Part shown: in pieces, positions 1 to 64,000 of the stretch
Position numbering within the stretch: the stretch's first letter is position 1
Layout: every line of letters begins with the position of its first letter
NCBI GenBank assembly: GCA_964394855.1
Contig: CAYMZD010000002.1
Coordinates: forward strand, 60,575 to 124,574
Length of the DNA stretch: 64,000 nucleotides
Source: an uncultured Gammaproteobacteria bacterium
GTDB taxonomy: Bacteria; Patescibacteriota; Microgenomatia; Daviesbacterales; UBA10151
Direction: 5' to 3'
Program-made: the position numbers and the translations under genes
The notes under the pieces: model-generated
Databases searched by the model: none
Told to the model about the DNA's origin: nothing
The model's input: the letters and a program-made list of their open reading frames with translations, nothing else

Positions 1-1074
1 GAGATGGGTGTTGATTATAAAGAAGGTATGGAGTTTGACAAGGGCTTTGTGAGTCCTTATTTTGTGACAGACACGGATAAAATGGAATCTTCCATTGAAG
101 ACCCTTACATTTTAATTACCGATAAAAAGATCTCCTCGGCTGCGGATTTGGTGGAATTTTTAAATAAATTTGTGCAGGTTTCCAAAGACTTGGTGATAAT
201 TGCCGATGAGGTGGAGGGTGAAGCTTTGGCTCTTTTGGTTGTGAACAAACTTCGAGGTACTATTAATGTGTTGGCAGTTCAGGCACCGGGATTTGGCGAC
301 AGACGCAAAGAGATGCTGGAAGATATTGCTACTCTTACAGGTGGGGTAGTTTTATCCGAGGATACCGGTAAAAAGCTTGAGTCAGCGGAGGTAACTGATT
401 TGGGACGGGCCGGCAGGGTAACATCCGATAAAGATAATACTTTGATAGTTGACGGTAAAGGAGCCAAGGCTAAAATTGAGGGAAGAATTGCTCAAATCAG
501 AAGGGAACTGGCAGCTTCAGATTCCGAATTTGACAGGGAAAAACTGCAGGAACGTTTGGCAAAACTGACCGGTGGGGTGGCAGTAATCAATGTGGGTGCT
601 GCTACTGAAATTGAATTAAAAGAGAAAAAGGAAAGAGTGATTGATGCGGTGGCTGCCACAAAGGCGGCTATTGAGGAGGGAATTGTCCCGGGTGGAGAGG
701 TGGCGCTTTTAAGGGCTGGTAAAGTTTTGGACAAAGATAATTTGAATGGTGAGGAAAAAGTGGGGTGGGAAATTGTTAAAAAAGCCCTGGAAGAGCCTTT
801 TAGATGGCTGGTTAAAAATGCTGGGTTGGATGAGGGAGTATCCTTGGCAAAAGTCCGAGAAGCGAATGGTAATTTGGGAATTGATGCTTTGGATGGTAGT
901 CTTAAGGATTTGGTTCAAGCAGGAATTATTGATCCGGTTAAAGTGGCCAGATCCGCTTTGCAAAATGCAGCATCAGTGGCGGTGATGATTATGACCACCA
1001 ACGTGTTAGTGAGTGACAAACCAGAACCCCCCGCACCTCCTCCACCCCCAGGCCCCGGCATGGGCGAGTACTAG
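1..1074 (+). CDS. groL: chaperonin GroEL (60 kDa), 5'-partial (gene continues upstream of window)
   Basis: ORF open to window edge; translation matches the GroEL C-terminal ~355 aa ([35 protein letters not shown]). Tail is Pro-rich [15 protein letters not shown] rather than GGM repeats. Confidence 0.93.
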
Positions 1075-1075
1075 T

Positions 1076-1104
1076 TTGCAGCATAACTTATAGTGTGGTA
1101 AAAT
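1076..1104 (+). promoter_or_regulatory. sigma70-like promoter TTGCAG-17-TAAAAT with extended TG motif; -10 ends 7 nt before the ATG at 1111, so the mRNA may be leaderless
   Basis: Read directly: ttgcag(1076-1081), 17-nt spacer ending tgg, taaaat(1099-1104). No SD-like sequence before the ATG. Confidence 0.4.
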
Positions 1105-1110
1105 ATTTAA

Positions 1111-1581
1111 ATGGAGACTTTGGTTGCCGAAGAAAGAGAAATTTCTTTTAATACAAGAGGATTAAATCAAACAGAACAAGATTTAGTGAGATCTGTAGCA
1201 TTTAGCGTTTTTCTGGGCGCACTCAAATGTGCTTCCTATTCTTTAAGGCGTTGTACATTTTTTGCAGATATTGCTTATGAACCATTAGTAAAATCCCTAG
1301 AAGGTATAGAAATAGCTTCAAATTCCAGAATAGAAGGTGATGACGAAAATCCATTTGACCAACACTATTGGTTGGCTTTTAATCTTCTAACAGAAGGTGG
1401 TGGAGTTCCAGAGGTAGTGTTAATAGACCCGATTTTTGGTTACTTAGGTTTAGAAAAATTTGCTGGTGATAAATTTCCAGGATGGACTGGACACCTGGAG
1501 TATTATCGAAGAAAAAGAATTGTCCCGTGGCGTACTCCAGTTTGGGAAGGCGGGGTTAGAATAAAAACAATCGGGATATAA
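1111..1581 (+). CDS. hypothetical protein (156 aa), no recognisable domain
   Basis: Clean ORF immediately downstream of groEL with its own strong promoter. No family recognised from the sequence. AT-rich codon usage (many tta/ata/aga/gaa). Followed by an imperfect palindrome aaatcattatttttCGATCGagaaaaaatgattt at ~1582-1615. Confidence 0.45.
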   Translation: METLVAEEREISFNTRGLNQTEQDLVRSVAFSVFLGALKCASYSLRRCTFFADIAYEPLVKSLEGIEIASNSRIEGDDENPFDQHYWLAFNLLTEGGGVPEVVLIDPIFGYLGLEKFAGDKFPGWTGHLEYYRRKRIVPWRTPVWEGGVRIKTIGI

Positions 1582-1639
1582 TTTTATTTAAATCATTATT
1601 TTTCGATCGAGAAAAAATGATTTCTGTATTTTATCACTC

Positions 1640-2260
1640 ATGTTCGACTCATGGTACAATGGGTTTATGGCCAAACTGCATTATAAGGAAAGTCCGACTC
1701 CTGCTCAAAAATCCTCTTTTGCCCCATACTTGGCAGAAGACGAGGAGCTGATTTTAGTGACCGGTTTATCCCAGGCCTATATTAGATCAAAATTTATTAT
1801 CTATCTTTTAATGCCTGGTTTAATCTTGGCTGTTTTGGGTTTTGGTTTGGGTTGGTTTTTACATTTTACCCAAACAGTCTCATTAATATTGGCTTTTATG
1901 CTGGCCATTTTAGCGGCTACCCTCAAAACCTTTCACTTATATCATGCCAACAGATATTTACTAACTACCAGAAGGGTGATTATCAAGAAAGGGTTATTGG
2001 CTGTTAAACTGACGGCAACTTTATATGATAAGATTACCCATCTGGAAGTGGATCAGGGAATTATCGACAGATTATTTTTGCACCACGGCACCATTATTGT
2101 TAACACAGCCGGGTTAAATAAAGGCGAAATAGTTTTGCAGTTTGTAGATTACCCCATGGAACTTAAAAACTTAATGGAAAGATTAATCAATCGGGAAAGA
2201 GAACAGTTCGGTCTTCGCGGTGGTTCTATCTCGGCTGTTGAAGGGGAGATAATTAATTAA
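1640..2260 (+). CDS. bacterial PH-domain (bPH_2/YdbT-like) membrane protein
   Basis: Two N-terminal TM helices (FIIYLLMPGLILAVLGFGLGWF, VSLILAFMLAILAA) followed by a YdbS/YdbT-like segment (ITHLEVDQGIIDRLFLHHGTIIVNTAG). True start may be the internal Met (MAKLHY, ~1670). Confidence 0.5.
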   Translation: MFDSWYNGFMAKLHYKESPTPAQKSSFAPYLAEDEELILVTGLSQAYIRSKFIIYLLMPGLILAVLGFGLGWFLHFTQTVSLILAFMLAILAATLKTFHLYHANRYLLTTRRVIIKKGLLAVKLTATLYDKITHLEVDQGIIDRLFLHHGTIIVNTAGLNKGEIVLQFVDYPMELKNLMERLINREREQFGLRGGSISAVEGEIIN

Positions 2261-2981
2261 AATCAGGTTTTAAAGTTTTCACCAAATCAGATTTTATTTG
2301 ATCTCCACCAGCAGGTCTTAAGGTTTCTGGGCTAGGATAACTAGGTACAGGAGGGAGAATAGTTAAGGGATCAATGTTTTGACCGTCTTTTTGGATTTCC
2401 AAATGAGTGTGTGGTCCAGAGGTATACCCAGTCAAACCCACTTCACCCAGAATGGTGTTTTGGCTGACTATTTGTCCTTTTTTCACATAAATTCTGCCCA
2501 TATGTCCATAAAGCGATTTTAAACCACGACTGTGGCTCACAATGACATGATTGCCATATCCCCACAACCAAATATTAACTTCTTCCACCACTCCCTCGGC
2601 GATAGGGCGGACTGGCATACCTAAACCTGTGGCCAAGTCCACACCTGGATGCCACGGGGAAAACTTGGTGGAAAGATATCCTGGATGGGGAAGCGCTAAA
2701 TTGGGAAACTGCTCTGCCACGATTTCTTGTTGCTGCTCTGATGCTAAAACTTTAGCCTGTCTCACAGGTGGGAATTGGACAATTGGCTGATACCCCAGCA
2801 AGATGAGAATACTAAAAGAGGTTATGATGAGCCGCCTCAACCAAATGGATCTAAGCCTTGGCTCAATGTTGGGAAAGTGTCTTATTAGGGCATCCCGGTA
2901 AGAAACTCTCTTAGGCAGAAGGCTTTCTAGCCTTTTTAACAGACAAGGGCGGATTTTAGCATAAATTGTGGCAATAGTCAA
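2253..2981 (-). CDS. M23 family (LytM-like) metallopeptidase, membrane-anchored
   Basis: N-terminal TM helix. Canonical M23 motifs GYGNHVIVSHSRGLKSLYGHM and SGPHTHLEIQKDGQNIDP (HxxxD, HxH). Confidence 0.8.
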   Translation of the reverse strand: MTIATIYAKIRPCLLKRLESLLPKRVSYRDALIRHFPNIEPRLRSIWLRRLIITSFSILILLGYQPIVQFPPVRQAKVLASEQQQEIVAEQFPNLALPHPGYLSTKFSPWHPGVDLATGLGMPVRPIAEGVVEEVNIWLWGYGNHVIVSHSRGLKSLYGHMGRIYVKKGQIVSQNTILGEVGLTGYTSGPHTHLEIQKDGQNIDPLTILPPVPSYPSPETLRPAGGDQIKSDLVKTLKPDFN

Positions 2982-3023
2982 ACTTAAAGTATAATTAATT
3001 AAGCGCTTATCAAATAAAAATCA

Positions 3024-3836
3024 ATGAAGAAGGCAATTTTTTTAATTTTGGTTTTAGTGAGCCTCTTGATATTATTAGTCCGATTTGGGGCTGTACCACT
3101 TTTGGGTTTACTTAATGTTAAAGAAAAAGCTGGTTTAAAAATACAATCAACTCCTAGCGCAGCACAGGTTTTTGTTGATGAGTTATCAGTTGGTAAAACT
3201 CCTTTTGAAGAGGATAATTTCACTCCAGGTGAGAAAATTGTTAGATTGGAAATTGGTGAAAATAAATGGCAAGGTCAAGTTAAACTAGTTGAGGGGACGC
3301 TGACAGTGATTAATAGGGATCTAGCAAAAGATAATACCTCGTCTGCGGGTGAGATATTAACATTAGAAAAAGGCGCTGGGGCAACAGTCATCTCGCTACC
3401 TTCAGAAGCAATGGTGGAGATTGATGGTAAGACAGAGGGTCTCACTCCTTTAAAAATAGATTTGACCGTAGGAGAACACACCTTTGTAATTTCCAAAGGA
3501 GAATATCTTAAAAGGGGTATTCGGGTCCAAGTCCCGGCAGGATTTAATTTGATTTTGACTGTAGATTTGGCTTTGACTGAAACAGATTTGACTAATGTAA
3601 ACTTCCCCACAGTAACTGGTACCTCTTTCTTGGTGGTAAAAAATACTCCCACCGGATTTTTAAGAGTCAGAGATAAACCTTCGCTTTCAGGTGCAGAAGT
3701 GACCAGGGTTTCCCCTGGGGATGAACTGATTTTATTGGAGGAGGGATCTTCCTGGGATAAAATCAGATTACCCAATGGCACAGAAGGTTATGTCTCCACT
3801 AGTTATGTAGAGAAAAAGACATCTCAAGCTCCTTAA
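3024..3836 (+). CDS. secreted/membrane-anchored protein with PEGA repeats and a C-terminal SH3b domain
   Basis: Signal/TM N-terminus (MKKAIFLILVLVSLLILLV). Two PEGA-like segments (VFVDELSVGKTPFE and VEIDGKTEGLTPLKIDLTVGEHTFVISKGEY). C-terminal SH3b-like segment (LRVRDKPSLSGAEVTRVSPGDELILLEEGSSWDKIRLPNGTEGYV). Confidence 0.55.
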   Translation: MKKAIFLILVLVSLLILLVRFGAVPLLGLLNVKEKAGLKIQSTPSAAQVFVDELSVGKTPFEEDNFTPGEKIVRLEIGENKWQGQVKLVEGTLTVINRDLAKDNTSSAGEILTLEKGAGATVISLPSEAMVEIDGKTEGLTPLKIDLTVGEHTFVISKGEYLKRGIRVQVPAGFNLILTVDLALTETDLTNVNFPTVTGTSFLVVKNTPTGFLRVRDKPSLSGAEVTRVSPGDELILLEEGSSWDKIRLPNGTEGYVSTSYVEKKTSQAP

Positions 3837-4756
3837 TAAGAGGTAATAATAATGACCAGGAAAAGCCAGATTAAAACTGATGCCAGGAGTGGTTTATCAG
3901 TGATGAGTACTCTCTCTGGTGATTCTCCTTCTTTTTTCTCATAAATTATATAGAGATAGCGCATCACCCCATAAATAACAACTGGTACAGTGGCCATAAA
4001 GTATTTAGCTTCAAAAACTGATAAATTCAACTGTCCCAAAAAAATCACTAAATTTCTAGGAGTTAAAATTGTTGGTTGCAGAAAAGCAAATAGAGCATAA
4101 GTTAGCCAGGTGGAGTTGGCAAACATAGAGGTTAAAATATCCAGCAAACTTTCCGGATAATGCAGTAGAGTCTCTCGATGTTTAAAGGCTTGGCTCTGCA
4201 TTAAAGTTCGCTCTGAACGTCTTTTGCCTATAGCTAAAAATAGGGCAAAAGAGGTGATAGAGAGAAGAAACCAAACATTTAGATGAGCATCAATTATCCA
4301 CACTCCGCCGTAGACCCGTAGAACAAAGCCGGCAGCAATGACCATAATATCCAAGAGAATGATCTGCTTTAAGTAAGCTGAATAAAAAAGCTGCAAAATT
4401 AAATAGAGAAAAGAGGCCAGAAAAAAAGCAGGAGATAGTTTATAAGATAGCGGTAAAAGGATAAAAATTAAGACCAAGGCAAAACCGGCAGCTACATATG
4501 GGGGGATTAAACCAGAGGCAATGGGACGCTTTTTTTTAAATGGATGAAGTTTATCTCTTTCTATATCAAAGACATCATTTAAAAGATAAGTAGCTGAAGA
4601 GAAACCACAAAAAAGCAGAAAACCATAAAATGTCCTTAGTTGCAATTCAGGTACAAACAGCGAACCAGAGAGAAGTAATGCAGCAAAAACTGCAAAATTT
4701 TTTATCCATTGTCTTGGTCGTAAGGCTTTGATAAGCCCCCAAAGAAATTGAGCCAA
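3833..4756 (-). CDS. UbiA-family prenyltransferase resembling decaprenyl-phosphate 5-phosphoribosyltransferase (DPPR synthase)
   Basis: N-terminus RPRQWIKN plus LNDVFDIERDKLHPFKKKRPIASG (UbiA Asp-rich motif NDxxDxxxD); multiple TM helices; 55-nt overlap with the upstream WecA-like gene. Confidence 0.55.
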   Translation of the reverse strand: MAQFLWGLIKALRPRQWIKNFAVFAALLLSGSLFVPELQLRTFYGFLLFCGFSSATYLLNDVFDIERDKLHPFKKKRPIASGLIPPYVAAGFALVLIFILLPLSYKLSPAFFLASFLYLILQLFYSAYLKQIILLDIMVIAAGFVLRVYGGVWIIDAHLNVWFLLSITSFALFLAIGKRRSERTLMQSQAFKHRETLLHYPESLLDILTSMFANSTWLTYALFAFLQPTILTPRNLVIFLGQLNLSVFEAKYFMATVPVVIYGVMRYLYIIYEKKEGESPERVLITDKPLLASVLIWLFLVIIITSY

Positions 4757-5787
4757 AGTAATCCTCCTAATAAGCTTGCTCCTACTAAAATGGCGGCAAA
4801 AACCTTCCCCCGGCTATCTAAGGTGAGAGCAACAGCTCCCAGAATAGCAGAAAGGAGCATATAAAACAAGCTGATTTGTTGATGAGTTAGCCCTAAGTCT
4901 AAAAGACGATGATGCAGGTGTCCTCTATCTCCCCAAAGAGGCGACTTACCAGATAATACTCGTCTCCAAAAAGTATAGATAAAATCTGTGGCGGGAACTA
5001 GCAGGACTAAACCGGCAGTGGCCAGTTTGGCACCAGATAAAATAGCCAGAGTAGCTATCATAAAACCCAAGATAGTGGAGCCGGAAAATCCGGGGAATAT
5101 TTTGGCTGGATGCCAATTAAAAATTAAAAATGCCAAAGAGGTGGCGGCAGTGACAAATGAAATCCGGGCAATATTAAACTGATTGGGATCTCCTTGCCAA
5201 AAAAGCTTTAAAGATAAAATCCCCAAAATGGTGGCGGCAACTACCACAATACCTGGCATCTGACCATCTACCCCCTTTGACCAATTAATCATATTCATGA
5301 CCCAGACAATCCAAAAAATAGCCAAGATATCAGCTAGTAGAATAATCTGATGGGCCCCAAAAAAATTAATAGGCAAAGTGACAGTATCCAATCTGATAAT
5401 CCCTCCCAAGGGATTGGTAATAAAGGTAATCCCCACCCCGGCTAAAACTACTATCAATGCTGCCAAGAATTGAGCTATGAGACGAATATATGGGGATAAG
5501 TTATGAAATTTATCGTCAGCCAAGCCGACTATCAATAAAACCAAAAGAGAAATAATGATGCCAATGATATGTTTTTGCAAGGGAACAAATAATAATATTG
5601 TTGCCACTAGCCCCAGAAAACAAGCCAATCCCCCTGCTCTGGGTACCACTCTTTTTTGGACATGAGCTGGATGGGGTCGCAGTTTTGGATCGTCCATTAA
5701 ACTATATTTTTGGGCCAATTTAATGGTCAAGGGTATGGAAAAAGCAGTGATTAAAAAAGCAACAATAGCTGGGAAAATAATCTCCAT
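4702..5787 (-). CDS. polyprenyl-phosphate N-acetylhexosamine-1-phosphate transferase (MraY/WecA family, GT4)
   Basis: Motifs GLADDKFHNLSPYIRL and VMNMINWSKGVDGQMPG (the D-D and NxxNxxDGxDG motifs of the MraY/WecA family); ~10 TM helices. Start placed at the internal Met (MEIIFPAIV, 5787), which abuts the stop of the upstream small ORF. The track ORF extends to 5841. Confidence 0.6.
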   Translation of the reverse strand: MEIIFPAIVAFLITAFSIPLTIKLAQKYSLMDDPKLRPHPAHVQKRVVPRAGGLACFLGLVATILLFVPLQKHIIGIIISLLVLLIVGLADDKFHNLSPYIRLIAQFLAALIVVLAGVGITFITNPLGGIIRLDTVTLPINFFGAHQIILLADILAIFWIVWVMNMINWSKGVDGQMPGIVVVAATILGILSLKLFWQGDPNQFNIARISFVTAATSLAFLIFNWHPAKIFPGFSGSTILGFMIATLAILSGAKLATAGLVLLVPATDFIYTFWRRVLSGKSPLWGDRGHLHHRLLDLGLTHQQISLFYMLLSAILGAVALTLDSRGKVFAAILVGASLLGGLLWLNFFGGLSKPYDQDNG

Positions 5788-6122
5788 TAGATAAAAATTA
5801 AAATAATTTTCATAAAACTGACCAGTAAAACAGTGGCACAAACCAGCGATGTAGCTTGTATGACTTGTTTAAAAAGGCGCTGCTTATCATGCAGCTGCCA
5901 GTAAATCATTAAATTGATTAGGGTAATGCAAACTAAAATGGCGGGCAGGATGAAAAATTGTGGCAGCATTGCCAGCTGCCCCTCGCCCCAGGGAAGAGAG
6001 TAAAACAAAGGTAATTTAGATGGAGAAAATATTGGCATGAAAAGAATTACCGTGGTCATCACCACAGCCAAAAATATTGGCCATAACTCAATTTTTAAGA
6101 AAACTTTTGCTTTACGGCCCAT
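5787..6122 (-). CDS. small polytopic membrane protein (111 aa), hypothetical
   Basis: Three hydrophobic helices; overlaps the GT2 stop and abuts the WecA-like start, so it is likely co-translated within the operon. Confidence 0.35.
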   Translation of the reverse strand: MGRKAKVFLKIELWPIFLAVVMTTVILFMPIFSPSKLPLFYSLPWGEGQLAMLPQFFILPAILVCITLINLMIYWQLHDKQRLFKQVIQATSLVCATVLLVSFMKIILIFI

Positions 6123-7900
6123 CAGCTATTTTTCCCCTGCAATCTGGTTTTAATGGTTGTCCTAAACTCTAGATATTTTCCCAACATTAAAGTAGTTTGG
6201 GCATCAATAGCAGGTAGGGAAGCAATAGTCACCAGCACAATAGGTACCAACAGCCATTGGAAATATGAGAAAAACTTTTTTATCAAAGACCAATTGGGGG
6301 GTCTTTTGGGAATAGTTTTTTCATGAACATAGATGGTGGAAAAAAGCCCCAAAAAGGCAATGGTTAAAACCCAAGACGAAGCAATAGAGAGATTATAGGC
6401 CACGACAGATTCTGAATATTGGGGATTGATAAAACCGATTAAAACACCGCCAAAAGTAATAAAAAGTGCCAGCGTACCCCATTTTAAGTATGACCAAATT
6501 ATAAAAATTAATCGGTCGGTTTTATTCCAAAAATCTAATCGTGAGTTTTTAAAGTATTGTTTAATAATAAATGGAAGATGTTCTACGCCATAAGCCCACC
6601 TTTTAAGTTGTAAATATTGATTTTGGAAAGTTTTCAAAAGATTAACATCAACCACGGTGTCAGCGCTAATTGGTAAGTAATGAGGAATGACTTTATAATC
6701 ACCATCAAAATAATAATATGCTTTCCAGAAAAATCCGGCATCATCATTAACTTTATCAGGAATCCACAGCCCCACATCAAGTAATGATTTTAAGTTGATG
6801 GAGAGGGAGGAAAAGTTGATATATTTATCGCTCCCCACCATTTCTGATATTTGCCAAAAGGCAGTGCCAGAGGCAATGACCCGCATTGGGGCAGGAGCTT
6901 GCCAGTAGTTGTTGTAATATAAAAATACTCCGGTAAAAGAACGTTTATCCCGTTCATTCTCTGGGGTTTTTAAGTATTTATGTAAAGCCCCTGCTAAAAA
7001 TTGAGGATGAATCACAAAATCAGCATCCAGAGTGGTCACAAAAACATCCTCTGGTTTGATACCCAGTTTTTTGAATTCTGAAACGGCATTTTTGATCATC
7101 CAGTTTCTGTTAGTTCCTGGTCCTGGCACCTCACCTGATAGCCCAAAAGGGTGTATGGTGGTGAAAACTCCGCCAATTTTTTTAGAGTACTTTGCTAAAT
7201 ATTTCTTAGTTTCATTGATTTTTTTAAGATCATCCCTCTGCTCAAAACCAACAGCCAAAAAAAGTTTTTTCTGGGGATAACTGGAATGGGCAATAGCCTC
7301 AAAAGCAGGAGCTAAAACCTCCAGAGGCTCTTTATAAGTGGGTAAAAGTAAGAGGTGGTAGTATTTTTCCCACTGGCGAGGAAAATCTTGTTCTAGTTCT
7401 TCTAGCCAATTTTGTTTGGCTGCCCAGGTAAATTTTTTATAACCTATAAAAATTAAAATGGCAATTTTTAAAGAGTTAAAAAGCCAATAGATGTCAGCTA
7501 ATATGATTAGGTAGGCAACAGCAAAAGGTAGGGTGAATGAAAGCCAAATGGGAGAGGTTAAAGCTAACCAAGTTAAGGCCCCAGGTAGGATTTCCAATAA
7601 ACGCTCTACTTTAGTGTCATGTTTTTGAATAAAATCTCTTTCTATTTTTTCAGAGAAAAGATACCGTTCGGATAAAAGATGATGGGCAATGATCCCCACG
7701 CCTGCTCCTACCAGAAAATAACCAGCCAAAATATTTAAAGGGTAGCCTAAACCTGGTCCCCAAATTCCCAAAATTATTCCAGCCAAAATGGAAAACAGTC
7801 CCACTAGAGAGTGAAGTTTGATCTTGACAACTTGTTTAAAAAGGGCAGCAAGGTAAAAAAATGATAACAGTCCAATTAAAAGCGCCAAAAGAAATCTCAT
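6122..7900 (-). CDS. processive family-2 glycosyltransferase (cellulose/chitin/hyaluronan-synthase-like) with N- and C-terminal TM bundles
   Basis: GT2 DxD motif (TTLDADFVIHP), SADTVVD, and the hallmark processive-synthase motif QLKRW (QxxRW); TM helices on both flanks of the catalytic domain. Confidence 0.6.
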   Translation of the reverse strand: MRFLLALLIGLLSFFYLAALFKQVVKIKLHSLVGLFSILAGIILGIWGPGLGYPLNILAGYFLVGAGVGIIAHHLLSERYLFSEKIERDFIQKHDTKVERLLEILPGALTWLALTSPIWLSFTLPFAVAYLIILADIYWLFNSLKIAILIFIGYKKFTWAAKQNWLEELEQDFPRQWEKYYHLLLLPTYKEPLEVLAPAFEAIAHSSYPQKKLFLAVGFEQRDDLKKINETKKYLAKYSKKIGGVFTTIHPFGLSGEVPGPGTNRNWMIKNAVSEFKKLGIKPEDVFVTTLDADFVIHPQFLAGALHKYLKTPENERDKRSFTGVFLYYNNYWQAPAPMRVIASGTAFWQISEMVGSDKYINFSSLSINLKSLLDVGLWIPDKVNDDAGFFWKAYYYFDGDYKVIPHYLPISADTVVDVNLLKTFQNQYLQLKRWAYGVEHLPFIIKQYFKNSRLDFWNKTDRLIFIIWSYLKWGTLALFITFGGVLIGFINPQYSESVVAYNLSIASSWVLTIAFLGLFSTIYVHEKTIPKRPPNWSLIKKFFSYFQWLLVPIVLVTIASLPAIDAQTTLMLGKYLEFRTTIKTRLQGKNS

Positions 7901-8676
7901 GCTGAAAGTAAGTTTACAACATTTGTAGTTGTTTGTCTTGCCAGCTCTTCCAAGGAGAGATTTTTAATATGCGCCACCACTTTAGCAGCTTCCACTACAT
8001 TGGCCGGTTCATTGCGTTTACCCCTTTGTATTTGTGGGGGTAAAAAGGGGGAGTCTGTTTCCAAAACTATTCTATCTAAGGGTAATAATTTTATAGCTTC
8101 AAGTAAATAATCGTTTTTTGGGTAGGTGATATTGCAGGCAAAGGAAACTAAGAAGTTGGTGGAATTAAGAGCTAGATTAGTGGTAGATGGTAAACCGCTG
8201 TAGCAGTGGTAAATTCCAAAATGATCTTTGGTCATTTGCAAAACCTCATCCCAGGCATCTCGACAGTGGACTATTAAAGGTAAATGCAATTTTTTGGCCA
8301 AGTCAATTTGGGCTTGAAAAAGTTTTCTTTGTGCTTTCTTAGTTTGTTCGTCAATATCCTTATAATCCAAACCGCATTCTCCCACAGCCACAACTTTCTC
8401 CGGTGCACTGCGGTATATTTCCTCAAGTAGTTTACCCTGAGCGAGTGGAGCGAGTCGAAGGGCTTCATGGGGATGAATGCCAATGGTGGATAAAACTCGT
8501 AATCCTTTTGGCCAAGGATAATTTTTTACTTGTTCCAGGGCTTTTCGGGAAGTTTTAATATCAACCCCTATATTAATAATGTAGGAAACCTTGGCCGCCA
8601 CAGCTTTTTTAATTACCTCATCAAAATCATCTTTGAATGAATCCCAATATAAATGCGCATGTGTATCAGCTAACAT
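7897..8676 (-). CDS. tatD: TatD-family metal-dependent hydrolase/DNase
   Basis: MLADTHAHLYWDSF N-terminus (HxH); IGIHPHEA, VAVGECGLDY and ETDSPFL motifs typical of TatD. Confidence 0.8.
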   Translation of the reverse strand: MLADTHAHLYWDSFKDDFDEVIKKAVAAKVSYIINIGVDIKTSRKALEQVKNYPWPKGLRVLSTIGIHPHEALRLAPLAQGKLLEEIYRSAPEKVVAVGECGLDYKDIDEQTKKAQRKLFQAQIDLAKKLHLPLIVHCRDAWDEVLQMTKDHFGIYHCYSGLPSTTNLALNSTNFLVSFACNITYPKNDYLLEAIKLLPLDRIVLETDSPFLPPQIQRGKRNEPANVVEAAKVVAHIKNLSLEELARQTTTNVVNLLSA

Positions 8677-8678
8677 AA

Positions 8679-8993
8679 TTAAGGATTTTTAATTATTTCC
8701 TCCAGAATTATTCTTTTTTTGAATTCTCCGCGATCAATAGCTTTTTGCTGTTTTATTTTTTGTAATTTAGTTGGATTAATATTTTTAAGTTTACAGATGG
8801 CATCAATAACTTCTAGCATATCTGCCAGTTCTTCAGGATTTTGTTCTTTTAAAAATTCCTCAACCTCTTCCTGCAACTTTTCCAGTAGTTTTTTTCTGTA
8901 TTCTTCATTGTTGGCAATATGAGTTATTGGGGTTTGCCCGTCTGCTTTGATAATTTCCGGAATTTTATCTCTGACTAATTTATTATATTTCAT
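8679..8993 (-). CDS. MazG-like small NTP pyrophosphohydrolase (house-cleaning NTPase family)
   Basis: ~100-aa all-helical protein; NKLVRDKIPEII N-terminus and EELADMLEVIDAI pattern typical of the short MazG-like/PRA-PH-like family. Confidence 0.5.
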   Translation of the reverse strand: MKYNKLVRDKIPEIIKADGQTPITHIANNEEYRKKLLEKLQEEVEEFLKEQNPEELADMLEVIDAICKLKNINPTKLQKIKQQKAIDRGEFKKRIILEEIIKNP

Positions 8994-10402
8994 GTAAGGC
9001 GAGGGAATAATGGTTTGTCTGATTTAATTCGCCCGCTGAATTGTTTTAAGATTTTTTGGGAGGTTTCCGGTAAAAAGGGTTGTAGATTAAAGGCAATTTG
9101 TTGAATTCTTGCAACGTAATCTTCTAAAATCTTTTTTAATTTTTCACCTTCAAGTTCCCAGGGCTTTTCTTCATCGATCTTTTTATCCACTTCGGCAATT
9201 TTCTCCCAGATAAGGGTTAATGCTTCATTAAATTTATACTCAAGTAAGACCTTGCCAATATCATCCCCGATCGTGTAAGGTATTGGCTCTATTGAGAGAT
9301 TATTCTGCTCACAAAGTTTGGCCACGCGGGCTACCAAATTTCCCAATCCATTAGCCAAATCAGCATTATAGGCAGTTTTTAGTTTTTCCTCTGAAGTATC
9401 ACTATCTTCTGTAACAGTGGTATAGCGCATTAAATAATAACGCACAGCGTCCGAGCCGTATTTTTCCACCCAATCTGTCGGTCTAATCACATTACCCAAT
9501 GACTTGCTGATTTTTTGTCCATTAAGGCCTAAAAATCCGTTAACTAAAATGGTTTTGGGAAGCTCCAACCCGGCCGATTTTAGCATGGCCGGCCAAAGCA
9601 GGGCATGCCATCTTAAATTATCTTTTCCCAAGATATGAATATCTGCCGGCCAGAATTTTTCAAAAAGTTTGGGATTTTCCAAGAAGCCAATTCCTGTTAA
9701 ATAATTTGTCAAAGCATCAAACCAAACATACATGATATGGTTTGGCTGATTGGGTACTGGTACCCCCCATTTAAAGCTCGTTCTGGAAATGGGGATATCC
9801 TGAATACCCCCTCTGGCAAAAGACAAAACTTCCTGCCTCTTGCTTTCCGGGAAAACAAATTCAGGATGATTTTCAATGTGGTCAACTAGAAATTCCTGAT
9901 ATTTGCTCCATCTGAAAAAGAAATTTTTTTCGCTAAACTCTTGAATTTCTAAAGTGGGGTGAAACTGGCATTTGCCATGACTTAAATCTTTTTTTGTATA
10001 ATATGCTTCACAACCGGGACAATACAAACCTTTAAAATCACCCAGATAAATATCACCATTTTTATCTACTCTTTTCCAGATTTCCTGGGCCACCTTAGTA
10101 TGATCCGGATCTGTAGTTCTGATAAATCGGTCGTATGAGATATTTAATGAATCTTGTTGTTTCTTGTCTGATTTGGCAATTTCATCAACATATTCTTTAG
10201 TTGGAGTACGAGTCTCTTTCGCTGCCTTTTCTGCCCTTTGCCCATATTCATCAGTACCTGTCAAGAAAAAAACTTGTGTCTTACCCAGCTTGAGTCGATA
10301 AAAACGCGCCAAAATATCGGCCGCGATTTTTTGAAAAGCATGGCCAAGATGGATGGTGCCGTTGACATAATCAATGGCAGTAGTAATGTAAAATTTTTTC
10401 AT
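8990..10402 (-). CDS. metG: methionyl-tRNA synthetase (compact form without C-terminal tRNA-binding domain)
   Basis: HIGH motif (TIHLGHAF), GTDEYGQ, KMSKS variant KISKSLGNVI, Zn-knuckle CPGCEAY...C; 470 aa. Confidence 0.85.
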   Translation of the reverse strand: MKKFYITTAIDYVNGTIHLGHAFQKIAADILARFYRLKLGKTQVFFLTGTDEYGQRAEKAAKETRTPTKEYVDEIAKSDKKQQDSLNISYDRFIRTTDPDHTKVAQEIWKRVDKNGDIYLGDFKGLYCPGCEAYYTKKDLSHGKCQFHPTLEIQEFSEKNFFFRWSKYQEFLVDHIENHPEFVFPESKRQEVLSFARGGIQDIPISRTSFKWGVPVPNQPNHIMYVWFDALTNYLTGIGFLENPKLFEKFWPADIHILGKDNLRWHALLWPAMLKSAGLELPKTILVNGFLGLNGQKISKSLGNVIRPTDWVEKYGSDAVRYYLMRYTTVTEDSDTSEEKLKTAYNADLANGLGNLVARVAKLCEQNNLSIEPIPYTIGDDIGKVLLEYKFNEALTLIWEKIAEVDKKIDEEKPWELEGEKLKKILEDYVARIQQIAFNLQPFLPETSQKILKQFSGRIKSDKPLFPRLT

Positions 10403-10405
10403 TCC

Positions 10406-10777
10406 TTACCTCCTTAAAGACTTAAGTTTAGGTATTTTCATGCTTGATGTCAAACTTTTTTTCTTTTGTTTTTGAAAATAACTGACAAATAAATAAACTG
10501 CCAGTAGAGTTAGCCCAGCTGTGACTAGATTCAAAGCATCAAGGGCTTTTAAAATTAAAAGTAAAATTAATCCAAAAGAAAGAAAAAAAGAGATGGGGGA
10601 TAAGTTAAGTACTAAATTAAAGGAAAAAGATAAAGCCAAAAATAAAGGGATGAAAAAAGCCAGAATTTGTAATAACGAGGCTTGGGTTAAACTTTTGGGA
10701 TATTCCACTTGAAAAATAACATAAGCAAAAATCCCCCAAAACGCTAAAGCCAAAGTGAATTTTAAAATTAAACTCAT
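10406..10777 (-). CDS. hypothetical polytopic membrane protein (123 aa)
   Basis: Four predicted TM helices, Lys-rich C-terminus; no family recognised. Confidence 0.3.
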   Translation of the reverse strand: MSLILKFTLALAFWGIFAYVIFQVEYPKSLTQASLLQILAFFIPLFLALSFSFNLVLNLSPISFFLSFGLILLLILKALDALNLVTAGLTLLAVYLFVSYFQKQKKKSLTSSMKIPKLKSLRR

Positions 10778-10791
10778 GAGTTAATTGTAAC

Positions 10792-12900
10792 TCATGCTCC
10801 AATGACTTTAAATGTGGAGCCTTCTGCATTTTTAGAAACTTCAATACGGACAGGGAACTCCTCTTTTAGCTCATCTAGATGGGTAATAATAATAATTTTT
10901 TCAAAATCATTTTTGATGGCATCTAAAACTTCCACAATTCTCGATCTTCCTTGGGTATCTTGAGTGCCAAAACCCTCATCAATCACCAAAAACTGCAGTC
11001 TGGCCCCGGCTCTTCTTGTTAAAAGCTTAGAGATGGCCAAGCGAATGGCAAAATTAACCCTGAAAGCTTCCCCTCCGGAATATAAATCATAGGGTCTTTC
11101 ACCCATCTCATCGGAAATAATAATATCCAGAGTCTCAATAATATTATCTGTGGTTTTCCCCTCGCGTTGAGTTAAAAAAGCCACTTTCATCCGGCCTTCT
11201 GTCAGTTTATCGAGCAGTTTATTAGCCTCATCCTCAATTTCAGGAATGGCAGTTTCTATAATCATGGCCTGGATGCCTTTTTTGCCAAAAGCCAAAGAGA
11301 GTTCCTCGAAATTTTGTTTTTCTTTTTCGAGAATTATTCTTTCTTCTATTTTTTGTTTTTGTAATTTTTGAAGCTGCATTGATCTGGATATTAACTCCGT
11401 TGCCTGACCAAGTAAGTTTCTGGTTTGTTTCTCCTCTGCTTGCAAATCGTTCAGCCTTCTTTCTTTTTCTGTCAAATCCCCCTCTGTTTTGGGAAGCTTT
11501 TCAAGTTCCAGCTGCAACTTTTCCACTTGTAATTTTTTATTTTTAAATAAATTAAGTAATTCTTCTCTGGTCTTTTTTTCCGTTTCCAAAGAGGCTCTAT
11601 CTTGTAAAATCTGCTCTTTTTGTTTTTGCAAATTTTCCAGTCCTTTCAAAGAGTTTTCCAAATCTTGAAGTTTTTGGGAATCAACTACCAAGGTAGATAA
11701 CACTTTTTCTATTTTTTTAATTTCCTGTTCTTCTTTTTCTGTTTTGATTTCTTGCAACTTTTTTCCTAGTCCCTCTTTCCTAGTTCCTAGTTCCTTGTGG
11801 ACTTTGTGCTTTAAATCTTTGCCAATTTCCTGCCCGCAAGTGGGGCATTTGGCACCCGGCATTGCCAGTTTTTTTAACTCATCTTGCAAATCATCCAATT
11901 GTTTTTGCAGGGTTTTTTTCTGCTCCAATTTAACATTTAGCCCTCCCTGCCAATCTGATAACTCTTTTTGCAGCTGCAGCTTTTCGTTCTGTTTTTTTCT
12001 TAAATCTTCCAGTTCTGTTTTTTCTTTTTGCAATTTTTCTATTCTATGTTCTATCTCTTCAAAATTCTTAATTCTTAAGTTCAAATTCTGAATTCTATTT
12101 GCTCTTTCCTTTCCCTGTGCTATAATCTGTTCCAGCTCTTTTTGCTGATCCTCCAAATTTTGCACAGTCTCTTTTTGTTTTTGTAAATTTTTTAAATCCT
12201 CTTCCAAAAGCTTAATGCTACCTTCAATTCCTTTAACTTTTTCTGTTTGTTCATGCAAGGTCTTCTCTCTCTCCTCTTTTTGCGATAGTTCCGCCTCAAT
12301 TTCCAATAGCTGATATTCCAAAAGTTTTAAGCTGTTTGCGGTCTCTTTAACTTTTTCCCGGGCACGCTCTTCCAGCTGGTCATAATGAGACAAACCCAAA
12401 ATATCTGCCAAAACTCTTTTTCTATCTGTTGGCCCTTTGGTGGTAAATTCATCGGCATGGCCCTGGCGTAAAAAGGAGGAGTTGGTAAAAGTTTCAAAGG
12501 AAAGATGAAGTGCATCAATTATTTTTTGCTGGGTAGTTTTAATGGTACCTTCGGTTAAATTATTTGCTTGTGGTGAGCCTGTCGAACCACTCCAAAATTC
12601 CAAATTACTGGAACCGCCACGGATTAAGCTTCTTTGCCTTTTGACAATAAATTCATGGCCATCCAGTTCAAAGGAGAACTCCACATACATTTCCTTGGCT
12701 CCCAGATGAATAAGCTCATCTGATGAGTCCCCGGCCCTTGACCAGCCCCATAAACACCAGGTAATGGCATCCAACAAAGATGATTTGCCGGCGCCATTGG
12801 ACCCGGAAATTGCAGCCAGTTTAAATTTTGTAAATTTAAGCTCCGGCACATTTTCCCCATAACTGGTAAAATTTGATAATTTCAGTGAAATGGGTATCAT
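10792..12900 (-). CDS. sbcC: SbcC/Rad50-like DNA repair ATPase
   Basis: Walker A ISGSNGAGKSSLLDAITWCLWG; long coiled-coil with central CPTCGQEI zinc-hook; C-terminal signature/Walker B (LQFLVIDEGFGTQD); adjacent to sbcD. Confidence 0.8.
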   Translation of the reverse strand: MIPISLKLSNFTSYGENVPELKFTKFKLAAISGSNGAGKSSLLDAITWCLWGWSRAGDSSDELIHLGAKEMYVEFSFELDGHEFIVKRQRSLIRGGSSNLEFWSGSTGSPQANNLTEGTIKTTQQKIIDALHLSFETFTNSSFLRQGHADEFTTKGPTDRKRVLADILGLSHYDQLEERAREKVKETANSLKLLEYQLLEIEAELSQKEEREKTLHEQTEKVKGIEGSIKLLEEDLKNLQKQKETVQNLEDQQKELEQIIAQGKERANRIQNLNLRIKNFEEIEHRIEKLQKEKTELEDLRKKQNEKLQLQKELSDWQGGLNVKLEQKKTLQKQLDDLQDELKKLAMPGAKCPTCGQEIGKDLKHKVHKELGTRKEGLGKKLQEIKTEKEEQEIKKIEKVLSTLVVDSQKLQDLENSLKGLENLQKQKEQILQDRASLETEKKTREELLNLFKNKKLQVEKLQLELEKLPKTEGDLTEKERRLNDLQAEEKQTRNLLGQATELISRSMQLQKLQKQKIEERIILEKEKQNFEELSLAFGKKGIQAMIIETAIPEIEDEANKLLDKLTEGRMKVAFLTQREGKTTDNIIETLDIIISDEMGERPYDLYSGGEAFRVNFAIRLAISKLLTRRAGARLQFLVIDEGFGTQDTQGRSRIVEVLDAIKNDFEKIIIITHLDELKEEFPVRIEVSKNAEGSTFKVIGA

Positions 12901-12903
12901 GAG

Positions 12904-14046
12904 TTAAAATAATTGTTCGGCAAATTTTAATAGCTCTTTTTGTCTTACCTTATCGTATTGTTTGGCAGAAAAATATTTTTTCAAAGCCTCCAAGGGGGTT
13001 AATCTTTCCACCTCTTCTTGTCCGTCTATTTTTAAACGTTCCTTTCTTTCCACATTCCGGGAAATGCCGGCAATAAAATGAGTATCTTTAAGAGTTTTTT
13101 TAATTAAATCCATTTGCAGGGTTTCATTTAAATCGGCTGGAATATTGATCACAATCCGAACAATTTTATCCATCACTTCGTGTTTTGAGATATCTTCTAA
13201 AACAGTTTGAGTGGGATTTACATCATCTGGTTTTAAATTTACCTCGATTGTCAAAAACTTTCTGGCATTGGTGGGAATAAATTTAAACCCTGTTTTTTTA
13301 CCAGAAATTTCCACCAGGCAAGCTCCTTTTTCCTCTTTCTCTTCCCCAAAATCTATTCTCTGGGGTGAGCCGGAATAAACTACTAATGGGTCTTTACTCA
13401 AAACCTGGTGTTTGTGAATATGACCTAAGGCCACATAATGCAAACGGCGGTCAGTTAAAAGGGATAGAGGGATGGTGACATCATTTTGGATGGCCATGCC
13501 TTTTTCCGACCCAAAACTTGCCCCTTCCACTTCGGCATGGGATAAAAATATGGCAGGGGAGTCAGGTTTAATTTTTTCATACAAAGAGTGAATTTTATCA
13601 CCGATAGTTTTATAGTCATTTTTATGAAGCCAGGGTAAAGTGACAATTTGCAAAGGGCCTGACTTGGTGGGGATTTGTAAAAGCTCCGGTTTTCTGGAAA
13701 CATAAACATTGTTTATTTCTAGGGTAGAGTAAATATCCAAAGTATTGGCTTTTCCCGCTGCATTAGGCGTATCATGATTTCCCACCACCAGAACTACTGG
13801 AGCAAACTTGGCTAATTTTTTTATTCTTTCCCCAAAACCACGTTGTTGAGTGGGGTTGGGGTCGCGGGTTTTATAGGCATCTCCGGCAAATAAAACCGCA
13901 TCAACCTCTTCTTTTTGCGAGAGCTCCACAATAAAATCAAGAGTGGCAAAAAAATCCAAAAGACGGGAGGATAAACCGGTTTCTGGATCTAATCGAGCAT
14001 AATTTTCCATGCCAATATGAAGATCAGAAAAATGAAGGAGCTTCAT
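12904..14046 (-). CDS. sbcD: SbcD/Mre11-like nuclease
   Basis: Calcineurin-like phosphoesterase motifs (MKLLHFSDLHIG, GDAYKTRDPNP, VVGNHD, GHIHKHQ). Start placed at MKLLHF (14046); the track ORF extends upstream to 14139, where it would overlap the neighbouring methyltransferase. Confidence 0.8.
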   Translation of the reverse strand: MKLLHFSDLHIGMENYARLDPETGLSSRLLDFFATLDFIVELSQKEEVDAVLFAGDAYKTRDPNPTQQRGFGERIKKLAKFAPVVLVVGNHDTPNAAGKANTLDIYSTLEINNVYVSRKPELLQIPTKSGPLQIVTLPWLHKNDYKTIGDKIHSLYEKIKPDSPAIFLSHAEVEGASFGSEKGMAIQNDVTIPLSLLTDRRLHYVALGHIHKHQVLSKDPLVVYSGSPQRIDFGEEKEEKGACLVEISGKKTGFKFIPTNARKFLTIEVNLKPDDVNPTQTVLEDISKHEVMDKIVRIVINIPADLNETLQMDLIKKTLKDTHFIAGISRNVERKERLKIDGQEEVERLTPLEALKKYFSAKQYDKVRQKELLKFAEQLF

Positions 14047-14053
14047 GGGCCAA

Positions 14054-14551
14054 TTATACCCGATACAACCAAAAGTCTCCAGACTTTTTATATGGTTTCC
14101 AGTTTTTAAAATGGTAAGTTTGGGTGATAATTTTTGCATCTTTTTTTACCTCTTTTTTTAATTTGTTTTTCAGTTTAGCTACCCCTTCGTGTAAAAGATA
14201 AATAAATATTACATCTGCATCTGATAAATCTTTTTGAAAAATATTTCCATGAAAAAAATTGGCATTTGGTAAATTTCTCTGACGAGCTTTCCACCTGGAA
14301 TATAAAACTCTAATCCAGCTTTGCTCTATGCCGTAAGCTTCGGCCCCCATCCTGGCTGCCTCCAGGACTATTCTGCCGTCACCAGAACCCAATTCATAAA
14401 AATTTTTGCCTTTTAAATTGACAAGCTTTAGAGCTTTTTTAATTTTTTCTTGTTTAGTGGGAACAAAAGGGGCATCAGACCCCGCAAACCAGGACAATCC
14501 AATAAAACAACCAAGTAATACCCCACCCGTGATTATGAATGTTAATTCCAT
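14054..14551 (-). CDS. small class I SAM-dependent methyltransferase with N-terminal TM anchor
   Basis: TM helix, then motif I ELGSGDGRIVLEAARMGAEAYGIE and an acidic post-I loop. Confidence 0.5.
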   Translation of the reverse strand: MELTFIITGGVLLGCFIGLSWFAGSDAPFVPTKQEKIKKALKLVNLKGKNFYELGSGDGRIVLEAARMGAEAYGIEQSWIRVLYSRWKARQRNLPNANFFHGNIFQKDLSDADVIFIYLLHEGVAKLKNKLKKEVKKDAKIITQTYHFKNWKPYKKSGDFWLYRV

Positions 14552-15552
14552 TTAATTATCTTTAAAAGAAAAACTTTTAAAGGCATTAGTTTATCAATTA
14601 GAGTAAATATCCAATAAATGGGCCAATTAAAAACTAAATCATAAGTTCCAAGGTATTCTACCAGCTGCCCGCCATAACCTTGTTTGAATCTATGGAAACC
14701 AAAAAATGGATCTTTGGGATTTGCATCTGGTCCCAAGGCTCCCCACATGTCAAACTTCTTAAGCCCTAATTTTTTTCCCAATTTAATTGCTTCCCAAGCA
14801 ACCAAGTTATTGGCCATTACTTCCGGATGATCTTTGGAAGATCCCCCATAAGGATAATACAGAGTGTCTTTGAAATTTAGCAACATCCAGGCAGTTAGGG
14901 GTTTTTCCTGATAAAAAGCAATCAGTAATCTGGCCATATTGGCATTTTTTAAAGTAAGCCAAGCTTTTCTGTGATAGTTTTCATTGTGGCCATGATAACC
15001 CTGTCTTTGGGTAGTTTCAAAATATAGTTTTAAATAAATTTCAAAAGCTTTGTCATCTGAACATTGTTCTACTTTAACCCCATGTTTCTGGGCCAGCTTA
15101 ATGTTGTATCTGGTTTTAGGGTGCATATTTTTTAAAAGTTCCTCTTCAGATTTAATTAGGTCAATAATAAAGTTATATTTAGTGAATAAAGGTTTGGGGG
15201 AGGGGTGAAAATCGCTTATAACTAGGAACTCAGAACTAGGAACTAGGCTCTCTGGTTCCACTTTGATAAATGCACAATTTTGTTCCTTACCAATTTTTTT
15301 TAAAGCTTGGGCCAGCTCTTTGTCTGGCTGTGGACCTTTGGGTAGATACCCCACGGATTGATTGGTAAATGGAATTTTATGTAATGTTAACTGGAAAGCT
15401 TTTTGCAGTTTGCCATTTGTGTCAAGTCCATATCGCAACACTGGTATTCCCAAACTTTTTCTAAACTCTCCCCACTCCCATGATTGGATAACATGGGTGA
15501 CTAATTTATTATACTTTGCTTTTTGGTTATCTTCTATCAGTCTTAAATCCAC
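14542..15552 (-). CDS. FemAB-family peptidoglycan interpeptide-bridge aminoacyltransferase (FemX-like)
   Basis: Length and pattern (WEWGEFRK, HPKTRYNIKLAQKHGVKV, LYYPYGGSS, ANNLVAWEAIKLGKKLGLKKFDMWG) match the FemABX/GNAT-fold family. Confidence 0.65.
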   Translation of the reverse strand: MDLRLIEDNQKAKYNKLVTHVIQSWEWGEFRKSLGIPVLRYGLDTNGKLQKAFQLTLHKIPFTNQSVGYLPKGPQPDKELAQALKKIGKEQNCAFIKVEPESLVPSSEFLVISDFHPSPKPLFTKYNFIIDLIKSEEELLKNMHPKTRYNIKLAQKHGVKVEQCSDDKAFEIYLKLYFETTQRQGYHGHNENYHRKAWLTLKNANMARLLIAFYQEKPLTAWMLLNFKDTLYYPYGGSSKDHPEVMANNLVAWEAIKLGKKLGLKKFDMWGALGPDANPKDPFFGFHRFKQGYGGQLVEYLGTYDLVFNWPIYWIFTLIDKLMPLKVFLLKIIKWN

Positions 15553-15583
15553 TTGTTATCAATTATAACAGTTGCAGGTTTGT

Positions 15584-16195
15584 TTAGAAGATTTGGATTT
15601 TGGCGGACTGGCGCAAGCTTTGGAATTTTTCTCCAAAGATCTTTGATAATTTTTGTTGACGCACACTGTCTTCTGCCAGTTGTTTAAATTTGGCTGCATC
15701 TGTGGCTTCAGGAACATTGGCATTATCTTCCATAAATTTTTTAACTTCTTCACCAGAGGGAGAAGATTCATTTTCATATAATTTCTCCACCAAAAGTTGC
15801 AACCTGGTTTGACGAATAAACTCATCACGGGTTATCCCTTGCTGTGAAAGTAACATTTCAAAAGTCTCCTTACCCCCATAAGCTGTTTCTGCTTCTTTAA
15901 TTTTGTCGTTGACTTGTGGGGGAGTTATTGAAATCCCTTTTTTGGCAGCTTCTTGCTCCAAGACTTTTTCATTAATCAGCTGATTTAAAATTCTATCTTT
16001 ATAAAGATTATTTAGTCTATTGTTTAGCTCAAAAGCGGAAATGGCTTGACCGTTAACAATGGCTGCCACAAACCAAGATTTTTTATAAAAAACGAGAAGT
16101 AGTAAACCGATCACTAAAAGAGCTACATAGAGTTTCTTGTTTTGTCGGATATTTTTAAAACTGGTTACTAAATTCTGAAATCTTTTTTTAGCCAT
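15584..16195 (-). CDS. SurA-N/PpiD-N-like periplasmic chaperone domain protein (no PPIase domain)
   Basis: N-terminal TM anchor, then a helical domain with the SurA_N-like pattern (AAIVNGQAISAFELNNRL, LINEKVLEQEAAKKGISIT, EFIRQTRLQLLVEKL). Confidence 0.4.
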   Translation of the reverse strand: MAKKRFQNLVTSFKNIRQNKKLYVALLVIGLLLLVFYKKSWFVAAIVNGQAISAFELNNRLNNLYKDRILNQLINEKVLEQEAAKKGISITPPQVNDKIKEAETAYGGKETFEMLLSQQGITRDEFIRQTRLQLLVEKLYENESSPSGEEVKKFMEDNANVPEATDAAKFKQLAEDSVRQQKLSKIFGEKFQSLRQSAKIQIF

Positions 16196-16225
16196 TTTCT
16201 GGATAGTAACAAAAGGGTTGGAAAA

Positions 16226-16912
16226 TTACAATAGGTAAATATCAATAAATTGGGCCCTCCAGCCGGCAGTTTGTGCGTCATCAAAACCTAAATCAATAAT
16301 ATTGCCCTTAATGGCTCCACCAGTGTCCCCAGCTACTGCCACCCCATAACCCGGGATATAAACTTTCGATCGTAAGGGTATAACTTTGGGATCAACAGCA
16401 ATCACACCTTTACCTGCCCTCATACCAATGGCCGTCCATTCATTACAACCCAAACACTTTGAATCATAATGGGTGGCATAAACCCGCATTTTTTTCCAGT
16501 ATTTAATTTCTCCATCGGGAGTTACAAGGGTTTTCCAGACAATTTTAGTTCCCCGGGAAACAATTTTATCTGTGGGAGGGGTAATCTCGGTAGAGACTAT
16601 CTCCCTTTCATATTCTTCCCCTTCAAAAAAGGTAATTTTGATAATTTTTACTCTTTTGCCATCTTGACCTTCTTCTAAAACCTTATCTATTCCCGCTTCG
16701 GTTTCCGGATCATCCCGATAAATGGTCTTTTTAGGAATACTTTCAGTTTGCTCTTCCAATTTAGAGGTAAAACGGGACTCTGTTACCACCGGTTGGGTTA
16801 CGGGAAGAGTGTCCGGCGTACTTGCTTCGACAGTGGTTGGTGTAGTAGAGAGAAAATTTCTCCCCAAAAATATTAAAGCAAAGATTAAAATAGCCCCCAA
16901 ATATCTTTCCAT
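16226..16912 (-). CDS. secreted 3D-domain (MltA/YabE-like) protein with G5 domain
   Basis: Signal peptide; G5-like segment (GIDKVLEEGQDGKRVKIIKITF); C-terminal 3D domain with three conserved Asp (AVDPKVIPLRSKVYIPGYGVAVAGDTGGAIKGNIIDLGFDD). Confidence 0.6.
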   Translation of the reverse strand: MERYLGAILIFALIFLGRNFLSTTPTTVEASTPDTLPVTQPVVTESRFTSKLEEQTESIPKKTIYRDDPETEAGIDKVLEEGQDGKRVKIIKITFFEGEEYEREIVSTEITPPTDKIVSRGTKIVWKTLVTPDGEIKYWKKMRVYATHYDSKCLGCNEWTAIGMRAGKGVIAVDPKVIPLRSKVYIPGYGVAVAGDTGGAIKGNIIDLGFDDAQTAGWRAQFIDIYLL

Positions 16913-16918
16913 TTATTG

Positions 16919-18739
16919 TTAGATGTTTAACCAATCATCCTCATCGGTTTGGTCAATGTCACTATCTCTAAATTGACTACTTGCTACAATCAAATTTTCC
17001 GGAATATCTACTAAAAATCTGGAGACCAAATTATTAGATCTTTTCCCGAAATACAACCTTTGTCTGGTATAAGTTAGATATAATTTATTCATAGCTCTGG
17101 TGATACCAACATAGCAAAGTCTTCGTTCCTCTTCAAGTTCATGCGAGGAGAGCATAGATCTGGAGTGTGGAAATAATCCTTCTTCCATGCCTACCATAAA
17201 AACCACCGGAAATTCCAAACCTTTGGCATTATGCAAAGTCATCAGGGTGACTGCTTCACCTACATCCTTTTTATCATAGCCGCTTTCTACCAAAGCCACA
17301 TTTTCTAAAAATTCGCTTAAGCCGGGAAACTGCTCTGCCACGCTTCGCAGTTCTTTGACATTTTCCACCCGTCCCTTACCCTCCTCGCTACCGTCATCAA
17401 GATAGGTTAAATAACCTGTGCGAGATAGGATTTGGTCTAATAGATCTAATACGACGTATTGATCTAATTGGAGGTGGATTTCGCTGTAAAGCTCCATGAC
17501 TTTGGCAAGTCTTCCTTTACCAATTTTTTCAGCACGTTTTGTGGAGATTGAATCTTGAGGGTTTTGTAATAAACGAAGATAGGAGACCACGTCTTTGATC
17601 TCCCTTCTTTGGTAAAAACTGACCCCACCAACTAATCTATAAGGCATACCAAATTTTAAAAATTGTTCTTCCAAGCTTCTTGATTGAGCATTTGTTCTGT
17701 ATAAAACGACGAAGTTGGATAATGGGGGTTTTAATTTGGAGATGATAAAACTTGCTTCGTCTACCTCATTTCTGGCTTCATAAGTTTCTATTTTTTCACC
17801 TCCGTTTTTATTGGTCCACAGTTTTAAAATGGGATGGGTCTTATTTTTGGAAATAATGCTATGCGCTGCATCCAGAATAATTTGGCTAGAGCGGTAATTT
17901 TGTTCTAGATTAAATACTTTTGCTCCCGGATAATCATTTTGAAAATTAACTATGTTTCTAAAATCAGCACCCCTGAAAGAATATATACTCTGGCTCGCAT
18001 CGCCAACCACACAGATATTTTTATGGCGGTTGCCTAAATACTTACTGATTAAATATTGGGCTGGATTGGTATCTTGATACTCATCAATTAAAATAAACTT
18101 AAATTGAATTTGGTAACGAGTTAAAATCCTCGGATCGGTTTGAAAAAGTTTAATAGTGGAAAGCAGTAAATCATCAAAATCCAAGGCGGAATTTTTTTGC
18201 AGAATTTTTTGGTATTCCAGATATATTTTGGCCACCTGCTCCTGAAAAAATCCTCGGGCATATTGGGGATATTCAAGGGCGGAAATCAACTCATTTTTAG
18301 CAGAAGAGATAGTGGCACGGACGCCATAAGGTGGTGTTTTTTGGATGGGAATATTTAGATTTGCCATGGCTTCTTTAATGGCATCCAAACTATCACTCTC
18401 GTCATAAATGGTAAAACTTTTGGAAAGACCAATTATTTCTCCATCCCTGCGTAAAATTTTGGCGCAAAAAGAGTGGAATGTTCCCATCATTGGTTGGGTG
18501 GGTAAGTTTCCAATTAATTTTTTAATCCGTTCAATCATCTCGCCCGAGGCTTTATTGGTGAAGGTCAAAACCAAAATATTTTCTGGAGGGATTTTCTTTT
18601 GGGAAATTAAATAAGCCACACGGTATGTCAAAGCTCTGGTTTTGCCACTCCCTGCCCCGGCCAAAATTAACACTGGCCCTTCAGTCGCTTTGACTGCTTT
18701 TTGCTGCTCGGGATTTAAATCATCTAAAAGGGAAGGCAC
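16919..18739 (-). CDS. pcrA: UvrD/PcrA-family ATP-dependent DNA helicase
   Basis: Helicase motif I ILAGAGSGKTRALTYRVAYLI, Ia, II (DEYQDTN), III-VI present; 606 aa (compact C-terminus). Confidence 0.85.
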   Translation of the reverse strand: MPSLLDDLNPEQQKAVKATEGPVLILAGAGSGKTRALTYRVAYLISQKKIPPENILVLTFTNKASGEMIERIKKLIGNLPTQPMMGTFHSFCAKILRRDGEIIGLSKSFTIYDESDSLDAIKEAMANLNIPIQKTPPYGVRATISSAKNELISALEYPQYARGFFQEQVAKIYLEYQKILQKNSALDFDDLLLSTIKLFQTDPRILTRYQIQFKFILIDEYQDTNPAQYLISKYLGNRHKNICVVGDASQSIYSFRGADFRNIVNFQNDYPGAKVFNLEQNYRSSQIILDAAHSIISKNKTHPILKLWTNKNGGEKIETYEARNEVDEASFIISKLKPPLSNFVVLYRTNAQSRSLEEQFLKFGMPYRLVGGVSFYQRREIKDVVSYLRLLQNPQDSISTKRAEKIGKGRLAKVMELYSEIHLQLDQYVVLDLLDQILSRTGYLTYLDDGSEEGKGRVENVKELRSVAEQFPGLSEFLENVALVESGYDKKDVGEAVTLMTLHNAKGLEFPVVFMVGMEEGLFPHSRSMLSSHELEEERRLCYVGITRAMNKLYLTYTRQRLYFGKRSNNLVSRFLVDIPENLIVASSQFRDSDIDQTDEDDWLNI

Positions 18740-18795
18740 ATCAACTATTTTAACATATAGACAATTTTTAAAAAGGTTGTTAGTATTTTTAAGTC

Positions 18796-19053
18796 ATGAC
18801 AAAACTTTTAGATTTTTGGGCAGTTTGGTGTGGGCCTTGTAAAATGATGGAGCCTATTTTGGCAGAGCTTAAAAAAGAGCTTGGGACACAAGTAGAATTT
18901 GTAGAAATTAACGTAGATGAAAATCCAAATGAAGCTGCCAAATATGGAGTCATGAGCATACCTACTTATGTGGTTTTAAAAGATGGCAAAGAAGTAGCCA
19001 GAAAAATTGGATATACCCCTAAAGTTGAGATGTTAAAACTACTTTCTATTTAA
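18796..19053 (+). CDS. trxA: thioredoxin (N-terminally short, 85 aa)
   Basis: WCGPCK active site and a cis-Pro segment (MSIPTYVV). An in-frame stop 6 nt upstream of the ATG means the beta1-alpha1 region is genuinely absent. Confidence 0.75.
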   Translation: MTKLLDFWAVWCGPCKMMEPILAELKKELGTQVEFVEINVDENPNEAAKYGVMSIPTYVVLKDGKEVARKIGYTPKVEMLKLLSI

Positions 19054-19358
19054 TGGGCTTTAAAGAACAAGTCATTCAAATAATTAAAAAAATCCCTTAT
19101 GGAAAAGTGACCACCTATGGTACAGTGGCCACATTGGCTGGGCTTCCCAGAGGAGGAAGATTAGTTGGCAGTATTTTACATACAACTAGCGAAAAGCTAA
19201 ATCTTCCCTGGCAGCGGATTATTAATCGTCATGGATTTATTTCCACTAAATGTTTAGAACACCCCAAGGCCTTACAAAAAGTATTACTGCAAAAAGAAGA
19301 TGTGGAAGTAAGTCCAGATTTCATGGTAGACTTGAAAAAGTATGGATGGTGGGGTTAG
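19053..19358 (+). CDS. alkyltransferase-like protein (ATL; MGMT DNA-binding domain with Cys replaced by Trp)
   Basis: IPYGKVTTYG ... PWQRIINRHGFIS matches the YbaZ/Atl PWHRV(V/I)N signature rather than the PCHRV of active Ogt. Confidence 0.6.
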   Translation: MGFKEQVIQIIKKIPYGKVTTYGTVATLAGLPRGGRLVGSILHTTSEKLNLPWQRIINRHGFISTKCLEHPKALQKVLLQKEDVEVSPDFMVDLKKYGWWG

Positions 19359-20028
19359 GAAAAATATATGGATTATTGCCAATTGGAAATCCAATGAAAC
19401 TCTAGCAGAAGCTTTGGATTGGGTATCTAAAGTTGGACCAAAAATTGAAAGAAGACCAAATTTAAAGGTGGTAGTTTGCCCAACCTATACTGCCATTGAG
19501 GAAGTTAAAAAAGCAGTGATGGTGGGGAGTTACCCTTTAATGGTGGGGGCCCAAGATTTATCCGCCTTTAATGAGGGAGCTTACACTGGCGAAGAAGCAG
19601 CTGCCATTTTAAAACAGTTTGTGGATTTAAGTTTAATTGGTCATTCGGAGCGGCGGCAAAATTTTGGGGAGACAGATGAAATAATAGCCAAAAAAGTCAT
19701 TCAAGCCAAAGAACACGATATTATTCCTCTGGTTTGTGTTCAAGGAAAAGATACGCCGGTTCCCGAGGGGGTAAGATTAATAGCCTATGAACCCATTTTT
19801 GCTATCGGCACCGGTCACCCTGACACTCCTCAAAATGCTAATGAGTTGGCGTTAAGTTTTAAAAAGAAGTATGGTCAGGAGGTGGAAATTTTATATGGAG
19901 GTAGTGTGACTTCGGAAAATGTCAAGGCATTTGTAGGGCAGCAAAATATCAATGGAGCTTTGGTGGGTGGGTCTTCACTTGATCCAGAAGAATTTATTAA
20001 GATGGTGGAAGTTTGTTTATTAGTTTAA
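19342..20028 (+). CDS. tpiA: triosephosphate isomerase
   Basis: IIANWKSN, GHSERR, catalytic loop AYEPIFAIGTG, GGSV motif. Confidence 0.85.
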   Translation: MDGGVRKNIWIIANWKSNETLAEALDWVSKVGPKIERRPNLKVVVCPTYTAIEEVKKAVMVGSYPLMVGAQDLSAFNEGAYTGEEAAAILKQFVDLSLIGHSERRQNFGETDEIIAKKVIQAKEHDIIPLVCVQGKDTPVPEGVRLIAYEPIFAIGTGHPDTPQNANELALSFKKKYGQEVEILYGGSVTSENVKAFVGQQNINGALVGGSSLDPEEFIKMVEVCLLV

Positions 20029-20032
20029 TAAG

Positions 20033-21220
20033 ATGAGGTACGTCAATATCCCTAAGTATTCTGATAGTTCTAATCGTAAAAGAAGTAACAGAATTTTAAA
20101 AAAATATAAACCCATTTTATTTTTGACTGCTTTGGTGGTAGCAATTGCTTTGGCAATGGCCATTTTTTCCGGCACAGAATCAGTTTTTCGCTTTGTTTTT
20201 CCAAGTTTGACACCGCTTGAAAATACTGATGGAAAAGTTAATGTACTTTTATTGGGTAACCCTGGAGGAGTGCATGATGGGGCATATCTGACAGATACCA
20301 TCATGGTGGCCTCATATAATTTAAAAAGTAGTCAAGTTTATTTTATCTCGCTGCCACGAGATTTATGGCTTGATAGCTACAAAGCTAAACTCAATGCTAT
20401 TTATGAGATAGGTTTGGCCAGAAAAGAAAGCTTAAAATTTGTCAAATCAGTAGTCGGTGATATCTTGGGTTTACCTATTCACTATGTCATCAGAGTTGAT
20501 TTTCGGGGTTTCGTCAAAGCTATTGATGAAGTGGGTGGTTTAGATATTTTAGTTGATCGTTCATTTAGTGACTCTTTATACCCTATTGAGGGTAAAGAAA
20601 ATGATTTGTGTGATTTAGAAGAAAAAGAAGTTGAGATTACAGATGAGCTGGCAGAAAAATATCAGCTAAAGATGGGAAAACAAAAAGTATTTATGGATTT
20701 TACGGGTAAGATTGCCACCCAGTCGGCAGATTTTCCCTGCCGCTTCGAACGTATTAGTTTTAGTGGTGGGCTGCAGCACATGAGCGGGGAAGTGGCCTTA
20801 AAATATGTTCGTTCTAGAATGGGCAGCAATGGGGAGGGTTCTGATTTTGCCAGATCCAAGCGTCAGCAAAAAGTACTGGAAGCTTTTCGCAAAAAGGCCT
20901 TATCTTTGGAAACCTTAGCTAGTCCCACCAAACTTAAATCTTTAATTGATACTTTGGGAATAAGTTTTGAAACTGATATACCAATAGATGATATGATTGA
21001 ACTTTATCGCTTAAGCAAAAAAAATCATCAGGTGGCTAATTTAGTCTTGGGGAATCTGCCATTTTTGATAAATCCACCAGCCCAAGATTATGGAGGAGCT
21101 TTTGTGGTAGTACCCAAAGACGGTAACTTTAATGAATTACACACATTCATCAAAAAAGTTATCAATGGGGAGGTGAGTTTAGATGAAGCTACTGCTTCTG
21201 CACGGACTGGCAATCGCTAG
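20033..21220 (+). CDS. LytR-CpsA-Psr (LCP) family cell-envelope glycopolymer transferase
   Basis: N-terminal TM anchor; LCP core (LLLGNPGGVHDGAYLTDTIMVASY, ISLPRDLWLD, KYVRSRMGSNGEGSDFARSKRQQKV). Confidence 0.7.
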   Translation: MRYVNIPKYSDSSNRKRSNRILKKYKPILFLTALVVAIALAMAIFSGTESVFRFVFPSLTPLENTDGKVNVLLLGNPGGVHDGAYLTDTIMVASYNLKSSQVYFISLPRDLWLDSYKAKLNAIYEIGLARKESLKFVKSVVGDILGLPIHYVIRVDFRGFVKAIDEVGGLDILVDRSFSDSLYPIEGKENDLCDLEEKEVEITDELAEKYQLKMGKQKVFMDFTGKIATQSADFPCRFERISFSGGLQHMSGEVALKYVRSRMGSNGEGSDFARSKRQQKVLEAFRKKALSLETLASPTKLKSLIDTLGISFETDIPIDDMIELYRLSKKNHQVANLVLGNLPFLINPPAQDYGGAFVVVPKDGNFNELHTFIKKVINGEVSLDEATASARTGNR

Positions 21221-21821
21221 CTCTAGAAAAAAATTAACTGACATTAAACAAAGCTTTACACCAGATAATGTGGTGACTTTCGAAAAAGGAGCAGAGCAGC
21301 AAGAGGTCTTGGCTAACTTACAATCTCTGTCTCTTTTTGCAGGTGAGAGGTTGGTTGTTTGGGAAAACCCCCCTGAAAGTTTTCAGTTAGCAGTCTTTTA
21401 TTCACAACTCCCCGTTACTTTAGCCCTATGGTTTGATCATGAGGTAGATACTAAAAATTGGAAAGATGCACAAACGTTATTTTTTCCAGAGGCAAAAGAA
21501 ATCTCTGTTTTTCCATTTTTAGACCACCTCGGTAATAAAGAAAGTAGCGCTTTTTCGGAACTGGATAAGTTAAAAAGAGGAGGCTTTGATAGTCAGTATA
21601 TTATTACTATGATTTTCTATCTTCTTAGGAATTTAGTAGCTACTCCCAAAAGTGCCAAAGCTTTTGTCAAAAGCAAAAATGAGAGGATGAAAGCCAATTT
21701 TTCTTTGGAGGAGTTAGTCAAATTGTACAGATCAGTTCTAGATTTAGATTTTAAAGTAAAAAGCGGCCTTTTGGATGAAACGCAAGCACAGTTTTTATTG
21801 GTTAATCTCTTTCTGTATTAA
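21183..21821 (+). CDS. holA: compact DNA polymerase III delta-subunit-like protein (HolA-like)
   Basis: SLFAGERLVVWENPPE resembles the delta-subunit clamp-loader motif (SLFA..LLLL.EN). Helical C-terminal domain. Weak, recalled from memory. Confidence 0.35.
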   Translation: MKLLLLHGLAIASSRKKLTDIKQSFTPDNVVTFEKGAEQQEVLANLQSLSLFAGERLVVWENPPESFQLAVFYSQLPVTLALWFDHEVDTKNWKDAQTLFFPEAKEISVFPFLDHLGNKESSAFSELDKLKRGGFDSQYIITMIFYLLRNLVATPKSAKAFVKSKNERMKANFSLEELVKLYRSVLDLDFKVKSGLLDETQAQFLLVNLFLY

Positions 21822-22709
21822 ATCTAAATCCTTTTTATCAACTTTTTCATCATCATTTAAATCAGCCCCTTTTTCTTTTGGGTTGGTGCCCATATTTTTT
21901 AAAACAATAGCATAATCGGAAGAGTTGATTAAACCATCTTTATTGAGATCAAATTTAGAATAAGCCGCAGGGGAAGCTTCATTTAATGTCAAGTTCAAAT
22001 CTTGGCCCATTTTTAATAAGATAAGAGGTTTATTCAGTTGTGATAACTTGAAAATGGCTCTAGCCACTCGTCCGTCTGGGCTGATAACTTCCAACTTGGC
22101 TTCTGTATCAGCTGGTGGATTTAATACCGCTGTCAGATCAGCTGTTCTAAGTTGACTAAGAGGAATGATAAAGGAACCAAGATCGGTGATAACTGCAGAC
22201 TGGATGGTAGCGTTAGGAATGGATAAATAGACCAGACCATCATGCAAGGGTTTATCTCCATCAATGACTGATCCAATGGTTGGTCCAAGGCCATTTTGGT
22301 TACTACTCAAAGGAGCGGTGGAAAATTGTCTGGAAGGAGTGACAAAATTACCAGAATGAATTTTTAGAAGATATGAAGATGCAGGCAGTAACCCCTTGAG
22401 GGTAATGTAATGATTTCTTCTTTTAATGGTCTGGGTTTCATCTCTGTCATCTAATTTGGTTTTTTCATTAGCAGTTCTTTGTCCATAAGTAATAAAACCA
22501 ATCACCGGAGTTTGGGTTTGCCATGATAAGGTGACAGTCTCACCTTCGATATTACTGATAACTACATTCTGTGGTGAAATATCAGGAGAAGCTGTGGTGA
22601 TTAAGGTTTGATTTTGTAGAACTAAATAGACACCACTGCCAATGCCAAAAATCAGTAAAGCTAGTCCTAAAAGAGTTGGGATTTTAAACTTATTTAAAAT
22701 ATTACTCAT
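21795..22709 (-). CDS. membrane-anchored extracellular protein with fibronectin-III-like domain and C-terminal type-I dockerin (two Ca-binding repeats)
   Basis: Signal-anchor (LLGLALLIFGIGSGVYLVL); FN3-like core (ETVTLSWQTQTPVIGFITYGQ...YLLKIHS); dockerin repeats DLNKDGLINSSDYAIVLKNMG and DLNDDEKVDKKDLDLIQKEI. Confidence 0.55.
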   Translation of the reverse strand: MSNILNKFKIPTLLGLALLIFGIGSGVYLVLQNQTLITTASPDISPQNVVISNIEGETVTLSWQTQTPVIGFITYGQRTANEKTKLDDRDETQTIKRRNHYITLKGLLPASSYLLKIHSGNFVTPSRQFSTAPLSSNQNGLGPTIGSVIDGDKPLHDGLVYLSIPNATIQSAVITDLGSFIIPLSQLRTADLTAVLNPPADTEAKLEVISPDGRVARAIFKLSQLNKPLILLKMGQDLNLTLNEASPAAYSKFDLNKDGLINSSDYAIVLKNMGTNPKEKGADLNDDEKVDKKDLDLIQKEINQ

Positions 22710-22873
22710 TAAATTCCTTCTAAATCAAAATTAGGATTGAGTGGTTCTATTAACTCCTGTGTTTTGGGTGGGATAGTGACCTTGGCTCTGGCATGAAGAA
22801 TATCAAATATCACCCAAGCGAGGACGGTAATTAAGGTGGCTATAGCAATAATTAAAAATTCTTTTCTACCCAT
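22709..22873 (-). CDS. unannotated small membrane protein (54 aa), translationally coupled (TAATG) to the FN3/dockerin gene
   Basis: Manual reverse-strand translation gives MGRKEFLIIAIATLITVLAWVIFDILHARAKVTIPPKTQELIEPLNPNFDLEGI (one TM helix). Below the 60-aa ORF-track cutoff. The stop overlaps the next ATG. Confidence 0.35.
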   Translation of the reverse strand: MGRKEFLIIAIATLITVLAWVIFDILHARAKVTIPPKTQELIEPLNPNFDLEGI

Positions 22874-22876
22874 AAT

Positions 22877-23482
22877 TTACTTCAAGTAGTAAGCCTTTCC
22901 GGAAATTGACAATAATAAATTGCTCCCTCCTTCTATTTTGCTAAAAATTAAATTATCAACGGTAATCAGTCTTTGACTTGTTTTAATATATTCTAAAACT
23001 TTTAGCAAGTTTTCATATGAACCCTCCAAATTATAAGTAAAGGGTACTTCTGTCAGCCGCTTTGAGAAAGATGTTGAGTTTGGTTCGATGGTGATTTGTT
23101 GGAACTGTAATGCTGATATTGAGGCTTGGAGCCCTGAAGGTAAATTTTCCAAGGATTTAGTTAAAGCCGCCAGCTCTGGATTATTAGGGACTGCATCTTG
23201 GATACTGGCTTTAATATTGGGGTCTAGGCTTTGATAGTTTTTTCTGGCTTTTGTCAAATCTTCACTTTTTTGAGTAATTTGATTAAGAATTACTTCTTGG
23301 TTAGCTAATTCTTTTTGTAAAACAAGAATGGTTTCTATGGTAGGTTTAATGGCAAAAATGGTAAAAATGATGATGGCGGCAATTGTCAGGATTATTCCTC
23401 CATATGTTTTAATAAGTGGGGTTTTTAAGACAGGCTCAATATAGGTAAAATATCTAGATGTTCTGGTTGATCTGGCAATCAT
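22877..23482 (-). CDS. pilO: type IV pilus assembly protein PilO-like
   Basis: Short cytoplasmic N-terminus, one TM (GGIILTIAAIIIFTIFAI), coiled-coil, then periplasmic alpha/beta domain; 4-nt overlap with the pilN-like stop. Confidence 0.5.
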   Translation of the reverse strand: MIARSTRTSRYFTYIEPVLKTPLIKTYGGIILTIAAIIIFTIFAIKPTIETILVLQKELANQEVILNQITQKSEDLTKARKNYQSLDPNIKASIQDAVPNNPELAALTKSLENLPSGLQASISALQFQQITIEPNSTSFSKRLTEVPFTYNLEGSYENLLKVLEYIKTSQRLITVDNLIFSKIEGGSNLLLSISGKAYYLK

Positions 23483-24063
23483 AATTTTTTTTCTCCTATT
23501 GTCTCTACGTTAACTGATGCCTGGATGGAGAAATTAATTAACCCCTGATCCAAACTGACGCTAGTCAAATTCGTATCAGCAAAGGTTTTATCCTGTCTAA
23601 GTCCCAAAACAAAGCTGGACAGCTCACTGTTATTTAAAGATGTCCCGGTTATCTTGAGATTAACCTTTCCCACCTGTCTTTCAATATTTAAATTGTTAAC
23701 AGTGACGCCATTGGGTGTTTGTTGAGCAATTTTTTTTATCACCTCAACATAAGCAGGAGACTTTTGTCTTAAATCTTTGATGGTGACCAATTGAAATTGG
23801 GTTTGTCTAATTAAGTTTTCATCTGATTTTAAACTTTCCACAAAAGGAACTTGTTCCTCTATGGCCTCCTTGGTGGTAGCGATGTCAGCATCTAACTTAA
23901 ATCTTAATAAAAACGCCGCCAGTACTATAGCCTCTACTAAGATGATTAAATATCGACCGGCAGAAAGTAGCCAGCGAAAAATATTTAGCAGTAGTTTTTG
24001 AGGCTCACCTTGGGGATGGAGGATATTAAGATAAATTAGGCTTTTTAACCTAAGTTTAGGCAT
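23479..24063 (-). CDS. pilN: type IV pilus assembly protein PilN-like
   Basis: N-terminal cytoplasmic peptide, TM (YLIILVEAIVLAAFLL), coiled-coil and periplasmic domain typical of PilN. Confidence 0.5.
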   Translation of the reverse strand: MPKLRLKSLIYLNILHPQGEPQKLLLNIFRWLLSAGRYLIILVEAIVLAAFLLRFKLDADIATTKEAIEEQVPFVESLKSDENLIRQTQFQLVTIKDLRQKSPAYVEVIKKIAQQTPNGVTVNNLNIERQVGKVNLKITGTSLNNSELSSFVLGLRQDKTFADTNLTSVSLDQGLINFSIQASVNVETIGEKKL

Positions 24064-24075
24064 GAATACATTGTA

Positions 24076-24333
24076 CTACTTTTTAGAGGTTTTTCTAACT
24101 ACTTTTGGTAGTCTTGATAATGTTGATTTTAATCGCGCGGACTTATTTTTATGAATTAGATGAGTTTTGGCCGCTTTATCAAGTGCAGAAAAAACTGCCT
24201 TGAGATTAAGGTCATTTTTTTCTATCCTGGCTTTTTTAATCAAGGATTTTAAGTTACTTTCCTGTTGCTTGTGGCGCCGGGTTCTAGTGCGGTCTTTTCT
24301 TAATTTTTTAATGGCTGATTTGATGAGTGGCAT
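24076..24333 (-). CDS. rpsT: 30S ribosomal protein S20
   Basis: MPLIKSAIKKLRKDRTRTRRHK ... basic helical 85-aa protein matching S20. Confidence 0.85.
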   Translation of the reverse strand: MPLIKSAIKKLRKDRTRTRRHKQQESNLKSLIKKARIEKNDLNLKAVFSALDKAAKTHLIHKNKSARLKSTLSRLPKVVRKTSKK

Positions 24334-26006
24334 ATGGGCAGTATGGTAACATATATGAAGTGGTTAAATCAATCCTTTCTCTTTTAACTGTCAGGCAAAC
24401 TTCAATTTTATCTGGTGCTATTATTATTATGGCCACAGTGGTAATTTCCAAAATTTTGGGACTTTTACGTGATAGATTATTAGTGCACAATTTTACTCCT
24501 GACACTGTGGCTATTTTTTTTGCCGCCTTCCGTCTACCTGATTTAATTTTCCAGCTGTTAATTTTTGGAGCATTGTCAGTAGCTTTTATTCCTGTTTTTA
24601 CAGAGTACTTAGAAGGAAAAGGAAAAAATGAGGCTTTTCAGCTGGCCGGCTCAATCTTAAATTTAGCTCTCTTAATCTTAATTATAGTCACGGCAGTGAT
24701 GTTTCTGCTGGTTGAGCCCTTAACTTCTTTGATAGTTCCCGGTTTTAACCCACAGCAACAAGGGCAAGTAGCCCAGTTAACCAGGATAATTTTACTGGGT
24801 CAGATTGTCTTGACTATTGGCTCTTTTTTTATCGGTATTTTACAATCATTTCAAAGATTTATCATCCCGGCTTTAGCAGGAATTTTTTATAATTTGGGAA
24901 TTATTTTGGGGATAGTATTTTTGGGAAAACCTTTGGGAATTTTAGGTCCAGCCGTAGGAGTTATTATTGGGGCTGGTTTACACGGCCTAATTCAGCTGCC
25001 TTTGGTTTTATCGCTGGGTTTTAAGATTAGTTTTTCTAGGTTGTTACATCCAGGAGTAAAAGACTTAGTTCAACTGATGAGTATGAGAACAATTGGTTTG
25101 GCAGCAGAACAGGTCAATGAAACTGTAGGTTTAATTTTAGCTTCCCTAATTTCTACGGCCTCTGTGACATATCTCACCTTTGCCCAGCATTTGCAAATTG
25201 TGCCGGTTGGTCTTTTCGGGGCAACTATTGCTCAAGCCGCCCTGCCGGTTTTGTCAACAGAGAGGGCTAGAGGTCGGGTGGAAGAGTTTAAATCTACTCT
25301 TTTAACCACGATTCATCAAATTCTTTTTTTAAGTTTGCCAGCTGCCGCCATTTTAATAGTGCTTCGTATTCCTGCAGTCAGACTTATTTTTGGAGCCTCA
25401 CAGTTTGATTGGCCTTCAACTGTTTTAACAGGTAAAACCTTAGCTTTTTTATCCATTGGTCTGGCAACTCAAGCAGTCTCGCTGCTTTTAGTCAGAGGGT
25501 TTTATGCCCTCAAGGATACCCGGACTCCGGTTTTGGTATCCTTGGTGGTAGTGGCAGTGGATATTTTTTTGAGCTTTTATTTTATTAGAGTGCTAAATTT
25601 AGAGGTGTGGGGTTTGGGACTCGCTTTTTCCATTTCTAGTATTTTATCTGGGTTGTTGCTTTTTTTAACTCTTCATTTTAAAGTGGGTGGATTTAAGATG
25701 AGTTCTGTTTTATCACCCTTTTTAAAAATGTTAATGGCCACAATGATTATGGGAGTGGCTTTATATGTGCCCATCAAACTTTTGGATCAAGTAATTTTTG
25801 ATACCACCAGAACTGTTAATTTACTAATTTTAACAAGCTTAGCTTTCATTTTTGCTCTGTCTGTTTATGTAGTTTTGGTCTGGTTTATGAGAGTAAAAGA
25901 ACTGGCAACTTTTATTAATTTGTTAAAACATGTATTTGGAAAGGTGCGAGCAGTTGGTTCTCAAGTCAAAACAGAAGAAATTATCCACGAAACAGAAACA
26001 CTTTAG
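24327..26006 (+). CDS. murJ: lipid II flippase MurJ (MviN)
   Basis: 14 TM MOP-superfamily protein; N-terminal SGAIIIMATVVISKILGLLRDRLL matches the MurJ TM1 signature. The track start is a GTG that overlaps the rpsT start by 7 nt, so the exact start is uncertain. Confidence 0.8.
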   Translation: MAYGQYGNIYEVVKSILSLLTVRQTSILSGAIIIMATVVISKILGLLRDRLLVHNFTPDTVAIFFAAFRLPDLIFQLLIFGALSVAFIPVFTEYLEGKGKNEAFQLAGSILNLALLILIIVTAVMFLLVEPLTSLIVPGFNPQQQGQVAQLTRIILLGQIVLTIGSFFIGILQSFQRFIIPALAGIFYNLGIILGIVFLGKPLGILGPAVGVIIGAGLHGLIQLPLVLSLGFKISFSRLLHPGVKDLVQLMSMRTIGLAAEQVNETVGLILASLISTASVTYLTFAQHLQIVPVGLFGATIAQAALPVLSTERARGRVEEFKSTLLTTIHQILFLSLPAAAILIVLRIPAVRLIFGASQFDWPSTVLTGKTLAFLSIGLATQAVSLLLVRGFYALKDTRTPVLVSLVVVAVDIFLSFYFIRVLNLEVWGLGLAFSISSILSGLLLFLTLHFKVGGFKMSSVLSPFLKMLMATMIMGVALYVPIKLLDQVIFDTTRTVNLLILTSLAFIFALSVYVVLVWFMRVKELATFINLLKHVFGKVRAVGSQVKTEEIIHETETL

Positions 26007-26593
26007 CCTTCAAAAAAATACTTAGCTCTCTGGGCTTTTTTAAAAATATGGGTAAATAAGGAGTGTGCGAAGTGGCTTGATTTAGTATAGTAACTTTTAT
26101 TTTCTTTAATCATCTTGCCAGTTATTTTATATTCACTCCAGGTTTTTCCTTTAGCTAAATAAACTTGAATCATGGGGTGAATTTTATCTAAGGCTTGAAC
26201 AAAGACAGCCTCTGAACTTTTTCTCTCCTCATATTCCTGCCACAGCTGATGCATCTCTTGCTCTAAATTTTTAGGCAGCATTTTAAATAGCTTTTTAGCA
26301 GCCATATCCTCTCTTTTCTTCTTATCTTTCCTAGCCTCTTCATCATATGCAAAAGTATCACCTGCATAAATTTCGACTAAATCATGCATCAAGGCCATTT
26401 TGATAACTTTTATTAAATTAATCTTCTTGTCAAATTGCTCTGCAAATAGCCATACCATCATCGCTAGATGCCAGGAGTGCTGTGCATCATCCTCCATTAA
26501 GTCGCCTTTTTGCATATGAATAATTCTGGTGACAAATTTAAACTGATCAATTTCTTCTATAAACTTGAGGATTTTTTTAGCATCTGGGGACAT
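26003..26593 (-). CDS. HD-domain phosphohydrolase (YfbR-like 5'-deoxynucleotidase family)
   Basis: H...HD...D metal-binding pattern (SWHLAMMVW, ALMHDLVEIYAGD). Confidence 0.6.
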   Translation of the reverse strand: MSPDAKKILKFIEEIDQFKFVTRIIHMQKGDLMEDDAQHSWHLAMMVWLFAEQFDKKINLIKVIKMALMHDLVEIYAGDTFAYDEEARKDKKKREDMAAKKLFKMLPKNLEQEMHQLWQEYEERKSSEAVFVQALDKIHPMIQVYLAKGKTWSEYKITGKMIKENKSYYTKSSHFAHSLFTHIFKKAQRAKYFFEG

Positions 26594-26649
26594 GCAAGAA
26601 TAATAACCTAAGATTGTGAGTAGGTCAACATTAGGTTACAATACCTTAC

Positions 26650-28401
26650 ATGAATATTCGAAATTTTTCCATCATTGCTCATGTTGATCATGGGAAGTCC
26701 ACGTTGTGTGATCGGTTTTTGGAAATTTGTCATGCTGTGGAACCTAGCAAGATGAAACCCCAGCTGTTAGATTCACTGGCCCTGGAGCGCGAGCGCGGTA
26801 TTACTATTAAGTTAGCTCCCGTTCGTTTGCGGCACATTCTGAATTCTGAATTCTACATTCTCAATTTAATTGATACTCCCGGGCATGTAGATTTTTCCTA
26901 TGAGGTCTCTCGCAGCTTAGCTGCAGTTGAGGGAGCCATACTTTTAGTGGATGCCACTGCCGGAGTGCAAGCTCAAACCTTATCTCATGGTCTGGCAGCG
27001 CTGGATCAAGGGCTAATTTTAATTCCGGTGATTAACAAAATAGATTTACCCAATGCGGATATTGAAAGCGTTAAAAAACAATTAATAGATACCTTTGGAT
27101 TTAAAGATATGGAGATAATGCTCGCTTCCGGGAAAACAGGACAGGGAGTTGAAGAAATATTGCAGGCAGTGATAGAACGTATTCCTTCCCCGAAATCTTC
27201 GGGTGAATACCTAAGGACTTTAATTTTTGACTCATTTTTTGATTCATTTAAGGGGGTTATTGCAGAGGTGAGAGTGGTTGATGGCGAGGTGCCTAAAGTG
27301 GGGTCAAAAATAAAATTTCTGGGAACAGGTATAGAAGGGCAGATTTTGGAAATGGGAGTTTTCACTCCGGAAATGAAGCCGGTAGAAAAATTAGTAGCCG
27401 GGGAAATTGGTTATATTGCCACGGGGATAAAAACTCCTGATTTGGTTAGAGTGGGAGATACTATTTCCACAGATTTAGACGTTTCCCCTTTGCAAGGTTA
27501 TAGAGAAGTTAAGCCCATGGTATATGTTGGGCTTTATCCGATTGATCAGGATGATTTTTTTAATTTAAAAGAAGCGCTGTCCAAATTTAGATTAAATGAT
27601 CCGGCATTTAGTTTTGAAGTTGAGAAATCCCAAGCTTTGGGGTCGGGTTTTCGGTGCGGGTTTTTAGGGTTACTCCACGGCGAAGTGGTGCAAGAAAGAT
27701 TAAGAGGGGAATTTGGAGTTGATTTAATTGCCACGGCGCCGTCGGTTGAATATCTAATGGATGGAAAAGTGATTGATAATCCGGCTGATTTTGATCCAAC
27801 TGCCAAGACAGTCAAAGAACCCTGGGTTAATTTAAAAGCATTTTCCCCTCAAAATTTTATTGGTCAGGTAATGGAGCTTGTGCAGGATAAAAGGGGAAAA
27901 CTGCAGGATATGCAATATTTTGCTTCACAAGTGGAGCTAAAATTTGAAATGCCACTTTCAGAGATGATTACTGATTTTTATGATAAGCTGAAGAGTGTTT
28001 CTTCCGGTTTTGCATCTTTGGACTGGGAATTTTTGGAATTTAGAGAAGTGGAGGCGGTCAGGGTGGATATTTTAGTGGGAGGGGAAAAGGTTGATGCTCT
28101 ATCCACGATTGTTTTTAAACCAAAAGCAGAATCCGCCGGCCGGCGGATGGTGGAGAAATTAAAAGAGGTGCTGCCGCGGCAAAATTTTGAAGTGGCTATT
28201 CAGGCCACAATCGGTTCCACGATTGTGGCAAGAGAAACTCTGGGGGCATACAGGAAAGATGTCACAGCTAAATTATATGGAGGGGATAGAACCAGAAAGG
28301 ATAAATTGCTGGAAAAACAAAAAAAGGGCAAGAAAAAAATGAAAATGATAGGCAAAGTGGAAATCCCCCAAGAGGCATTTTTGAGTATTTTAAAAAGTTG
28401 A
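26650..28401 (+). CDS. lepA: elongation factor 4 (LepA)
   Basis: G1 [21 protein letters not shown]; LepA-specific C-terminal domain (GGDRTRKDKLLEKQKKGKK). Carries a small coding 7-mer tandem repeat (26838-26866). Its last ~19 codons are duplicated 0.8 kb downstream. Confidence 0.9.
   Translation: MNIRNFSIIAHVDHGKSTLCDRFLEICHAVEPSKMKPQLLDSLALERERGITIKLAPVRLRHILNSEFYILNLIDTPGHVDFSYEVSRSLAAVEGAILLVDATAGVQAQTLSHGLAALDQGLILIPVINKIDLPNADIESVKKQLIDTFGFKDMEIMLASGKTGQGVEEILQAVIERIPSPKSSGEYLRTLIFDSFFDSFKGVIAEVRVVDGEVPKVGSKIKFLGTGIEGQILEMGVFTPEMKPVEKLVAGEIGYIATGIKTPDLVRVGDTISTDLDVSPLQGYREVKPMVYVGLYPIDQDDFFNLKEALSKFRLNDPAFSFEVEKSQALGSGFRCGFLGLLHGEVVQERLRGEFGVDLIATAPSVEYLMDGKVIDNPADFDPTAKTVKEPWVNLKAFSPQNFIGQVMELVQDKRGKLQDMQYFASQVELKFEMPLSEMITDFYDKLKSVSSGFASLDWEFLEFREVEAVRVDILVGGEKVDALSTIVFKPKAESAGRRMVEKLKEVLPRQNFEVAIQATIGSTIVARETLGAYRKDVTAKLYGGDRTRKDKLLEKQKKGKKKMKMIGKVEIPQEAFLSILKS
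28341..28399 (+). repeat. direct repeat copy A (lepA 3' end)
   Basis: 59 bp: gaaaatg + 9 divergent nt + a 43-bp perfect match (gtggaaatcccccaagaggcatttttgagtattttaaaaagtt) to 29159-29201. Confidence 0.85.
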
Positions 28402-28446
28402 CCCATTCGATTGCACTCAGGGTCAATACTGAATGGAATTGAAGTA

Positions 28447-28474
28447 TTGACAAAAGTAATGTATAGTGTATAAT
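28447..28474 (+). promoter_or_regulatory. consensus sigma70 promoter TTGACA-16-TATAAT driving the TA cassette; predicted leaderless transcript
   Basis: ttgaca(28447-52), 16-nt spacer, tataat(28469-74). The antitoxin ATG at 28481 lies 7 nt after the -10. Confidence 0.5.
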
Positions 28475-28480
28475 GTATAT

Positions 28481-28735
28481 ATGATCAGGAAACAATTTTA
28501 TGTGACTCCGGAAATAGACAGAGCGCTACTTATTTTAGCTAGAAAAGAAGGTAAATCTGTAGCAGAAGTTCATAGAGAAATTCTTAAAAAGGGACTCCGA
28601 ACCAAAAGTATTAAAGCTAATCCCGCAAGCGTTTTATTTAAAATAACCGGAATCGCCAAAAAAGGACCCAAGGATTTATCCGCTAATCTATTTGACTATC
28701 TTTATGGAGATAAATCCCCTAATTATGGCAAGTAA
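28481..28735 (+). CDS. ribbon-helix-helix antitoxin (CopG/VapB-like)
   Basis: MIRKQFYVTPEIDRALLILARKEGKSVAEVHREILKKGL is an RHH fold signature. The track start at 28466 lies inside the -10, so the start is moved to 28481. 11-nt overlap with the downstream PIN gene. Confidence 0.55.
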   Translation: MIRKQFYVTPEIDRALLILARKEGKSVAEVHREILKKGLRTKSIKANPASVLFKITGIAKKGPKDLSANLFDYLYGDKSPNYGK

Positions 28736-29144
28736 AAAATTACTAGTTGACGCGGATGCTTTCGTAGCCTTGGTAAATTCGATTGACTCAAACCATCAAA
28801 AAGCCAAATTATTGAGAGATCAAATTAGCGATCAAGAGTTTTCATTGATGACTTCAGATCCTGCCTTTGGAGAGGCGATTACCGTCATTAGTCAAGATAC
28901 TGGTTTGGAATCAGCTACTCTGTTTGCAGAAGAAACATTAGTCAGTCAAGTAGAGATAATTGAAGTAGATGCCAGTTTACGAAGAAAAGCCTTGGATATT
29001 TTTAAAAAACAAACCTCCAAAAATTCCCGTTTTACAGACTGTATTAATATGGCAATTATGGAGGAGAAAAAATTAAATACCATTTTTAGTTTTGATGTTC
29101 AATACAAAAAGAACAAATTTAAAAGATTTGGGATAGATAAATGA
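28725..29144 (+). CDS. PIN-domain toxin (VapC-like ribonuclease)
   Basis: Acidic quartet consistent with the PIN fold (LLVDADAFV ... E ... TDCINMAIMEE ... FSFD); start at MASKK overlapping the antitoxin stop. Confidence 0.55.
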   Translation: MASKKLLVDADAFVALVNSIDSNHQKAKLLRDQISDQEFSLMTSDPAFGEAITVISQDTGLESATLFAEETLVSQVEIIEVDASLRRKALDIFKKQTSKNSRFTDCINMAIMEEKKLNTIFSFDVQYKKNKFKRFGIDK

Positions 29145-29201
29145 AAATGGTGGGTCTGGTGGAAATCCCCCAAGAGGCATTTTTGAGTATTTTAAAAAGT
29201 T
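29143..29201 (+). repeat. direct repeat copy B (orphan duplicate of the lepA 3' end, in-frame relic MVGLVEIPQEAFLSILKS-stop)
   Basis: Same 59-bp unit; the 43-bp core is identical to 28357-28399; ends with a TAA stop at 29201-29203. Confidence 0.85.
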
Positions 29202-29632
29202 AATAATTGTTTATTGTATCCGAATAGGGGTCCATAAATTAGTTCTATTCTGGTAGGGGTTAATTTATACCATGATTCATCTTGATCGAGAACCTCACCT
29301 TTCTTTATAGGAGGAACTTTACCTCTTTTAATTCTATGTTTAATGGCTAGTTCTAAAATATCTCCTTCGATTTTTTTAGCCAGACCCTCGATTTGTAGTC
29401 CCATTTCTTTGCCTGGTTTTTCTTTGACTGTGATTGTTCCAGCTACTTGCGGGTGGAATAAAATTGCTTTTGAGTGGCGTCGACTAGTTTGCGAAATCCA
29501 ATAGATATTGAAGTTGTCATCGTAGATATAAATTACATCAGCTACCCAAACCCCGCCTCCATCAACAGTCCCCAAACTCATTAAATAACCTTTATCTAAA
29601 ATTTCTTTAATTAATTTTTTGATATTTTTCAC
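29192..29632 (-). CDS. pyridoxamine 5'-phosphate oxidase-like FMN-binding split-barrel protein
   Basis: ~145 aa with a PNPOx-like/general-stress-protein-26 pattern (YLMSLGTVDGGGVWVADVIYIY). Confidence 0.45.
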   Translation of the reverse strand: MKNIKKLIKEILDKGYLMSLGTVDGGGVWVADVIYIYDDNFNIYWISQTSRRHSKAILFHPQVAGTITVKEKPGKEMGLQIEGLAKKIEGDILELAIKHRIKRGKVPPIKKGEVLDQDESWYKLTPTRIELIYGPLFGYNKQLLTF

Positions 29633-29655
29633 TAAAGTGATTATATAATAACAAT

Positions 29656-30219
29656 ATGATATTTGCTCTTGAAGGATTGGATAGTTCAGGTAAAACTACT
29701 TGTGGAAAATTATTAGCAGAGCAAACTAACGGAACATATTTTTATGCTGCCAATGGCAGATTAATATCTAAATTAAGAAAATATTTTGATAACAGATCAA
29801 CTTGGCTACGGTTTCTTTTTTATTTGATTATTAATTTCGGTAATTACTTCGTTATAACTAAAAAGAGAAGAAATGGAAATCTATTTTTAGATAGAACTGT
29901 TTTTTCAACCGTTGCTTATCATAAAGCTTATGGACTTTCTGAAATTTGGTTTCGGTTAATTCCCTTGTTTCTACTTAATCAGATCGATTTTATGGTGTAT
30001 TTTACAGTATCAGAGAAAGAAAGATCAAAAAGAATAGTTAAGAAGATTAAAACAAAAGATACCATGTCTAAAAGTGATGAAAAATCTTTAGTTTTAGGAA
30101 AAGAAATAGATGCAGAATATAGAAAATTAACTAATAAATATACATCTTTGATAATTGAAACAGATAATAAAACTCCTCAACAAATAATTGACGAATTGAA
30201 ATTAAAATTATCTCTATAA
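29656..30219 (+). CDS. tmk: thymidylate kinase family protein
   Basis: P-loop EGLDSSGKTT (Tmk EGxDGxGKTT) and the DR motif (LDRTVFSTVAYHKAYG) of dTMP kinases; the LID region is divergent. Confidence 0.5.
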   Translation: MIFALEGLDSSGKTTCGKLLAEQTNGTYFYAANGRLISKLRKYFDNRSTWLRFLFYLIINFGNYFVITKKRRNGNLFLDRTVFSTVAYHKAYGLSEIWFRLIPLFLLNQIDFMVYFTVSEKERSKRIVKKIKTKDTMSKSDEKSLVLGKEIDAEYRKLTNKYTSLIIETDNKTPQQIIDELKLKLSL

Positions 30220-30296
30220 AATAAGAGAACTTGATTTTAATCACATTTTATGAGTATGCTGGAGGTAGATTTAAAAATAAAGGGGGTGATAAAGAA

Positions 30297-30500
30297 ATGA
30301 AGATGTTGCATATGGCAGCCTACACTGTGCTTTGGGTGGGAGGTTTGAACTGGGGTCTGGTGGGACTTTTGAATTTAAACTTGGTGGAATCACTTTTGGG
30401 AGTTGATTTGGCCAAATGGGTTTATATTTTAGTAGGTTTGGCCACGGTTTACATCATTGTGGGACACCGCAATGACTGCAAGGTTTGCAGTGGAGCATAA
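30297..30500 (+). CDS. DUF378-family small membrane protein
   Basis: MKMLHMAAYTVLWVGGLNWGLVGLLNLNLV ... two TM helices typical of DUF378; start moved to the internal Met. Confidence 0.45.
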   Translation: MKMLHMAAYTVLWVGGLNWGLVGLLNLNLVESLLGVDLAKWVYILVGLATVYIIVGHRNDCKVCSGA

Positions 30501-30525
30501 ACAAAGGGAAGATTAGGTATTATTT

Positions 30526-30556
30526 AATCCCCTGCCATCCGGTGGGGGATTTTTTG
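30526..30556. terminator. bidirectional rho-independent terminator between convergent genes
   Basis: aatcccc-tgccatccggtg-ggggatt followed by tttttt. 7-bp GC-rich stem with a T-run on the plus strand (and an A-run on the minus). Confidence 0.6.
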
Positions 30557-30560
30557 GAAT

Positions 30561-31691
30561 TTAGCGGATTTGCAAAGATTCACCTCTAAATTCAATCCCT
30601 AATGGTTCAATAACCACTTTTCTTGGCCCTTTTTCCACATATCCTGCATCCAGAGCAGGAATGGACATTTTCTTTCCGATCGTGATAATTTTGTCTACGG
30701 ATTTTGGCGGGACAAATAACGCGAAACCTACTCCCATATTGTATGAACCATACATGTCAAAATCCGAAGAACTTGAATATTGTTGAATCAATTTAAAAAT
30801 CGGTTGGGGTTTGGGCATTTTTTTAATAACATAAGTAAAATTTTTACTGGCTCGCATTAGTTTTCTAAATCCGTGGCCTGTGATATGAACTGCATAATGG
30901 ATTTCAGTTTGGTGAACTGCCTCTTCTACAAATTTAGAATAGATTGTGGATGGGGTTATTAACGCTTCTCCAAAAGTTGTACCGTCAGATAATTTTGTTT
31001 GATACCCTTTAGGTAGTCTTTTTAGCAGTTCTTTTCTAAGCAAAGTAATGCCATTAGTATGTACACCGCTGCTTTCCAATAAAATAATATGATCTCTCGC
31101 AACTAGCTTATCTTCTGTTAAGGCTTTTTCTGATGGAATAATTAAACCAGTCGCCGATCCTGACAATAGCGATCTTCCGGTGCTAATAATATCCCTTAAA
31201 GTAGCTGACTCGCCCCCACCCCAGGAAGCACCGGCCAGATTACAAGCAGAGACAGTTCCCTTAAAAAGTGCCGTTGCCCTTTTAAAATTGGTAAACCATT
31301 CTGTGGGGTAAGCTGCCAAGTGCAGCATAAAAGAAAGTGGAGCGGCGCCGGTGGTGGATAGATCGTTAAAAATTGAGGCTGCATTATCTATTGCCACTGA
31401 TTCATAAAAAGATCCCCCATAAATTTTTTCCAACTCATCAGCGCCTACATTTTTAGTTCCCAGTCCTTCTTCAACATGAGCTATTCTAAAGTCAATCACC
31501 TTGCTGGATTTTATTTGAATTTGATAAGCAGATTCTCCTCTGCTGTGAGATATTTCAGAAATAGCAATATTGTATCTAGCAAATCTTTTTAAATTTTTAG
31601 CAGTTTTTCTGGCATAATTTAAAGCCAGTATTTTAAAAGGGTCTTTTATTTTGTAATTGTCACCAGAAGCTTCGTATAGAAGTTTTATCAT
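30561..31691 (-). CDS. AIR-synthase-related (PurM superfamily) protein of unknown role
   Basis: PurM N-domain-like GLGTKNVGAD and C-domain-like SGVHTNGITLL motifs. Start placed at ATG 31691; an alternative GTG at 31727 would run into the hrcA promoter/CIRCE. Confidence 0.45.
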   Translation of the reverse strand: MIKLLYEASGDNYKIKDPFKILALNYARKTAKNLKRFARYNIAISEISHSRGESAYQIQIKSSKVIDFRIAHVEEGLGTKNVGADELEKIYGGSFYESVAIDNAASIFNDLSTTGAAPLSFMLHLAAYPTEWFTNFKRATALFKGTVSACNLAGASWGGGESATLRDIISTGRSLLSGSATGLIIPSEKALTEDKLVARDHIILLESSGVHTNGITLLRKELLKRLPKGYQTKLSDGTTFGEALITPSTIYSKFVEEAVHQTEIHYAVHITGHGFRKLMRASKNFTYVIKKMPKPQPIFKLIQQYSSSSDFDMYGSYNMGVGFALFVPPKSVDKIITIGKKMSIPALDAGYVEKGPRKVVIEPLGIEFRGESLQIR

Positions 31692-31710
31692 ATTAGTATC
31701 ATTATACCCC

Positions 31711-31747
31711 TTGACAAAAGTTAGCACTCATGATAAATTACTGCTAA
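31711..31747 (+). promoter_or_regulatory. hrcA promoter (TTGACA-17-TAAATT) overlapping a CIRCE-like inverted repeat (HrcA operator)
   Basis: ttgaca(31711-16); TTAGCACTC-atgataaat-TACTGCTAA at 31721-31747. The left arm is perfect CIRCE; the right arm matches 6/9. Confidence 0.6.
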
Positions 31748-31771
31748 CCCTTCGATTAACTCAGGGCAAAT

Positions 31772-32503
31772 ATGGATTTGACAGATCGGCAAAGAGCACT
31801 TTTAAAAGCTATTATTGAAGAGTACATTGACAGCGCTGAACCTGTTGGTAGTGAAGCGGTGGATAAAAAGTATAATTTAGGGGTCTCCCCTGCCACCATT
31901 AGAAACGAGATGGTGCATCTAACAGATATGGGTTATTTAAAACAGCCACACACATCAGCAGGACGTGTCCCCACCTCAATGGGCTTTAGATTTTATATTC
32001 AGGAGTTGATGAAGGAAAAGCAGCTGCCTGTGGCGGCTGAAGTGTCCATCAAGGAAGACATGTGGCAGGAGCGCTACCAACAAGATAAGTTACTTCGCCA
32101 AGCTGTCAAAGCTTTGGCCAAGCAATGTGACATGTTGGGTTTGGCAATAGATAGCGACAACCAAATTTATTATTCAGGAGCTGCCAATATTTTGGACTGG
32201 CCGGAATTTTATGATATTGATGTGACTCGCTTTGTCTTGAGCTTATTTGATGATCTACCGGTTGGCGGGTTGCAACAAATTATTGGTAAGGCAGAAGGAT
32301 CTGACCCAATTCATATTTTATTTGGCGATGAGTTGGAATTTGAAAATTTAGCGCCCACTGGATTTATTTTTACCAGCTATGAAATGGGGCCAAAAAGTGG
32401 TGTGATTGGAGTAATTGGTCCGGCCAGGATGAATTTTCCTCTGGTGATACCTTATGTCAAATATATTAGAGATTTAATTTATGAAGCAGGAAGGAGTTGG
32501 TAA
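31772..32503 (+). CDS. hrcA: heat-inducible transcription repressor HrcA (compact)
   Basis: N-terminal wHTH LTDRQRALLKAIIEEYIDSAEPVGSEAV; operon position before grpE-dnaK-dnaJ. Confidence 0.8.
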   Translation: MDLTDRQRALLKAIIEEYIDSAEPVGSEAVDKKYNLGVSPATIRNEMVHLTDMGYLKQPHTSAGRVPTSMGFRFYIQELMKEKQLPVAAEVSIKEDMWQERYQQDKLLRQAVKALAKQCDMLGLAIDSDNQIYYSGAANILDWPEFYDIDVTRFVLSLFDDLPVGGLQQIIGKAEGSDPIHILFGDELEFENLAPTGFIFTSYEMGPKSGVIGVIGPARMNFPLVIPYVKYIRDLIYEAGRSW

Positions 32504-32943
32504 TGCCCAAGAAAAAAGACACCAAAGTTGAAGAATTAGAAAATCAGCTTAAAAGAGCAGTGGCTGATTATCATAATCTGGAAAAACGGGTTAGTGAAGG
32601 TAGGTCGGAACTAACTAATTTTGTGGGAGCGGAGCTTATTAAAAGACTGCTGCCGGTTTTAGATCATCTGGAAAGGGCTTTATCTAGCGCATCAGAACTG
32701 GAAAAAGAATCAGGATGGTTTAAGGGAGTAGAGCTGGCTGTTAAAGAATTTGAGCAGGTATTACAATCTGAAGGTTTGGAGGAAATACCTGCAGACGGAG
32801 TATTTAATCCAAGCCTTCATGAAGCTGTTGACACAAGGGATGGAGAAAATAATATGATTTTAGAAGTTGTCAAAAAGGGTTATAATTTAAATGGAAAAGT
32901 ACTTCGCCCGGCCCAAGTAGTAGTTGGAAGGAGGAGAAACTAA
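32497..32943 (+). CDS. grpE: nucleotide exchange factor GrpE
   Basis: [17 protein letters not shown] coiled-coil and C-terminal beta-domain ([18 protein letters not shown]). Confidence 0.85.
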
Positions 32944-32944
32944 T

Positions 32945-34876
32945 ATGGCTAAAATTGTGGGAATTGATTTGGGGACAACTAATAGTGTGGTGGCGGTGAT
33001 GGAGGGGGGAAAACCCAAAGTCATCCATAGTAGTGAAGGGGAAAATATTATCCCCTCGGTGGTTAATCCCTTAAAAAATGTGGTGGGACGGGTGGCCAAA
33101 CGTCAGTCTGTGGTTAATCCCAAAGAAACCATTTTTTCTATTAAGCGCTTAGTGGGCAGAAAATTCAAAGACAGTGAGGTGCAGCGCGACATTAAATGGC
33201 TGCCTTATGAAATTAAAGAAGGCAAAAACGGTATGGCTGTGGTGGAAGTGGAAGGCCATGAATACACCCCCCAGGAAATTTCCGCCCAGATTTTGCAAAA
33301 AATCAAGGCTGATGCCGAGAGCTATTTGGGAGAAAAAGTAACTGACGCGGTTATCACCGTGCCGGCCTATTTTGACGATTCTCAGAGACAAGCCACCAAA
33401 CAGGCCGGGGAAATTGCCGGTTTTAATGTGCAGAGAATTATTAACGAGCCAACTGCCGCAGCTTTAGCTTATGGCCTTGATAAAACCCATGCCCACACCA
33501 TTGCTGTTTATGATTTAGGAGGCGGCACTTTTGACATTTCCATTTTGGAGCTGGGAGACGGGGTAATTGAGGTGAAAAGTACCAACGGCGATACCCACCT
33601 GGGTGGGGATGATTTTGACCAAGTGATTTTGGATCATCTGGCAGAAGAATTTAAAAAAGAGCAGGGTATTGATTTAAAAACAGACAGGCAAGCCTTGCAG
33701 AGGCTGCGCGACGCAGCGGAAAAAGCCAAAATTGAGCTATCCAGCACCCAAGAGGCGGAAATTTCCATCCCTTTTGTGACAGCAGATTCTAGTGGCCCCA
33801 AACATTTGGAAGTAAAAATGTCCCGGGCCAAGCTGGAAGGCATGATTAAATCTTTAATTGATAAAAGTTTTGAGGCGGTTAAGTCTGCTTTGAAAGACGC
33901 CAAAATGGAAGCCGGTAAAATTGATGAAGTGGTGCTGGTAGGAGGTATGACCCGCATGCCGGCAGTACAAAAAGCAGTCCAAGACTTTTTTGGTAAAGAG
34001 CCTCACAAGGGAATTAATCCAGATGAGGTGGTGGCGGTTGGGGCTGCTATTCAAGGCGGAGTATTGGGTGGAGAAGTGAAAGATGTTTTGCTTTTGGATG
34101 TGACCCCCTTAACTTTGGGAATTGAAACTTTGGGTGGAGTGAGAACACCTTTGATTGTCAGAAATACCACCATTCCATCTTCTAAATCAGAAATTTTCTC
34201 CACAGCGGCTGATAATCAAACCTCGGTGGAAATTAATGTTTTACAAGGGGAGCGGGAAATGGCAGCTGATAATAAGAGCTTGGGCAGGTTTATTTTAGAC
34301 GGCATTCCCCCTGCCCCAAGAGGCGTGCCCCAAATCGAAGTAACTTTTGACATTGATGCCAACGGTATTTTAATAGTCAGCGCTCATGATAAAGCTACAG
34401 GCAAAAAACAAAACATCACCATTACCGGATCAACCGGACTTGATAAAGAAGAAGTAGAGAAAATGACCAAAGAGGCAGAAGCCCATGCTGAAGAGGATAA
34501 ACGCAAAAGAGAAGAGGTGGATACCAGAAATCAGGCAGATGCTTTGATTTTTACGACTGAAAGGAGTTTGAAAGAGGCAGGGGATAAAGTTAGCCAAGAG
34601 GTTCGAACCGAGGTGGAACAGAAATTAAATGATCTAAAATCTGTGGTTCAAACAGCTTCTATTGAGGACCTAAAACCCAAGATGGATGCATTGTCTGAAA
34701 GCTTACAAAAAGTAGGGCAGGCAATGTATTCCTCCTCCGCTCCTGAAGGAGCTACGGAAGGGCAAGGAGCCCCCGGTGAAGAACCAAAAACAGAAGACGC
34801 GTCCTCCGAAGCCTCGGCGAAGGAGGAAACTCCTGTTGAGGGTGAAGTGGTTGAGGAAGATAATAAAAAAGAGTAA
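32945..34876 (+). CDS. dnaK: molecular chaperone DnaK (Hsp70)
   Basis: [42 protein letters not shown]; start placed 2 nt after the grpE stop. Confidence 0.95.
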
Positions 34877-34879
34877 TGG

Positions 34880-35764
34880 ATGGCTACAAAAAGAGATTAC
34901 TACGATATTTTAGGGGTTTCCAAGGGAGCCGGTGAAGCGGAGATTAAGTCTGCTTATCGCAAACTGGCCAGAAAACACCATCCTGATATAGATAAATCTG
35001 CTGGAAGTGCGGAAAGATTCAAAGAGGTTTCCGAAGCATATCAAGTTCTATCTGACCCTCAGAAAAAATCTTCTTATGACCAATTTGGCCATTCGGCCTT
35101 TGACCCTTCGGCAGGCTCAGGGCCTTTTGGTAGAGGAGCTGGCGGTTGGCAGCAATATAGTTGGTCAACCGGTGGGTTTTCCGCCAAAGGCGGACCAGCC
35201 TCTGGCTGGGACTTTGGTGGTTTTGAAGATCCATTTGAACTGTTTGAACAGATTTTTGGCATGGGTGGGTTTGGAGAAGGGATGAGGAGAAGACCCACTT
35301 ATACCATGGATTTAAAATTTGACGAGGCAGTTCATGGTGTCACTAAACAAATTCAAGTTGAGGATAAAAAAATGACCATTAAAGTACCGGCCGGAGTGGA
35401 TAATGGTACCAGAATGCGCTTTAATGAGTTGGATATTGTTTTTCATGTTAACCGCCACCCGGAATTTATTAGAGAAGGAGCGGATATTTTTTCGGAAATA
35501 AAAGTTTCTATTCCCCAACTGGTTTTGGGGGATGTCTTTGAAGTTTCAACTGTGCAGGGGAAAGTAAAAGTGAAGGTGCCCCCTGGCACCCAACCAGGAT
35601 CGCTGGTTAGGCTCAAAGGCAAGGGTGTTCCCAGATTAAATGGTGGCCACGGAGATCACTATGTCAGAGTCCATCTAAATGTTCCTCAAAACCCATCCAA
35701 AGAAGAAAAAAGGCTTTATGAAGAGTTATATCGCTTGGGTTCCAAGAAAAAAGGTTGGTTTTAA
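34880..35764 (+). CDS. dnaJ: DnaJ-family co-chaperone (J domain + G/F region + CTD, no Zn-finger)
   Basis: J-domain with HPD ([11 protein letters not shown]), Gly/Phe-rich linker, C-terminal substrate-binding beta-domains; no CxxCxGxG repeats. Confidence 0.8.
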
Positions 35765-35825
35765 ACTTGACTTTTAAGATACTGACAGAGTAGAATATTG
35801 TTGTTAATAATCCAAAGGACCTAAA

Positions 35826-35853
35826 AAGGTGGGCTAGTCCCACCTTAATTTTT
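35826..35853 (+). terminator. rho-independent terminator after dnaJ
   Basis: aaggtggg-ctagt-cccacctt (8-bp stem) then aattttt, ending 4 nt before the nusA ATG. A possible promoter (ttgact-18-tagaat) lies at 35767-35800. Confidence 0.55.
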
Positions 35854-35856
35854 ACT

Positions 35857-36906
35857 ATGGCACAAGCTAGAACAGAATTTGTAGCTGCCCTAAATCAAAT
35901 AGCTTCTGAAAAAGGAGTAGACGTATCAGTTGTTTTGGATGCTATTAAGATTGCAGCTCTAGCTGCCTATAAAAAAGATTTAAGCATCCGTAGCCAACCC
36001 ATTCCAGAAGATATTGATGAATATACCTCTGAAGTAAACCCCACCACAGGCGAAATAACCATTTTCCAAGGTCAAAATAACGTTACTCCGCCTGGATTTG
36101 CCCGTATTGCTGCCTCAATTGCCAAACAGGTAATTTTGCAAAAACTGCACGAGGCAGAAAAAAGTGCTGTCATGTCTGAATATGAAAACAAAATTGGCAC
36201 AGTTATTTCAGGTTTAATACAGCGTCAAGAGGGCAACACGTATTTTATTGATTTGGGGAGAGCAGAAGGAATGATGCCACCCCAGGAGCAGGTGAGGAGT
36301 GAAATTTATCAGCCTAATATGAGGATGAAGTTTTATATCAAAGACATAAGAGAAGAAAGCCATGGTTTGGAAGTAATAGTTTCTCGTAGCGATCCGGGTT
36401 TAGTTAAAGGTCTTTTTGCCATGGAGGTGCCGGAAATTCAATCAGGCAGTGTAGAGATTGTGGTTTTGGCTAGGGAAGCTGGTTCTAGAACTAAAATTGC
36501 CGCCTCCTCCAGTCAAGATGGTGTGGATCCGGTAGGTTCTTTAGTGGGACAAAAAGGAGTGAGAGTTCAAGCAGTTACTCAAGAGCTGGGAGAGGAAAAA
36601 ATTGACATCATTACTTACTCCGACGATCCGGCCCGTTTTATCCAGGCAGCGCTTTCTCCAGCCAAAGATGTTCAGGTTCGTTTAAACAAAGAAGAGAATG
36701 TGGCTAAAGCTTTAGTACCTAACTCTCAACTATCTTTGGCCATTGGTAAAGGTGGACAAAATGTGCGTTTAGCAGCCAAGCTGACTGGTTGGAAAATTGA
36801 TATTGAAGGATTGGAAGAGGAGGGAACGGGAGAGCAAAAAGAAGAGCCTCAAGCTGGAACTCAACCCCCTGATGATGTAAAAGCTGATAAAAAAGAAAAG
36901 AAGTAA
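35857..36906 (+). CDS. nusA: transcription termination/antitermination factor NusA
   Basis: NusA N-domain, S1 ([21 protein letters not shown]) and KH1/KH2 ([23 protein letters not shown]), acidic tail. Confidence 0.9.
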
Positions 36907-36910
36907 AAAT

Positions 36911-38365
36911 ATGGCAGAAATGACACGTCCGCCCATAGTCACTATACTCGGCCATGTTGACCATGGCAAAACTACCCTACTTGATTTTATCAGGAAATCC
37001 TCTGTAGCAGCAAAGGAACATGGTGGGATTACCCAGCATATTGGTGCATATCAAGTTGAACATGATGGTAAATTAATTACTTTTATTGATACTCCTGGAC
37101 ATGCTGCTTTTGAAAAAATGCGCTCTAGGGGCGCTAAAGTGGCAGACATTGCAGTTTTGGTGGTGGCAGTAGATGATGGGGTGATGCCACAAACTATTGA
37201 GGCTATCAAACACATTCAGGAGGCAAAAGTCCCCATGATTGTAGCTATTAATAAAACAGATTTACCTGGCATAAATGTAAAAGTACAGCTGGAGAAGATT
37301 AAAAAGCAACTTTCAGACCAAAAAGTTTTAGCAGAAGAATATGGAGGAGATGTGCCCATAATTTCACTTTCTGCCAAAACCGGTGAAGGTGTGGATAAAC
37401 TCTTGGAGATGATCAGTCTGTTAGCAGAGCTGCATGAGCTTAAAAGTGAATCTGATATAGCGCCATCAGGAGTAGTGATTGAGGCTAATTTAGATAAATC
37501 CAGAGGCCCGCTGGCCACACTTTTAATAAGAAATGGCACTTTAAAAAAAGGTATACAGATTATAGTGGGTGGAGTAAAAGGTAAGATCAAGGGTATGTTT
37601 GATTTCAATGGGAAGAGTATAGAAGCGGCTGGCCCTTCTACTCCGGTGGAAGTGCTTGGACTTGAGAGTGTTCCAGGGGTGGGTGCTACTTTGGGACAGG
37701 AAATGGAACAAGAATCAAGAATGAAGCAGCAAGAGCTAAGCTTACTTGAAAAATTAAAGGCAGGAGAAAGTAAAACTCTAAAAGTGATTATTAAAGCTGA
37801 TAAGCAAGGATCGCTAGAGGCTATTGTCCATTCTTTGGACAAAATTAATAAAAATGCCAAACTGATAGAAGTTATTTCAAGCGGGACAGGAGATATATTG
37901 GAGGGTGATGTGAAGCTGGCTTCGTCTGTGGGGGCGATCATTATTGGATTTAATGTCAAGGTGGTACCAACCGCTGTTAAAATGGCTGAAACAGAGCATG
38001 TTTTAATAAGAACCTACAATATTATATATGAGCTGCTCTCGGAGCTAGAAGATGTTTTGGAGGGGATGTTTAAGGTGGGGCAAGTAGAGGAGATTTTAGG
38101 CAAAGCTAATATTATTGCTGAATTCCCCTTTGGAAAGTCAGAGCGAGTTCTCGGGTGTCGGGTCATTGAAGGAGTAATTAGTAAAGGATCAAAAATAAGA
38201 GTGAAAAGGGATGAAGAGGTAGTGGGCGAGAGTAAACTAAAGTCCTTAAGGGTTGTGAAAGATGAAGTGCAAAAGGCAGAAAAGGGTCAAGATTGCGGCA
38301 TGCTTTTTGATCCTGCCATAGATTTCCAAATAGGGGACACAGTAGAATCCTTCAGGGTAATATGA
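36911..38365 (+). CDS. infB: translation initiation factor IF-2 (short form lacking the N-terminal extension)
   Basis: G-domain [28 protein letters not shown]; C-terminal beta-barrels. Confidence 0.9.
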
Positions 38366-39393
38366 TAGAGAACTTTGATCTTTTCAGACCGCTACCATTT
38401 CTCGACACCACCCGCCAGTTGGCCAGACAAGCAACAGGAAGAGTGGGGCTTGAAGCCATGGTTTGGTATCCAGACCCCCCAACCTATCAATTTGTTAACA
38501 TGTTGGAGGAGGCTGCTAAAAGACAAGTTCAAGCACAGGCAAAAATAGATTACTATTCTTTGATGACCACTGATTTTCACAATAATCTTTTCCCCATGCC
38601 GCAACTAAGAAGAGAGAGAGGAAGAAAGACTCAAGAGATGGTTCAGAGGATGAGGAAGGCTGGAGTGTCAGTAGATCTTTTAAACCCCCCCAGTCTTTTG
38701 CAAAGATTAATACCCCAGTTGGGCAGAAACCATCGCAAAATAGGTTTAATTGATGGTGTTGGTTTTGTAATGGGTTTTAATCTTTCCAAATACAATTTTG
38801 ACTGTGAAGATATAGCAGTAGCTTTAACTGAACCACAAGCAGTAAAAAGATTAGCTGAAGTTTTTGAGGAAGCAGGTCTGGTGGAAAGAGATGATCGAGA
38901 GATTTACTGCGGCGGGAACACTTATTTATTAGTTGATTATGGTCGGGTTGGTCAATCTCTAATTTTAGATCGGGCAGTGGAGATGGTGAGGGGGGCTAGG
39001 GACTACGTGAGGTGGGTTAATCTTTTTCCTCCCAATGGTCGATTGGAAGTTGAGATGGCAAGAGCATCCAAAAGAGGGGTTGATGTGGAGGGAATTATTA
39101 CCAGGCCAGTTTGGGTTAGAAAAGCCAGGTGGGATATCAGGTTAATGCAGCTTGTGAATAGTCTCCAGTCTTATTCTCTTGGTAATCAGTTAGCTTTGGG
39201 ATATCACAATCCTGATATTCATGCCAAAGTTCTAGTAACTGATAATCAAACATTGGTAGGTTCACATAATTTAGTTTGGGAAGGTGTCTGGGCCGGCACA
39301 GAGGAGTTAGACATTTTTTCTACTAATCCTATTCTGGAGAGAAAATTAAATAGATATTATGCCCAACTTAAACTAGGTAGTCGGGCAGCTTGA
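38362..39393 (+). CDS. phospholipase-D superfamily protein with two HKD motifs (cardiolipin-synthase-like, no TM segment)
   Basis: HRKIGLIDGVGFVMGFN and HAKVLVTDNQTLVGSHN (HxKxxxxD...G(S)xN). ATGA overlap with the infB stop. Confidence 0.6.
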   Translation: MIENFDLFRPLPFLDTTRQLARQATGRVGLEAMVWYPDPPTYQFVNMLEEAAKRQVQAQAKIDYYSLMTTDFHNNLFPMPQLRRERGRKTQEMVQRMRKAGVSVDLLNPPSLLQRLIPQLGRNHRKIGLIDGVGFVMGFNLSKYNFDCEDIAVALTEPQAVKRLAEVFEEAGLVERDDREIYCGGNTYLLVDYGRVGQSLILDRAVEMVRGARDYVRWVNLFPPNGRLEVEMARASKRGVDVEGIITRPVWVRKARWDIRLMQLVNSLQSYSLGNQLALGYHNPDIHAKVLVTDNQTLVGSHNLVWEGVWAGTEELDIFSTNPILERKLNRYYAQLKLGSRAA

Positions 39394-39437
39394 TAGGGGT
39401 TGACTCTTATGGGTTATGGGTGTAAAATCCAGACATC

Positions 39438-40430
39438 ATGAAATACGATAGTCAACTAATAGAGTTGAAAAACCTGCTTCCGTCTGCCAAAAGCATTTTA
39501 ATTGCCTTACCTAGCAACTGCGATATGGACCGCTTCGCCGCCGGGCTGGCCCTTTTTTTATCATTCAATGCCCAAGGTAAGGAAGTTTCAGTAGTTTGTG
39601 ATGACACAATTCATGTGGCCCAGTCTCATCTTTTTGGGGTGAACCATGTCCAAAAAAATATACCCCAAACTCAAGGCGGTAATTTTGTTATCAGCTTGGA
39701 GGGAGTAGCTGTCCCCAACTCATCCTCCCCCCAAGGAGGACAAGCTCCAGCCTTGGAAAAAATGGATTATGTGGTAGAAGGCAATAATTTAAATTTAGTT
39801 TTCTATATTTTACCAGGTCAAACTTTTCAGCCTTCAAGGATAGTGCCCCATTATCAAGGTAGCGGTTTTAACCTAATTTTTACAATTGGTGCTGCCAATT
39901 TAAACCATTTGGGAAATATATATTTACAAAATCAGGGAGCTTTTTCTGGTGTTCATGTAGTTAATATTGATATTCAAGCGGCCAACACCTCCTTTGGCCA
40001 AACTAATGTAGTTGATAGCGCAGCTTCTTCTGTGGCTGAAATAATGACAGATGTGGTGGGAGCACTGGGGTTGCCTTTTGATGCAGATATTGCTTCAAAT
40101 TTATTGGCGGGAATTTTTGAGGCTACCTCCAATTTGACTTCACAAAATGTTAGTGCAGATACGCATCTCGCGGTGGCCAATTGTTTAAGAATTGGCGGCA
40201 GAAAACCGGAAGTCTTACAAAATGCAATACCCGCTAGCGGAGGTTTTGATTTAAGCAGTTTGATCAGCCCCAAACCCACAGTGGAAGCTTTTACTGCTCC
40301 GCCTATATCCAGTGAGCCACAACCTTCTCCAGAAGAAAGACCATCAGGGGAAGGATTGGCTGCTGAAAGTATCGAACCAGAACCAGGTTGGTTAACCCCT
40401 AAAGTTTTCAAGGGCGGTTCTGTGGGTTAA
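39438..40430 (+). CDS. degenerate NrnA-like DHH-family protein (DHH motif replaced, no DHHA1 domain) with Pro/Ser/Glu-rich tail
   Basis: Aligns from memory to NrnA around motif I (ILIALPSNCDMDRFAAGLAL ~ ILHRHVRPDPDAYGS) and motif III (VVNIDIQAANTSFGQTNVVDSAASSVAEIM ~ KIDHHPNEDPYGDLLWVDTSASSVSEMI). DHH is changed to DIQ, motif II and IV Asp residues are substituted, and the GGGH/DHHA1 domain is missing. Confidence 0.4.
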   Translation: MKYDSQLIELKNLLPSAKSILIALPSNCDMDRFAAGLALFLSFNAQGKEVSVVCDDTIHVAQSHLFGVNHVQKNIPQTQGGNFVISLEGVAVPNSSSPQGGQAPALEKMDYVVEGNNLNLVFYILPGQTFQPSRIVPHYQGSGFNLIFTIGAANLNHLGNIYLQNQGAFSGVHVVNIDIQAANTSFGQTNVVDSAASSVAEIMTDVVGALGLPFDADIASNLLAGIFEATSNLTSQNVSADTHLAVANCLRIGGRKPEVLQNAIPASGGFDLSSLISPKPTVEAFTAPPISSEPQPSPEERPSGEGLAAESIEPEPGWLTPKVFKGGSVG

Positions 40431-40434
40431 TCCT

Positions 40435-40462
40435 TGCTATTTTAAATTCTATCTGGTATACT
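40435..40462 (+). promoter_or_regulatory. rpsO promoter TTGCTA-16-TGgTATACT (extended -10), followed by a ~70-nt structured leader
   Basis: ttgcta(40435-40), tgg+tatact(40454-62). The leader contains cccgc-ttg-gcggg (40511-23) and a ccct/aggg pairing that could form an S15 autoregulatory structure. Confidence 0.5.
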
Positions 40463-40538
40463 ACGCTTGAAAGTTAAGGATGACTTCTTGGCACCGAAGT
40501 TACTCCCTGCCCCGCTTGGCGGGACTAGAAAGGGTAAG

Positions 40539-40808
40539 ATGCCACTTGATGTAAAGAAAAAACAAAAGATTATTGAAGAGTTTGCTACCAAAAAGGGTGA
40601 TACAGGTTCTCCAGAGGTTCAAGTAGCACTTTTAACTGAACAGATTAAAAACTTGGCAGCTCACCTAAAAGAGCACCCGCATGACGTTCACTCCAGACGT
40701 GGCCTTTTATCTATGGTCAATAAAAGAAGAAGGCTGTTGCAGTATTTATTAAAAAAAGATGAAGAACGTTACAAGACAACGATTGACAAGCTTGGTTTAA
40801 GTAAGTAG
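40539..40808 (+). CDS. rpsO: 30S ribosomal protein S15
   Basis: [57 protein letters not shown] matches S15. The track's TTG-start extension (40467) is probably 5' leader. Confidence 0.85.
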
Positions 40809-40905
40809 TATTAGTGAGGGGTTTTATTGGAAATTGTAAATTGAGGATAAGGGTTATCCTTGTCTCCAGTTACCCAGTTTCCAAATGCCCCAAAACAAAA
40901 TTTAG

Positions 40906-43209
40906 ATGTCGAATATCATTACTAAAGAAATTGACCTAAATGGTCGAACGCTCAAGTTGGAAACAGGTAAGCTTGCTTTGCAGGCTAATTCCTCTGTGGT
41001 AGCCTCTTGGGGGGAAACAGTAGTTTTGGTGACAGTTTCCACCCAACCTTCACCAGAGGCCATAGCTTACTTTCCCTTATCAGTGGAGTTTGTGGAAAAA
41101 CATTATGCGGGGGGAAGAATTTCCTCTTCCAAATTTATCAAACGCGAGTCCAGGCCCTCTGATGAAGCTATTTTAACAGGTAGATTGATTGACCGCTCCA
41201 TCAGACCACTTTTTCCCAAGGATTTTCACCAAGAAGTTCAAGTGATAGTGACTGTGCTATCAATTGACCAAGCCAATGATCCTGACATTTTAGGCTTAAT
41301 TGGCACATCAGCAGCCCTGTCTATTTCTGCCATTCCTTGGCAGGGCCCATTAGGTGGTGCCAGAGTAGGTGTTAGTGATGGTACTTTGGTAGTTAATCCT
41401 ACCATTCAAGAGGCAGAACATCTTCAATTAGATGTCTTTGCGGCCTCAACTAAAGATAAAGTGGTGATGGTTGAAGCTGGAGGAAAGGAAGTGCCTGATG
41501 AGAAAGTTTTTGAAGCCATCAAGAAGGCTCACCAAGAATCTCAAGCCATAATTGGCCTCATAGAAGAGTTTACCAAAAAGGTTGGCAAAGAAAAACTAAC
41601 CTATTCTTCTTTGGCAGAAGAGGTGGAAGAGGCAATTTTAGAAGAAGTTAAAACCATAGCCAGAGAAAAAATTGAAGCAGCTTTATTTGATTCTGAACAC
41701 CCTTGGCATGAAGCAACAGGAGAAATAATTAAGACAGAACTAGCCATAAAATATGCAGAGGTTTTAACACCACAAATTGTATCTGGAGTATTTGATAAAG
41801 TGGCCAAGGAGATCATGAATGATGCTATTTTAAAGCAGGGTAAAAGAGTCGATGGAAGGGCTATGGATGAGATAAGGCCTATCTCCATTGAAGTAGGAGT
41901 ATTGCCTAGAACTCATGGTTCTGCCCTTTTCCAGCGTGGAGACACCCAAGTTTTATCAGTAGTCACTTTGGCGGCGCCATCTCTATCTCAAACCATTGAG
42001 GGTATGACAGGCGAAGAGCAGAAAAGATTTATGCACCATTACAATATGAGTATTAACCCATTTGCTACAGGTGAAGTAAAAAGAATTGGTGCTCCCAATA
42101 GAAGAGATATCGGCCATGGTGCACTGGTGGAAAAAGCCCTGAAAGAAGTGATGCCATCAGAAGAAAGTTTTCCTTATGCCATTAGAGTAGTTTCGGAAGT
42201 ATTGGCAGCCAATGCCTCCACTTCTATGGCCTCCCTTTGTGCCTCAACCTTGGCCCTGCTAAATGCGGGAGTTCCCATAAAAGAACCAGTGGCTGGAGTG
42301 GCCATGGGACTTTTATCAGACGAACAAAAGTTTCAAGTAATTACAGACATGCGGGCAGTGGAGGATTTTTATGGGGAGATGGATTTTAAGGTGGCTGGTA
42401 CCAAAGATGGTATTACTGTTATTCAAATGGATACAAAACTAGCAGGTTTATCCTTTGAAATTATTCAGCAGGCGCTAGATCAAGGTAAAAAGGCTAGATT
42501 GTTGATTTTAGATAAAATTAATCAGGCTGTGCCCAGTGTTGGTCAACTTTCTCCTTTGGCACCCAGAGTAGAAATTATTCATATAAAACCAGAAGATATT
42601 GGTAGCTTAATTGGGCCGGGGGGCAAAAATATCAACTCCATCATTGCCAAAACCAAAGCAGCAATTGATATCGAAGATGATGGAACAGTGATGGTTTCAT
42701 CAAGTAATGAGGAGTCTATCAATAAAGCCATGGCCGCCATAAAAGGGATGTTCCAAGAGATTAAGGTCGGCGAGGAGTTTATGGGTAAAGTGGTGCGTTT
42801 GGCTCCTTTTGGGGCTTTTGTGGAAATTTTACCTGGTAAAGACGGGTTAGTCCATATATCCCAAATGGCCCCAGGCCATGTGGAAAAAGCAGAAGATATA
42901 GTATCTGAAGGTCAGGAAGTCAAGGTCAGGGTGACTGAAGTTTCTCCAGATGGCAAGGTGGGTTTATCAATGCTTTTTGGAGACGATGTTAAACCAGAAA
43001 GAGAAGGCTCGCCTCGCTTCGCGGGCGGAGCAGGAAGACCTTCTGGTCGAAGCAGAGGTTTAGAGGGTGCTAGAGGTGGATTTGGAAACCGTCCTAGGTT
43101 TGGCGGAGAAAGACCAGGATTTGACAGAAGAAGGCCCGGTGGTTTTAGAGCTCGAGGACCACGTACAGGCGGGTTCAACCGCGGGGGTCGTGGCGGATTT
43201 AATAGATAA
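40906..43209 (+). CDS. pnp: polynucleotide phosphorylase (PNPase) with C-terminal Arg/Gly-rich (RGG-type) tail
   Basis: Two RNase-PH domains, KH (GPGGKNINSII) and S1 (GKVVRLAPFGAFVEILPGKDGLVHISQM), then ~60 aa of RGG/RGGF repeats. Confidence 0.9.
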   Translation: MSNIITKEIDLNGRTLKLETGKLALQANSSVVASWGETVVLVTVSTQPSPEAIAYFPLSVEFVEKHYAGGRISSSKFIKRESRPSDEAILTGRLIDRSIRPLFPKDFHQEVQVIVTVLSIDQANDPDILGLIGTSAALSISAIPWQGPLGGARVGVSDGTLVVNPTIQEAEHLQLDVFAASTKDKVVMVEAGGKEVPDEKVFEAIKKAHQESQAIIGLIEEFTKKVGKEKLTYSSLAEEVEEAILEEVKTIAREKIEAALFDSEHPWHEATGEIIKTELAIKYAEVLTPQIVSGVFDKVAKEIMNDAILKQGKRVDGRAMDEIRPISIEVGVLPRTHGSALFQRGDTQVLSVVTLAAPSLSQTIEGMTGEEQKRFMHHYNMSINPFATGEVKRIGAPNRRDIGHGALVEKALKEVMPSEESFPYAIRVVSEVLAANASTSMASLCASTLALLNAGVPIKEPVAGVAMGLLSDEQKFQVITDMRAVEDFYGEMDFKVAGTKDGITVIQMDTKLAGLSFEIIQQALDQGKKARLLILDKINQAVPSVGQLSPLAPRVEIIHIKPEDIGSLIGPGGKNINSIIAKTKAAIDIEDDGTVMVSSSNEESINKAMAAIKGMFQEIKVGEEFMGKVVRLAPFGAFVEILPGKDGLVHISQMAPGHVEKAEDIVSEGQEVKVRVTEVSPDGKVGLSMLFGDDVKPEREGSPRFAGGAGRPSGRSRGLEGARGGFGNRPRFGGERPGFDRRRPGGFRARGPRTGGFNRGGRGGFNR

Positions 43210-43230
43210 GGGGTAAAATATAGTTGATTT

Positions 43231-44253
43231 ATGGATAATCCTGTCCAAAATACAGATGAGTTAGTACAAAAAATTACTCAAGCCAATCTCCCTAAAGAAG
43301 TTGCAGAAAGATTACTGAATTTATTGAAGTTTCCAGGTCAAGGTGTAGAGCTAGAAAAGTTAATTGAATATATTGATTTTGTTTTAAGCTTACCTTTTAA
43401 TAAATCCAGTCAGGATATTCTAGATTTAGGAAGGGCCAAGCAAATTTTAGATAAAAACCATTACGGTTTAAAAACAGTCAAAGATAGAATTTTAGAGTAT
43501 TTGGCTGTTTTAATCTTAAATGCCAAATCAGGCAAACAAGAGAGTTTACGGGCACCAATTCTGCTATTTGTGGGGCTGGTGGGAACTGGTAAAACTTCAA
43601 TTGCTTATTCGATTAGTGAAGTCCTGGGTAGGCCTATTTTTAGAATTCCTTTTGGAGGAGTGGGAGACCCGCTGCAACTTCGTGGACAATCCCGAGTTAA
43701 ACCTGATGCAGAGCCGGGTCAAATTATGAAAGCTTTAAAAGTTTTAAAGGTAAACAATCCAATTATTTTGCTTGATGAGATAGATAGAGTGGCAGAAGAG
43801 GGGAGGGTCGATATGATGGGAGTTTTGGTTGAACTGTTAGATCCCCAACAAAATCATGCTTTTTTAGATCATTATTTAGATTTTCCATTTGATTTATCCA
43901 GGATTTTGTTTATCGCCACAGCCAACAATACCGGCAATATCGCCACAGCAGTGATGGACAGGCTTGAACCTATTCAAATGCCTGCTTATAGTGACGGCGA
44001 AAAATTAATCATTGGCAAAAACTATCTTTTACCCCAGGCCGTGGAAGAATCTGGGCTAACAGCCGGTCAACTGGTGATAGATGAGATGGTTTGGCCACAG
44101 ATATTAAGACCATTAGGTTTTGATGCAGGCATCAGGTCCCTGCAACGAACCCTACAAGGTTTAACTCGCAAAATAGCTAGGCAGGCAGTAGAAGGTAATC
44201 TTGGACCATTTACCATTACAACACAAAATATTGGAGAATATTTAATAGACTAA
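43231..44253 (+). CDS. stand-alone Lon-type AAA+ ATPase module (no Lon N-domain, no protease domain)
   Basis: Near-colinear match to the Lon AAA+ core (LDKNHYGLKTVKDRILEYLAV, Walker A GLVGTGKTS, FGGVGDPLQLRG, Walker B ILLDEID, LDPQQNHAFLDHYL, ATANN ... MDRLE). The ORF ends with TAATG coupling to rnj; no S-K protease dyad region follows. Confidence 0.7.
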   Translation: MDNPVQNTDELVQKITQANLPKEVAERLLNLLKFPGQGVELEKLIEYIDFVLSLPFNKSSQDILDLGRAKQILDKNHYGLKTVKDRILEYLAVLILNAKSGKQESLRAPILLFVGLVGTGKTSIAYSISEVLGRPIFRIPFGGVGDPLQLRGQSRVKPDAEPGQIMKALKVLKVNNPIILLDEIDRVAEEGRVDMMGVLVELLDPQQNHAFLDHYLDFPFDLSRILFIATANNTGNIATAVMDRLEPIQMPAYSDGEKLIIGKNYLLPQAVEESGLTAGQLVIDEMVWPQILRPLGFDAGIRSLQRTLQGLTRKIARQAVEGNLGPFTITTQNIGEYLID

Positions 44254-45917
44254 TGAAAACGTTTGGAGGAAATTTAAAAATTATCCCGCTGGGTGGAGTT
44301 GGTGATGTCACTAAAAATATGTATGTTTATGAGATGGGTGATGATTTAGTGATTGTTGATTGTGGAGTGGGTTTTCCAGATGAAGCCATGCCGGGAGTTG
44401 ATTTGGTGATTCCCGATATTTCCTACTTGCGTGATAAAAAACACAAAATCAAGGCTATCTTAATCACTCATGGTCATGATGATCATATTGGGGGTTTACC
44501 TTACATTTGGCCAGAATTACAAGTACCAATTTATACCCAAAAGTTGACCGCCGGATTTATCAGAGCTAAATTTAGCGAACACAATCTTCCCAAAAATAAA
44601 ATCTTGGAAGTTGCCTTAGATGCCAAATTAAAATTGGGGGTGTTTGATATTTCTTTTTATCAAGTTTCCCACTCCGTGCCAGACTCAACAGGCGTGGTGA
44701 TTAGAACGCCCGCTGGTACGCTGGTGCACCAAGCCGATTTTAAAATTGACTGGACTCCTGTTTCGGGACAAGTGACTGATGTGGGTAAAGCTGCTCAGCT
44801 GGGGGCGGGAGGAGTGGATCTTCTTTTAATTGATTGTTTAAGGATAGAAAAAGCCGGTTTTAATAAATCGGAGAAATCGATCGAGGAAACTTTCGCTAAA
44901 GCGGCAGAAGAAACACCGGGAAAACTTCTAATTACCATGACCTCTTCCAATGTATCGCGGATGCAGCAGGCAATCAATGTGGCGGGGAGGTTAGGTCGAA
45001 AATTGGCAGTGGTGGGTCGGAGCTTTGAAAATAATTTTCAAGTGGCCAGGGATTTGGGATATTTGCATGTTCCCCCGCATCTTCTGGTTGCATCGGATGC
45101 GGTCATGAGTTTTGCCCCGAATAAAATACTGGTGCTTATTGCCGGAGCGCAGGGTCAGCAGGGTTCGTCCCTGTCGCGGGCAGCCAACGGGCAGCACAAG
45201 CAGATTATTTTAAAAAGCGGGGATAGCGTGGTTTTTTCCGCCGACCCCATCCCCTCTACCGAGTCGGCCCAATCTGCCTTAATTGATACCTTAGTGAGGC
45301 TGGGGGTGGATGTTTATTATTCTGCCATCCAATCTGACCTGCATGTGAGTGGGCATGCAGCCAAAGAAGAGTTGAGACTGATGGTTAATTTAATAAGGCC
45401 CAAATATATGATTCCTATTGGGGGAACTTATCGCCACATGAAGGAATTTTCCCGTACTTTTCAAGAGATGGGTTATAAAAAAGAAGCTATATTAGAGCCG
45501 GTGGATGGTGATATTATTCAAATGGGTGCGGGTAAGATTAGCATTGTCGGTAAGGTGGAAGTTAAAAATGTTTTTGTGGACGGGTTAGGGGTGGGTGATG
45601 TGGGGCACGTGGTTTTGCGGGACCGTCAGGTCATGAGTGAAGAAGGAATTGTGGTAGTGGTGGTGCCGGTTGATCAACAGACAGGCAGTTTGGGTGGAGA
45701 AGTGGATGTGATTTCCCGCGGTTTTGTTTTTGAACAAATGGCAGAGGGGTTGTTGGAAGAAGCTAAGGAAGTAGTTAAAAATACCTTGTTGGGTCACGGA
45801 GGCAAAGTGTCGGACTGGAGGTTTATTCGCAGGATGATAGAAAACGAGCTGGAGCAGTTTTTATTTAAAGCAACAGAAAGAAGACCATTAATTCTGCCGC
45901 TGGTGGTAGAAGTTTAA
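44253..45917 (+). CDS. rnj: ribonuclease J (metallo-beta-lactamase/beta-CASP)
   Basis: ITHGHDDHIGG (HxHxDH), beta-CASP motifs, C-terminal domain; 554 aa. Confidence 0.85.
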   Translation: MKTFGGNLKIIPLGGVGDVTKNMYVYEMGDDLVIVDCGVGFPDEAMPGVDLVIPDISYLRDKKHKIKAILITHGHDDHIGGLPYIWPELQVPIYTQKLTAGFIRAKFSEHNLPKNKILEVALDAKLKLGVFDISFYQVSHSVPDSTGVVIRTPAGTLVHQADFKIDWTPVSGQVTDVGKAAQLGAGGVDLLLIDCLRIEKAGFNKSEKSIEETFAKAAEETPGKLLITMTSSNVSRMQQAINVAGRLGRKLAVVGRSFENNFQVARDLGYLHVPPHLLVASDAVMSFAPNKILVLIAGAQGQQGSSLSRAANGQHKQIILKSGDSVVFSADPIPSTESAQSALIDTLVRLGVDVYYSAIQSDLHVSGHAAKEELRLMVNLIRPKYMIPIGGTYRHMKEFSRTFQEMGYKKEAILEPVDGDIIQMGAGKISIVGKVEVKNVFVDGLGVGDVGHVVLRDRQVMSEEGIVVVVVPVDQQTGSLGGEVDVISRGFVFEQMAEGLLEEAKEVVKNTLLGHGGKVSDWRFIRRMIENELEQFLFKATERRPLILPLVVEV

Positions 45918-45963
45918 ACTATAAGTTATAAATGATATAATAATAATTATTATATAAAAAATC

Positions 45964-48072
45964 ATGCCAAGACGAAGATCTATTTACGGAATGCCCAAAC
46001 TGCGATTGAAACATCGTACTATTGTGACCATAGGCTCACTGGTTAGTTTTATGTTGGCAGGTTTATCCATAGTTTCTCTGGCCACCGATACTGTTGCTTT
46101 GCAATTTTGGAAGAGGTTCTTGTTTGAACTTTTTGGTTGGACAGCGATTATTTCTCCAATTATATTTTTACTGGCTGGTATGGTTTTACAACGGTTTAAA
46201 TGGCCTTTCGCCCAAACCAATGTATTGTTGGGTTTGATTTTAATCATATTTTCTGCAGTTAGTTTAACAGCTCCTTTTTCCACCACTAGTGCTGGTAGTT
46301 TGGGCGTGACACTGTGGACACAGCTATCCTCTTTTATCACTGATGTTGGAGCAACCATCTTGCTTTTGGGAGTGTTCTTGGTAGGTTTGGTAGTTTTTCT
46401 TAATACCTCGCTGACCCAAATTATTAAAGTGATTTTTGCTATTGTTAGTTTTCTAAATGAGAAGATATTTAAGCCATTTATTTGGAACCCTATTTTTCAA
46501 AGACCGCGGGGATTTGAGGCCAAAAACATTCCCATTAAAGTTTCTGGAATCAGCGCCGTTGAGTCCTCAAAAAGCAAAAATCAAGCGGTTTTGGCAGATG
46601 AACTGATTCAAAATGTGGCTGGACAAACAAAAGTTTGGAAATATCCGCCCATATCACTTTTATCTGATAAGGTTGGTTCGGCTGCAGACAGGGGTGATGT
46701 TAAGAAAAATGTAGCCATCATTGAGAAGACTCTTGATTCTTTTGGTATCCAAGCTAAAGTGGCAGAAGTTAACGGGGGACCAGCTGTGACCCAGTATGCC
46801 TTGGAGATTTCCGCTGGTACTAAAATTGCCAAAATCGCCAATTTGCAGCATGACTTAGCCTTGGCTTTGGCCACTCCTACTGGTACAGTTAGAGTGGAAG
46901 CTCCCATCCCGGGAAAATCACTGGTGGGAATTGAGGTTCCTAATCGCTCCCTGGAAATAGTAGGTTTAAAATCAATCCTGACATCAGAAGAACTGGAAAA
47001 ACATAAATCCAAGCTGGCAGTGGCTTTGGGACGAGACACAGCTTCTAACCCGGTGGTGGTTGATTTAGACAGAATGCCTCACTGTTTAGTGGCAGGAACA
47101 ACTGGCTCTGGTAAATCTGTCTTAATAAATGCTTTTATTTCCACCTTGCTTTATAGAAATTCCCCCCAAGAGTTAAAAGTGATTTTGATTGATCCCAAAA
47201 GAGTGGAATTAACAGGTTACAATGGCATACCTCATCTTTTAACTCCGGTTATTACTGAACCGGAAAAAATTCTCTCGGCTTTAAAGTGGGCCATGGCCGA
47301 AATGGATCGTAGATATAAACTTTTCCAACAAGTAGGAGTGAGAAACATTGTCGGTTATAATGAGATGTCTGGTTTTCAAGCTCTTCCCTATATTGTCATT
47401 ATTGTTGATGAACTGGCAGATTTGATGATGTTTGCCCCGGTGGAAATAGAAGATGCCATTACTCGCTTGGCGCAAATGGCCAGGGCTACAGGTATTCACT
47501 TGGTGGTGTCGACCCAGCGACCTTCAGTGGATGTTATCACTGGCTTAATCAAAGCCAATATTCCCTGTCGGATTGCTTTTAATGTATCTTCCATGGTTGA
47601 CTCTAGAGTGATTATTGACCAACCAGGGGCGGAAAAATTGCTGGGGCGGGGAGATATGTTGTTTTTACCGCCTGATGCTTCCAAACCGGTGCGTATTCAG
47701 GGAGTGATGGTGAAAGATGAGGAAATTAATGAGCTGATCAAATTTTTGAAATCAACTGGTATTGCTCCTGAATATACGGCCGAAGTGACAGAGATGCCGC
47801 TGGGCAGATGGGGTAAAGGAGTAAATGGTGGTGGTGGTGGACAGGATGATCTGTTTGAAGAGGCAGTTAGGACAGTTTGTCAATATGACAGAGCCTCGGC
47901 CTCGCTTCTTCAAAGGAGGCTTAGGGTGGGCTATGCCCGGGCAGCCAGAATTTTGGATGAGCTGGAGAGTGCTGGTATTGTCGGTCCGGGTGAAGGGGCC
48001 AAACCAAGAGATGTACTGGTTCGAAATGCCGAAGAATATTTAGCTCAAAAAGCTGGGGTTGTTGAAGGTTAA
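45964..48072 (+). CDS. ftsK: DNA translocase FtsK/SpoIIIE
   Basis: 4 N-terminal TM helices, linker, motor domain (HCLVAGTTGSGKSVLINAFI, IVIIVDELADLMM), C-terminal gamma winged-helix (LLQRRLRVGYARAARILDELE). Confidence 0.9.
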   Translation: MPRRRSIYGMPKLRLKHRTIVTIGSLVSFMLAGLSIVSLATDTVALQFWKRFLFELFGWTAIISPIIFLLAGMVLQRFKWPFAQTNVLLGLILIIFSAVSLTAPFSTTSAGSLGVTLWTQLSSFITDVGATILLLGVFLVGLVVFLNTSLTQIIKVIFAIVSFLNEKIFKPFIWNPIFQRPRGFEAKNIPIKVSGISAVESSKSKNQAVLADELIQNVAGQTKVWKYPPISLLSDKVGSAADRGDVKKNVAIIEKTLDSFGIQAKVAEVNGGPAVTQYALEISAGTKIAKIANLQHDLALALATPTGTVRVEAPIPGKSLVGIEVPNRSLEIVGLKSILTSEELEKHKSKLAVALGRDTASNPVVVDLDRMPHCLVAGTTGSGKSVLINAFISTLLYRNSPQELKVILIDPKRVELTGYNGIPHLLTPVITEPEKILSALKWAMAEMDRRYKLFQQVGVRNIVGYNEMSGFQALPYIVIIVDELADLMMFAPVEIEDAITRLAQMARATGIHLVVSTQRPSVDVITGLIKANIPCRIAFNVSSMVDSRVIIDQPGAEKLLGRGDMLFLPPDASKPVRIQGVMVKDEEINELIKFLKSTGIAPEYTAEVTEMPLGRWGKGVNGGGGGQDDLFEEAVRTVCQYDRASASLLQRRLRVGYARAARILDELESAGIVGPGEGAKPRDVLVRNAEEYLAQKAGVVEG

Positions 48073-48143
48073 TATGTCGGGGAAATTAATTGCCACCACC
48101 CCCCAAGCTAGAAAACAATCCCAAAATTAGGTATACTCGCTTT

Positions 48144-48782
48144 ATGAGAACTGTGGGGCAAATTTTAAAGGAAGAAAGAGAAAAAAAGTTTTATACCCTG
48201 GAGGAGATTGAAAAAGTCACCAAGATTAGGAAAGAGCTACTGGGGGCTTTGGAAGCAGATGACTATTCAAAACTTCCCCCTCCCACCTTTGTTCAGGGTT
48301 TTATTAAAAATTATGGTAAGTTTTTAAAACTAGATACAGATAAGCTATTAGCTATTTTCAGAAGAGAATTTTCCGACCGCAAACACCCCCCCAGAATCTT
48401 GGAAAGTTTTGCCAATCCTTTAGAAAAAAATAAATTTCATCTCACTCCTGCCAAATTTATTTCCTTGGTGGTGGTTTTTTTAATAATGGCTTTTTTTGTC
48501 TATCTTTGGTTTGAATTTCGTTTTTTGGTTGGTCCGCCATATTTGGAAGTAACCGAGCCGACAGACCAAACAAGTGTCTCCACCACATCAGTGAAAGTAG
48601 TTGGTAAGGCTGATCCAGAAGTGAAAGTGGCTATTAATAATCAGCAAATTCAGCTGGATTCCAGTGGTAACTTCCATGAGGAAATTAAATTGGGAGGCAG
48701 CGTCAATAAATTATCCATCACTGCCACTTCTAAATTTGGTCAGACTACTCAAATAGAAAGAATCGTATTTTTAAAACAGTAA
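48144..48782 (+). CDS. rodZ: RodZ-like cytoskeleton protein (XRE-type HTH, TM, C-terminal beta domain)
   Basis: HTH VGQILKEEREKKFYTLEEIEKVTKIRKELLGALEADDYSKLP, single TM, DUF4115-like C-terminus. Start moved to MRTVGQ (the track ORF begins at 48090). Confidence 0.55.
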   Translation: MRTVGQILKEEREKKFYTLEEIEKVTKIRKELLGALEADDYSKLPPPTFVQGFIKNYGKFLKLDTDKLLAIFRREFSDRKHPPRILESFANPLEKNKFHLTPAKFISLVVVFLIMAFFVYLWFEFRFLVGPPYLEVTEPTDQTSVSTTSVKVVGKADPEVKVAINNQQIQLDSSGNFHEEIKLGGSVNKLSITATSKFGQTTQIERIVFLKQ

Positions 48783-48803
48783 TTTATGTGTTAATCTTAA
48801 GAC

Positions 48804-49061
48804 ATGGATTTATTGCAGCTAGCTTTAGTTTTTTTAATTATCCTGCTGTCAATCTTTTTAACTATTACTGGAATTCAGGTTTTTTTTATTTTGCATGATT
48901 TAAAAAAAGCTCTGGATAGATTTAATCACATCTTACAAACCGGAGATGAGGTAGCTCAAGCAGTGGAAAAACCAGTATCTTTAGCTGCCAATTTTATTAA
49001 AAACTTAGCTTACAAAAAACATGCCGCTTCAACTCGCCGCCTCTTCAAAAAAAGAGCATAA
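48804..49061 (+). CDS. small membrane protein (85 aa), hypothetical
   Basis: One N-terminal TM helix, then an amphipathic helix and a basic tail. Confidence 0.3.
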   Translation: MDLLQLALVFLIILLSIFLTITGIQVFFILHDLKKALDRFNHILQTGDEVAQAVEKPVSLAANFIKNLAYKKHAASTRRLFKKRA

Positions 49062-49078
49062 AAAGCTATACTTGAACC

Positions 49079-50380
49079 ATGAATTCTGATAACTTAAGAG
49101 AGAAATTTTTAAAATTTTTTGCCAGATGCGGACATGTCATCATCCCCTCTGCCTCATTAATACCTTCGGCAGAAGAACAATTAGCTGGTAAAGAAAAGGT
49201 TTTATTTACCAGCGCTGGTATGCAGCCTTTAATTCCCTACCTTTTAGGTAAACCACACCCTCAAGGTAAAAGATTAGCTGATGTACAAAAATGTTTAAGA
49301 ACCGATGATATAGAAGAAGTAGGAGATGCTGTGCATAATACATTTTTTGAAATGTTAGGGAATTGGTCGCTCGGTGCTTATTGGAAGGATGAAGCTATAA
49401 GACTTTCTTTTGAATTTTTGACTAAAGAGTTAGAAATTTCCATAGAAAAGTTAGCAGTCAGTGTGTTTGCAGGGGATGAAAATACTCCCAAAGATGAGGA
49501 GTCGGCAAGAGTATGGGAAAGTCTGGGAATTCCCAAAGATAGGATTTTTTATTTTGGTAAAGAATATAATTGGTGGCCAACTGGTGAAAAATCAGGCCCA
49601 TGTGGTCCAGATACGGAAATGTTTTATTGGACAGGGGAAGGTGAACCAGCAGGCAAGCCAAATGAAAATTCTTTATGGGTGGAAATATGGAATGATGTTT
49701 TTATGCAGTTCAATCGGCAAGATGACGGGATGCTGGAGGAGCTAAAACAAAAAAACGTTGATACGGGGATGGGACTGGAAAGAACTTTAGCGGTATTAAA
49801 TGGTAAAAAAAACAATTACCAAACAGATTTATTTGAACCAATTATGCAGATGATCGAAAAGGTGACAGGCAAAGTATATGGACAAGACGATTGGGATACT
49901 GTCCGATTCAGAATCATTGCTGATCATGTTAAAGGAGCAACCTTTTTAATTGGGGATGGTGTCAGGCCTTCGAATAAAGATAGAGGTTATATTTTACGTC
50001 GTCTAGTTCGCCGTGCGGCCATGCAACTGCATTTATTAAAAAAAATTACCAATGAAAAAGACTTTATTTCTATTAGCGACGCTGTTATTGAGATCTATGG
50101 AGGATTTTATTTTTTAGATTCAGAGCATCAAAGAAAAATCGTGGCGGAGGAAATTGGAGCAGAGATTTCTAAATTTATTAAAACAATTGAAAAAGGTTTA
50201 CAGGTATATAAAAAAACAGGACAAGTTGTTTCTGGTCAAGAAGCTTTCTTTCTTTTCCAAAGCTTTGGTTTTCCCCTAGAGTTGACAATGGATTTAGCCA
50301 AAGAAGATGGTAAGATGATAGATAAAGAGGGATTTGAGAAAGAATTTAAAAAGCATCAAGCTATTTCCCGTGGGGAGTAG
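49079..50380 (+). CDS. alaS: alanyl-tRNA synthetase, catalytic + tRNA-recognition core only (433 aa; no editing or C-Ala domains)
   Basis: Class II AlaRS N-terminus (FLKFFARCGHVIIPSASLIP, LFTSAGMQP, QKCLRTDDIEEVGDAVHNTFFEMLGNWSLGAYWK, WWPTGEKSGPCGPDTE). The stop at 50380 is followed by an unrelated gene. Confidence 0.8.
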   Translation: MNSDNLREKFLKFFARCGHVIIPSASLIPSAEEQLAGKEKVLFTSAGMQPLIPYLLGKPHPQGKRLADVQKCLRTDDIEEVGDAVHNTFFEMLGNWSLGAYWKDEAIRLSFEFLTKELEISIEKLAVSVFAGDENTPKDEESARVWESLGIPKDRIFYFGKEYNWWPTGEKSGPCGPDTEMFYWTGEGEPAGKPNENSLWVEIWNDVFMQFNRQDDGMLEELKQKNVDTGMGLERTLAVLNGKKNNYQTDLFEPIMQMIEKVTGKVYGQDDWDTVRFRIIADHVKGATFLIGDGVRPSNKDRGYILRRLVRRAAMQLHLLKKITNEKDFISISDAVIEIYGGFYFLDSEHQRKIVAEEIGAEISKFIKTIEKGLQVYKKTGQVVSGQEAFFLFQSFGFPLELTMDLAKEDGKMIDKEGFEKEFKKHQAISRGE

Positions 50381-50404
50381 TTTGTGCTAAACTAAAAACT
50401 GTCC

Positions 50405-52540
50405 ATGAGCTTGTTGGAAAAACTCACTAATTTCTTACCATTTACCAAAACTAAGCAGCAGGCAAAACACTTCTTTGCTTTAAATATTGGCCCGGAAAAA
50501 GTTAAAGCAGCTCTTTGGTCTATTGAGGATAAAAATTTACAAGTTGTTAACCCTGTTTTTACAAAATACTCTTCCGCGGATGAACTTTTACAAGTAGCTG
50601 ACCATTTACTTGATCAGACATTGGGAGATCTAAATGTGGAGCCAGAAAAAATTCTTTTTGGTGTTCCAGATTCTTGGCTATTGGATGATGAGTTAAAAGA
50701 ACCATATTTGAAACTCCTTCGTAATATAGTTAAAGAGCTAAGTTTAAAACCCATGGCTTATGTAGCCACCTCACATGCGCTGGCTCATTTTCTAGAGAGT
50801 CTTGAGGGAGCACCCACTACAGCCATTTTAGTGGGTATTGAGGAGAGTTTCTTGAGCATCACAGTAGTCAGGGCTGGTAAAATTGATGGGACTAAACTGA
50901 TAAAGCGGGGTGATAATCTTGGGGAAGAGATTGAAAAAGCGCTACTTTCTTTTACCGAAGTTGAGGTTTTACCTTCAAAAATATTGTTATATGGCTTGGA
51001 GGGGTTAGATAAACACAAAAGCAATTTACTGGCTTTTCCCTGGATGTCAAAACTATCTTTCCTGCATTTTCCCAAGATCGAGACCTTGGAAGAAGATGTA
51101 GAGTTAACAGCAACAGCTTTAGCTGGAGCAGTGGAACTTCAAGGTGATGTTAAATATTCCCCCAGTTCATCTATGGTCACCATCACCCCCCAAAAAAAGT
51201 TATCGGTAATGGAGGAAGAGGAAGCTGAAGAAAGGAAGCCACCAACAAAGACACAAAATGAAACTGGTTTTGTGACAGGGGATATTACCAAAGTACCAGA
51301 AAAGGAAGAACCAGAGGAAGAGAAGCCCCCCATGATCGTGGCTGAAGATGAGCTGTTAGAGCAGCCCCATCATGCAAGATTTAAGCTACCATTTTTAAAG
51401 CTGTCTTATTTGAGGGGTAAAAATAAGTTACTTATTTTGCCGGCAGCAATTTTAATTTTGACTATTTTCTATCTATTATTCTCTCAAGCCAAAGTGACTG
51501 TTTTTGTGGAACCACGAGTTTTAGAAAGAGACTCTCAAGTTACAGCTGATCCCAATGTAAAGACGGTTGATGAAGCAAATAAGATTATTCCAGGACAATT
51601 CACAGAAGTGCAGGTTGCTGGATCAGACAAGTTGGCAGCCACTGGAAGAAAAGAGGTGGGTGATCCAGCCAAAGGCACAGTGGTTATTTATAATAAGACA
51701 GATTCTGCCAAGACGTTTTCTAGTGGTACCGCTTTAACTGGTTCAGGTGGACTCAAGTTTACTCTAAATTCTACTGTTAATGTTGCTTCCCAATCGGCCA
51801 TTGAAGGGGGTATCTCTTTTGGGAAAGCCACTACCGGTGTGACTGCTGTTTTGATAGGAGCAGATGGAAATATCTCGTCTGGGACAGAATTGTCTTTAGC
51901 TAGTTTTTCTTCCTCACAATATTCAGCTAAAGCCGAAGGTAATTTTTCTGGAGGGAACTCCAAAGAAGTAACTGTGGTGACAGATAGTGATCAGAAAAAA
52001 CTTTTAGCATCTTTGGCAGCAGCGCTTCGCAAAAAAGCCCAAGAGGAATTGCAAAAAAGCTTGGAAGGAAAAAAGATTCTAGAAGAAGCTCTGTCTGAAG
52101 ATATTATTAAAAAATCATACTCCAAGAATATCAATGATCAAGCATCGGAATTTTCTTTAAGCTTGACTATTAAATATAAAGGTATTGCCTATTCTGAACC
52201 TGATTTAAAGCTGATCGTTTCCAAATTAATAGAAACTAATGTCCCGGCTGATTTTGAGTTGAACTTAGCTGAAACAGAGACGCAAGCAGATGTTTCCAAG
52301 CTGGAAAAAGATAAATTGATCTTTCTGGCACGGTTTAAAGCTAAATTAATGCCCAAATTGGATATAGCTAAAATAAAATCACAACTTAGGGGGAAAACAC
52401 CTCAAGAGGTAGCCGCTATTTTAAAAAGTTATGAAAATGTTTTAGGTTCTGACATAAAACTTAATCCTTCCTTGCCTGCCCCAATTGCCAGGTTACCGCT
52501 ATTGGATAGAAATATCCACATCGAGGTGAGTTTGAAGTAA
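50405..52540 (+). CDS. bitopic membrane protein: degenerate actin-like (FtsA/PilM/GspL-type) cytoplasmic domain, acidic linker, TM helix, ~330-aa extracellular domain
   Basis: N-terminal pattern FALNIGPEKVKAALWS ... AILVGIEESFLSITVVRAGKI ... ILLYGLEG resembles ASKHA phosphate/adenosine motifs with substitutions. Glu-rich linker, then TM (LLILPAAILILTIFYLLF), then a Ser/Thr/Gly-rich beta-type region. Confidence 0.35.
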   Translation: MSLLEKLTNFLPFTKTKQQAKHFFALNIGPEKVKAALWSIEDKNLQVVNPVFTKYSSADELLQVADHLLDQTLGDLNVEPEKILFGVPDSWLLDDELKEPYLKLLRNIVKELSLKPMAYVATSHALAHFLESLEGAPTTAILVGIEESFLSITVVRAGKIDGTKLIKRGDNLGEEIEKALLSFTEVEVLPSKILLYGLEGLDKHKSNLLAFPWMSKLSFLHFPKIETLEEDVELTATALAGAVELQGDVKYSPSSSMVTITPQKKLSVMEEEEAEERKPPTKTQNETGFVTGDITKVPEKEEPEEEKPPMIVAEDELLEQPHHARFKLPFLKLSYLRGKNKLLILPAAILILTIFYLLFSQAKVTVFVEPRVLERDSQVTADPNVKTVDEANKIIPGQFTEVQVAGSDKLAATGRKEVGDPAKGTVVIYNKTDSAKTFSSGTALTGSGGLKFTLNSTVNVASQSAIEGGISFGKATTGVTAVLIGADGNISSGTELSLASFSSSQYSAKAEGNFSGGNSKEVTVVTDSDQKKLLASLAAALRKKAQEELQKSLEGKKILEEALSEDIIKKSYSKNINDQASEFSLSLTIKYKGIAYSEPDLKLIVSKLIETNVPADFELNLAETETQADVSKLEKDKLIFLARFKAKLMPKLDIAKIKSQLRGKTPQEVAAILKSYENVLGSDIKLNPSLPAPIARLPLLDRNIHIEVSLK

Positions 52541-52542
52541 TA

Positions 52543-53190
52543 ATGAATGGTAAATTACTGGCACTTCCACTTTTGGGTTTAGGGGTATTTTTACTTTTGC
52601 AGGTGAGTTTACCTCTTTTAAGTTTTAAGATTTGGGAATTAAAGTTTATTCAGAGTAATAATTTATTGATCAGTCCTCAACCACCCAAGAAACATGTTCT
52701 AGGGGTCTCTATTCAAAAACAAGATGGGAGTTTTCCTGCTTTTATTTCTAGCTTACAGCGAGATATAAAGGCTCCTTTTGATGAGTTTACTATGTCTGTG
52801 CCTCGTCTAGAAATTAAACAAGCCAAGGTTTTAGTAGATAGTAATGATTTAACAGCAGGGCTCGCTCATTTACCAGGCTCGGCTCTACCTGGAGAGCGGG
52901 GTAATGTTTTTATATCAGGCCACTCCAGCTTGCCACAATTTTTCAAAGGTGACAAAAATTATGGAGCTATTTTTGCCAATTTAGCTAATTTAAAAAAGGG
53001 AGATCAGATTTTAATACAAGTAGGAGGTAGTGAATTTAACTATCAAGTGCTGGGGATAAAAATTGTTGAGCCAAATGATTTATCAGTCATCCTACCACCT
53101 GATGAAACTGGGCGGTTTCTCTCTTTAATGACCTGTGTTCCCCCTGGGCTTAATACTAAGCGCCTGGTAGTTTTAGCCAAATTAATCTGA
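52543..53190 (+). CDS. sortase-family transpeptidase
   Basis: N-terminal TM anchor; catalytic His (VFISGHSS), TLxTC-type Cys (SLMTCVPPG), C-terminal Arg (TKRLVVLA). Confidence 0.65.
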   Translation: MNGKLLALPLLGLGVFLLLQVSLPLLSFKIWELKFIQSNNLLISPQPPKKHVLGVSIQKQDGSFPAFISSLQRDIKAPFDEFTMSVPRLEIKQAKVLVDSNDLTAGLAHLPGSALPGERGNVFISGHSSLPQFFKGDKNYGAIFANLANLKKGDQILIQVGGSEFNYQVLGIKIVEPNDLSVILPPDETGRFLSLMTCVPPGLNTKRLVVLAKLI

Positions 53191-53564
53191 TGAAATATTT
53201 AGGAGTAGATTTTGGTTTAAAAAGAACTGGTTTGGCAATATCTGAAGGAGAAATTGCTTCTCCTTTAAAAATTATCGAAAGTAAAAATTTTTTTGATTTA
53301 GTGGAACAGGTAAGAAAAGAGATTGAGGCCAATAATATAGATTTGGTGGTGGTTGGTAAACCGGATGGTAGAATGGGAAAGTTGGCAGAACGGTTTGCCA
53401 AAGCCTTAAGGAAAAAAGTTACCGTAGTTTTAGCAGACGAAACACTTTCCTCCCAATATGCCCAAAAACTAATGGTGGAGGGGGGAGTAGCTAAAAAAAG
53501 AAGACGTTTATCAGATGCCCAAGCAGCCAGCTTAATTTTACAAAATTATTTAGATTTATTATGA
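53190..53564 (+). CDS. ruvX: YqgF/RuvX-family nuclease (pre-16S rRNA nuclease)
   Basis: MKYLGVDFGLKRTGLAISEGEIASPL RNase-H-fold N-terminus; conserved alaS-ruvX-mltG neighbourhood. Confidence 0.8.
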   Translation: MKYLGVDFGLKRTGLAISEGEIASPLKIIESKNFFDLVEQVRKEIEANNIDLVVVGKPDGRMGKLAERFAKALRKKVTVVLADETLSSQYAQKLMVEGGVAKKRRRLSDAQAASLILQNYLDLL

Positions 53565-54529
53565 GAAAATTGTTACCACTACTAGTGCTATTTTTGTTGA
53601 TTTTGTATTTAGTGTATGGATGGTGGCAGAACCAATTTATGGCGGTTAGTAATGATAAAAATAGCAAAAATTTCATTATTGCCAAAGGTGAATCTGTCAA
53701 TGACGTGGCAGAGAGTTTAAAGAAAGAAGGTTTAATTAAAAACCCTTTTGCTTTTAAGTTTTATCTTAAAGGAAGTGGTGATGGTGATAAATTGCAAGCT
53801 GGTACCTTCAAACTGTCTCCCTCTATGTCAATTAAAGAAACTGTTGAAGTACTAAAGGGAAGGCCGAATGATTTGTGGGTAACTTTATTGGAAGGCTGGA
53901 GAATGGAAGAAATGGCAGAGAGGTTAAATACGGACTTAAGAATCAAGAATGAAGAATTTTTAAAAGTTGCCAAAGAGGGTTACATGTTTCCAGATACATA
54001 TTTATTCGCCAAAGAAGTTACAGCAGAAAGAATAGCCAGCATTATGAGGGATAACTTTGAAAGGAAATATACCCCAGATCTTCGGGCTAAAATTAGGAGT
54101 TTGGGATTAACTGAAAGCCAAGGAGTAGTTTTGGCTTCCATTGTAGAGAGGGAAGCCAGATCTGATGCAGCCAGAACAATGGTGGCATCAATATTGCTTA
54201 AAAGGCTAAAGATTGATATGGGGTTAAATGCTGATGCCACTGTTCAGTATGCGCTGGTTCCAAAAGGATCGAAAAATCCGCCAGCTGGTGGATGGTGGAA
54301 GAGACATTTAACCAAAGACGATTTAAAGGTGTCCTCACCTTATAATACCTATTTATATCGTGGACTTCCTCCCACCCCAATTTGCAATCCATCTCTGTCC
54401 TCACTTAAAGCTGTAGCCAACTCCGATCCCTCAACTCCATATTTGTATTACTACCATGATTCCAAAGGAAATTCGTACTATGCCAAGACTTTAGATGAAC
54501 ACAACCAAAATGTGGCCAATAATCCATAA
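53561..54529 (+). CDS. mltG: endolytic murein transglycosylase MltG (YceG)
   Basis: N-terminal TM; YceG core (FIIAKGESVNDVAESL, LLEGWRMEEMAERL, RGLPPTPICNPSLSSLKAV). Confidence 0.8.
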   Translation: MRKLLPLLVLFLLILYLVYGWWQNQFMAVSNDKNSKNFIIAKGESVNDVAESLKKEGLIKNPFAFKFYLKGSGDGDKLQAGTFKLSPSMSIKETVEVLKGRPNDLWVTLLEGWRMEEMAERLNTDLRIKNEEFLKVAKEGYMFPDTYLFAKEVTAERIASIMRDNFERKYTPDLRAKIRSLGLTESQGVVLASIVEREARSDAARTMVASILLKRLKIDMGLNADATVQYALVPKGSKNPPAGGWWKRHLTKDDLKVSSPYNTYLYRGLPPTPICNPSLSSLKAVANSDPSTPYLYYYHDSKGNSYYAKTLDEHNQNVANNP

Positions 54530-54559
54530 GAGAACTGATGCCCTTTGATTTTTGAATTC

Positions 54560-54588
54560 TTGACTCTTGACATTATTCCATATATTGT
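54560..54588 (+). promoter_or_regulatory. candidate promoter TTGACT-17-TATTGT upstream of rpoB
   Basis: ttgact(54560-65), tattgt(54583-88). An overlapping ttgaca at 54567-72 has a poorer -10. Confidence 0.3.
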
Positions 54589-54618
54589 GTTATTCTTTTA
54601 CTTAGTTAAATAGTAAAG

Positions 54619-54656
54619 GAAGAGGCGTACGGAGTTGCGTAGGCTTCTTTTTGTTG
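54619..54656 (+). terminator. terminator/attenuator-like hairpin between mltG and rpoB
   Basis: gaagaggc ... gcttctt (7 bp incl. one G-U) with a 16-nt loop, followed by tttttgttg. It lies downstream of the candidate promoter and 47 nt before the rpoB ATG. Confidence 0.35.
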
Positions 54657-54702
54657 AATCGATGTAATCGGGATAAATCTGTCCTACATTGGCCATCTAC
54701 TA

Positions 54703-57700
54703 ATGTCTAAACTTGCAACGCCAAACACAAGGGAAACTTCCAGAAAATATTGGGGGAAGGTTTTGAGCTTAAAACCAGAGCTCAATTTAACAAAACTACA
54801 AAGAGACTCCTATAGCGATTTTTTAACTGAAGGAATAAGAGAAATTTTAGCGGAAATTTCACCAGTTGAAGATTTTACCGGTAAAAATTGGGTACTGGAA
54901 TTTGGCGATTATTCTTTTGGCAAGCCAAAATACACTGCAGAAAAAGCTTCTGAAAAAGGAGTAACTTTTGATGCTCCTCTAAAGGTTCAAACCATGCTGA
55001 CTAATAAACAAACAGGCCAAAAATGGCAGCAAGAAGTTTTCTTGGGTGATATTCCCCAAATGACAGATAAGGGTACATTTATTATCAATGGAGTGGAGAG
55101 AGCTATTGTTAATCAGATAGTTCGTTCTCCTGGTGTATTTTTCTCTGCCATTGATGATCCGATTACCGGTCGTCGTTTATATCAGGCAGAACTTCGTCCT
55201 TATCGTGGTTCTTGGCTGGAGTTTTCTGTTTCCCGTTCAGATGTTTTGACTGTTAAAATAGATAGAAGAAGAAAATTTGCAGCCACCACTTTTCTTCGGG
55301 CAATTGGATTTTCCAGTGCTGAAGAAATTATAGATTTATTTAAAGATGTTGATGTCAACAATGAGCATAAATTAATCGAAACAACCCTTTCTAAAGATTC
55401 TACCCAAAGCAGCGATGAGGCACTGCTAGAAATTTTCCGCAAAATGAGACCAGGAGACCCAGTGGTTTTGGATACTGCCAAAGGGCTTTTAGAGGGGATG
55501 TTTTTTAACACTAGGCGCTATAACTTAACTAAGGTTGGTAGATTTAAGATTAATAAACGTTTAGGTTTAAATATTCCCAACACCAGCGAAACTCATGTTT
55601 TAGTCAAAGAAGATATCGTAACCACCCTGAAATATTTAATTGGTTTAACCAATGGTCAAGGTAAGCTTGATGATATTGATCATTTGGCTAACAGGCGGGT
55701 ACGTTGTGTGGGAGAGCTGGTACAACAAAATGCTTTCCGAAATGGCACCTTGCGTTTAGAAAGAGTAATAAAAGAAAGGATGAGTTTGCTTTCTTTGGAC
55801 CAGGAGATAGTACCAGCAGCTCTGTTTAATGCTAAGCCGGTGATAGCTTCTATTAATGAATTTTTCCGTTCATCACAACTTTCCTCAATTTTAGATCAGA
55901 CAAATCCTCTATCTGAAGTTGATCATTTGCGCAGGTTATCAGTGATGGGGATAGGTGGTATCACCAGAGACAGAGCCAGTTTCTCCATTCGTGATATTAA
56001 TCACAGTCAATATGGTAGGATTTGTCCTATCCGTTCACCTGAAGGACAAAACATTGGTTTGGTAACTTATTTAGCACTTTATTCACGCATTAATGAATAT
56101 GGATTTTTGGAGACTCCATACAGAAAGGTTGTTTTAAAAAATGGTAAACCAAAAATTACCGATGAAGTAGTTTATTTATCAGCAGATGATGAAGAAGATT
56201 TTATTATTACCGAAGCAACGGTGACTACTGATAAGGATGGTTATATCACTCAAGCTAGGATTCCGGCCAGACAAAAAGGAAATTTCTTTGAAGCTTCAGC
56301 TAAAGAAATTGATTTAATTGATATCTCTGCTCAACAAATTGTGGGGACTGCAGCTTCACTTATCCCTTTTTTAGCTCATGATGATGCCAACAGGGCGTTA
56401 ATGGGGACTCACATGCAGTGTCAATCAGTACCTTTACTCATCCCTTCTGCTCCAATAGTGGGAACTGGTATGGAGCGGGTGGTGGCTGATAATATGGCTA
56501 GAGTTATTCGTGCCCCTGAAGCAGGAGTGATTAGTTTTGTGGATGCCACCAAAGTTGTTTTAAAAACCAAGAAAGAAGAACTGACATTTGAAATCAAAAA
56601 ATTCGTCAATTCCCCACAAGGGACTTGTTATTCACAGCGACCACTGGTCAAACTGGGACAAAAAATTCAAGCCGAAGATTTACTAATAGATGGGGTGGCA
56701 ACTCAAAATGGAGAGCTGGCCCTGGGACAGAATTTGCTAATAGCTTACATGAGTTTTGATGGCTTGGGTTATGAGGATGCTATTGTTATTTCCGATCGTT
56801 TAGTCAAACAAGATATTCTTTCATCTATTCATATTGAAGAATATGAGGTTGATGTAGTAGAGACAAAACTTGGTCCAGAAGAGCTGACTCGTGATATCCC
56901 TAATATGTCAGAAGATACACTGGCTAATTTAGACGAATATGGTATTATTCGCATCGGCGCAGAAGTTGGCCCGAACTCTATCTTGGTGGGCAAGGTGCAG
57001 CCTAAAGGAGAAACAGAGTTGACTGCAGAAGAAAGATTACTGCAGGCAATTTTTGGAGAGAAGGCTAAAGAGATTAGAGATACTTCTTTGCGCATGCCTC
57101 ATGGAGAAAGAGGAACTGTGATTGCTGTGCAAATTCTCTCTCGTGATGAGGGAGACGAGCTAGACGCAGGGACTTTAAAAAGGATTAAAGTAAAAGTGGC
57201 GCAGCTTAGAAAAGTGACAGAAGGGGATAAGCTGGCTGGGCGTCATGGTAATAAAGGAGTGATATCTAAAATTGTTCCTGAAGCAGACATGCCCTATCTA
57301 CCTAGCGGAGAGAGAATAGATATTATCATTTCACCCTTATCTGTGCTTTCTCGTATGAATTTAGGTCAGTTGATGGAGACTCATTGGGGATTTGCCGCCC
57401 AAAAACTTGACTTTAAAGTGACCGCGCCAGTTTTTGAAAAAATTCCAGAAGAAATTTTAGTTGAGCAGCTCAAAAAAGCTGGTTTGCCCGCTGATGGTAA
57501 ATGTAAATTAATTGATGGTCGAACTGGCGAATACTTTAATTCCCCGGTAGTGGTAGGTCATAATTATATTATGAAACTTATCCACATGGTGGAAGAAAAG
57601 ATTCATGCTCGTTCCACTGGACCCTATTCGCTGGTGACTCAACAACCCCTTGGTGGAAAGGCTCAAATGGGGGGGCAACGTCTGGGAGAGATGGAGGTTT

Positions 57701-58050
57701 GGGCACTGGAGGCATATGGTGCAGCCCATATTTTGCAGGAGATGTTGACTATCAAGTCAGATGACGTAGTGGGCAGGGCTAAAGCCTTTGAGGCTATTGT
57801 GAAAGGAGTAGATATCCCTCAAGCTTTAATTCCGGAAAGCTTTAAGGTATTAGTGAAAGAATTACAAGCGCTAAACTTGGGAGTGGAAACCATGGGGGCT
57901 AAAATAATTGCCGCTCCTGTAGTAGAGGAGCAACCACAAGTACAAAAGGAAGCCAGGGAGTTGCAAGAAGCATTGGAGGCGACTAAAACAAGTAACGAAG
58001 AAGAAATTATACAGGGCCCCATGGAAGTAGAAGAAGCAAATATAGAATGA
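54703..58050 (+). CDS. rpoB: DNA-directed RNA polymerase subunit beta
   Basis: 1115 aa with canonical RpoB blocks (GTFIINGVERAIVNQIVRSPGVFF, NPLSEVDHLRRLS, GLVTYLA, HGNKGVISKI, AQMGGQRLGEMEVWALEAYGAA). Confidence 0.97.
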   Translation: MSKLATPNTRETSRKYWGKVLSLKPELNLTKLQRDSYSDFLTEGIREILAEISPVEDFTGKNWVLEFGDYSFGKPKYTAEKASEKGVTFDAPLKVQTMLTNKQTGQKWQQEVFLGDIPQMTDKGTFIINGVERAIVNQIVRSPGVFFSAIDDPITGRRLYQAELRPYRGSWLEFSVSRSDVLTVKIDRRRKFAATTFLRAIGFSSAEEIIDLFKDVDVNNEHKLIETTLSKDSTQSSDEALLEIFRKMRPGDPVVLDTAKGLLEGMFFNTRRYNLTKVGRFKINKRLGLNIPNTSETHVLVKEDIVTTLKYLIGLTNGQGKLDDIDHLANRRVRCVGELVQQNAFRNGTLRLERVIKERMSLLSLDQEIVPAALFNAKPVIASINEFFRSSQLSSILDQTNPLSEVDHLRRLSVMGIGGITRDRASFSIRDINHSQYGRICPIRSPEGQNIGLVTYLALYSRINEYGFLETPYRKVVLKNGKPKITDEVVYLSADDEEDFIITEATVTTDKDGYITQARIPARQKGNFFEASAKEIDLIDISAQQIVGTAASLIPFLAHDDANRALMGTHMQCQSVPLLIPSAPIVGTGMERVVADNMARVIRAPEAGVISFVDATKVVLKTKKEELTFEIKKFVNSPQGTCYSQRPLVKLGQKIQAEDLLIDGVATQNGELALGQNLLIAYMSFDGLGYEDAIVISDRLVKQDILSSIHIEEYEVDVVETKLGPEELTRDIPNMSEDTLANLDEYGIIRIGAEVGPNSILVGKVQPKGETELTAEERLLQAIFGEKAKEIRDTSLRMPHGERGTVIAVQILSRDEGDELDAGTLKRIKVKVAQLRKVTEGDKLAGRHGNKGVISKIVPEADMPYLPSGERIDIIISPLSVLSRMNLGQLMETHWGFAAQKLDFKVTAPVFEKIPEEILVEQLKKAGLPADGKCKLIDGRTGEYFNSPVVVGHNYIMKLIHMVEEKIHARSTGPYSLVTQQPLGGKAQMGGQRLGEMEVWALEAYGAAHILQEMLTIKSDDVVGRAKAFEAIVKGVDIPQALIPESFKVLVKELQALNLGVETMGAKIIAAPVVEEQPQVQKEARELQEALEATKTSNEEEIIQGPMEVEEANIE

Positions 58051-61000
58051 ACGACTTACTTGATTTTGAAAGTTTAAAACTAACTATTGCCAGTCCGGAC
58101 CAAATCAGTAGCTGGTCCTTTGGTGAAGTTATCAAACCAGAGACGATCAATTATAGAACTCAAAAAGCGGAGAAAGATGGACTTTTTTCGGAAAATATCT
58201 TCGGTCCGACCAAAGATTATGAATGTTATTGTGGTAAGTATAAAAGAATTCGTTACCGTGGAGTAATTTGCGATAAATGTGGTGTGGAAGTGACCCAATC
58301 AAGGGTCAGACGGGAACGGATGGGTCATATAAACTTGGCTGCTGCAGTAGCACATATTTGGTTTGTTAAAGGCGCACCCAGTAAATTATCATTACTTTTG
58401 GATATTTCCCCCAAAAATTTGGAGGCGGTGATTTATTTTGCATCATTTCTGGTGATTGATATTTTGCCAGAGAAGAAAACTAAAGCTATTGAAAAATTAA
58501 ATAAAGACCTTGAAGAGAAACTCCAAGAGTCTAAAAAAAGCTTGGAAAAAGAAATCAAGAACCTGGGGGGGGTTCTTCACAAAGCCCAAACAGGCTTGAA
58601 GAAAAAATTTGCTCCTAAAGGGAAAGAAAAATTAGAATTGCTTACCCAAGAGTTAGAGCTTAAAAATAGACAGGAAGTTCAACGCTTAAGGTCTAATCAA
58701 GTCACAGAGCAGGGCCAATTGAAGGATATTTATCAGGCTGTTTCCAGCCTGGTCAAAAGCATTGTTCCTCTAAAACTTTTATCAGAGGATGAATATTACA
58801 AATTAGAGGAATATGGAGTGTCTGATTTTGTGACTGTGGGCATGGGGGCAGAAGCCTTGCTGGAGATTCTAAAAAAGATCGATTTAGATAAACTCTCTGC
58901 CACCTTAAGGGAAGAGGTGAGGAAATCTACAGGTCAGCGCCACATCAAAGCTACTAAAAGACTGCGTTTAATAGAAGGTATGCGTTCGGCTGAACTTAAA
59001 CCAGAGTGGATGGTTTTATCAGTCTTGCCGGTTTTACCACCAGAACTTCGTCCAATGGTCCAACTTCAAGGAGGAAGATTTGCCACCTCTGACCTAAACG
59101 ACCTTTATAGAAGAGTCATAAATCGTAATAACAGATTGAAAAGGTTGATAGATTTAGGGGCACCAGAAATTATCCTACGCAATGAAAAAAGGATGTTACA
59201 AGAAGCTGTAGATGCTTTAATAGATGTTACCCAAAGATCAAACAGGAGGGGAGCTGGAGTGCATATACTCCGTTCCTTATCAGATATGTTGCGAGGAAAA
59301 CAGGGTCGTTTCAGGCAAAACCTTTTAGGGAAAAGGGTAGATTACTCTGGAAGATCAGTAATTGTGGTTGGCCCAAAACTGCGGCTTGATCAAGTGGGTC
59401 TACCCAAAGAAATGGCTTTGGAAATGTTTAAACCATTTGTATTGCGTGAGATGATTGCCAAGGGTTTAGCTTCCAATGTGAAAGGAGCAAAAAATGTTTT
59501 GGAGCTTCGTCCAAGCGAAATTTGGGATATTCTGGAAGATATTATTGAAGGTCATCCTATTTTAATCAATAGGGCTCCCACTCTTCATCGACTAGGTATA
59601 CAAGCTTTTTATCCGGTTTTAGTGGAAGGTAATGCAATTGCTATTCATCCTTGTATTTGTGCTGGATTTGGCGCTGACTTTGATGGTGATCAAATGGCAG
59701 TCCATGTACCACTTTCTCAAAAGGCTCAAGCAGAAGCCAGGAATTTAATGACAGCTAGAGAGAATATTCTAAAACCTTCTGATGCATCGCCGATTACTTT
59801 ACCAAACAAAGAGATGGCCCTGGGGGCTTTTTATGTCACGTCTGTGGATATGGCTGCTACTCAACCTGACGAAAAAAGTAAAATATTCCTTCCCGATGAA
59901 GCAATATATGCTTTTAAAATAGCTAGATTAAACTTAAGACAGTTAATTAAAGTTAAGATCGGTGAAGATATCATAGAAACAACAGTTGGTAGATTAATAT
60001 TCAACAATATTTTACCAGAGCCTTTAAGATTTATTAATGAGAGTGTGGGGGGGACAGTCATCAAGAAAATTATCACTGATGCTTTTAATACCTTTGATCG
60101 TGACAGTGTGGTAGTGCTTATAGATGATATTAAGAATTTAGGTTTTTGGGGAGCAACTATAGCCGGTATCTCTGTGGGGATTTTTGATAATAAAATTGTC
60201 CAAGAAAAAGATAAAGTAATTGCCGAAGGGGATAAAGAAGTTAGCGAAATAGAAGCTCATTTCAAAAAAGGTTTAATCACCAGTGATGAGAAAGAGATGC
60301 TTTCCCATGGTGTTTGGATTAAAACCACAGAAGAAGTATATCGGTTGACTTGGCAAGCCATGAGCAGCGATAATCCAGTAAGGGTGATTGTGGATTCTGG
60401 TGGGGCCAGAGCCACTGCAGAACAGATTAAACAATTATCTGGAATGAGAGGGTTATCAGTTGACCCCACTGGTAAAATTGTAGGTTTACCCACCAAATCA
60501 AATTATCGCCAGGGTTTGAGTGTTTTTGAATATTTCACTTCTGCTAGAGGAGCGAGGAAAGGAGTAGCTGATAAAGCACTCAAGACTGCTGATGCAGGCT
60601 ATTTAACCAGAAGATTGGTTGATGTAGCCCATGATGTTATTATCCGCCTGGAGGATTGTGGCACTAAAGAAGGTTTAAGATTACAGTTGCCAAAAGAAAA
60701 CATCAATTCTGCCATCAGCCGTTTCTTGGGTAGAAGAACTTTAGAAAAAGTGACTCACCCCAAACTTAAAAAAGTTATTGTGGAAGCTGGTAGTTTTCTC
60801 ACGGAAAACGAGATTGCGCAAATGATGCAAGTCGGAGTTGATAGTATTTCGGTACGCTCCCCCCTAACTTGTGAAGCAAAATATGGTCTTTGTGGGGGCT
60901 GTTATGGGTTTGATTTAACTACCAGGCAACCTGTTAATGTGGGGGTACCAGTAGGAGTGGTGGCTGCTCAAAGTATCGGTGAGCCAGGGACACAGTTGAC

Positions 61001-61745
61001 TATGAGAACTTTCCATAGTGGGGGAATTGTGGGGTTAGATATTACGTCTGGTCTGCCTAGAGTAGAAGAACTGTTTGAGGCGCGTTCACCTAAGCTAATT
61101 GCCCCCGTCTCTGAAATTGCTGGGAAAGTATCCATTATAGAAACAGATATGGGGATTAAGGTAAGAGTTAGAACCACCCAAAAACCACACGAAGAGAGAG
61201 AATACCTTATTCCGGCTACAGCTAATCTGTTAGTGGAAAATGGGCAGCTAATTGCTGCTGGAACATCTCTTTCTAGTGGGCATTTAGACATTAAAGATAT
61301 TCTCAAGGTGAAAGGATTGAGGGAGGCACAAAGGTATATTGTTGATGAGGTTAAGCAGGTTTATGAAGGTCAGGGCGTTCCCCTTAATGAGCGTCATTTT
61401 GAAATAATTGTTCGCAAAATGTCTGATAAAGTCAGGATCGAATCTCAAGGTAATACCAATCTTTTGCCAGGAGAAATAGTAGATAGATTGAGATTTAATG
61501 AGGAAAACCAACGAGTTTTGGCGGGTGGAGGGGATCCAGCCACAGCTGAAATTGTGATATTGGGTATCACCAGAGCCAGTTTACAAACAGAAAGCTTTTT
61601 GTCTGCAGCCAGTTTTCAGGAAACTACCACTGTTTTGGCAGATGCTGCTGCTCAAGGTAAGGTGGATCGTTTGATTGGCTTAAAGGAAAACGTTATAATA
61701 GGAAGGCTTATTCCAACTAGTCCAGAACGAGCTCATATTGAATAA
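58047..61745 (+). CDS. rpoC: DNA-directed RNA polymerase subunit beta'
   Basis: Zn-finger [35 protein letters not shown] catalytic loop, trigger loop/bridge helix; 4-nt overlap with rpoB. Confidence 0.97.
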
Positions 61746-61759
61746 CAGTACACAAAAAT

Positions 61760-62242
61760 ATGCCAACTATTAGTCAACTTGTTAGAAAAGGCAGAAAAAA
61801 GGTGAGTAAAAAAATTAAAGCTACGGCACTGCGCCGAAGCTTTAATGCTAAAAGTCGCCGCTATATCCAAACTTTTAATCCGTATAAGCGGGGAGTGGTC
61901 ACTTTGGTTAAAACCATGACTCCCAAAAAACCCAACTCTGCCCTCCGTAAGGTGGCCAGGGTGAGACTTTCCAATAGAACAGAGGTAACTGCTTATATCC
62001 CTGGGGTTGGACATAACTTGGCTGAACACGGTATTGTTTTGGTAAGGGGTGGAAGAGTAAAAGATTTACCAGGTGTAAAGTATCATATTATTCGTGGCAA
62101 ATTAGATTTGGAAGGAGTGATGGGTAGGAAAAGAGGTAGATCAAAATATGGAGCTAAACGTTCTGGTACAATGGCCCCACGTCCCCAAACCGGACCAGCT
62201 CCAGAGGTAGCTCAAGTAAGAGGTATAACAAATGAGGAGTAA
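61760..62242 (+). CDS. rpsL: 30S ribosomal protein S12 (with internal ~12-aa insertion and ~25-aa C-terminal extension)
   Basis: [70 protein letters not shown]. Extra segment [14 protein letters not shown] and a tail [26 protein letters not shown] overlapping the rpsG start. Confidence 0.9.
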
Positions 62243-62708
62243 AAAAGCCCCCAAAAGAATACTTGCACCTGATCCAATATATAACTCTAGGTTACTTCAC
62301 CGTTTTATCAACAAAGTGATGAAAGACGGTAAAAAAGACCTGGCTCAAAGATTGGTTTATTTGGCCTTGGATCAAATTAAAAAAGCAAAAGGTGAAGATG
62401 TCTTGAAAGTTTTTGAGCAGGCTGTTTCTAATGTTTCTCCCAAAATGGAGGTTCGCCCACGTAGAGTGGGAGGCGCATCCTATCAAGTGCCAGCGGAGGT
62501 ACGGGGGGACAGGAGAGAAGCTTTGGCTATTAGATGGATTATTGAAGGAGCCAAATCCCGTCCCAATAAAGAGTTTCATCACTTTTATGAAAAATTGGCG
62601 GCAGAACTGCAAGATGCCAGTCAAAATACAGGCTGGGCCATTAAGAAAAAGGATGATATGCAAAAAGTAGCTGCAGCCAATAGGGCTTTTGCTCATTTTA
62701 GGTGGTAA
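62232..62708 (+). CDS. rpsG: 30S ribosomal protein S7
   Basis: [50 protein letters not shown]; RBS aagagg 8 nt upstream. Confidence 0.93.
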
Positions 62709-62770
62709 TAATTCTACAAGAGATTATATTTGACTTTTAGCCTCAAAGAGGTTATGATTTATTGTAATAG

Positions 62771-62799
62771 CCTCCCAAAATATCAGAGGGAGGTTTTTT
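62771..62799 (+). terminator. rho-independent terminator/attenuator after rpsG
   Basis: cctccc-aaaatatcaga-gggagg followed by tttttt. Confidence 0.6.
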
Positions 62800-62817
62800 A
62801 ATAAGAGGTACAATGAA

Positions 62818-63042
62818 GTGATGGATAAAAAATTAACACAACAAAAATTGAAGATGTGGAAGGAAAATTTAGCTCATCTGGAAAATGAGCTTGCTTCCGT
62901 AATGGCAAAAAAGGGAGAAGCGGCCCAAAAGGGGGACCTTTCGGAAAATGCAGCCTATACTATGGCATCGGAAGACGCTGATACTTACAGGGTACAGATT
63001 AATCAGGTGAAAAAAATCATTGCAAACTTGGAGAGTAAGTAA
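62818..63042 (+). CDS. Gre-factor N-terminal coiled-coil domain-only protein (GreA NTD homologue, no FKBP-like CTD)
   Basis: [36 protein letters not shown] matches the GreA/GreB NTD signature GDLxENAEY with acidic tip residues. 74 aa. Stop overlaps the fusA ATG (TAATG). Confidence 0.55.
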
Positions 63043-64000
63043 TGGCTATACAAAAGACCAAAAGGGATTTACCGCTGGATCGAATCAGAAATATTGGTAT
63101 CATAGCCCACATTGATGCTGGCAAAACCACTACCACCGAGCGGATTCTTTTTTATACTGGTAAAACTTATAAGATAGGGAACATTGATGAGGGTACCACG
63201 GTGACCGACTGGATGGCCCAGGAGCGGGAGCGGGGAATTACCATTGTTTCTGCAGCCATTACCACTTTTTGGACCCCTAAAGCTGGGCCATTTGAAAATC
63301 AAGAAACCAGGATCAATATCATTGATACTCCGGGGCATGTTGATTTTACGGCTGAAGTGGAACGCTCCCTTCGAGTTTTAGATGGTGGAGTGATTGTTTT
63401 GGATGCAGCATCAGGCGTGCAATCTCAAACTGAAACTGTTTGGAGACAGGCCAATAAATATAAAGTGCCTTTAATTGCTTTTGCCAATAAAATGGATGTG
63501 GTGGGGGCTGATTTTCTGGGTACTATCCAGTCAGCTCGTGATCGCTTGGGTGCTAATGCTGTTGCCTATAATTTACCAATTGGCCAGGAAAATGATTTCG
63601 AAGGAGTAGTTGATCTTTTAAGTAAAAAAGCTTTTATTTGGGAAGGAGTTTCCACAGGAGCACAGTTTGTGGAAACAGATATACCCAAGGATTTAGTGGA
63701 AACAGTAGAAACTCATCGCGAGAAACTCGTTGAAGAGATTGCTGGAACAGATGATATTCTAATGGAAAAATATTTAGCTGGGCAAGATATTCCTGTGGAG
63801 GAGTTAAAAAAAGCTCTCCGCCAAGCAGTTATTGATAATAAAATTGTTCCAGTGCTGGCAGGTAGTTCTCTTCGCAACAAAGGGGTTCAACCCATGCTAG
63901 ATACCGTAGTGGAATATTTACCCTCCCCACAAGATATTGCCTCTATTCATGGAACTAATCCCCAAACCGGTGAGGAGGAGGAAAGAAAAGCCGATCCAGA
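63042..64000 (+). CDS. fusA: elongation factor G, 3'-partial (runs off window)
   Basis: [53 protein letters not shown]; open at window end. Confidence 0.93.

Follow-up and report, generated by a model that had tools for sequence, protein, structure and literature searches.

A conserved gene cluster for a putative synthase-type envelope glycan with a predicted phosphoribosyl-lipid branch in Candidatus Daviesbacteria

Genes and junctions at the locus

Five minus-strand genes within a 64,000-nucleotide stretch of Candidatus Daviesbacteria DNA (the window) encode a TatD-family hydrolase, a GT2 synthase-like glycosyltransferase, a small membrane protein, an atypical PNPT-superfamily protein (MraY/WecA-like) and a UbiA protein resembling DPPR synthase (Table 1). 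ORF calling and sequence reading verified the genes, overlaps and motifs quoted in the original prediction: the TatD and GT2 genes share an ATGA (4 nt), the GT2 gene and small ORF share a TGATG (1 nt), the small ORF and PNPT gene share a TAATG (1 nt), and the PNPT and UbiA genes overlap by 55 nt. Two observations favour the TTG start of the UbiA gene: an AGGAGG lies 6 nt before it, and the N-termini of homologues agree with it. These overlaps had been taken to imply a single transcript. They are genuine, but carry little weight because 25 of the 45 same-strand junctions in the whole window overlap or lie no more than 4 nt apart (18 of the 45 overlap). Tight junctions are the norm here and therefore fail to single out these five genes, which are the last five of a 15-gene co-directional array running from UvrD (18739) through SbcCD and MetRS to UbiA (3833). 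A promoter and terminator scan returned counts close to the shuffled expectation.

The inclusion of TatD in a glycan operon did not hold up. In most Microgenomates loci TatD comes after MetRS; it is missing both from seven loci in which GT2 directly follows MetRS, six of them with the full GT2–GT-C–small–PNPT–UbiA set, and from all Parcubacteria-type loci. Judged by gene order, TatD is a dispensable bystander that travels with MetRS outside the glycan module, although it is co-directional and probably co-transcribed.

Table 1 Features at the locus (window positions)
Feature	Position	Strand	Basis
Polyprenyl-phosphate 5-phosphoribosyltransferase, predicted (DPPR-synthase-like UbiA protein), 307 aa, TTG start	3833..4756	-	Profiles, PDB, residues
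AGGAGG ribosome-binding site	4763..4768	-	Sequence reading; 5′ of the UbiA TTG, within the 3′ end of the PNPT gene
Atypical PNPT-superfamily membrane protein, 361 aa	4702..5787	-	Pfam Glycos_transf_4; ATG at 5787 (longest ORF, TTG at 5841)
Small protein, 111 aa, 3 TM helices	5787..6122	-	Conserved GT2 neighbour
Membrane-embedded GT2 synthase-like glycosyltransferase, 592 aa	6122..7900	-	Fold and motifs
TatD-family hydrolase	7897..8676	-	Pfam TatD_DNase, 229.5 bits
LCP (LytR-CpsA-Psr) glycopolymer transferase	20033..21220	+	LytR_cpsA_psr, 97.1 bits; TIGR00350, 79.9 versus 62.3

Four membrane proteins

Profile searches of the kind suggested in the original prediction recovered the expected families for TatD, the PNPT-like protein and UbiA (73 bits to Pfam UbiA), but the GT2 protein falls below the Pfam GT2 cut-off (PF00535, 16.9 versus 23.3 bits), although 45 of 60 relatives match PF13632 at E ≤ 0.01. 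A sequence search with GT2 against the PDB gave no match and a family profile only weak BcsA matches (E 0.003), and structure prediction was therefore required. The structural comparison with BcsA and HAS that had been proposed returned exactly these as the best Foldseek matches of the predicted structure, and the 15 best matches are all channel-forming processive synthases, ahead of PcManGT, the Pyrobaculum calidifontis membrane mannosyltransferase (Gandini et al. 2020, as cited in PMC8993221). In the model, a Daviesbacteria-specific three-TM extension (residues 1–95), two TM helices and a GT-A domain are followed by an interface helix bearing QLKRW, two to three C-terminal helices and a terminal gating-loop-like motif, with the catalytic domain packed on interface helices and the TM bundle. 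We considered the 95-aa extension as a remnant of a missing GT-C and rejected this; it has no similarity to any cluster protein.

The D, DxD, (T)ED and QxxRW signature is present in GT2 as D292-A-D294, D386-D387 and Q431-L-K-R-W435, bearing out the DxD and QLKRW first read from the sequence. Across 60 relatives D292, D294, D387, Q431 and R434 are invariant, and W435 is found in 55. The family also carries a (F/Y)xVTxK consensus (K in 60/60, T in 50/60, V in 46/60), which in the window protein reads F579-R-T-T-I-K584 with T in place of V. This motif is probably the structural equivalent of the FxVTxK gating loop, which published papers on beta-glucan synthases define and which is a hallmark of the polymerising ones. 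On predicted fold and motifs GT2 is a membrane-embedded synthase of the BcsA/HAS type, and we infer its processivity and product.

GT2 is a pared-down member of this group. It shares about 14% identity with the beta-glucan synthases BcsA, CesA, CrdS and BgsA and has a core of only about five TM helices that stops at the gating loop, without TM7–8, a PilZ domain or a BcsB-like partner. E220-(E)-R stands in place of the DDG motif, the KAG-like Lys is Pro, and the gating motif reads FxTTxK. Class I HAS (Chlorella virus, Xenopus) are its best Foldseek matches (E 3e-10) and have a core of similar size (~500 aa) with the same order of two N-terminal TM helices, GT-A domain, interface helices and C-terminal TM helices. 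By contrast, they carry WGTR/KG instead of FxVTxK, share about 11% identity with GT2 and reach TM-scores of only 0.4–0.5.

The small three-TM protein contains a conserved loop, LPxKLPLFYSLPWGExQL, and tracks GT2 rather than UbiA across loci. It is a conserved neighbour of GT2 and a candidate accessory subunit. It matched no known flippase family, and neither sequence nor fold similarity to PgaD or IcaD was detectable. Synthases paired with small membrane subunits are known, as in PgaC–PgaD and IcaA–IcaD, and the translational coupling of the GT2 gene to a gene for a multi-TM protein of about 110 aa resembles these pairs in arrangement only. Likewise, the PNPT gene adjoins the synthase, as WecA primer and WbbF synthase go together in the synthase-dependent O-antigen route of Salmonella O:54, a likeness again confined to gene arrangement.

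The PNPT-like protein matches Glycos_transf_4 (PF00953) at 102.6 bits against a cut-off of 27, but lies far under the equivalog cut-offs for WecA (TIGR02380, 100.9 versus 326.05) and MraY (TIGR00445, 40.3 versus 192.05). Similar to WecA/TagO and MraY, it has multiple TM helices and keeps the DDxxF/K motif (LADDKF), the second Asp of NxxNxxDGxDG and the HxHH loop (HLHH), the D-D pair and HLHH aligning with E. coli WecA D90, D91 and H279-IHH. By contrast, two conserved Asp residues are replaced, one by Lys at WecA D156 (N-M-I-N-W-S-K-G-V-D-G) and the other by Phe at the Mg2+ site (F-P-G-F-S-G-S; WecA D217, BsMraY D231, AaMraY D265), substitutions on which a MAFFT alignment to WecA and a HMMER alignment to MraY 5jnq concur. 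Both lost positions, the initial Asp of NxxNxxDGxDG and the Mg2+-site Asp of GDxGS, are described as catalytically important in a review (BsMraY D174 and D231; AaMraY D265; PMC5039524). The WecA/MraY-like label is right for family and retained motifs and needs correcting at the active site. Loss of the Mg2+-binding Asp together with gain of the Lys is specific to lineages with a PNPT–PPPRS operon.

The UbiA protein scores slightly under the cut-offs of two DPPR-synthase models (NF008977, 215.7 versus 234; NF008978, 204 versus 207 bits) and far under those of the next-best models, the generic UbiA-family prenyltransferase NF006088 (145.1 versus 351) and the DPPR-synthase model NF008976 (144.6 versus 474); heme-O synthase, 4-HB prenyltransferase and chlorophyll synthase models give at most 29 bits. 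Searched against the PDB, it matches 8j8j (E 3.1e-34). All 13 checked positions of Mycobacterium tuberculosis Rv3806c are kept, comprising ten PRPP/Mg contacts and the remaining residues of NDxxDxxxD, here N60-D-V-F-D64-I-E-R-D68: Rv3806c R22, K28, Y70, N73, D77 and K87 correspond to R13, K19, Y57, N60, D64 and K74, and R90, Q135, Y138 and K143 to R77, Q122, Y125 and K130, with motif residues D61 and D68 kept too. A further contact, Y157, is F144 in the window protein, and is Phe in some mycobacteria as well. The motif and contact residues are conserved in 21 CPR homologues. Retention of all 13 residues identifies the protein as a polyprenyl-phosphate phosphoribosyltransferase (PPPRS), upholding the DPPR-synthase-like assignment, and sequence evidence strongly supports synthesis of polyprenyl-P-ribofuranose-5-P from PRPP.

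A PPPRS, a flippase and a GT-C make up a described three-component pentofuranose glycosylation system (Kelly et al. 2024), whose PPPRS include C. youngae ORF15 and P. aeruginosa PsPA7_6246 (PMC11127046, PMC10994848). The window protein belongs to the same UbiA subfamily as these enzymes and Rv3806c, with NDxxDxxxD and all ten PRPP/Mg contacts, and sister Microgenomates follow three-component logic in clustering UbiA with GT-C transferases. By contrast, the window UbiA has no fused or adjacent phosphoribose phosphatase, MATE/SMR/GtrA-type flippase or epimerase, the Daviesbacteria cluster has no GT-C, and the translational overlap with a PNPT-like gene is absent from the described systems. Among the window ORFs scanned with Pfam there was neither a phosphoribose phosphatase (HAD PRP domain or PAP2) nor such a flippase.

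Conservation across Patescibacteria

A locus scan built from a 10-sequence alignment, with synteny compared over 80 related loci, defines the four adjacent membrane-protein genes for the GT2 synthase, small three-TM protein, PNPT-like protein and UbiA as the module and probable functional unit. It would be the Daviesbacteria form of a putative envelope-glycan cluster that recurs across Patescibacteria. The small gene precedes GT2 in Parcubacteria-type loci, whereas in Microgenomates it follows GT2. Seventeen further Microgenomates loci have a GT-C within the cluster, but none was found in the window (tblastn and a TM-protein census) or at eight other Daviesbacteria loci; a GT-C-seeded database search returned Curtissbacteria and other Patescibacteria, with no named Daviesbacteria protein among the best 120 matches.

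The genes might instead be neighbours by descent only and serve separate pathways: GT2 would be a free-standing exopolysaccharide synthase, the PNPT-like protein would prime a teichoic acid or secondary polymer, and the phosphoribosyl lipid would belong to a route of its own. The apparent operon would then reflect CPR genome compaction. Overlapping junctions are the genome norm, the array includes UvrD, SbcCD, MetRS and TatD, GT2 stands without its partner genes in about 40 of the 80 loci and UbiA is restricted to Microgenomates loci, all of which would suit this explanation. We nevertheless consider it unlikely: distant CPR classes differ in gene order yet retain the GT2–small–PNPT linkage, residues of the PNPT active site co-vary with UbiA presence (26/26 versus 15/15), and the GT-C genes are inserted within the cluster, not beside it.

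Patescibacteria (CPR) represent a large share of bacterial diversity and are mostly uncultivated episymbionts, and to our knowledge their envelope chemistry is essentially unknown; no description of this cluster in CPR turned up in our literature searches. The cluster occurs in hundreds of species-level genomes, adjoining housekeeping genes, and is therefore a strong candidate for producing a core CPR surface polymer, the type of molecule that would mediate host attachment. Its four proteins are a minimal BcsA-like synthase that stops at the gating loop, a new small partner, a PNPT lacking the canonical metal site and a PPPRS from beyond the Actinobacteria and Proteobacteria. All four could be expressed and assayed by published methods.

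A proposed envelope-glycan pathway

The original prediction of an uncharacterised envelope polysaccharide pathway survives as a four-gene module defined by synteny, shorn of TatD and of a canonical WecA-type active site. We give an even chance to a synthase-type envelope glycan pathway with a lipid-linked pentofuranose branch, a function read from its components. In the branch, PPPRS would move 5-phosphoribose from PRPP to polyprenyl phosphate at the cytoplasmic face, and the resulting polyprenyl-P-ribofuranose-5-P, after dephosphorylation and flipping by further proteins, would become a lipid-linked pentofuranose donor outside the membrane. A mycobacterial-type decaprenyl-phospho-arabinose pathway leading to arabinan, with DprE1/DprE2 and arabinofuranosyltransferases encoded elsewhere in the genome, would draw on the closeness of UbiA to Rv3806c and on a formal parallel between PNPT, GT2 polymerase, PPPRS and, in relatives, GT-C and the WecA, GlfT2, UbiA and Aft/Emb of arabinogalactan synthesis (PMC11127046). 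The Pfam scan found no DprE1/DprE2 epimerase pair in the window ORFs it covered, and by-eye inspection of gene families common to at least five related loci saw none of that type; we regard this pathway as highly unlikely.

In the synthase-type pathway GT2, probably with the small three-TM protein, would act as an inverting glycosyltransferase of the BcsA/HAS type that draws on UDP-sugars. It would lengthen a beta-linked glycan at the membrane, most likely passing the growing chain through its own TM helices. The cluster might alternatively make a short lipid-linked oligosaccharide, not a polymer, for protein, pilin or S-layer glycosylation: the PNPT-like protein would prime the carrier, GT2 would be a PcManGT-like, minimal cellulose-synthase-like but non-processive enzyme adding one or a few sugars to the lipid-linked acceptor, and GT-C enzymes would carry out the extracellular transfer of the glycan, or of single sugars, to proteins. 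That possibility is real but rather doubtful, given the ranking of processive synthases ahead of PcManGT, the FxVTxK gating loop, the HAS-like N-terminal TM helices of GT2, a pair that the 346-aa PcManGT lacks in the alignment, and the frequent occurrence of GT2 without any PNPT or GT-C nearby.

The PNPT-like protein would supply or hold the polyprenyl-linked primer or anchor of the synthase product, a role suggested by conserved adjacency; this is the weakest step because its active site is unusual. It seems decidedly unlikely that the protein is no WecA-type primer at all and acts on or with the PPPRS product, for example by attaching a sugar phosphate at the 5-phosphate of polyprenyl-P-ribose-5-P or by passing that lipid to the synthase. 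In that case Microgenomates would make an envelope polymer of a hitherto undescribed, ribose-phosphate-anchored kind, which a minimal cellulose-synthase-like enzyme would extrude together with a new small subunit.

Under the synthase-type pathway with a pentofuranose branch, the one or two in-cluster GT-C enzymes (GT39/PMT_2-like) of other Microgenomates would decorate or extend the polymer extracellularly with the lipid-linked sugar; the Daviesbacteria cluster contains no such enzyme. The LCP transferase encoded 11 kb away could conceivably be a downstream user, attaching the polyprenyl-PP-linked polymer to peptidoglycan.

Overlapping putative glycan genes in a co-directional array

Five overlapping minus-strand genes in the window, which derives from Candidatus Daviesbacteria (Microgenomates, Patescibacteria/CPR), had been proposed to form an operon for a polyprenyl-phosphate-linked glycan. 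ORF calls recover all five genes and the motifs quoted for them, including DAD (residues 292–294) and QLKRW (431–435) in the membrane-embedded synthase-like glycosyltransferase (GT2) and NDVFDIERD (60–68) in the UbiA-family protein. A protein encoded on contig JACQIZ010000003.1 (assembly GCA_016198205.1) matches the GT2 at 100% identity. From TatD to UbiA, the first three junctions share ATGA (4 nt), TGATG (1 nt) and TAATG (1 nt), and the fourth is an overlap of 55 nt, made credible by an AGGAGG 6 nt upstream of the UbiA start and by use of the same start in homologues. These overlaps are real but not distinctive: longest-ORF calls within the window place 25 of 45 same-strand junctions ≤4 nt apart or overlapping (18 overlap), and the five genes lie at the 3′ end of a co-directional array of 15 genes that also encodes UvrD, a G5/3D protein, FemAB, SbcCD and MetRS. 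Overlap alone is therefore little evidence of shared function, and the five genes could serve independent pathways as mere neighbours, a reading that we consider unlikely. A scan for promoters and terminators gave counts close to those expected from shuffled sequence. The array also contains ORFs for a 104-aa soluble protein and a 123-aa multi-TM protein, neither with a significant Pfam match.

Coordinates of features in the window and, for the extended-SDR gene, in four related loci (L handles)
Feature	Position	Strand	Remarks
PEGA + SH3b protein	3024-3836	+	membrane-anchored
UbiA-family protein	3833-4756	-	TTG start
PNPT-like protein (MraY/WecA superfamily)	4702-5787	-	ATG start
AGGAGG	4763-4768	-
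Small membrane protein	5787-6122	-	111 aa
GT2-like protein	6122-7900	-	592 aa
TatD	7897-8676	-
104-aa protein	8679-8993	-	overlaps MetRS stop by 4 nt
123-aa protein	10406-10777	-
FemAB-family peptidyl transferase	14542-15552	-
G5 + 3D (RpfB-like) protein	16226-16912	-
LCP glycopolymer transferase	20033-21220	+	Pfam 97 bits; TIGR00350 above cut-off
Dockerin + fn3 surface protein	21795-22709	-
PilN/PilO	22877-24063	-
MurJ	24327-26006	+
Extended-SDR gene, L025	11491-12435	-	between GT2 and GT-C
Extended-SDR gene, L032	2355-3293	-	between GT2 and GT-C
Extended-SDR gene, L035	11485-12429	-	between GT2 and GT-C
Extended-SDR gene, L076	11242-12177	-	between GT2 and GT-C

Limits of the conserved module

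A whole-library search returned 1607 GT2-family representatives (50% identity) at E ≤0.001 and 243 at ≤1e-30, and at least 589 matched stretches in a one-genome-per-species collection encode a relative, nearly all labelled as Patescibacteria groups. Analysis of 80 fetched loci by tblastn and custom HMMs revealed four arrangements: MetRS–TatD–GT2–small–PNPT–UbiA in Daviesbacteria (type A; 8 loci and the window); MetRS–(TatD)–GT2–GT-C–small–PNPT–UbiA in other Microgenomates (type B; 17 loci); (two opposite-strand GT-C genes)–small–GT2–PNPT, without UbiA, in Parcubacteria/Doudnabacteria-type loci (type C; 15 loci); and GT2 with no PNPT within the available flank (type D; ~40 loci). TatD is missing from all 15 type-C loci and from seven loci in which GT2 directly follows MetRS, six of these being type-B loci whose glycan cluster is complete; it belongs with MetRS rather than with the glycan genes. 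The small 3-TM protein lies downstream of GT2 in Microgenomates and upstream in Parcubacteria-type loci, and the two forms are homologous (hhalign probability 97.3%, E 2.8e-11), so the small protein tracks GT2 and not UbiA.

The ~500-aa proteins inserted in other Microgenomates are GT-C enzymes: they hit Pfam PMT_2, and sources give them the name GT39. Six type-B loci (L021, L028, L046, L055, L070 and L081) encode a second GT-C directly after UbiA that resembles protein O-mannosyltransferase (NF058602, 107 bits versus a cut-off of 800). Four Microgenomates loci carry an extended-SDR nucleotide-sugar dehydratase/decarboxylase. The models that fit it best, dTDP-glucose dehydratase and UDP-xylose/4-keto-pentose synthase, all score under their cut-offs, and the gene hints at the sugar nucleotide used there. 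One related locus has a GalU-like gene after UbiA. In the window, the PEGA + SH3b gene converges on UbiA with a 4-nt overlap of gene ends; this neighbour is kept in 17 Microgenomates loci, so its product could be a cell-surface protein with a link to the cluster.

Conserved residues of the membrane enzymes

DPPR-synthase models score the window UbiA protein at 215.7 and 204 bits, both narrowly under cut-offs. Models of heme-O synthase, 4-HB prenyltransferase and chlorophyll synthase reach at most 29 bits, and none of the prenyltransferase type scores above 48 bits. Its only PDB relatives are two entries for the M. tuberculosis DPPR synthase Rv3806c (better E 3.1e-34), which contacts Mg2+ and the ribose, 5-phosphate and pyrophosphate of PRPP through R22, K28, Y70, N73, D77, K87, R90, Q135, Y138, K143 and Y157 (PMC10994848). 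The window protein and 21 CPR homologues keep every contact save Y157, replaced by Phe as in some mycobacteria; D74 and D81, the other residues of the NDxxDxxxD motif, are likewise conserved. The original prediction of a DPPR-synthase-like enzyme, rather than one grouping with menaquinone or heme-O prenyltransferases, holds on these scores and contacts, and by sequence the protein is predicted to be a polyprenyl-phosphate phosphoribosyltransferase (PPPRS). A mycobacterial-type DPA/arabinan route is a rival reading to which we give very little credence. Scans of the window ORFs found no GT-C, no PAP2 or HAD phosphatase, no member of a known flippase family and no epimerase of the DprE1/DprE2 type, and inspection by eye of gene families common to at least five related loci revealed no such phosphatase, flippase or epimerase family.

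The PNPT-like protein clearly belongs to Glycos_transf_4 (102.6 bits) but falls far under the WecA and MraY equivalog cut-offs. Aligned to E. coli WecA and MraY (5jnq), it retains WecA D90/D91 and the HIHH loop, but D156 is replaced by Lys and D217 by Phe; D217 corresponds to the Asp that adjoins the Mg2+ ion in MraY (AaMraY D265, BsMraY D231). The two positions are named among those important for catalysis (PMC5039524). The pattern is systematic: the metal site is F or Y in 26 of 26 UbiA-linked homologues and the other position is K in 23 of 26, whereas UbiA-less homologues keep the first Asp (15/15) and carry E, S or T at the metal site. The predicted WecA/MraY-like priming enzyme is therefore a member of the family but not a canonical WecA, and no other part of our model is as uncertain as its chemistry.

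The window GT2 reaches 16.9 bits against a Pfam threshold of 23.3, and NCBIfam models and a PDB sequence search gave no match; 45 of 60 relatives match PF13632. Residues E191, D292, D294, D387, Q431, R434 and K584 are invariant across the 60 relatives, and the family ends in (F/Y)-x-V-T-x-K (FRTTIK in the window). In BcsA, CesA, CrdS and BgsA, FxVTxK is the motif of the gating loop after interface helix 3, where it contacts UDP and is needed for activity; HAS and chitin synthases have WGTR/KG in its place (PMC10592267, PMC6821405). The window family shares an FxVTxK-type motif with the former group, at the protein's very end, and differs from the latter. We conclude that the protein represents a minimal and deeply divergent form of the membrane-synthase branch of GT2 and that its donor is a UDP-sugar; its fold and motifs are demonstrated, and we infer its processivity, pore and product. 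A less likely alternative is a non-processive GT2, like the Pyrobaculum calidifontis mannosyltransferase PcManGT, that helps to build a short oligosaccharide on a lipid carrier, destined for protein glycosylation. Daviesbacteria GT2 proteins alone add a 95-aa, 3-TM N-terminal extension (residues 1–95), with no detectable homology, to the ~500-aa family core, and replace the family's KAG-like Lys261 with Pro and Arg570 with Thr. The lineage with this extension also lacks the in-cluster GT-C.

A proposed pathway and its envelope context

Reading function beyond fold and residue conservation is inferential, and we hold the mechanism that we favour overall with roughly even confidence. PPPRS would convert PRPP to polyprenyl-P-ribofuranose-5-P, and GT2, probably with its 3-TM partner, would use a UDP-sugar to elongate and export a beta-linked glycan on a polyprenyl-linked primer provided or held by the PNPT-like protein. 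In sister lineages, cluster-encoded GT-C enzymes would act outside the membrane on lipid-linked sugars, among them the product of PPPRS, a step modelled on experimentally established PPPRS + flippase + GT-C systems (PMC11127046). The window LCP (LytR-CpsA-Psr) transferase could attach the polymer to peptidoglycan; its gene implies, as judged from sequence, that a polymer of some kind, linked to polyprenyl-PP, is joined to peptidoglycan in this organism. Further envelope genes close by encode a FemAB-family peptidyl transferase, a G5 + 3D (RpfB-like) protein, MurJ, PilN/PilO and a dockerin + fn3 surface protein. Every enzyme comes from a known superfamily, and the logic is similar to synthase-dependent polymer synthesis and to three-component pentofuranose addition. 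The literature searched contained no description of a CPR-wide minimal BcsA-like synthase ending at the gating loop, a conserved small partner of a CPR GT2 synthase, a PNPT without the metal-site Asp, or a PPPRS gene overlapping the gene for such a PNPT.

ARAGORN detected zero tRNA genes in the 64-kb window. GC content is ~0.36–0.39, rising to ~0.42–0.44 in a 32–48 kb block that carries DnaK/DnaJ, IF-2 and PNPase-type genes.

Follow-up and report, generated by a model that had tools for sequence, protein, structure and literature searches.

Members of the candidate phyla radiation (CPR, or Patescibacteria) rely on type IV pili (T4P) to attach to hosts and, probably, to take up DNA. To our knowledge, these bacteria are without the secretin and without PilP, which elsewhere connect the pilus platform to the outer envelope. 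In the pilMNOWQ genes of Thermus thermophilus, PilW follows pilO. In type II secretion, GspC is a single-pass protein with a beta-sandwich ectodomain and then an exchangeable C-terminal interaction module, either a PDZ domain or a coiled coil. The group to which our source organism belongs has been reported to lack an outer membrane, and Microgenomates show an enrichment of sortase and of many membrane proteins that lack annotation (PMC6744442). Cohesins and dockerins can also serve at the cell surface: in Ruminococcus flavefaciens, the dockerins of ScaB and CttA bind ScaE, a sortase-anchored single cohesin (PMC2930009). Here we describe a locus that joins pilN- and pilO-like genes to a dockerin-bearing protein, found in a 64-kb stretch of DNA (the window). 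The source organism is Candidatus Daviesbacteria, an ultra-small groundwater bacterium of the Microgenomates within the CPR.

Results

A tightly packed four-gene block is kept in relatives

The minus strand of the window carries, in order and tightly packed, rpsT, a pilN-like gene, a pilO-like gene, a gene for a 54-amino-acid (aa) protein, and a gene for a 304-aa protein. The rpsT gene, encoding ribosomal protein S20 (24076..24333; Pfam Ribosomal_S20p, 45.5 bits; TIGR00029, 56.2 bits), ends 12 nt before the PilN-like gene (23479..24063; 194 aa), which in turn overlaps the PilO-like gene (22877..23482; 201 aa) by 4 nt (ATGA). A 3-nt gap (TAA-ATT-ATG) separates the pilO stop codon from the 54-aa open reading frame (ORF; 22709..22873), and the stop codon of that ORF overlaps the start of the 304-aa gene (21795..22709) by 1 nt (TAATG). 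A first-pass annotation of the window had described these ORFs and junctions as one tight unit of four genes, with rpsT upstream and no adjacent pilM, and the ORF coordinates agree with it on each point. Two plus-strand genes flank the set. The convergent holA (DNA polymerase III delta; 21183..21821) overlaps the 3' end of the 304-aa gene by 27 nt and was identified by a Pfam DNA_pol3_delta match of 21 bits and a TIGR01128 match of 45.4 bits, which falls below that model's cut-off of 80; murJ (24327..26006; PF03023 MurJ in the public gene call for the contig) diverges from rpsT.

We gathered 65 distinct homologues of the 304-aa protein, hereafter the FN3 protein, from genomes and metagenomes, and counted as informative the 40 loci with at least 1.5 kb of upstream sequence. 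In 40/40 of these, the FN3 gene comes fourth, after pilN, pilO and the small gene in that order, while the identity of the homologues to the window FN3 protein ranges from 48% down to about 24%. The arrangement first noticed in the window is thus kept far beyond its own genome. Junctions within the block were 10 nt or shorter in 39/42, 45/52 and 48/56 cases. The flanks are less conserved than the block: rpsT immediately preceded pilN in 24 of 32 related loci, a murJ-like gene was found less than 1 kb upstream in 24 of 32, and holA was downstream in 8 of 29 (8/8 loci of the short form and 0/21 of the long form described below). Although rpsT is probably cotranscribed with pilN, it is outside the functional module. 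Judged by gene order, the pilN-pilO-small-FN3 block is predicted to be one conserved operon of Microgenomates (CPR).

The 54-aa product is a conserved single-pass membrane protein. Its N-terminus is basic, its transmembrane (TM) helix contains an invariant Trp, and an alignment of 54 homologues defines the external motif K-[VT]-x-I-P-x-x-x-Q-E-x-x-x-P-[LI]-x-P-x-F. The protein is 50-63% identical in three other Daviesbacteria, in which the large protein is 43-47% identical. Because the block is intact in 40/40 loci, each with the small gene between pilO and the FN3 gene, we consider the small ORF to be a real, conserved gene. The first-pass annotation called it unannotated; the ORF is in fact already in the public gene set for the contig, but it has no family assignment.

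PilN- and PilO-like proteins encoded apart from other pilus genes

The PilN-like protein matched PF05137 at 44.3 bits (cut-off 22.8) over residues 108-183, and the PilN homologue of a related locus, L007, did so at 36.6 bits. Its predicted architecture is single-pass, with a cytoplasmic N-terminus, a TM helix, a coiled coil and the PilN domain. The N-terminus bears an INLLP-like motif that reads YLNILHP in the window, and the pattern [IL]-[NED]-[LF]-[LIV]-[PKH], followed by a conserved TM segment, is kept across 41 aligned homologues, with INLLPKE (many), IEFIPQE and LNLLKPQ among the variants. In known systems the INLLP motif binds PilM, as in the Thermus PilM-PilN structure, and the window motif is expected to be a putative PilM-binding motif. 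The PilO-like protein, also single-pass, matched PF04350 at 35.1 bits (cut-off 22); other profile matches were to T2SSM_b (20.9 bits), GspM (NF040576, E = 9e-5) and, weakly, DivIC. Myxococcus xanthus PilO (PDB 3jc8) matched residues 14-182 at E = 5.7e-5. The two genes are adjacent and overlap by 4 nt, and their products may form a PilN-PilO heterodimer in a pilus machine.

A profile scan of ORFs found no pilM, pilB, pilT, pilC or prepilin gene in the 64-kb window, and there was none in about 100 related loci. No pilM, pilB, pilT or pilin gene lay within 5 kb or more of any copy of the block, nor did any related locus have a pilM-sized plus-strand ORF directly upstream of pilN. Because none of these genes is nearby, the link to the pilus that we infer draws on PilN/PilO homology and one short INLLP-like motif. 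The first-pass label of a pilus-associated complex is likewise putative.

This isolation raises the alternative that the PilN/PilO-like pair forms a separate envelope complex, for example in wall growth or division, its fold reused as in flagellar motor cages; flagella are known to reuse PilMNO homologues (PMC10823254). Never found beside pilM, pilB, pilT or pilin genes, the block usually adjoins rpsT and divergent murJ, in Daviesbacteria it has LCP, FemAB and G5/3D wall genes nearby, and the weak DivIC and GspM matches of PilO would suit such a role. In the long-form lineages, however, these flanking wall genes do not travel with the block, and PilN keeps the N-terminal motif expected for PilM binding. 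PilM, PilN and PilO are reported as T4P components of CPR genomes (PMC6744442), and at least one Microgenomates T4P locus, the only one in a complete genome, is described with PilM, PilB, PilT, PilC, PilD and pilins but with PilN and PilO not listed (PMC7143001), which fits PilN and PilO being encoded separately, as in the window. We therefore regard a separate complex as quite unlikely; if the block is not pilus related, it would be a new case of PilN/PilO-fold reuse in another envelope complex.

An FN3 protein with a fixed head

The 304-aa protein, a 100% match to an NCBI Daviesbacteria protein and one with 296 homologues, consists of an N-terminal TM segment, a fibronectin type III (FN3) domain, a second beta-sandwich and a C-terminal dockerin, and its AlphaFold2 model has a mean pLDDT of 90.3. 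NCBI names it "fibronectin type III domain-containing protein." The N-terminal hydrophobic segment (residues 10-34; 22608..22682, minus strand), a helix in the model, may serve as a signal anchor or may be a long signal peptide of the Gram-positive type. At least 90% of 54 sequences keep P11 and T12, A40 and P46 are conserved just past the segment, and in the same 54 sequences conservation of the segment is 0.55 vs. 0.58-0.60 in the folded domains, a near-domain level that is unusual for a mere signal peptide.

The FN3 domain (residues about 45-130; 22320..22577, minus strand) is of the purple-acid-phosphatase-N type and has an invariant DDRD loop and an H..T...L.P.T.Y motif. A profile match and a seven-strand sandwich fold identify it as fibronectin type III; the assignment made in the first-pass annotation fell narrowly short by Pfam (fn3, 24.9 bits against a cut-off of 25) but was supported by the confidently predicted sandwich. 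The second beta-sandwich (residues about 144-239; 21993..22280, minus strand), whose strands have pLDDT values above 90, is carboxypeptidase-regulatory-like, and PF13620 (CarboxypepD_reg) matches it in long-form homologues. Fold and sequence searches with the FN3 protein gave no PilP, GspC or PilQ-like match, and we rejected its identity as a PilP/GspC HR-domain linker for lack of HR-domain fold or sequence homology. No catalytic domain was found in the protein by Pfam or in the AlphaFold2 model.

The FN3 protein might instead be an ordinary surface adhesin or glycan binder, not structural and merely coexpressed with pilN and pilO since both serve attachment. FN3, Ig-like (Big_13, Ca_tandemer-like) and dockerin modules are characteristic of adhesins, fold searches returned only generic FN3 proteins, and in Southlakia epibionticum, a CPR bacterium in cultivation, essential envelope proteins bearing dockerin and FN3 domains have been proposed to target host glycans (PMC10633639). 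Were the N-terminal segment cleaved, a C-terminal anchor and a free N-terminal head would give the classic layout of a wall-anchored adhesin. Such proteins, however, usually evolve fast and vary in domain number, whereas the FN3 protein keeps a fixed head (the DDRD loop and the TM motif P-T-x-x-G) and a fixed place after pilO and the small gene in every informative locus, despite the fall in identity to about 24%; gene overlaps of 1-4 nt also suggest fixed stoichiometry over loose coregulation. On balance, we find the adhesin reading unlikely.

The dockerin takes the place of an anchor-like tail

FN3 proteins came in two forms. The short, Daviesbacteria-type form (about 300-330 aa) is the only one with a dockerin; the long form (about 450 aa), whose named members are Woesebacteria and Shapirobacteria, has no dockerin; in its place are a Big_13 Ig-like domain and, at the C-terminus, a tail of the pattern "P-x-[ST]-G, hydrophobic, basic." Almost all long forms (41/42) end in P-x-[ST]-G, a hydrophobic run and a basic tail, and 34/42 strictly fit [LIVMA]P.[STAPG]G followed by a hydrophobic run of at least 14 residues. 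The tail looks like a sortase sorting signal, and the long form may be processed by sortase; no NCBIfam sorting-signal model matched, and the tail may simply anchor the C-terminus in the membrane. Sortase reportedly occurs in nearly all Microgenomates (PMC6744442), and the window genome keeps a sortase gene (52543..53190, plus strand; PF04203, 81.7 bits) though its own FN3 protein has no C-terminal anchor tail. The small protein has 54-59 aa where the FN3 protein carries a dockerin and 62-140 aa (median, 98.5 aa) in the long form; both proteins are thus shorter in the dockerin form, which fits the two changing together. Because the dockerin is restricted to the short form, with an anchor-like tail in the long form instead, it reads as an exchangeable anchoring module and not as the core of a pilus-associated adhesion complex, the part that the first-pass annotation had given it.

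The dockerin module (residues about 250-304; 21798..21962, minus strand) matched Dockerin_1 (PF00404) over residues 253-303 at 32.5 bits against a cut-off of 22.9, while the best EF-hand model reached 14.1 bits against 25.4 and all EF-hand models fell far below their cut-offs. PF00404 is annotated in most of the 120 homologues among the matches listed. When the family profile was searched against the PDB, the best match was 2y3n_B, a true cohesin-binding dockerin in its cohesin-bound state, aligned without a break through both loops at 43.9 bits; calmodulins scored against this profile only as sums of partial stretches. A single-sequence search with the C-terminal module gave 30 bits for calmodulin EF-hands and 28.9 bits for solved dockerins, so that the family profile alone separates the two classes, in favor of a dockerin.

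The module comprises two Ca-binding loop-helix repeats, DLNKDGLINSSD and DLNDDEKVDKKD, with loops beginning at D254 and D283. The predicted Ca ligands at loop positions 1, 3, 5 and 12 are D, N, D and D in both, in line with the first-pass description of two canonical dockerin repeats, but the second loop, DLNDDEKVDKKD, departs from it: its position 6 is Glu, whereas Gly occupies that site in at least 90% of the family (consensus DLNxDGVVDxKD). Asp at position 12, present in both loops, is the habit of dockerins; Glu there is that of EF-hands. By its Pfam and family-profile matches, the module is more than EF-hand noise.

Neither the 64-kb window nor the sequence flanking related Daviesbacteria loci contained a cohesin, and none of the cohesins found elsewhere could be linked to Daviesbacteria. 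In Roizmanbacteria, which are sister Microgenomates, cohesins are plentiful, and a large family of small single-cohesin proteins ends in a tail of the kind seen in the long form, made of LPQSG, a hydrophobic run and R; sortase-type tails and cohesin-dockerin pairs therefore both exist in Microgenomates. The window dockerin may bind a cohesin.

Alternatively, the module could be a structural, Ca-binding EF-hand-like cap that has no cohesin partner and is a dockerin in name only. The slight single-sequence preference for calmodulin, the lack of a cohesin in the window and flanks, and the Glu in the second loop all fit such a cap, and in bacteria that make no cellulosome, dockerin-like modules for which no cohesin is known are reportedly common (Peer et al., 2009). 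Against it stand the Pfam scores, the family profile, which aligns to a cohesin-bound dockerin with the right spacing over both loops, the Asp at both positions 12 and the abundance of cohesins in sister Microgenomates, and the module stands in for an anchoring tail, suggesting an anchoring role. A mere cap is in our view somewhat unlikely. A cellulosome was also considered and rejected: the protein has no catalytic domain, and the window ORFs scanned gave no cohesin or glycoside hydrolase match.

Discussion

A candidate extension of the pilus alignment complex

Our preferred reading, held tentatively and at rather less than even confidence, is that the block is a Microgenomates-specific extension of the T4P alignment complex whose distal end is secured in the envelope by a dockerin or a wall anchor. 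Each of the four proteins would have one membrane-spanning segment. PilN and PilO would be the usual membrane alignment pair of the pilus machine, with PilM and the ATPases encoded elsewhere in the genome, and the small and FN3 proteins would be additional subunits particular to this lineage. The conserved N-terminal helix would keep the FN3 protein at the membrane, from which a rigid stalk of two sandwiches, FN3 and carboxypeptidase-regulatory-like, would project into the envelope and be secured there by its distal C-terminus. The long form would be secured by the sortase- or C-terminal-anchor-like tail, preceded by the Ig-like domain; in Daviesbacteria, that part has been replaced by the dockerin, which would plug, noncovalently and in a Ca-dependent manner, into a cohesin-bearing envelope protein. 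The outcome would be a pilus platform tied to the wall or S-layer. An analogous role is played by PilP (with PilQ) in double-membraned bacteria and by PilW in Thermus.

We directly observed the gene content, tight junctions, conservation of the block, domain architecture and swap of dockerin for anchor tail. The four proteins may associate physically, and the block may participate in the pilus machine; genes of streamlined CPR genomes can stay in order even when their products do not interact, as with rpsT. A stronger proposal, that the small TM and FN3 stalk proteins are true structural subunits of the T4P machine that replace PilP and PilQ by linking the PilN-PilO platform to the wall or S-layer, by way of a cohesin-dockerin joint in Daviesbacteria, strikes us as improbable. 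If true, it would be the first cohesin-dockerin pair building a pilus machine rather than an enzyme complex.

The first-pass annotation had taken the coupling to be undescribed, and we too found no description of pilN/pilO coupled to an FN3/dockerin surface protein in the literature searched. Neither of the two extra proteins, small or FN3, nor any pilN-pilO block apart from pilM, is described in the available text of PMC6744442, PMC12206443 and PMC7143001. The four-gene block is a concrete candidate for the missing link between the pilus platform and a Gram-positive-like wall and S-layer, and the exchange between a wall-anchor-like tail and a dockerin suggests that cohesin-dockerin pairs may be general surface-attachment joints beyond cellulose degradation.

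Comparison with known systems

Like the type IVa PilM-PilN-PilO-PilP proteins of Pseudomonas and Myxococcus, the block encodes adjacent, overlapping, single-pass PilN and PilO homologues with an INLLP-like PilN N-terminus, and next after pilO comes a gene for another envelope protein. Unlike that alignment subcomplex, it has no adjacent pilM and no PilQ, and pilO is followed by a tiny TM protein and an FN3-sandwich protein with no PilP/GspC-type fold, not by a PilP lipoprotein. Thermus pilMNOWQ also places a lineage-specific membrane-anchored protein, thought to link the platform to outer envelope layers, right after pilO; the likeness is one of gene position, and the block differs in having two extra genes, not one, and no secretin. 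With the GspL-GspM-GspC proteins of type II secretion, the locus shares the weak GspM matches of PilO, and the FN3 protein resembles GspC in being single-pass with a beta-sandwich and an exchangeable C-terminal module, but its FN3 fold is not the GspC HR domain, and the block has no other Gsp genes and no secretin.

Among CPR bacteria, the PilN and PilO families belong to the described T4P set (PMC6744442; TM7x, PMC12206443; Ch65, PMC7143001), although in TM7x pilM, pilN and pilO occur together in the same T4P loci (PMC12206443). The dockerin/FN3 proteins of Southlakia epibionticum are likewise CPR envelope proteins with dockerin or FN3 domains, and are essential there (PMC10633639); this likeness is by domain content, in Saccharibacteria, a different phylum, with no pilN/pilO link reported. 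Finally, the R. flavefaciens ScaB/CttA-ScaE system differs in its glycoside hydrolases and scaffoldins, which the block lacks, whereas our dockerin protein sits in a predicted pilus-platform operon. The two are alike in their C-terminal dockerin, used in R. flavefaciens purely for cell-surface attachment (PMC2930009), and, as with ScaE, a Microgenomates family of small single-cohesin proteins ends in a sortase-type tail.

The pilN-pilO block in the window

On the minus strand, rpsT (24333..24076) is the first of five tightly packed genes. It is followed by a PilN-like gene (24063..23479, 194 aa; Pfam PilN at 44.3 bits, cut-off 22.8), a PilO-like gene (23482..22877, 201 aa; Pfam PilO at 35.1 bits, cut-off 22) that overlaps pilN at an ATGA, a 54-aa gene (22873..22709) that starts 3 nt past the pilO stop and has no Pfam match, and an FN3/dockerin gene (22709..21795, 304 aa) whose ATG has its A in common with the preceding TAA. 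The first-pass annotation had described a tight four-gene unit with rpsT upstream, and the ATGA overlap, the 3-nt gap and the TAATG-type junction were all seen in the window. The PilO-like protein matched Myxococcus PilO in the PDB with E = 5.7e-5. The 304-aa protein scored 32.5 bits for Dockerin_1 (cut-off 22.9) and 24.9 bits for fn3 (cut-off 25) in Pfam, and is identical to an NCBI [quoted passage not shown] Daviesbacteria fall within Microgenomates, a branch of the CPR (Patescibacteria). The 54-aa gene had been called unannotated; since it is present in the public gene calls of the matching contig JACQIZ010000003.1 (GCA_016198205.1), it is better termed uncharacterized. At their 3' ends, the dockerin gene (minus) and holA (plus) share 27 nt (21795-21821). 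Searches for promoters and terminators across 21500-24700 turned up nothing better than chance, and a scan of the window for Rfam families and tRNAs returned no matches.

Conservation of the four-gene block

The order rpsT, pilN, pilO, a 56-59-aa gene, and an FN3/dockerin gene was found in 3/3 other Daviesbacteria genomes, one of them a closed 820-kb chromosome. The large proteins of these genomes are only 43-47% identical to that of the window, and the small proteins show 50-63% identity to the 54-aa protein. A genome scan with a full-length alignment was dominated by the dockerin motif, and most matches listed were unrelated dockerin proteins (from Planctomycetes, Bathyarchaeia and others). 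The productive scan used a four-sequence alignment of the conserved core as the query against species-representative genomes and metagenome contigs; it gave ~100 loci, all ORFs of which were searched with per-gene HMMs. These loci contain 65 distinct homologues of the FN3 protein. For 40 of these, the sequence extends at least 1.5 kb upstream; in all 40 the FN3 gene is directly preceded by pilN, pilO, and the small gene, in that order. Both the four-gene arrangement and the small ORF, for which conservation in relatives had been the point at issue, are thus present in every informative locus. Junctions within the block are at most 10 nt in 39/42, 45/52, and 48/56 cases, and about half overlap.

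The flanks are less constant. The rpsT gene is directly upstream in 24/32 loci and is a frequent, dispensable neighbor of the block, while holA lies downstream in 8/29, all of them encoding the dockerin-bearing short form of the FN3 protein. That the block is kept more strongly than its surroundings, at identities to the window's FN3 protein down to ~24%, argues for a functional unit as judged from these comparisons.

We also noted two peculiarities of individual loci. The thioredoxin gene near the block in L003, a Daviesbacteria genome (L003:11512-12945), encodes 531 aa with an intein-splicing domain (precomputed Pfam), as against 85 aa for the thioredoxin of the window. Two related loci, L007 (OZ246397.1, a 615-kb chromosome) and L009, are labeled “uncultured Gammaproteobacteria bacterium” and carry a Microgenomates-type murJ/rpsT/pilN/pilO/small/FN3 block, with proteins 70% identical to ones named Woesebacteria and Shapirobacteria. 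The label is probably wrong.

The C-terminal module and its putative partner

The 304-aa protein was modeled with AlphaFold2 from 55 homologues at high confidence (mean pLDDT 90.3), the kind of structure prediction that the first-pass annotation had proposed as a check. The model consists of an N-terminal helix (residues 10-34), an FN3 sandwich (47-130), a second sandwich (144-239), and a helical Ca-loop module (247-303). Searched singly, the C-terminal 60 residues scored about equally against calmodulin EF-hands (30 bits) and solved dockerins (28.9 and 26.2 bits). A profile of 23 members of the protein's own family, searched against the PDB, had its best match in the Cel48 dockerin 2y3n_B (43.9 bits), aligned without a break over both loops and with agreeing spacing; calmodulins reached 37-39 bits only by summing partial stretches. 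Position 12 is Asp in both Ca loops, and Pfam EF-hand models scored far under threshold. On this profile evidence, with Dockerin_1 over its cut-off, we accept the predicted module as dockerin-type rather than EF-hand noise.

The description of two canonical Ca-binding repeats held in part: both loops have the Asp, but the second (21840-21848, residues 288-290; D-L-N-D-D-E-K-V-D-K-K-D) has Glu at position 6, where Gly is found in at least 90% of the family, as is Val at position 8. The window copy's second loop may bind Ca less well.

The first-pass annotation took the dockerin to imply a cohesin-bearing partner. A local HMM scan detected no cohesin in the 64-kb window or the Daviesbacteria flanks, and among the loci scanned found cohesins in L015 and L020 only. 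In L015, a Microgenomates MAG, a Pfam-significant cohesin (49.2 bits) adjoins a cohesin+dockerin protein and a small TM-FN3 protein. This four-gene cluster (L015:2798-6585) encodes a 655-aa cohesin+dockerin protein, a 195-aa protein of unknown type, a 215-aa single-cohesin protein ending in LPVSG and a hydrophobic tail, and a 195-aa TM-FN3 protein with homology to the N-terminal portion of the FN3 protein in the window. The nearest named relatives of the L015 cohesin are Roizmanbacteria, and with a Microgenomates cohesin as the query only Roizmanbacteria-like proteins were among the best 120 matches listed. The single-cohesin proteins form a family of ~210 aa ending in LPQSG, a hydrophobic run, and R, with 117 representatives at E < 1e-30 (profile search, 50%-identity library); its named members are Roizmanbacteria, as was the one named entry in a cluster look-up of 20 representatives. 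Shapirobacterales reportedly express cohesin and dockerin proteins (bioRxiv 10.1101/2021.08.21.457207). Cohesin binding by the window's dockerin is putative. The module could instead be a partner-less Ca-binding cap, not a working dockerin, which we consider somewhat unlikely.

In L003 alone, a 520-aa gene without a Pfam match lies between the dockerin gene and holA (L003:6967-8529, minus strand); its product did not match a local HMM of the single-cohesin family.

Two forms of the FN3 protein

The homologues fall into two forms. Short-form proteins have 304-331 aa, and a C-terminal dockerin is present in 12/12 complete examples, among them those of the four loci assigned to named Daviesbacteria genomes. 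Long-form proteins (median 458 aa) are without a dockerin; those with a name come from Woesebacteria and Shapirobacteria, with other records labeled Microgenomates or Patescibacteria group. Beyond the common TM-FN3-sandwich core, long forms have a Big_13 Ig-like domain, a Pro/Thr-rich linker, and a C-terminal tail, for example S-M-P-S-T-E-x-G-V-P-T-S-G-Y-L-T-P-T-F, then a hydrophobic run and basic residues. The pattern [LIVMA]P.[STAPG]G plus a hydrophobic run occurs in 34/42 long forms, and a P-x-[ST]-G-like tail in 41/42. One account defines sortase sorting signals by such a three-part motif/hydrophobic/basic pattern (PMC4155245). NCBIfam sorting-signal models did not match the tail, which could thus alternatively be a simple membrane anchor at the C terminus.

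The small protein alters in length in step with the large one, with 54-59 aa in the short form vs. 62-140 aa (median 98.5) in the long form. Together with the exchange of C termini, this indicates that the dockerin is, as far as sequence comparison can tell, a lineage-specific replacement of a distal anchoring module. In the FN3 protein, conservation covers the TM helix, an FN3 domain whose DDRD loop is invariant, and the second sandwich. The dockerin, confined to the short form, thus looks like an interchangeable anchor rather than the core of an adhesion complex.

Directly downstream of the long-form FN3 gene in the related loci L007 (7343-9165) and L008 (7347-9052) are secreted Pro/Thr-rich proteins ending in ELP[ET]AG and a hydrophobic tail, one with three Cys-rich repeats, which hints at local clustering of putative sortase substrates in long-form lineages.

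Relationship to pili

The proposed pilus association is supported by PilN/PilO homology and by an INLLP-like motif at the PilN N terminus in 41 homologues (LNILHP in the window; INLLPKE, IEFIPQE, and LNLLKPQ elsewhere). The INLLP motif is the PilM-binding peptide in known systems. PilM, PilN, PilO, PilB, PilT, PilC, and PilD, and no PilQ, have been reported from CPR genomes (PMC6744442), and the single T4P locus of a complete Microgenomates genome lists PilM but neither PilN nor PilO (PMC7143001), which fits a separately encoded pilN/pilO pair like that of the window. Against the association, no pilM, pilB, pilT, or pilin genes lay near the block in ~100 loci; regex scans of all loci and the window likewise gave no prepilin signals or PilB/PilT Walker motifs. 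The block might therefore specify an envelope complex unrelated to pili, in which the PilN/PilO fold has been reused: an account of flagella describes reuse of PilMNO-type proteins (PMC10823254), which makes reuse elsewhere possible. We regard this as improbable and keep a pilus-associated complex as our preferred, though tentative, reading.

A 711-aa protein (50405-52540, plus strand), encoded between a truncated alaS and a sortase gene, gave negative results as a hidden PilM/GspL in Pfam, NCBIfam, and PDB sequence searches, and its single-sequence AlphaFold model was unusable (pLDDT 39.6). On visual inspection, the N-terminal ~250 residues look like an actin-like FtsA/PilM-type domain; beyond them come an acidic linker, a TM helix around residues 340-358, and an external domain of ~350 aa. 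With this GspL/PilM-like topology it could be a hidden platform protein. The adjacent alanyl-tRNA synthetase gene (49079-50380, plus strand; 433 aa) covers positions 2-429 of the 552-position catalytic-domain profile and appears to lack the editing and C-terminal domains.

A putative envelope tie for the pilus platform

Each of the four proteins encoded by the block has one hydrophobic segment; in the small protein, an invariant Trp in the TM is followed by a conserved Pro-rich external motif. We infer that the four proteins would form a membrane complex from which the two-sandwich stalk of the FN3 protein would point outward, its far end attached to the envelope. That attachment would be made by the anchor-like tail in the long form and, in Daviesbacteria, by the dockerin on a cohesin-bearing envelope protein. 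The pilus platform would thereby be tied down at the level of the wall.

Conservation of the FN3 protein's TM segment is close to that of its folded domains (P11 and T12 are present in at least 90% of 54 sequences), and an invariant Ala40-x-Pro42 lies just after it. If the segment is cleaved as a signal peptide, the protein would be held by its C terminus only, like a wall-anchored adhesin. It is unlikely, in our estimate, that the FN3 protein is a co-expressed adhesin rather than part of the pilus machine. In favor of the adhesin reading, Southlakia has essential dockerin- and FN3-containing envelope proteins that are proposed host-glycan binders (PMC10633639).

PilN, PilO, FN3, and the dockerin are already known parts. 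The strictly conserved four-gene block, the small protein family, and the dockerin-for-anchor swap appear undescribed in the literature searched. The conservation evidence for the block is solid, and the hypothesis of CPR pilus anchoring by a membrane-to-wall tie is useful and testable. The role of such a tie is filled by PilP (with PilQ) in double-membraned bacteria and by PilW in Thermus. Because the fold test failed, we place the FN3 protein outside the PilP/GspC families; its likeness to them would be one of position and function only.

Follow-up and report, generated by a model that had tools for sequence, protein, structure and literature searches.

A vapBC cassette between functional and relic lepA termini in a Candidatus Daviesbacteria genome: possible acquisition by anchored recombination at the lepA 3' end

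A small toxin–antitoxin (TA) cassette lies between two copies of the 3' end of lepA, and lepA itself is intact. This arrangement raises the question of how the cassette entered the locus and which of the two lepA ends is foreign. The window, as the whole analysed stretch of 64,000 nt is called here, belongs to a metagenome-assembled genome of Candidatus Daviesbacteria, a CPR bacterium. Its LepA is identical to a Daviesbacteria protein at NCBI, and the databases searched hold no relative with more than 80% LepA identity. CPR bacteria (Patescibacteria) are uncultured and have tiny genomes with few recognisable mobile elements. The locus comprises the following features.

26650..28401, plus strand: lepA (elongation factor 4), 583 aa, intact (ORF list; Pfam GTP_EFTU, EFG_C, LepA_C)
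28337..28401, plus strand: functional lepA terminus, repeat copy 1, with its TGA stop at 28399-28401 (repeat search)
28357..28399, plus strand: 43-nt block GTGGAAATCCCCCAAGAGGCATTTTTGAGTATTTTAAAAAGTT, identical to 29159-29201
28403..28446, no strand assigned: 44-nt secondary insertion (CCATTCGATTGCACTCAGGGTC...GAAGTA), a dispersed hairpin motif absent from homologous junctions
28447..28480, plus strand: cassette promoter and probable operator, with TTGACA at 28447-28452, a 16-nt spacer and TATAAT at 28469-28474 (consensus match)
28481..28735, plus strand: vapB-like RHH antitoxin, 84 aa (profile match to VapB26; gene also in the public record)
28725..29144, plus strand: vapC-like PIN toxin, 139 aa (Pfam PIN; VapC20 profile match)
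29139..29203, plus strand: relic lepA terminus, repeat copy 2, with a TAA stop at 29201-29203 (repeat search)
29192..29632, minus strand: PNPOx-like gene, convergent with lepA (ORF and Pfam annotation)

The lepA terminus pair is the only strong long direct repeat across the 64 kb. The initial annotation had described a duplicated lepA 3' end, and repeat search extends the match to 63 nt (28337-28399 and 29139-29201; 90% identity, spacing 802). Of the 43-nt core GTGGAAATCCCCCAAGAGGCATTTTTGAGTATTTTAAAAAGTT, the window contains exactly two copies, against 0 expected from 100 shuffles. The divergent 9 nt said to separate it from the upstream AAATGAAAATG match are also present (28348-28356), with 6 of the 9 mismatched. 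Identity of 43/43 was found in 0 of 2415 pairs of independent functional tails (mean 31.8, maximum 41), and the block is a putative crossover or gene-conversion tract joining both tails. The functional tail is the last ~22 codons of lepA, and its peptide is conserved across 70 loci. Copy 2 encodes MKMVGLVEIPQEAFLSILKS, followed by an in-frame TAA, which agrees with its earlier description as a relic lepA terminus; the copy is displaced and untranslated. This relic is identical at 60/63 positions to the one located right of the PIN gene in locus L083; a codon that is CGG (Arg) in L083 is CTG in the window. The window relic has Leu where functional tails mostly have Lys, Arg, Asn, Ser or Gly, a residue shared by the functional tail of L086. 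The 3' end of the PNPOx-like gene overlaps the relic by 12 nt, and convergent genes also overlap the tail end where ParE/RelE adjoins a tail and in L078. The boundary between relic and PNPOx-like gene would be the original junction of lepA with its downstream gene. The duplication is real and not an assembly artefact, as like architecture is present in independent assemblies of other species (L016, L083, L084).

Between the repeats lie only two genes, which had been read as an RHH antitoxin and an overlapping PIN toxin behind a textbook promoter, and this reading stands. The TTGACA-16-TATAAT promoter (28447-28474) matches the consensus at 12/12 positions. The window antitoxin alone stays below threshold in Pfam; its family profile matches the RHH antitoxin VapB26 (PDB 5x3t, E 8.5e-5, residues 1-39), and 12/17 homologs match Pfam RHH_1. 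The toxin matches PF01850 (E 6e-12) and, by profile, VapC20 (PDB 5wzf, E 3.6e-12) with the acidic residues D/E/D/D aligned; all 17 homologs keep D9, E50, D105 and D124. Antitoxin and toxin genes share 11 nt (28725-28735), and the TGA stop of the PIN gene falls within AAATGAAAATG at the start of the relic. The pair is, by these matches, a predicted VapBC-type type II TA module. The antitoxin ATG (28481) follows the -10 box by 6 nt and is not preceded by a Shine-Dalgarno sequence, and its mRNA is therefore probably leaderless. Direct repeats of TGTATAGTGTATAATGTATAT extend up to this ATG in the window. Among the 19 homologous cassette loci for which upstream sequence exists, repeats of the GTATAATGTAT type stand immediately 5' of the antitoxin ATG in 17, at a distance of 6, 9 or 2 nt to the -10 box, and ~90 nt upstream of the ATG in the remaining two; they are kept in every genomic context of the cassette. 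Conserved direct repeats of the TGTATAAT type cover the -10 box and form a putative operator, and vapBC probably works as an ordinary autoregulated, leaderless operon. As in the Mycobacterium tuberculosis modules used for comparison (VapBC26, VapC20), the RHH gene overlaps a downstream PIN gene, the acidic active site is kept and repeated putative operator sequences overlap the promoter. The window cassette differs in its leaderless promoter geometry, and the lepA-linked sub-family differs in that a TTGAC(A/T) hexamer of the promoter region holds the stop codon of the preceding lepA. This hexamer stands at -35 spacing in L083 and L084, and nearer the -10 box in loci of the L016 type.

The left junction connects the window to other loci. 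In L016, L046, L083, L084 and L093, the tail that adjoins the left side of a VapBC cassette ends in A[AG]TTGAC, and the stop codon sits inside the TTGAC(A/T) hexamer. The window has the same tail/cassette junction, split by the 44-nt hairpin insert, which is missing at the otherwise homologous junctions of L016, L093, L083 and L084. The insert is flanked by a duplication of TTGAC (28398-28402 and 28447-28451) that keeps both the lepA stop and the -35 box. A related element is found in L003 in the opposite orientation. Predicted folding of the insert is weak (z -1.8), and a scan of the region for Rfam and structured elements found none. Target-site duplication may apply only to this hairpin insert, with the 5-nt TTGAC as its target. 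By analogy with L016 and L093, the cassette probably brought the functional terminus of the window with it, or at least the 3' edge of that terminus.

The initial annotation had further cast the TA pair as the mobile agent and the duplication as its signature. This part is not supported, given that relatives without the TA genes also have two termini. Their cargo is GrpB (L041), ParE/Phd (L003, L004, L045), unknown genes (L026, L078) or a bare 43-nt hairpin (L011, L038). Since these relatives carry relics too, the lepA terminus, acting as a recombination hotspot, replaces the cassette as the cause, and the relic itself is not made an artefact by them. Same-strand, 5'-truncated relics of the lepA terminus lie downstream of lepA in ~12 of 66 Daviesbacteria loci and in L078, from Saccharibacteria. 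A search by nhmmer profile and peptide regex returned 22 non-functional tail matches, all on the plus strand downstream of lepA, and no extra tails elsewhere in 924 kb read in six frames. Relics are 24-66 nt long, inserts measure 0.04-3 kb, and some loci carry serial arrays. These same-orientation 3' fragments are each followed by their former neighbours, the order typical of displacement arrays. For example, the gene 3' of the L011 relic lies right beside lepA in L062. This is a donor-type arrangement, as is that of L061 and L033, in which GrpB adjoins the lepA stop and no relic is present. Identical PIN/relic and hairpin/relic junctions occur in separate LepA clades. Under displacement, such sharing would require that whole units spread secondarily or that the same microhomology was used more than once.

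Which end is foreign can be read from the divergence between the copies. Differences between functional tails and relics are almost all synonymous, against 17% expected at random, with synonymous counts of 16:0 in L016, 11:0 in L038, 10:0 and 6:0 in L003 and 6:0 in L045. This indicates that both copies were coding sequence while they diverged, each in a separate lineage. The differences include switches between AGY and TCN codons for Ser, and relics of loci with the same junction differ from one another in a like coding manner. The best-resolved case is L016. Its relic matches the tail of its sister locus L057 at 56/63 positions, against 46/63 for its functional tail; the match already holds along the 5' 48 nt of the relic (46/48), and relic and flank together correspond to the native lepA end and flank of L015. 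The lepA genes of L016 and L057 are 86% identical up to the final 93 nt, where identity drops to 72% (p 0.0025), whereas control pairs stay flat. In L016, the relic is the native end and the functional end is foreign, with a breakpoint ~90 nt inside lepA. This lends support to the earlier proposal that a replacement lepA 3' end arrived with the TA DNA and kept the gene intact. As a general test, tails of relic-bearing loci were not significantly more divergent than their neighbours (p 0.43), and tails are not unusually conserved at synonymous sites.

The reading favoured here, at a rough probability of 0.55, is that vapBC was acquired horizontally at a recombination hotspot in the lepA 3' end, by anchored recombination that displaces the old terminus. 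We infer this mechanism from its end products. A donor fragment would carry the end of a foreign lepA, up to and including the stop codon, followed by downstream DNA, here vapBC, with the lepA stop included in the TTGAC(A) promoter hexamer. The fragment would pair homologously with the resident lepA inside the gene, and its far end would join by short (micro)homology within the resident terminus. As an outcome, lepA would end in the imported terminus, and the resident terminus would become an untranslated relic that still abuts its original downstream gene. Repeated rounds would yield arrays of tail, cargo, relic, cargo and relic, and a relic, once present, could serve as a right-hand homology patch through which whole units could spread. 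In the window, two later events would have followed: a 43-nt crossover or conversion tract homogenised both tails, and insertion of the 44-nt hairpin element separated the promoter from the lepA stop and duplicated TTGAC. The addictive nature of the TA pair would counter its loss by recombination between the two tails.

Recombination does occur within and near lepA, and exact tracts shared between species support the anchor. A perfect tract of 119 nt lies inside lepA between L011 and L038, and half of the exact inter-species lepA tracts of at least 36 nt fall in the last ~160 nt, ending ~50-120 nt before the stop. This clustering provides an anchor close to the terminus. L003 and L004, with lepA genes that are 74% identical, share a 593-nt ParE/Phd unit at 97.5% identity. 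For the far end, four junctions were examined, and three of these show short microhomology, weakly so in one. The matches noted are a 12-nt microhomology, ATGAAAATAATC, in the comparison of L041 with L061, AAAT at the PIN/relic junction, GAAGC in L078 and ~3 nt (GGA) at the hairpin/relic junction. Apart from the 12-nt case, these are 3-5 nt long, A-rich and weak on their own, and the fourth junction, that of L102, fits a clean microhomology join poorly.

The window itself shows a reciprocal pattern (different 5' parts, an identical 43-nt core, different stops and flanks), for which displacement needs an extra conversion step. This pattern is predicted by a Campbell-type event, in which an ~800 bp circle of lepA tail, promoter and vapBC, looped out in a donor between tail and relic, enters by a single RecA-mediated crossover in the resident lepA tail and leaves two hybrid tails around the cassette. 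A perfect match of 43 nt is roughly as long as RecA requires, identity over that length is unexpected between independent tails, the differing 5' parts (6 of 9 nt) and the 60/63 match of the relic 5' part to the cassette-linked L083 relic fit, and no integrase is needed. This explanation is nevertheless unlikely, because the L016 tails share no block longer than 8 nt and the native 5' 48 nt of the L016 relic are the reverse of what a hybrid predicts. Moreover, inserts consisting solely of the 43-nt hairpin would demand circles of ~84 bp, suitable homology is rare among tails of ordinary synonymous conservation, and the viral contigs contain no circular form. Somewhat less likely again is a site-specific recombinase encoded elsewhere, integron-like or Xer-exploiting, that would use the lepA terminus as an attachment site copied on each cassette. 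TA cassettes are typical cargo of chromosomal integrons, and such an enzyme would account for direct repeats of a gene 3' end around cargo, a restored gene, serial arrays in one orientation and the same junctions in different clades. Against it, neither the 64-kb window nor the ~110 loci (4 kb flanks, motif heuristic) contain a tyrosine-recombinase box II or serine-recombinase motif, cargo gives no recombinase Pfam matches, and no viral or mobile contig carries a lepA tail. The absence of integrase and transposase first noted for the window is borne out, and no integrase was found in the ~110 loci. Nor is there a common crossover position. Relics begin at tail positions 1, 4, 14, 17, 21, 26, 29, 33 and 38, their 5' limits spanning position 1 to ~43; L016 requires a crossover at or before position ~12, whereas many relics start at 26-43. 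Related cargo has unlike right junctions, with the relic after PIN starting at position 3 (window, L083), ~29 (L102) or ~33 (L084). A crossover core in the last 24 nt is incompatible with L016, where the relic is native from position 1. The locus was accordingly not classed as an integron gene cassette, for want of both a tyrosine-recombinase motif near any locus and an Rfam or structured element in the region, nor as an integrase-mediated element, which would share the flanking repeats and restored gene.

Duplication in place, by transposase target-site duplication or replication slippage, with divergence in situ and later insertion of genes between the copies, is very improbable. The copies are direct, close (802 nt apart) and 90% identical in the window; however, they diverged as coding sequence, and a neutral relic cannot show near-exclusively synonymous differences with Ser AGY/TCN switches. 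The coding-like differences among relics of one junction, the foreign functional tail of L016 and the absence of a transposase point the same way. A transposon target-site duplication was rejected for the lepA repeat on the grounds of synonymous-only divergence and the missing transposase. A diversity-generating retroelement (DGR) pair of template and variable repeat, or an assembly artefact, is scarcely credible. DGRs are common in CPR bacteria, and 5/6 of the window differences lie at positions where copy 1 has A, but the locus and its surroundings lack a reverse transcriptase, the tail peptide of lepA, an invariant housekeeping gene, is conserved in 70 loci, and the L016 differences are not confined to A positions. 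The recurrence of the architecture in independent assemblies excludes an artefact.

Anchored recombination has counterparts in known systems. Serial displacement at T6SS and Rhs loci has been proposed to occur via homology-facilitated illegitimate recombination, in a study that also draws a parallel with integrons (Kirchberger et al. 2017, PMC5361080). On C-terminal displacement arrays at Rhs, CdiA and T6SS effector-immunity loci, that article cites Jackson 2009, Poole 2011 and Koskiniemi 2014. The Rhs/CDI/T6SS arrays resemble the lepA loci in being anchored on a conserved upstream segment of the gene, where incoming DNA supplies a new 3' end and the genes attached to it. Former 3' ends, with the genes linked to them, are moved downstream in unchanged orientation and form arrays without an integrase, and units later spread via ordinary homologous recombination. 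In those systems, however, each import encodes another toxin domain and serves diversification, whereas the lepA import encodes the same invariant housekeeping peptide with cargo unrelated to lepA, in a CPR bacterium and with relics of just 24-66 nt. Homology-facilitated illegitimate recombination in natural transformation (de Vries & Wackernagel 2002; Prudhomme et al. 2002; Meier & Wackernagel 2003, as cited in PMC5361080 and PMC3240628) likewise combines a one-sided homologous anchor with a microhomology join and no dedicated recombinase. The experimental events usually delete recipient DNA between anchor and join; at the lepA loci, the join would fall inside the anchor's own 3' extension, and the recipient terminus would be duplicated instead. 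Genomic islands and prophages that an integrase has inserted into the 3' end of a tRNA, tmRNA or protein gene are also flanked by a direct repeat (attL/attR), with an element-borne copy restoring the gene and the native end displaced to the far side. The lepA loci differ from these in lacking an integrase (~17 relic-bearing loci) and a common crossover core, and in having inserts of 0.04-3 kb.

The relics document at sequence level that genes were acquired repeatedly beside one housekeeping gene, with no dedicated recombinase. They reveal the foreign end and the order of cargo arrival, and they show recombination between species whose lepA genes are only ~75% identical in DNA. If anchored recombination is correct, it would point indirectly to transformation-type uptake and recombination of DNA in CPR bacteria, and would add an invariant essential gene to the polymorphic toxin loci at which C-terminal displacement is known. 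TA modules would then accumulate at the lepA end because they are addictive and resist loop-out between duplicated tails. A bolder idea, decidedly doubtful at present, is that the lepA terminus in Daviesbacteria and Saccharibacteria acts as a dedicated, orientation-specific gene-capture site, in function an integrase-less integron. Cassettes would then be captured serially by an essential gene, with relics as a chronological record, and the driver might be an unrecognised trans-acting recombinase or routine transformation-coupled anchored recombination.

Relics also matter for annotation, as short in-frame lepA-end ORFs downstream of lepA are relics and not genes. Full-length relics (window, L083, L016) form ORFs of 20 aa whose ATG overlaps the PIN stop (ATGA), and, more speculatively, these could be translated as peptides that mimic the LepA C-terminus.

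The window lies on contig JACQIZ010000003.1 of a Candidatus Daviesbacteria MAG (GCA_016198205.1; CPR/Microgenomates). The 3' end of lepA is present twice in it. In a repeat search, the last 63 nt of the gene recurred downstream at 90% identity, and no comparable repeat was found elsewhere in the 64 kb. The two copies agree perfectly over a 43-nt core, and in the 9 nt just before it 6 positions mismatch. Copy 1 ends in the stop codon TGA, copy 2 in TAA. Identity of 43/43 was seen in 0 of 2415 comparisons between independent lepA tails, the tail being the last ~63-66 nt of the gene. The copies enclose a promoter that matches the consensus at 12/12 positions and two overlapping genes. The first encodes 84 aa, and the profile of its protein family matches the RHH antitoxin VapB26 (its homologues match RHH_1); the second encodes a 139-aa PIN protein with an acidic active site, closest to VapC20. 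The repeat, the promoter and both genes described in the initial annotation were all reproduced, and its sequence description is accurate. At the sequence level, the putative module shows every hallmark of a VapBC operon. An identical PIN protein, P0002, was found on another contig.

Features of the window at and around the lepA terminus, with further copies of the hairpin motif
26650-28401: lepA, intact
28337-28399: last 63 nt of lepA, first tail copy
28363-28368: ATC-CCC codons (Ile-Pro) within the tail
28398-28402 and 28447-28451: TTGAC, on either side of the hairpin insert
28403-28446: hairpin insert
29139-29201: second tail copy, the relic
29141-29203: 20-aa ORF formed by the full-length relic (MKMVGLVEIPQEAFLSILKS)
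8436-8461 (+): hairpin motif copy
31749-31765 (-): hairpin motif copy

Such relics recur at related loci. Tail copies were sought with a nucleotide profile of the 66-nt tail and a peptide regular expression in 80 lepA loci from GTDB species representatives and 31 metagenome loci encoding PIN homologues (L-numbers below). This search returned 22 non-functional matches, all on the same strand and downstream of lepA, and no tail copies anywhere else in 924 kb read in six frames. At least one relic is present in ~12 of 66 Daviesbacteria-type loci. A Saccharibacteria MAG (L078, 5908-7598) carries the relic EAFLEALKVD* 1.7 kb downstream of lepA, with 4 differences, all synonymous; the phenomenon is therefore also present in a second CPR phylum. 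A piece of the beginning of a nucleotidyltransferase gene (MKIIVFAGGIGK) is fused to the L078 relic, and the relic's end overlaps the downstream gene, which is convergent. All relics extend to the stop codon, but they begin at different tail positions (1, 4, 14, 17, 21, 26, 29, 33, 38 and ~43). Several loci hold arrays, for example lepA, hairpin, relic, vapBC, relic, parE-phd, relic in L084, and lepA, a 227-aa gene with parE-phd, relic, vapBC, parE-phd, relic in L046.

Relic-bearing loci and the cargo between lepA and relic
Relics, Daviesbacteria-type loci: window, L003, L004, L011, L013 (weak), L016, L026, L028, L038, L041, L045, L046
Relics, metagenome loci: L083-L085, L102-L104
VapBC cargo: window, L016, L083, L084 (also L093 and L086, both without relic)
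ParE/RelE-Phd cargo, minus strand: L003, L004, L045, L046, L084
GrpB cargo: L041
Unknown proteins: L026, L003, L078
2'-5' ligase-like and DinB-like proteins: L013
43-46-nt hairpin-bearing spacer alone: L011, L038, first relic of L003 and of L084

The two members of a tail pair differ in the manner of coding sequence. Synonymous to nonsynonymous differences between a functional tail and its own relic number 16:0 in L016, 11:0 in L038, 10:0 and 6:0 in L003 and 6:0 in L045, where random changes would give a synonymous share of 17%. Relics with identical left junctions also differ from one another by Ser AGY/TCN and Leu codon switches. In-frame stops stand before the truncated relics, which are therefore untranslated. 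It follows from the coding-type divergence that every relic was until recently the working end of a lepA gene, and that one copy of each pair came from another lineage. In-situ duplication, including target-site duplication, is ruled out, since a neutrally decaying duplicate cannot give near-all-synonymous differences. A diversity-generating retroelement was also rejected, there being no reverse transcriptase near the locus.

The direction of displacement can be read in L016, which has a close cassette-free sister, L057 (89% LepA identity). The L057 tail matches the L016 relic at 56 of 63 positions and the L016 functional tail at 46 of 63; over the 5' 48 nt, these values are 46/48 and 35/48. 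Between the two lepA genes, identity is 86% over 300 nt but only 72% over the final 93 nt (p 0.0025), and two control pairs show no such drop. The L016 relic is therefore native, and the functional terminus is foreign and cassette-linked from ~90 nt inside lepA. The relic and its downstream flank correspond to the native lepA end and flank of L015, and the functional terminus has the signature CAGGAGGCATTCCT.AG...TTGACAAATAATG in common with L093. Other loci are consistent with this direction: the gene that follows the L011 relic lies immediately next to lepA in L062, and GrpB adjoins the lepA stop without a relic in L061 and L033, which are donor-type arrangements. When the foreign-tail test was extended to all nearest-neighbour pairs, it gave no significant result (p 0.43), because the species pairs are near synonymous saturation. 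The core of the earlier reading, a displaced lepA terminus with an imported replacement, holds. Its proposal that the toxin-antitoxin cassette is the mobile agent does not, as lepA termini with relics flank varied non-VapBC cargo. For an empty-site comparison, no LepA relative above 80% identity was found in GTDB genomes or in a set of 5.8 billion proteins.

The junctions show how tails and cargo are joined. Whatever their context, all VapBC cassettes carry TTGACA...TATAAT together with TGTATAAT-type direct repeats, and their ATG follows the -10 box by 6, 9 or 2 nt, a spacing that points to leaderless or near-leaderless mRNA. The repeats stand directly before the ATG in 17 of the 19 cassettes with upstream sequence and ~90 nt upstream in the other 2; where they cover the -10 box, the conserved repeats are a plausible VapB operator. 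At lepA, the TGA stop of the left-hand tail sits inside a TTGAC(A/T) hexamer, whether that tail is functional (window, L016, L093) or a relic (L046, L083, L084); tail and cassette therefore travel together. In L083 and L084 this hexamer has the -35 spacing, 16-17 nt from the -10 box, but in L016, L046 and L093 the distance is only 7 or 14 nt. On the right, in the case of GrpB, tail and cargo are ~87% identical between L041 and L061, compared with 77.6% for the lepA body, and the similarity stops at the start of L061's next gene (ATGAAAATAATC) and of the L041 relic (ATGAAAATAATCGG). PIN genes usually end in GATAAATAA; in the window and in L083 this end meets the tail at AAAT, and the joined sequence reads GATAAATGAAAATG. 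The PIN junctions of L102 and L084 differ from this, at tail positions ~29 and 33, and in L078 the gene-start fragment is joined at GAAGC.

Recombination tracts are recorded in and around lepA. Among 69 lepA genes, 23 of 46 exact inter-species tracts of at least 36 nt fall within the last ~160 nt. These 23 end ~50-120 nt before the stop (about 28240-28350 in the window), are A-rich and encode ...DRTRKDKLLEKQKKGKKKMKM. This stretch is the best cross-species DNA homology in lepA, adjoins the hotspot and provides anchors of MEPS length beside the terminus. By direct comparison, L011 (4182-4300) and L038 have a 119-nt perfect tract inside lepA (nt 1330-1448 of 1758) against ~74-75% identity elsewhere, the product of recent recombination or conversion between species. 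L003 (6255-6846) and L004 (5804-6396), whose lepA genes are 74% identical, have in common a 593-nt parE-phd unit at 97.5% identity, which indicates very recent horizontal transfer; the left boundary of the unit falls in the last ~5 nt of a tail, and its right boundary ~10 nt short of the relic. The tail was also considered as an ultra-conserved portable homology arm and rejected, its synonymous-site conservation being ordinary (rank 273 of 302). The exception is the ATC-CCC codons, which are strongly preferred in tails, with CCC in 66% and ATC in 51% of 70 tails, compared with 20% and 16% gene-wide.

The simplest account for all loci would be anchored recombination in lepA combined with a short-homology join in the resident terminus. 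Donor DNA, arriving by transformation, would pair homologously inside lepA, probably in a RecA-dependent manner, and its far end would join the resident terminus by short homology, a case of homology-facilitated illegitimate recombination. The resident lepA end and its neighbours would thereby be displaced downstream, and whole units would afterwards spread by ordinary homologous recombination, for which the relic would supply the right-hand patch. For the window, the main rival is one reciprocal crossover with a small circle, which fits equally well the reciprocal pattern in which the copies differ in their 5' parts and stops and are identical over the 43-nt core, yet is considered unlikely; gene conversion after insertion is a third possibility for this pattern. 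A site-specific recombinase acting in trans, the second rival, appears somewhat more doubtful still: junctions vary for related cargo and the L016 relic is fully native, which cannot be squared with one fixed crossover core. Motif searches found no recombinase in the window or in ~110 loci, none is present among the cargo genes, and a degenerate tail pattern, sought as a possible attP on phage or plasmid DNA, had 0 matches in viral contigs.

In at least two lineages of CPR bacteria, the lepA terminus is a hotspot at which genes have been acquired repeatedly and recombinase-free. The logic of anchored recombination with displacement has been proposed for effector-immunity arrays of the V. cholerae T6SS and for Rhs/CDI orphan arrays (PMC5361080), whereas here the terminus is that of an invariant housekeeping gene. 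Displacement arrays and anchored illegitimate recombination are known kinds, and the lepA case is a variant of both; the searchable literature yielded no account of lepA as an attB site, of housekeeping-gene displacement or of a lepA-terminus hotspot. Its interest is moderate and lies chiefly in the readable trace that it gives of horizontal gene acquisition by uncultured bacteria with few mobile elements. The identical 43-nt direct repeats, 802 nt apart, would permit a precise loop-out restoring normal lepA. An addictive toxin-antitoxin module would counter-select such loss, which may account for the dominance of these pairs among lepA cargo.

Compared with the other left junctions of VapBC cassettes at lepA, that of the window differs by a 44-nt insertion, which looks like a MITE-like element with a 5-nt TTGAC duplication; the duplication leaves the lepA stop codon and the -35 box both intact. 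The insert has ~27 nt (ACTTCAATTYCAYTCAGTATTGACCC) in common with an L003 element in opposite orientation. Its dispersed motif, YCCTGAG-N-TCGAAGGR, occurs about once per 35 kb and is over-represented at lepA-tail junctions, with copies in L003 (5768-5793, 6848-6895), L011 (4634-4651), L038 (2755-2772) and L045 (6009-6025). The predicted fold of the insert is weak (z -1.8), and no conclusion rests on structure; an Rfam search of the window region gave only a sub-threshold snoRNA chance match, and none for the motif.

Several minor observations concern the cassettes and repeats. Full-length relics also form 20-aa ORFs in L083 (1806-1868) and L016 (6563-6625). As in the window, their ATG shares bases with the stop codon of the PIN gene (ATGA), the arrangement typical of translationally coupled genes; the overlap is probably incidental, as truncated relics elsewhere have no start codon. 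ParE/Phd pairs lie directly downstream of lepA, with overlapping stop codons, at ~19 loci. In L046, two diverged ParE/Phd cassette copies with conserved flanks (6530-7222 and 7990-8668) bracket the VapBC cassette, and a GC-rich hairpin (8835-8865) stands just before the last, frameshifted relic. Distant VapBC cassette homologues (57-63% identity) with the same promoter and operator are placed between two tRNA-Met genes, away from lepA, in L091 (3551-4514), L092 (3544-4514) and L111 (1-944). Elsewhere in the window, a weak three-copy direct repeat family of 63-72% identity (8860-8902, 11501-11543 and 11873-11915) probably lies within repetitive coding sequence.
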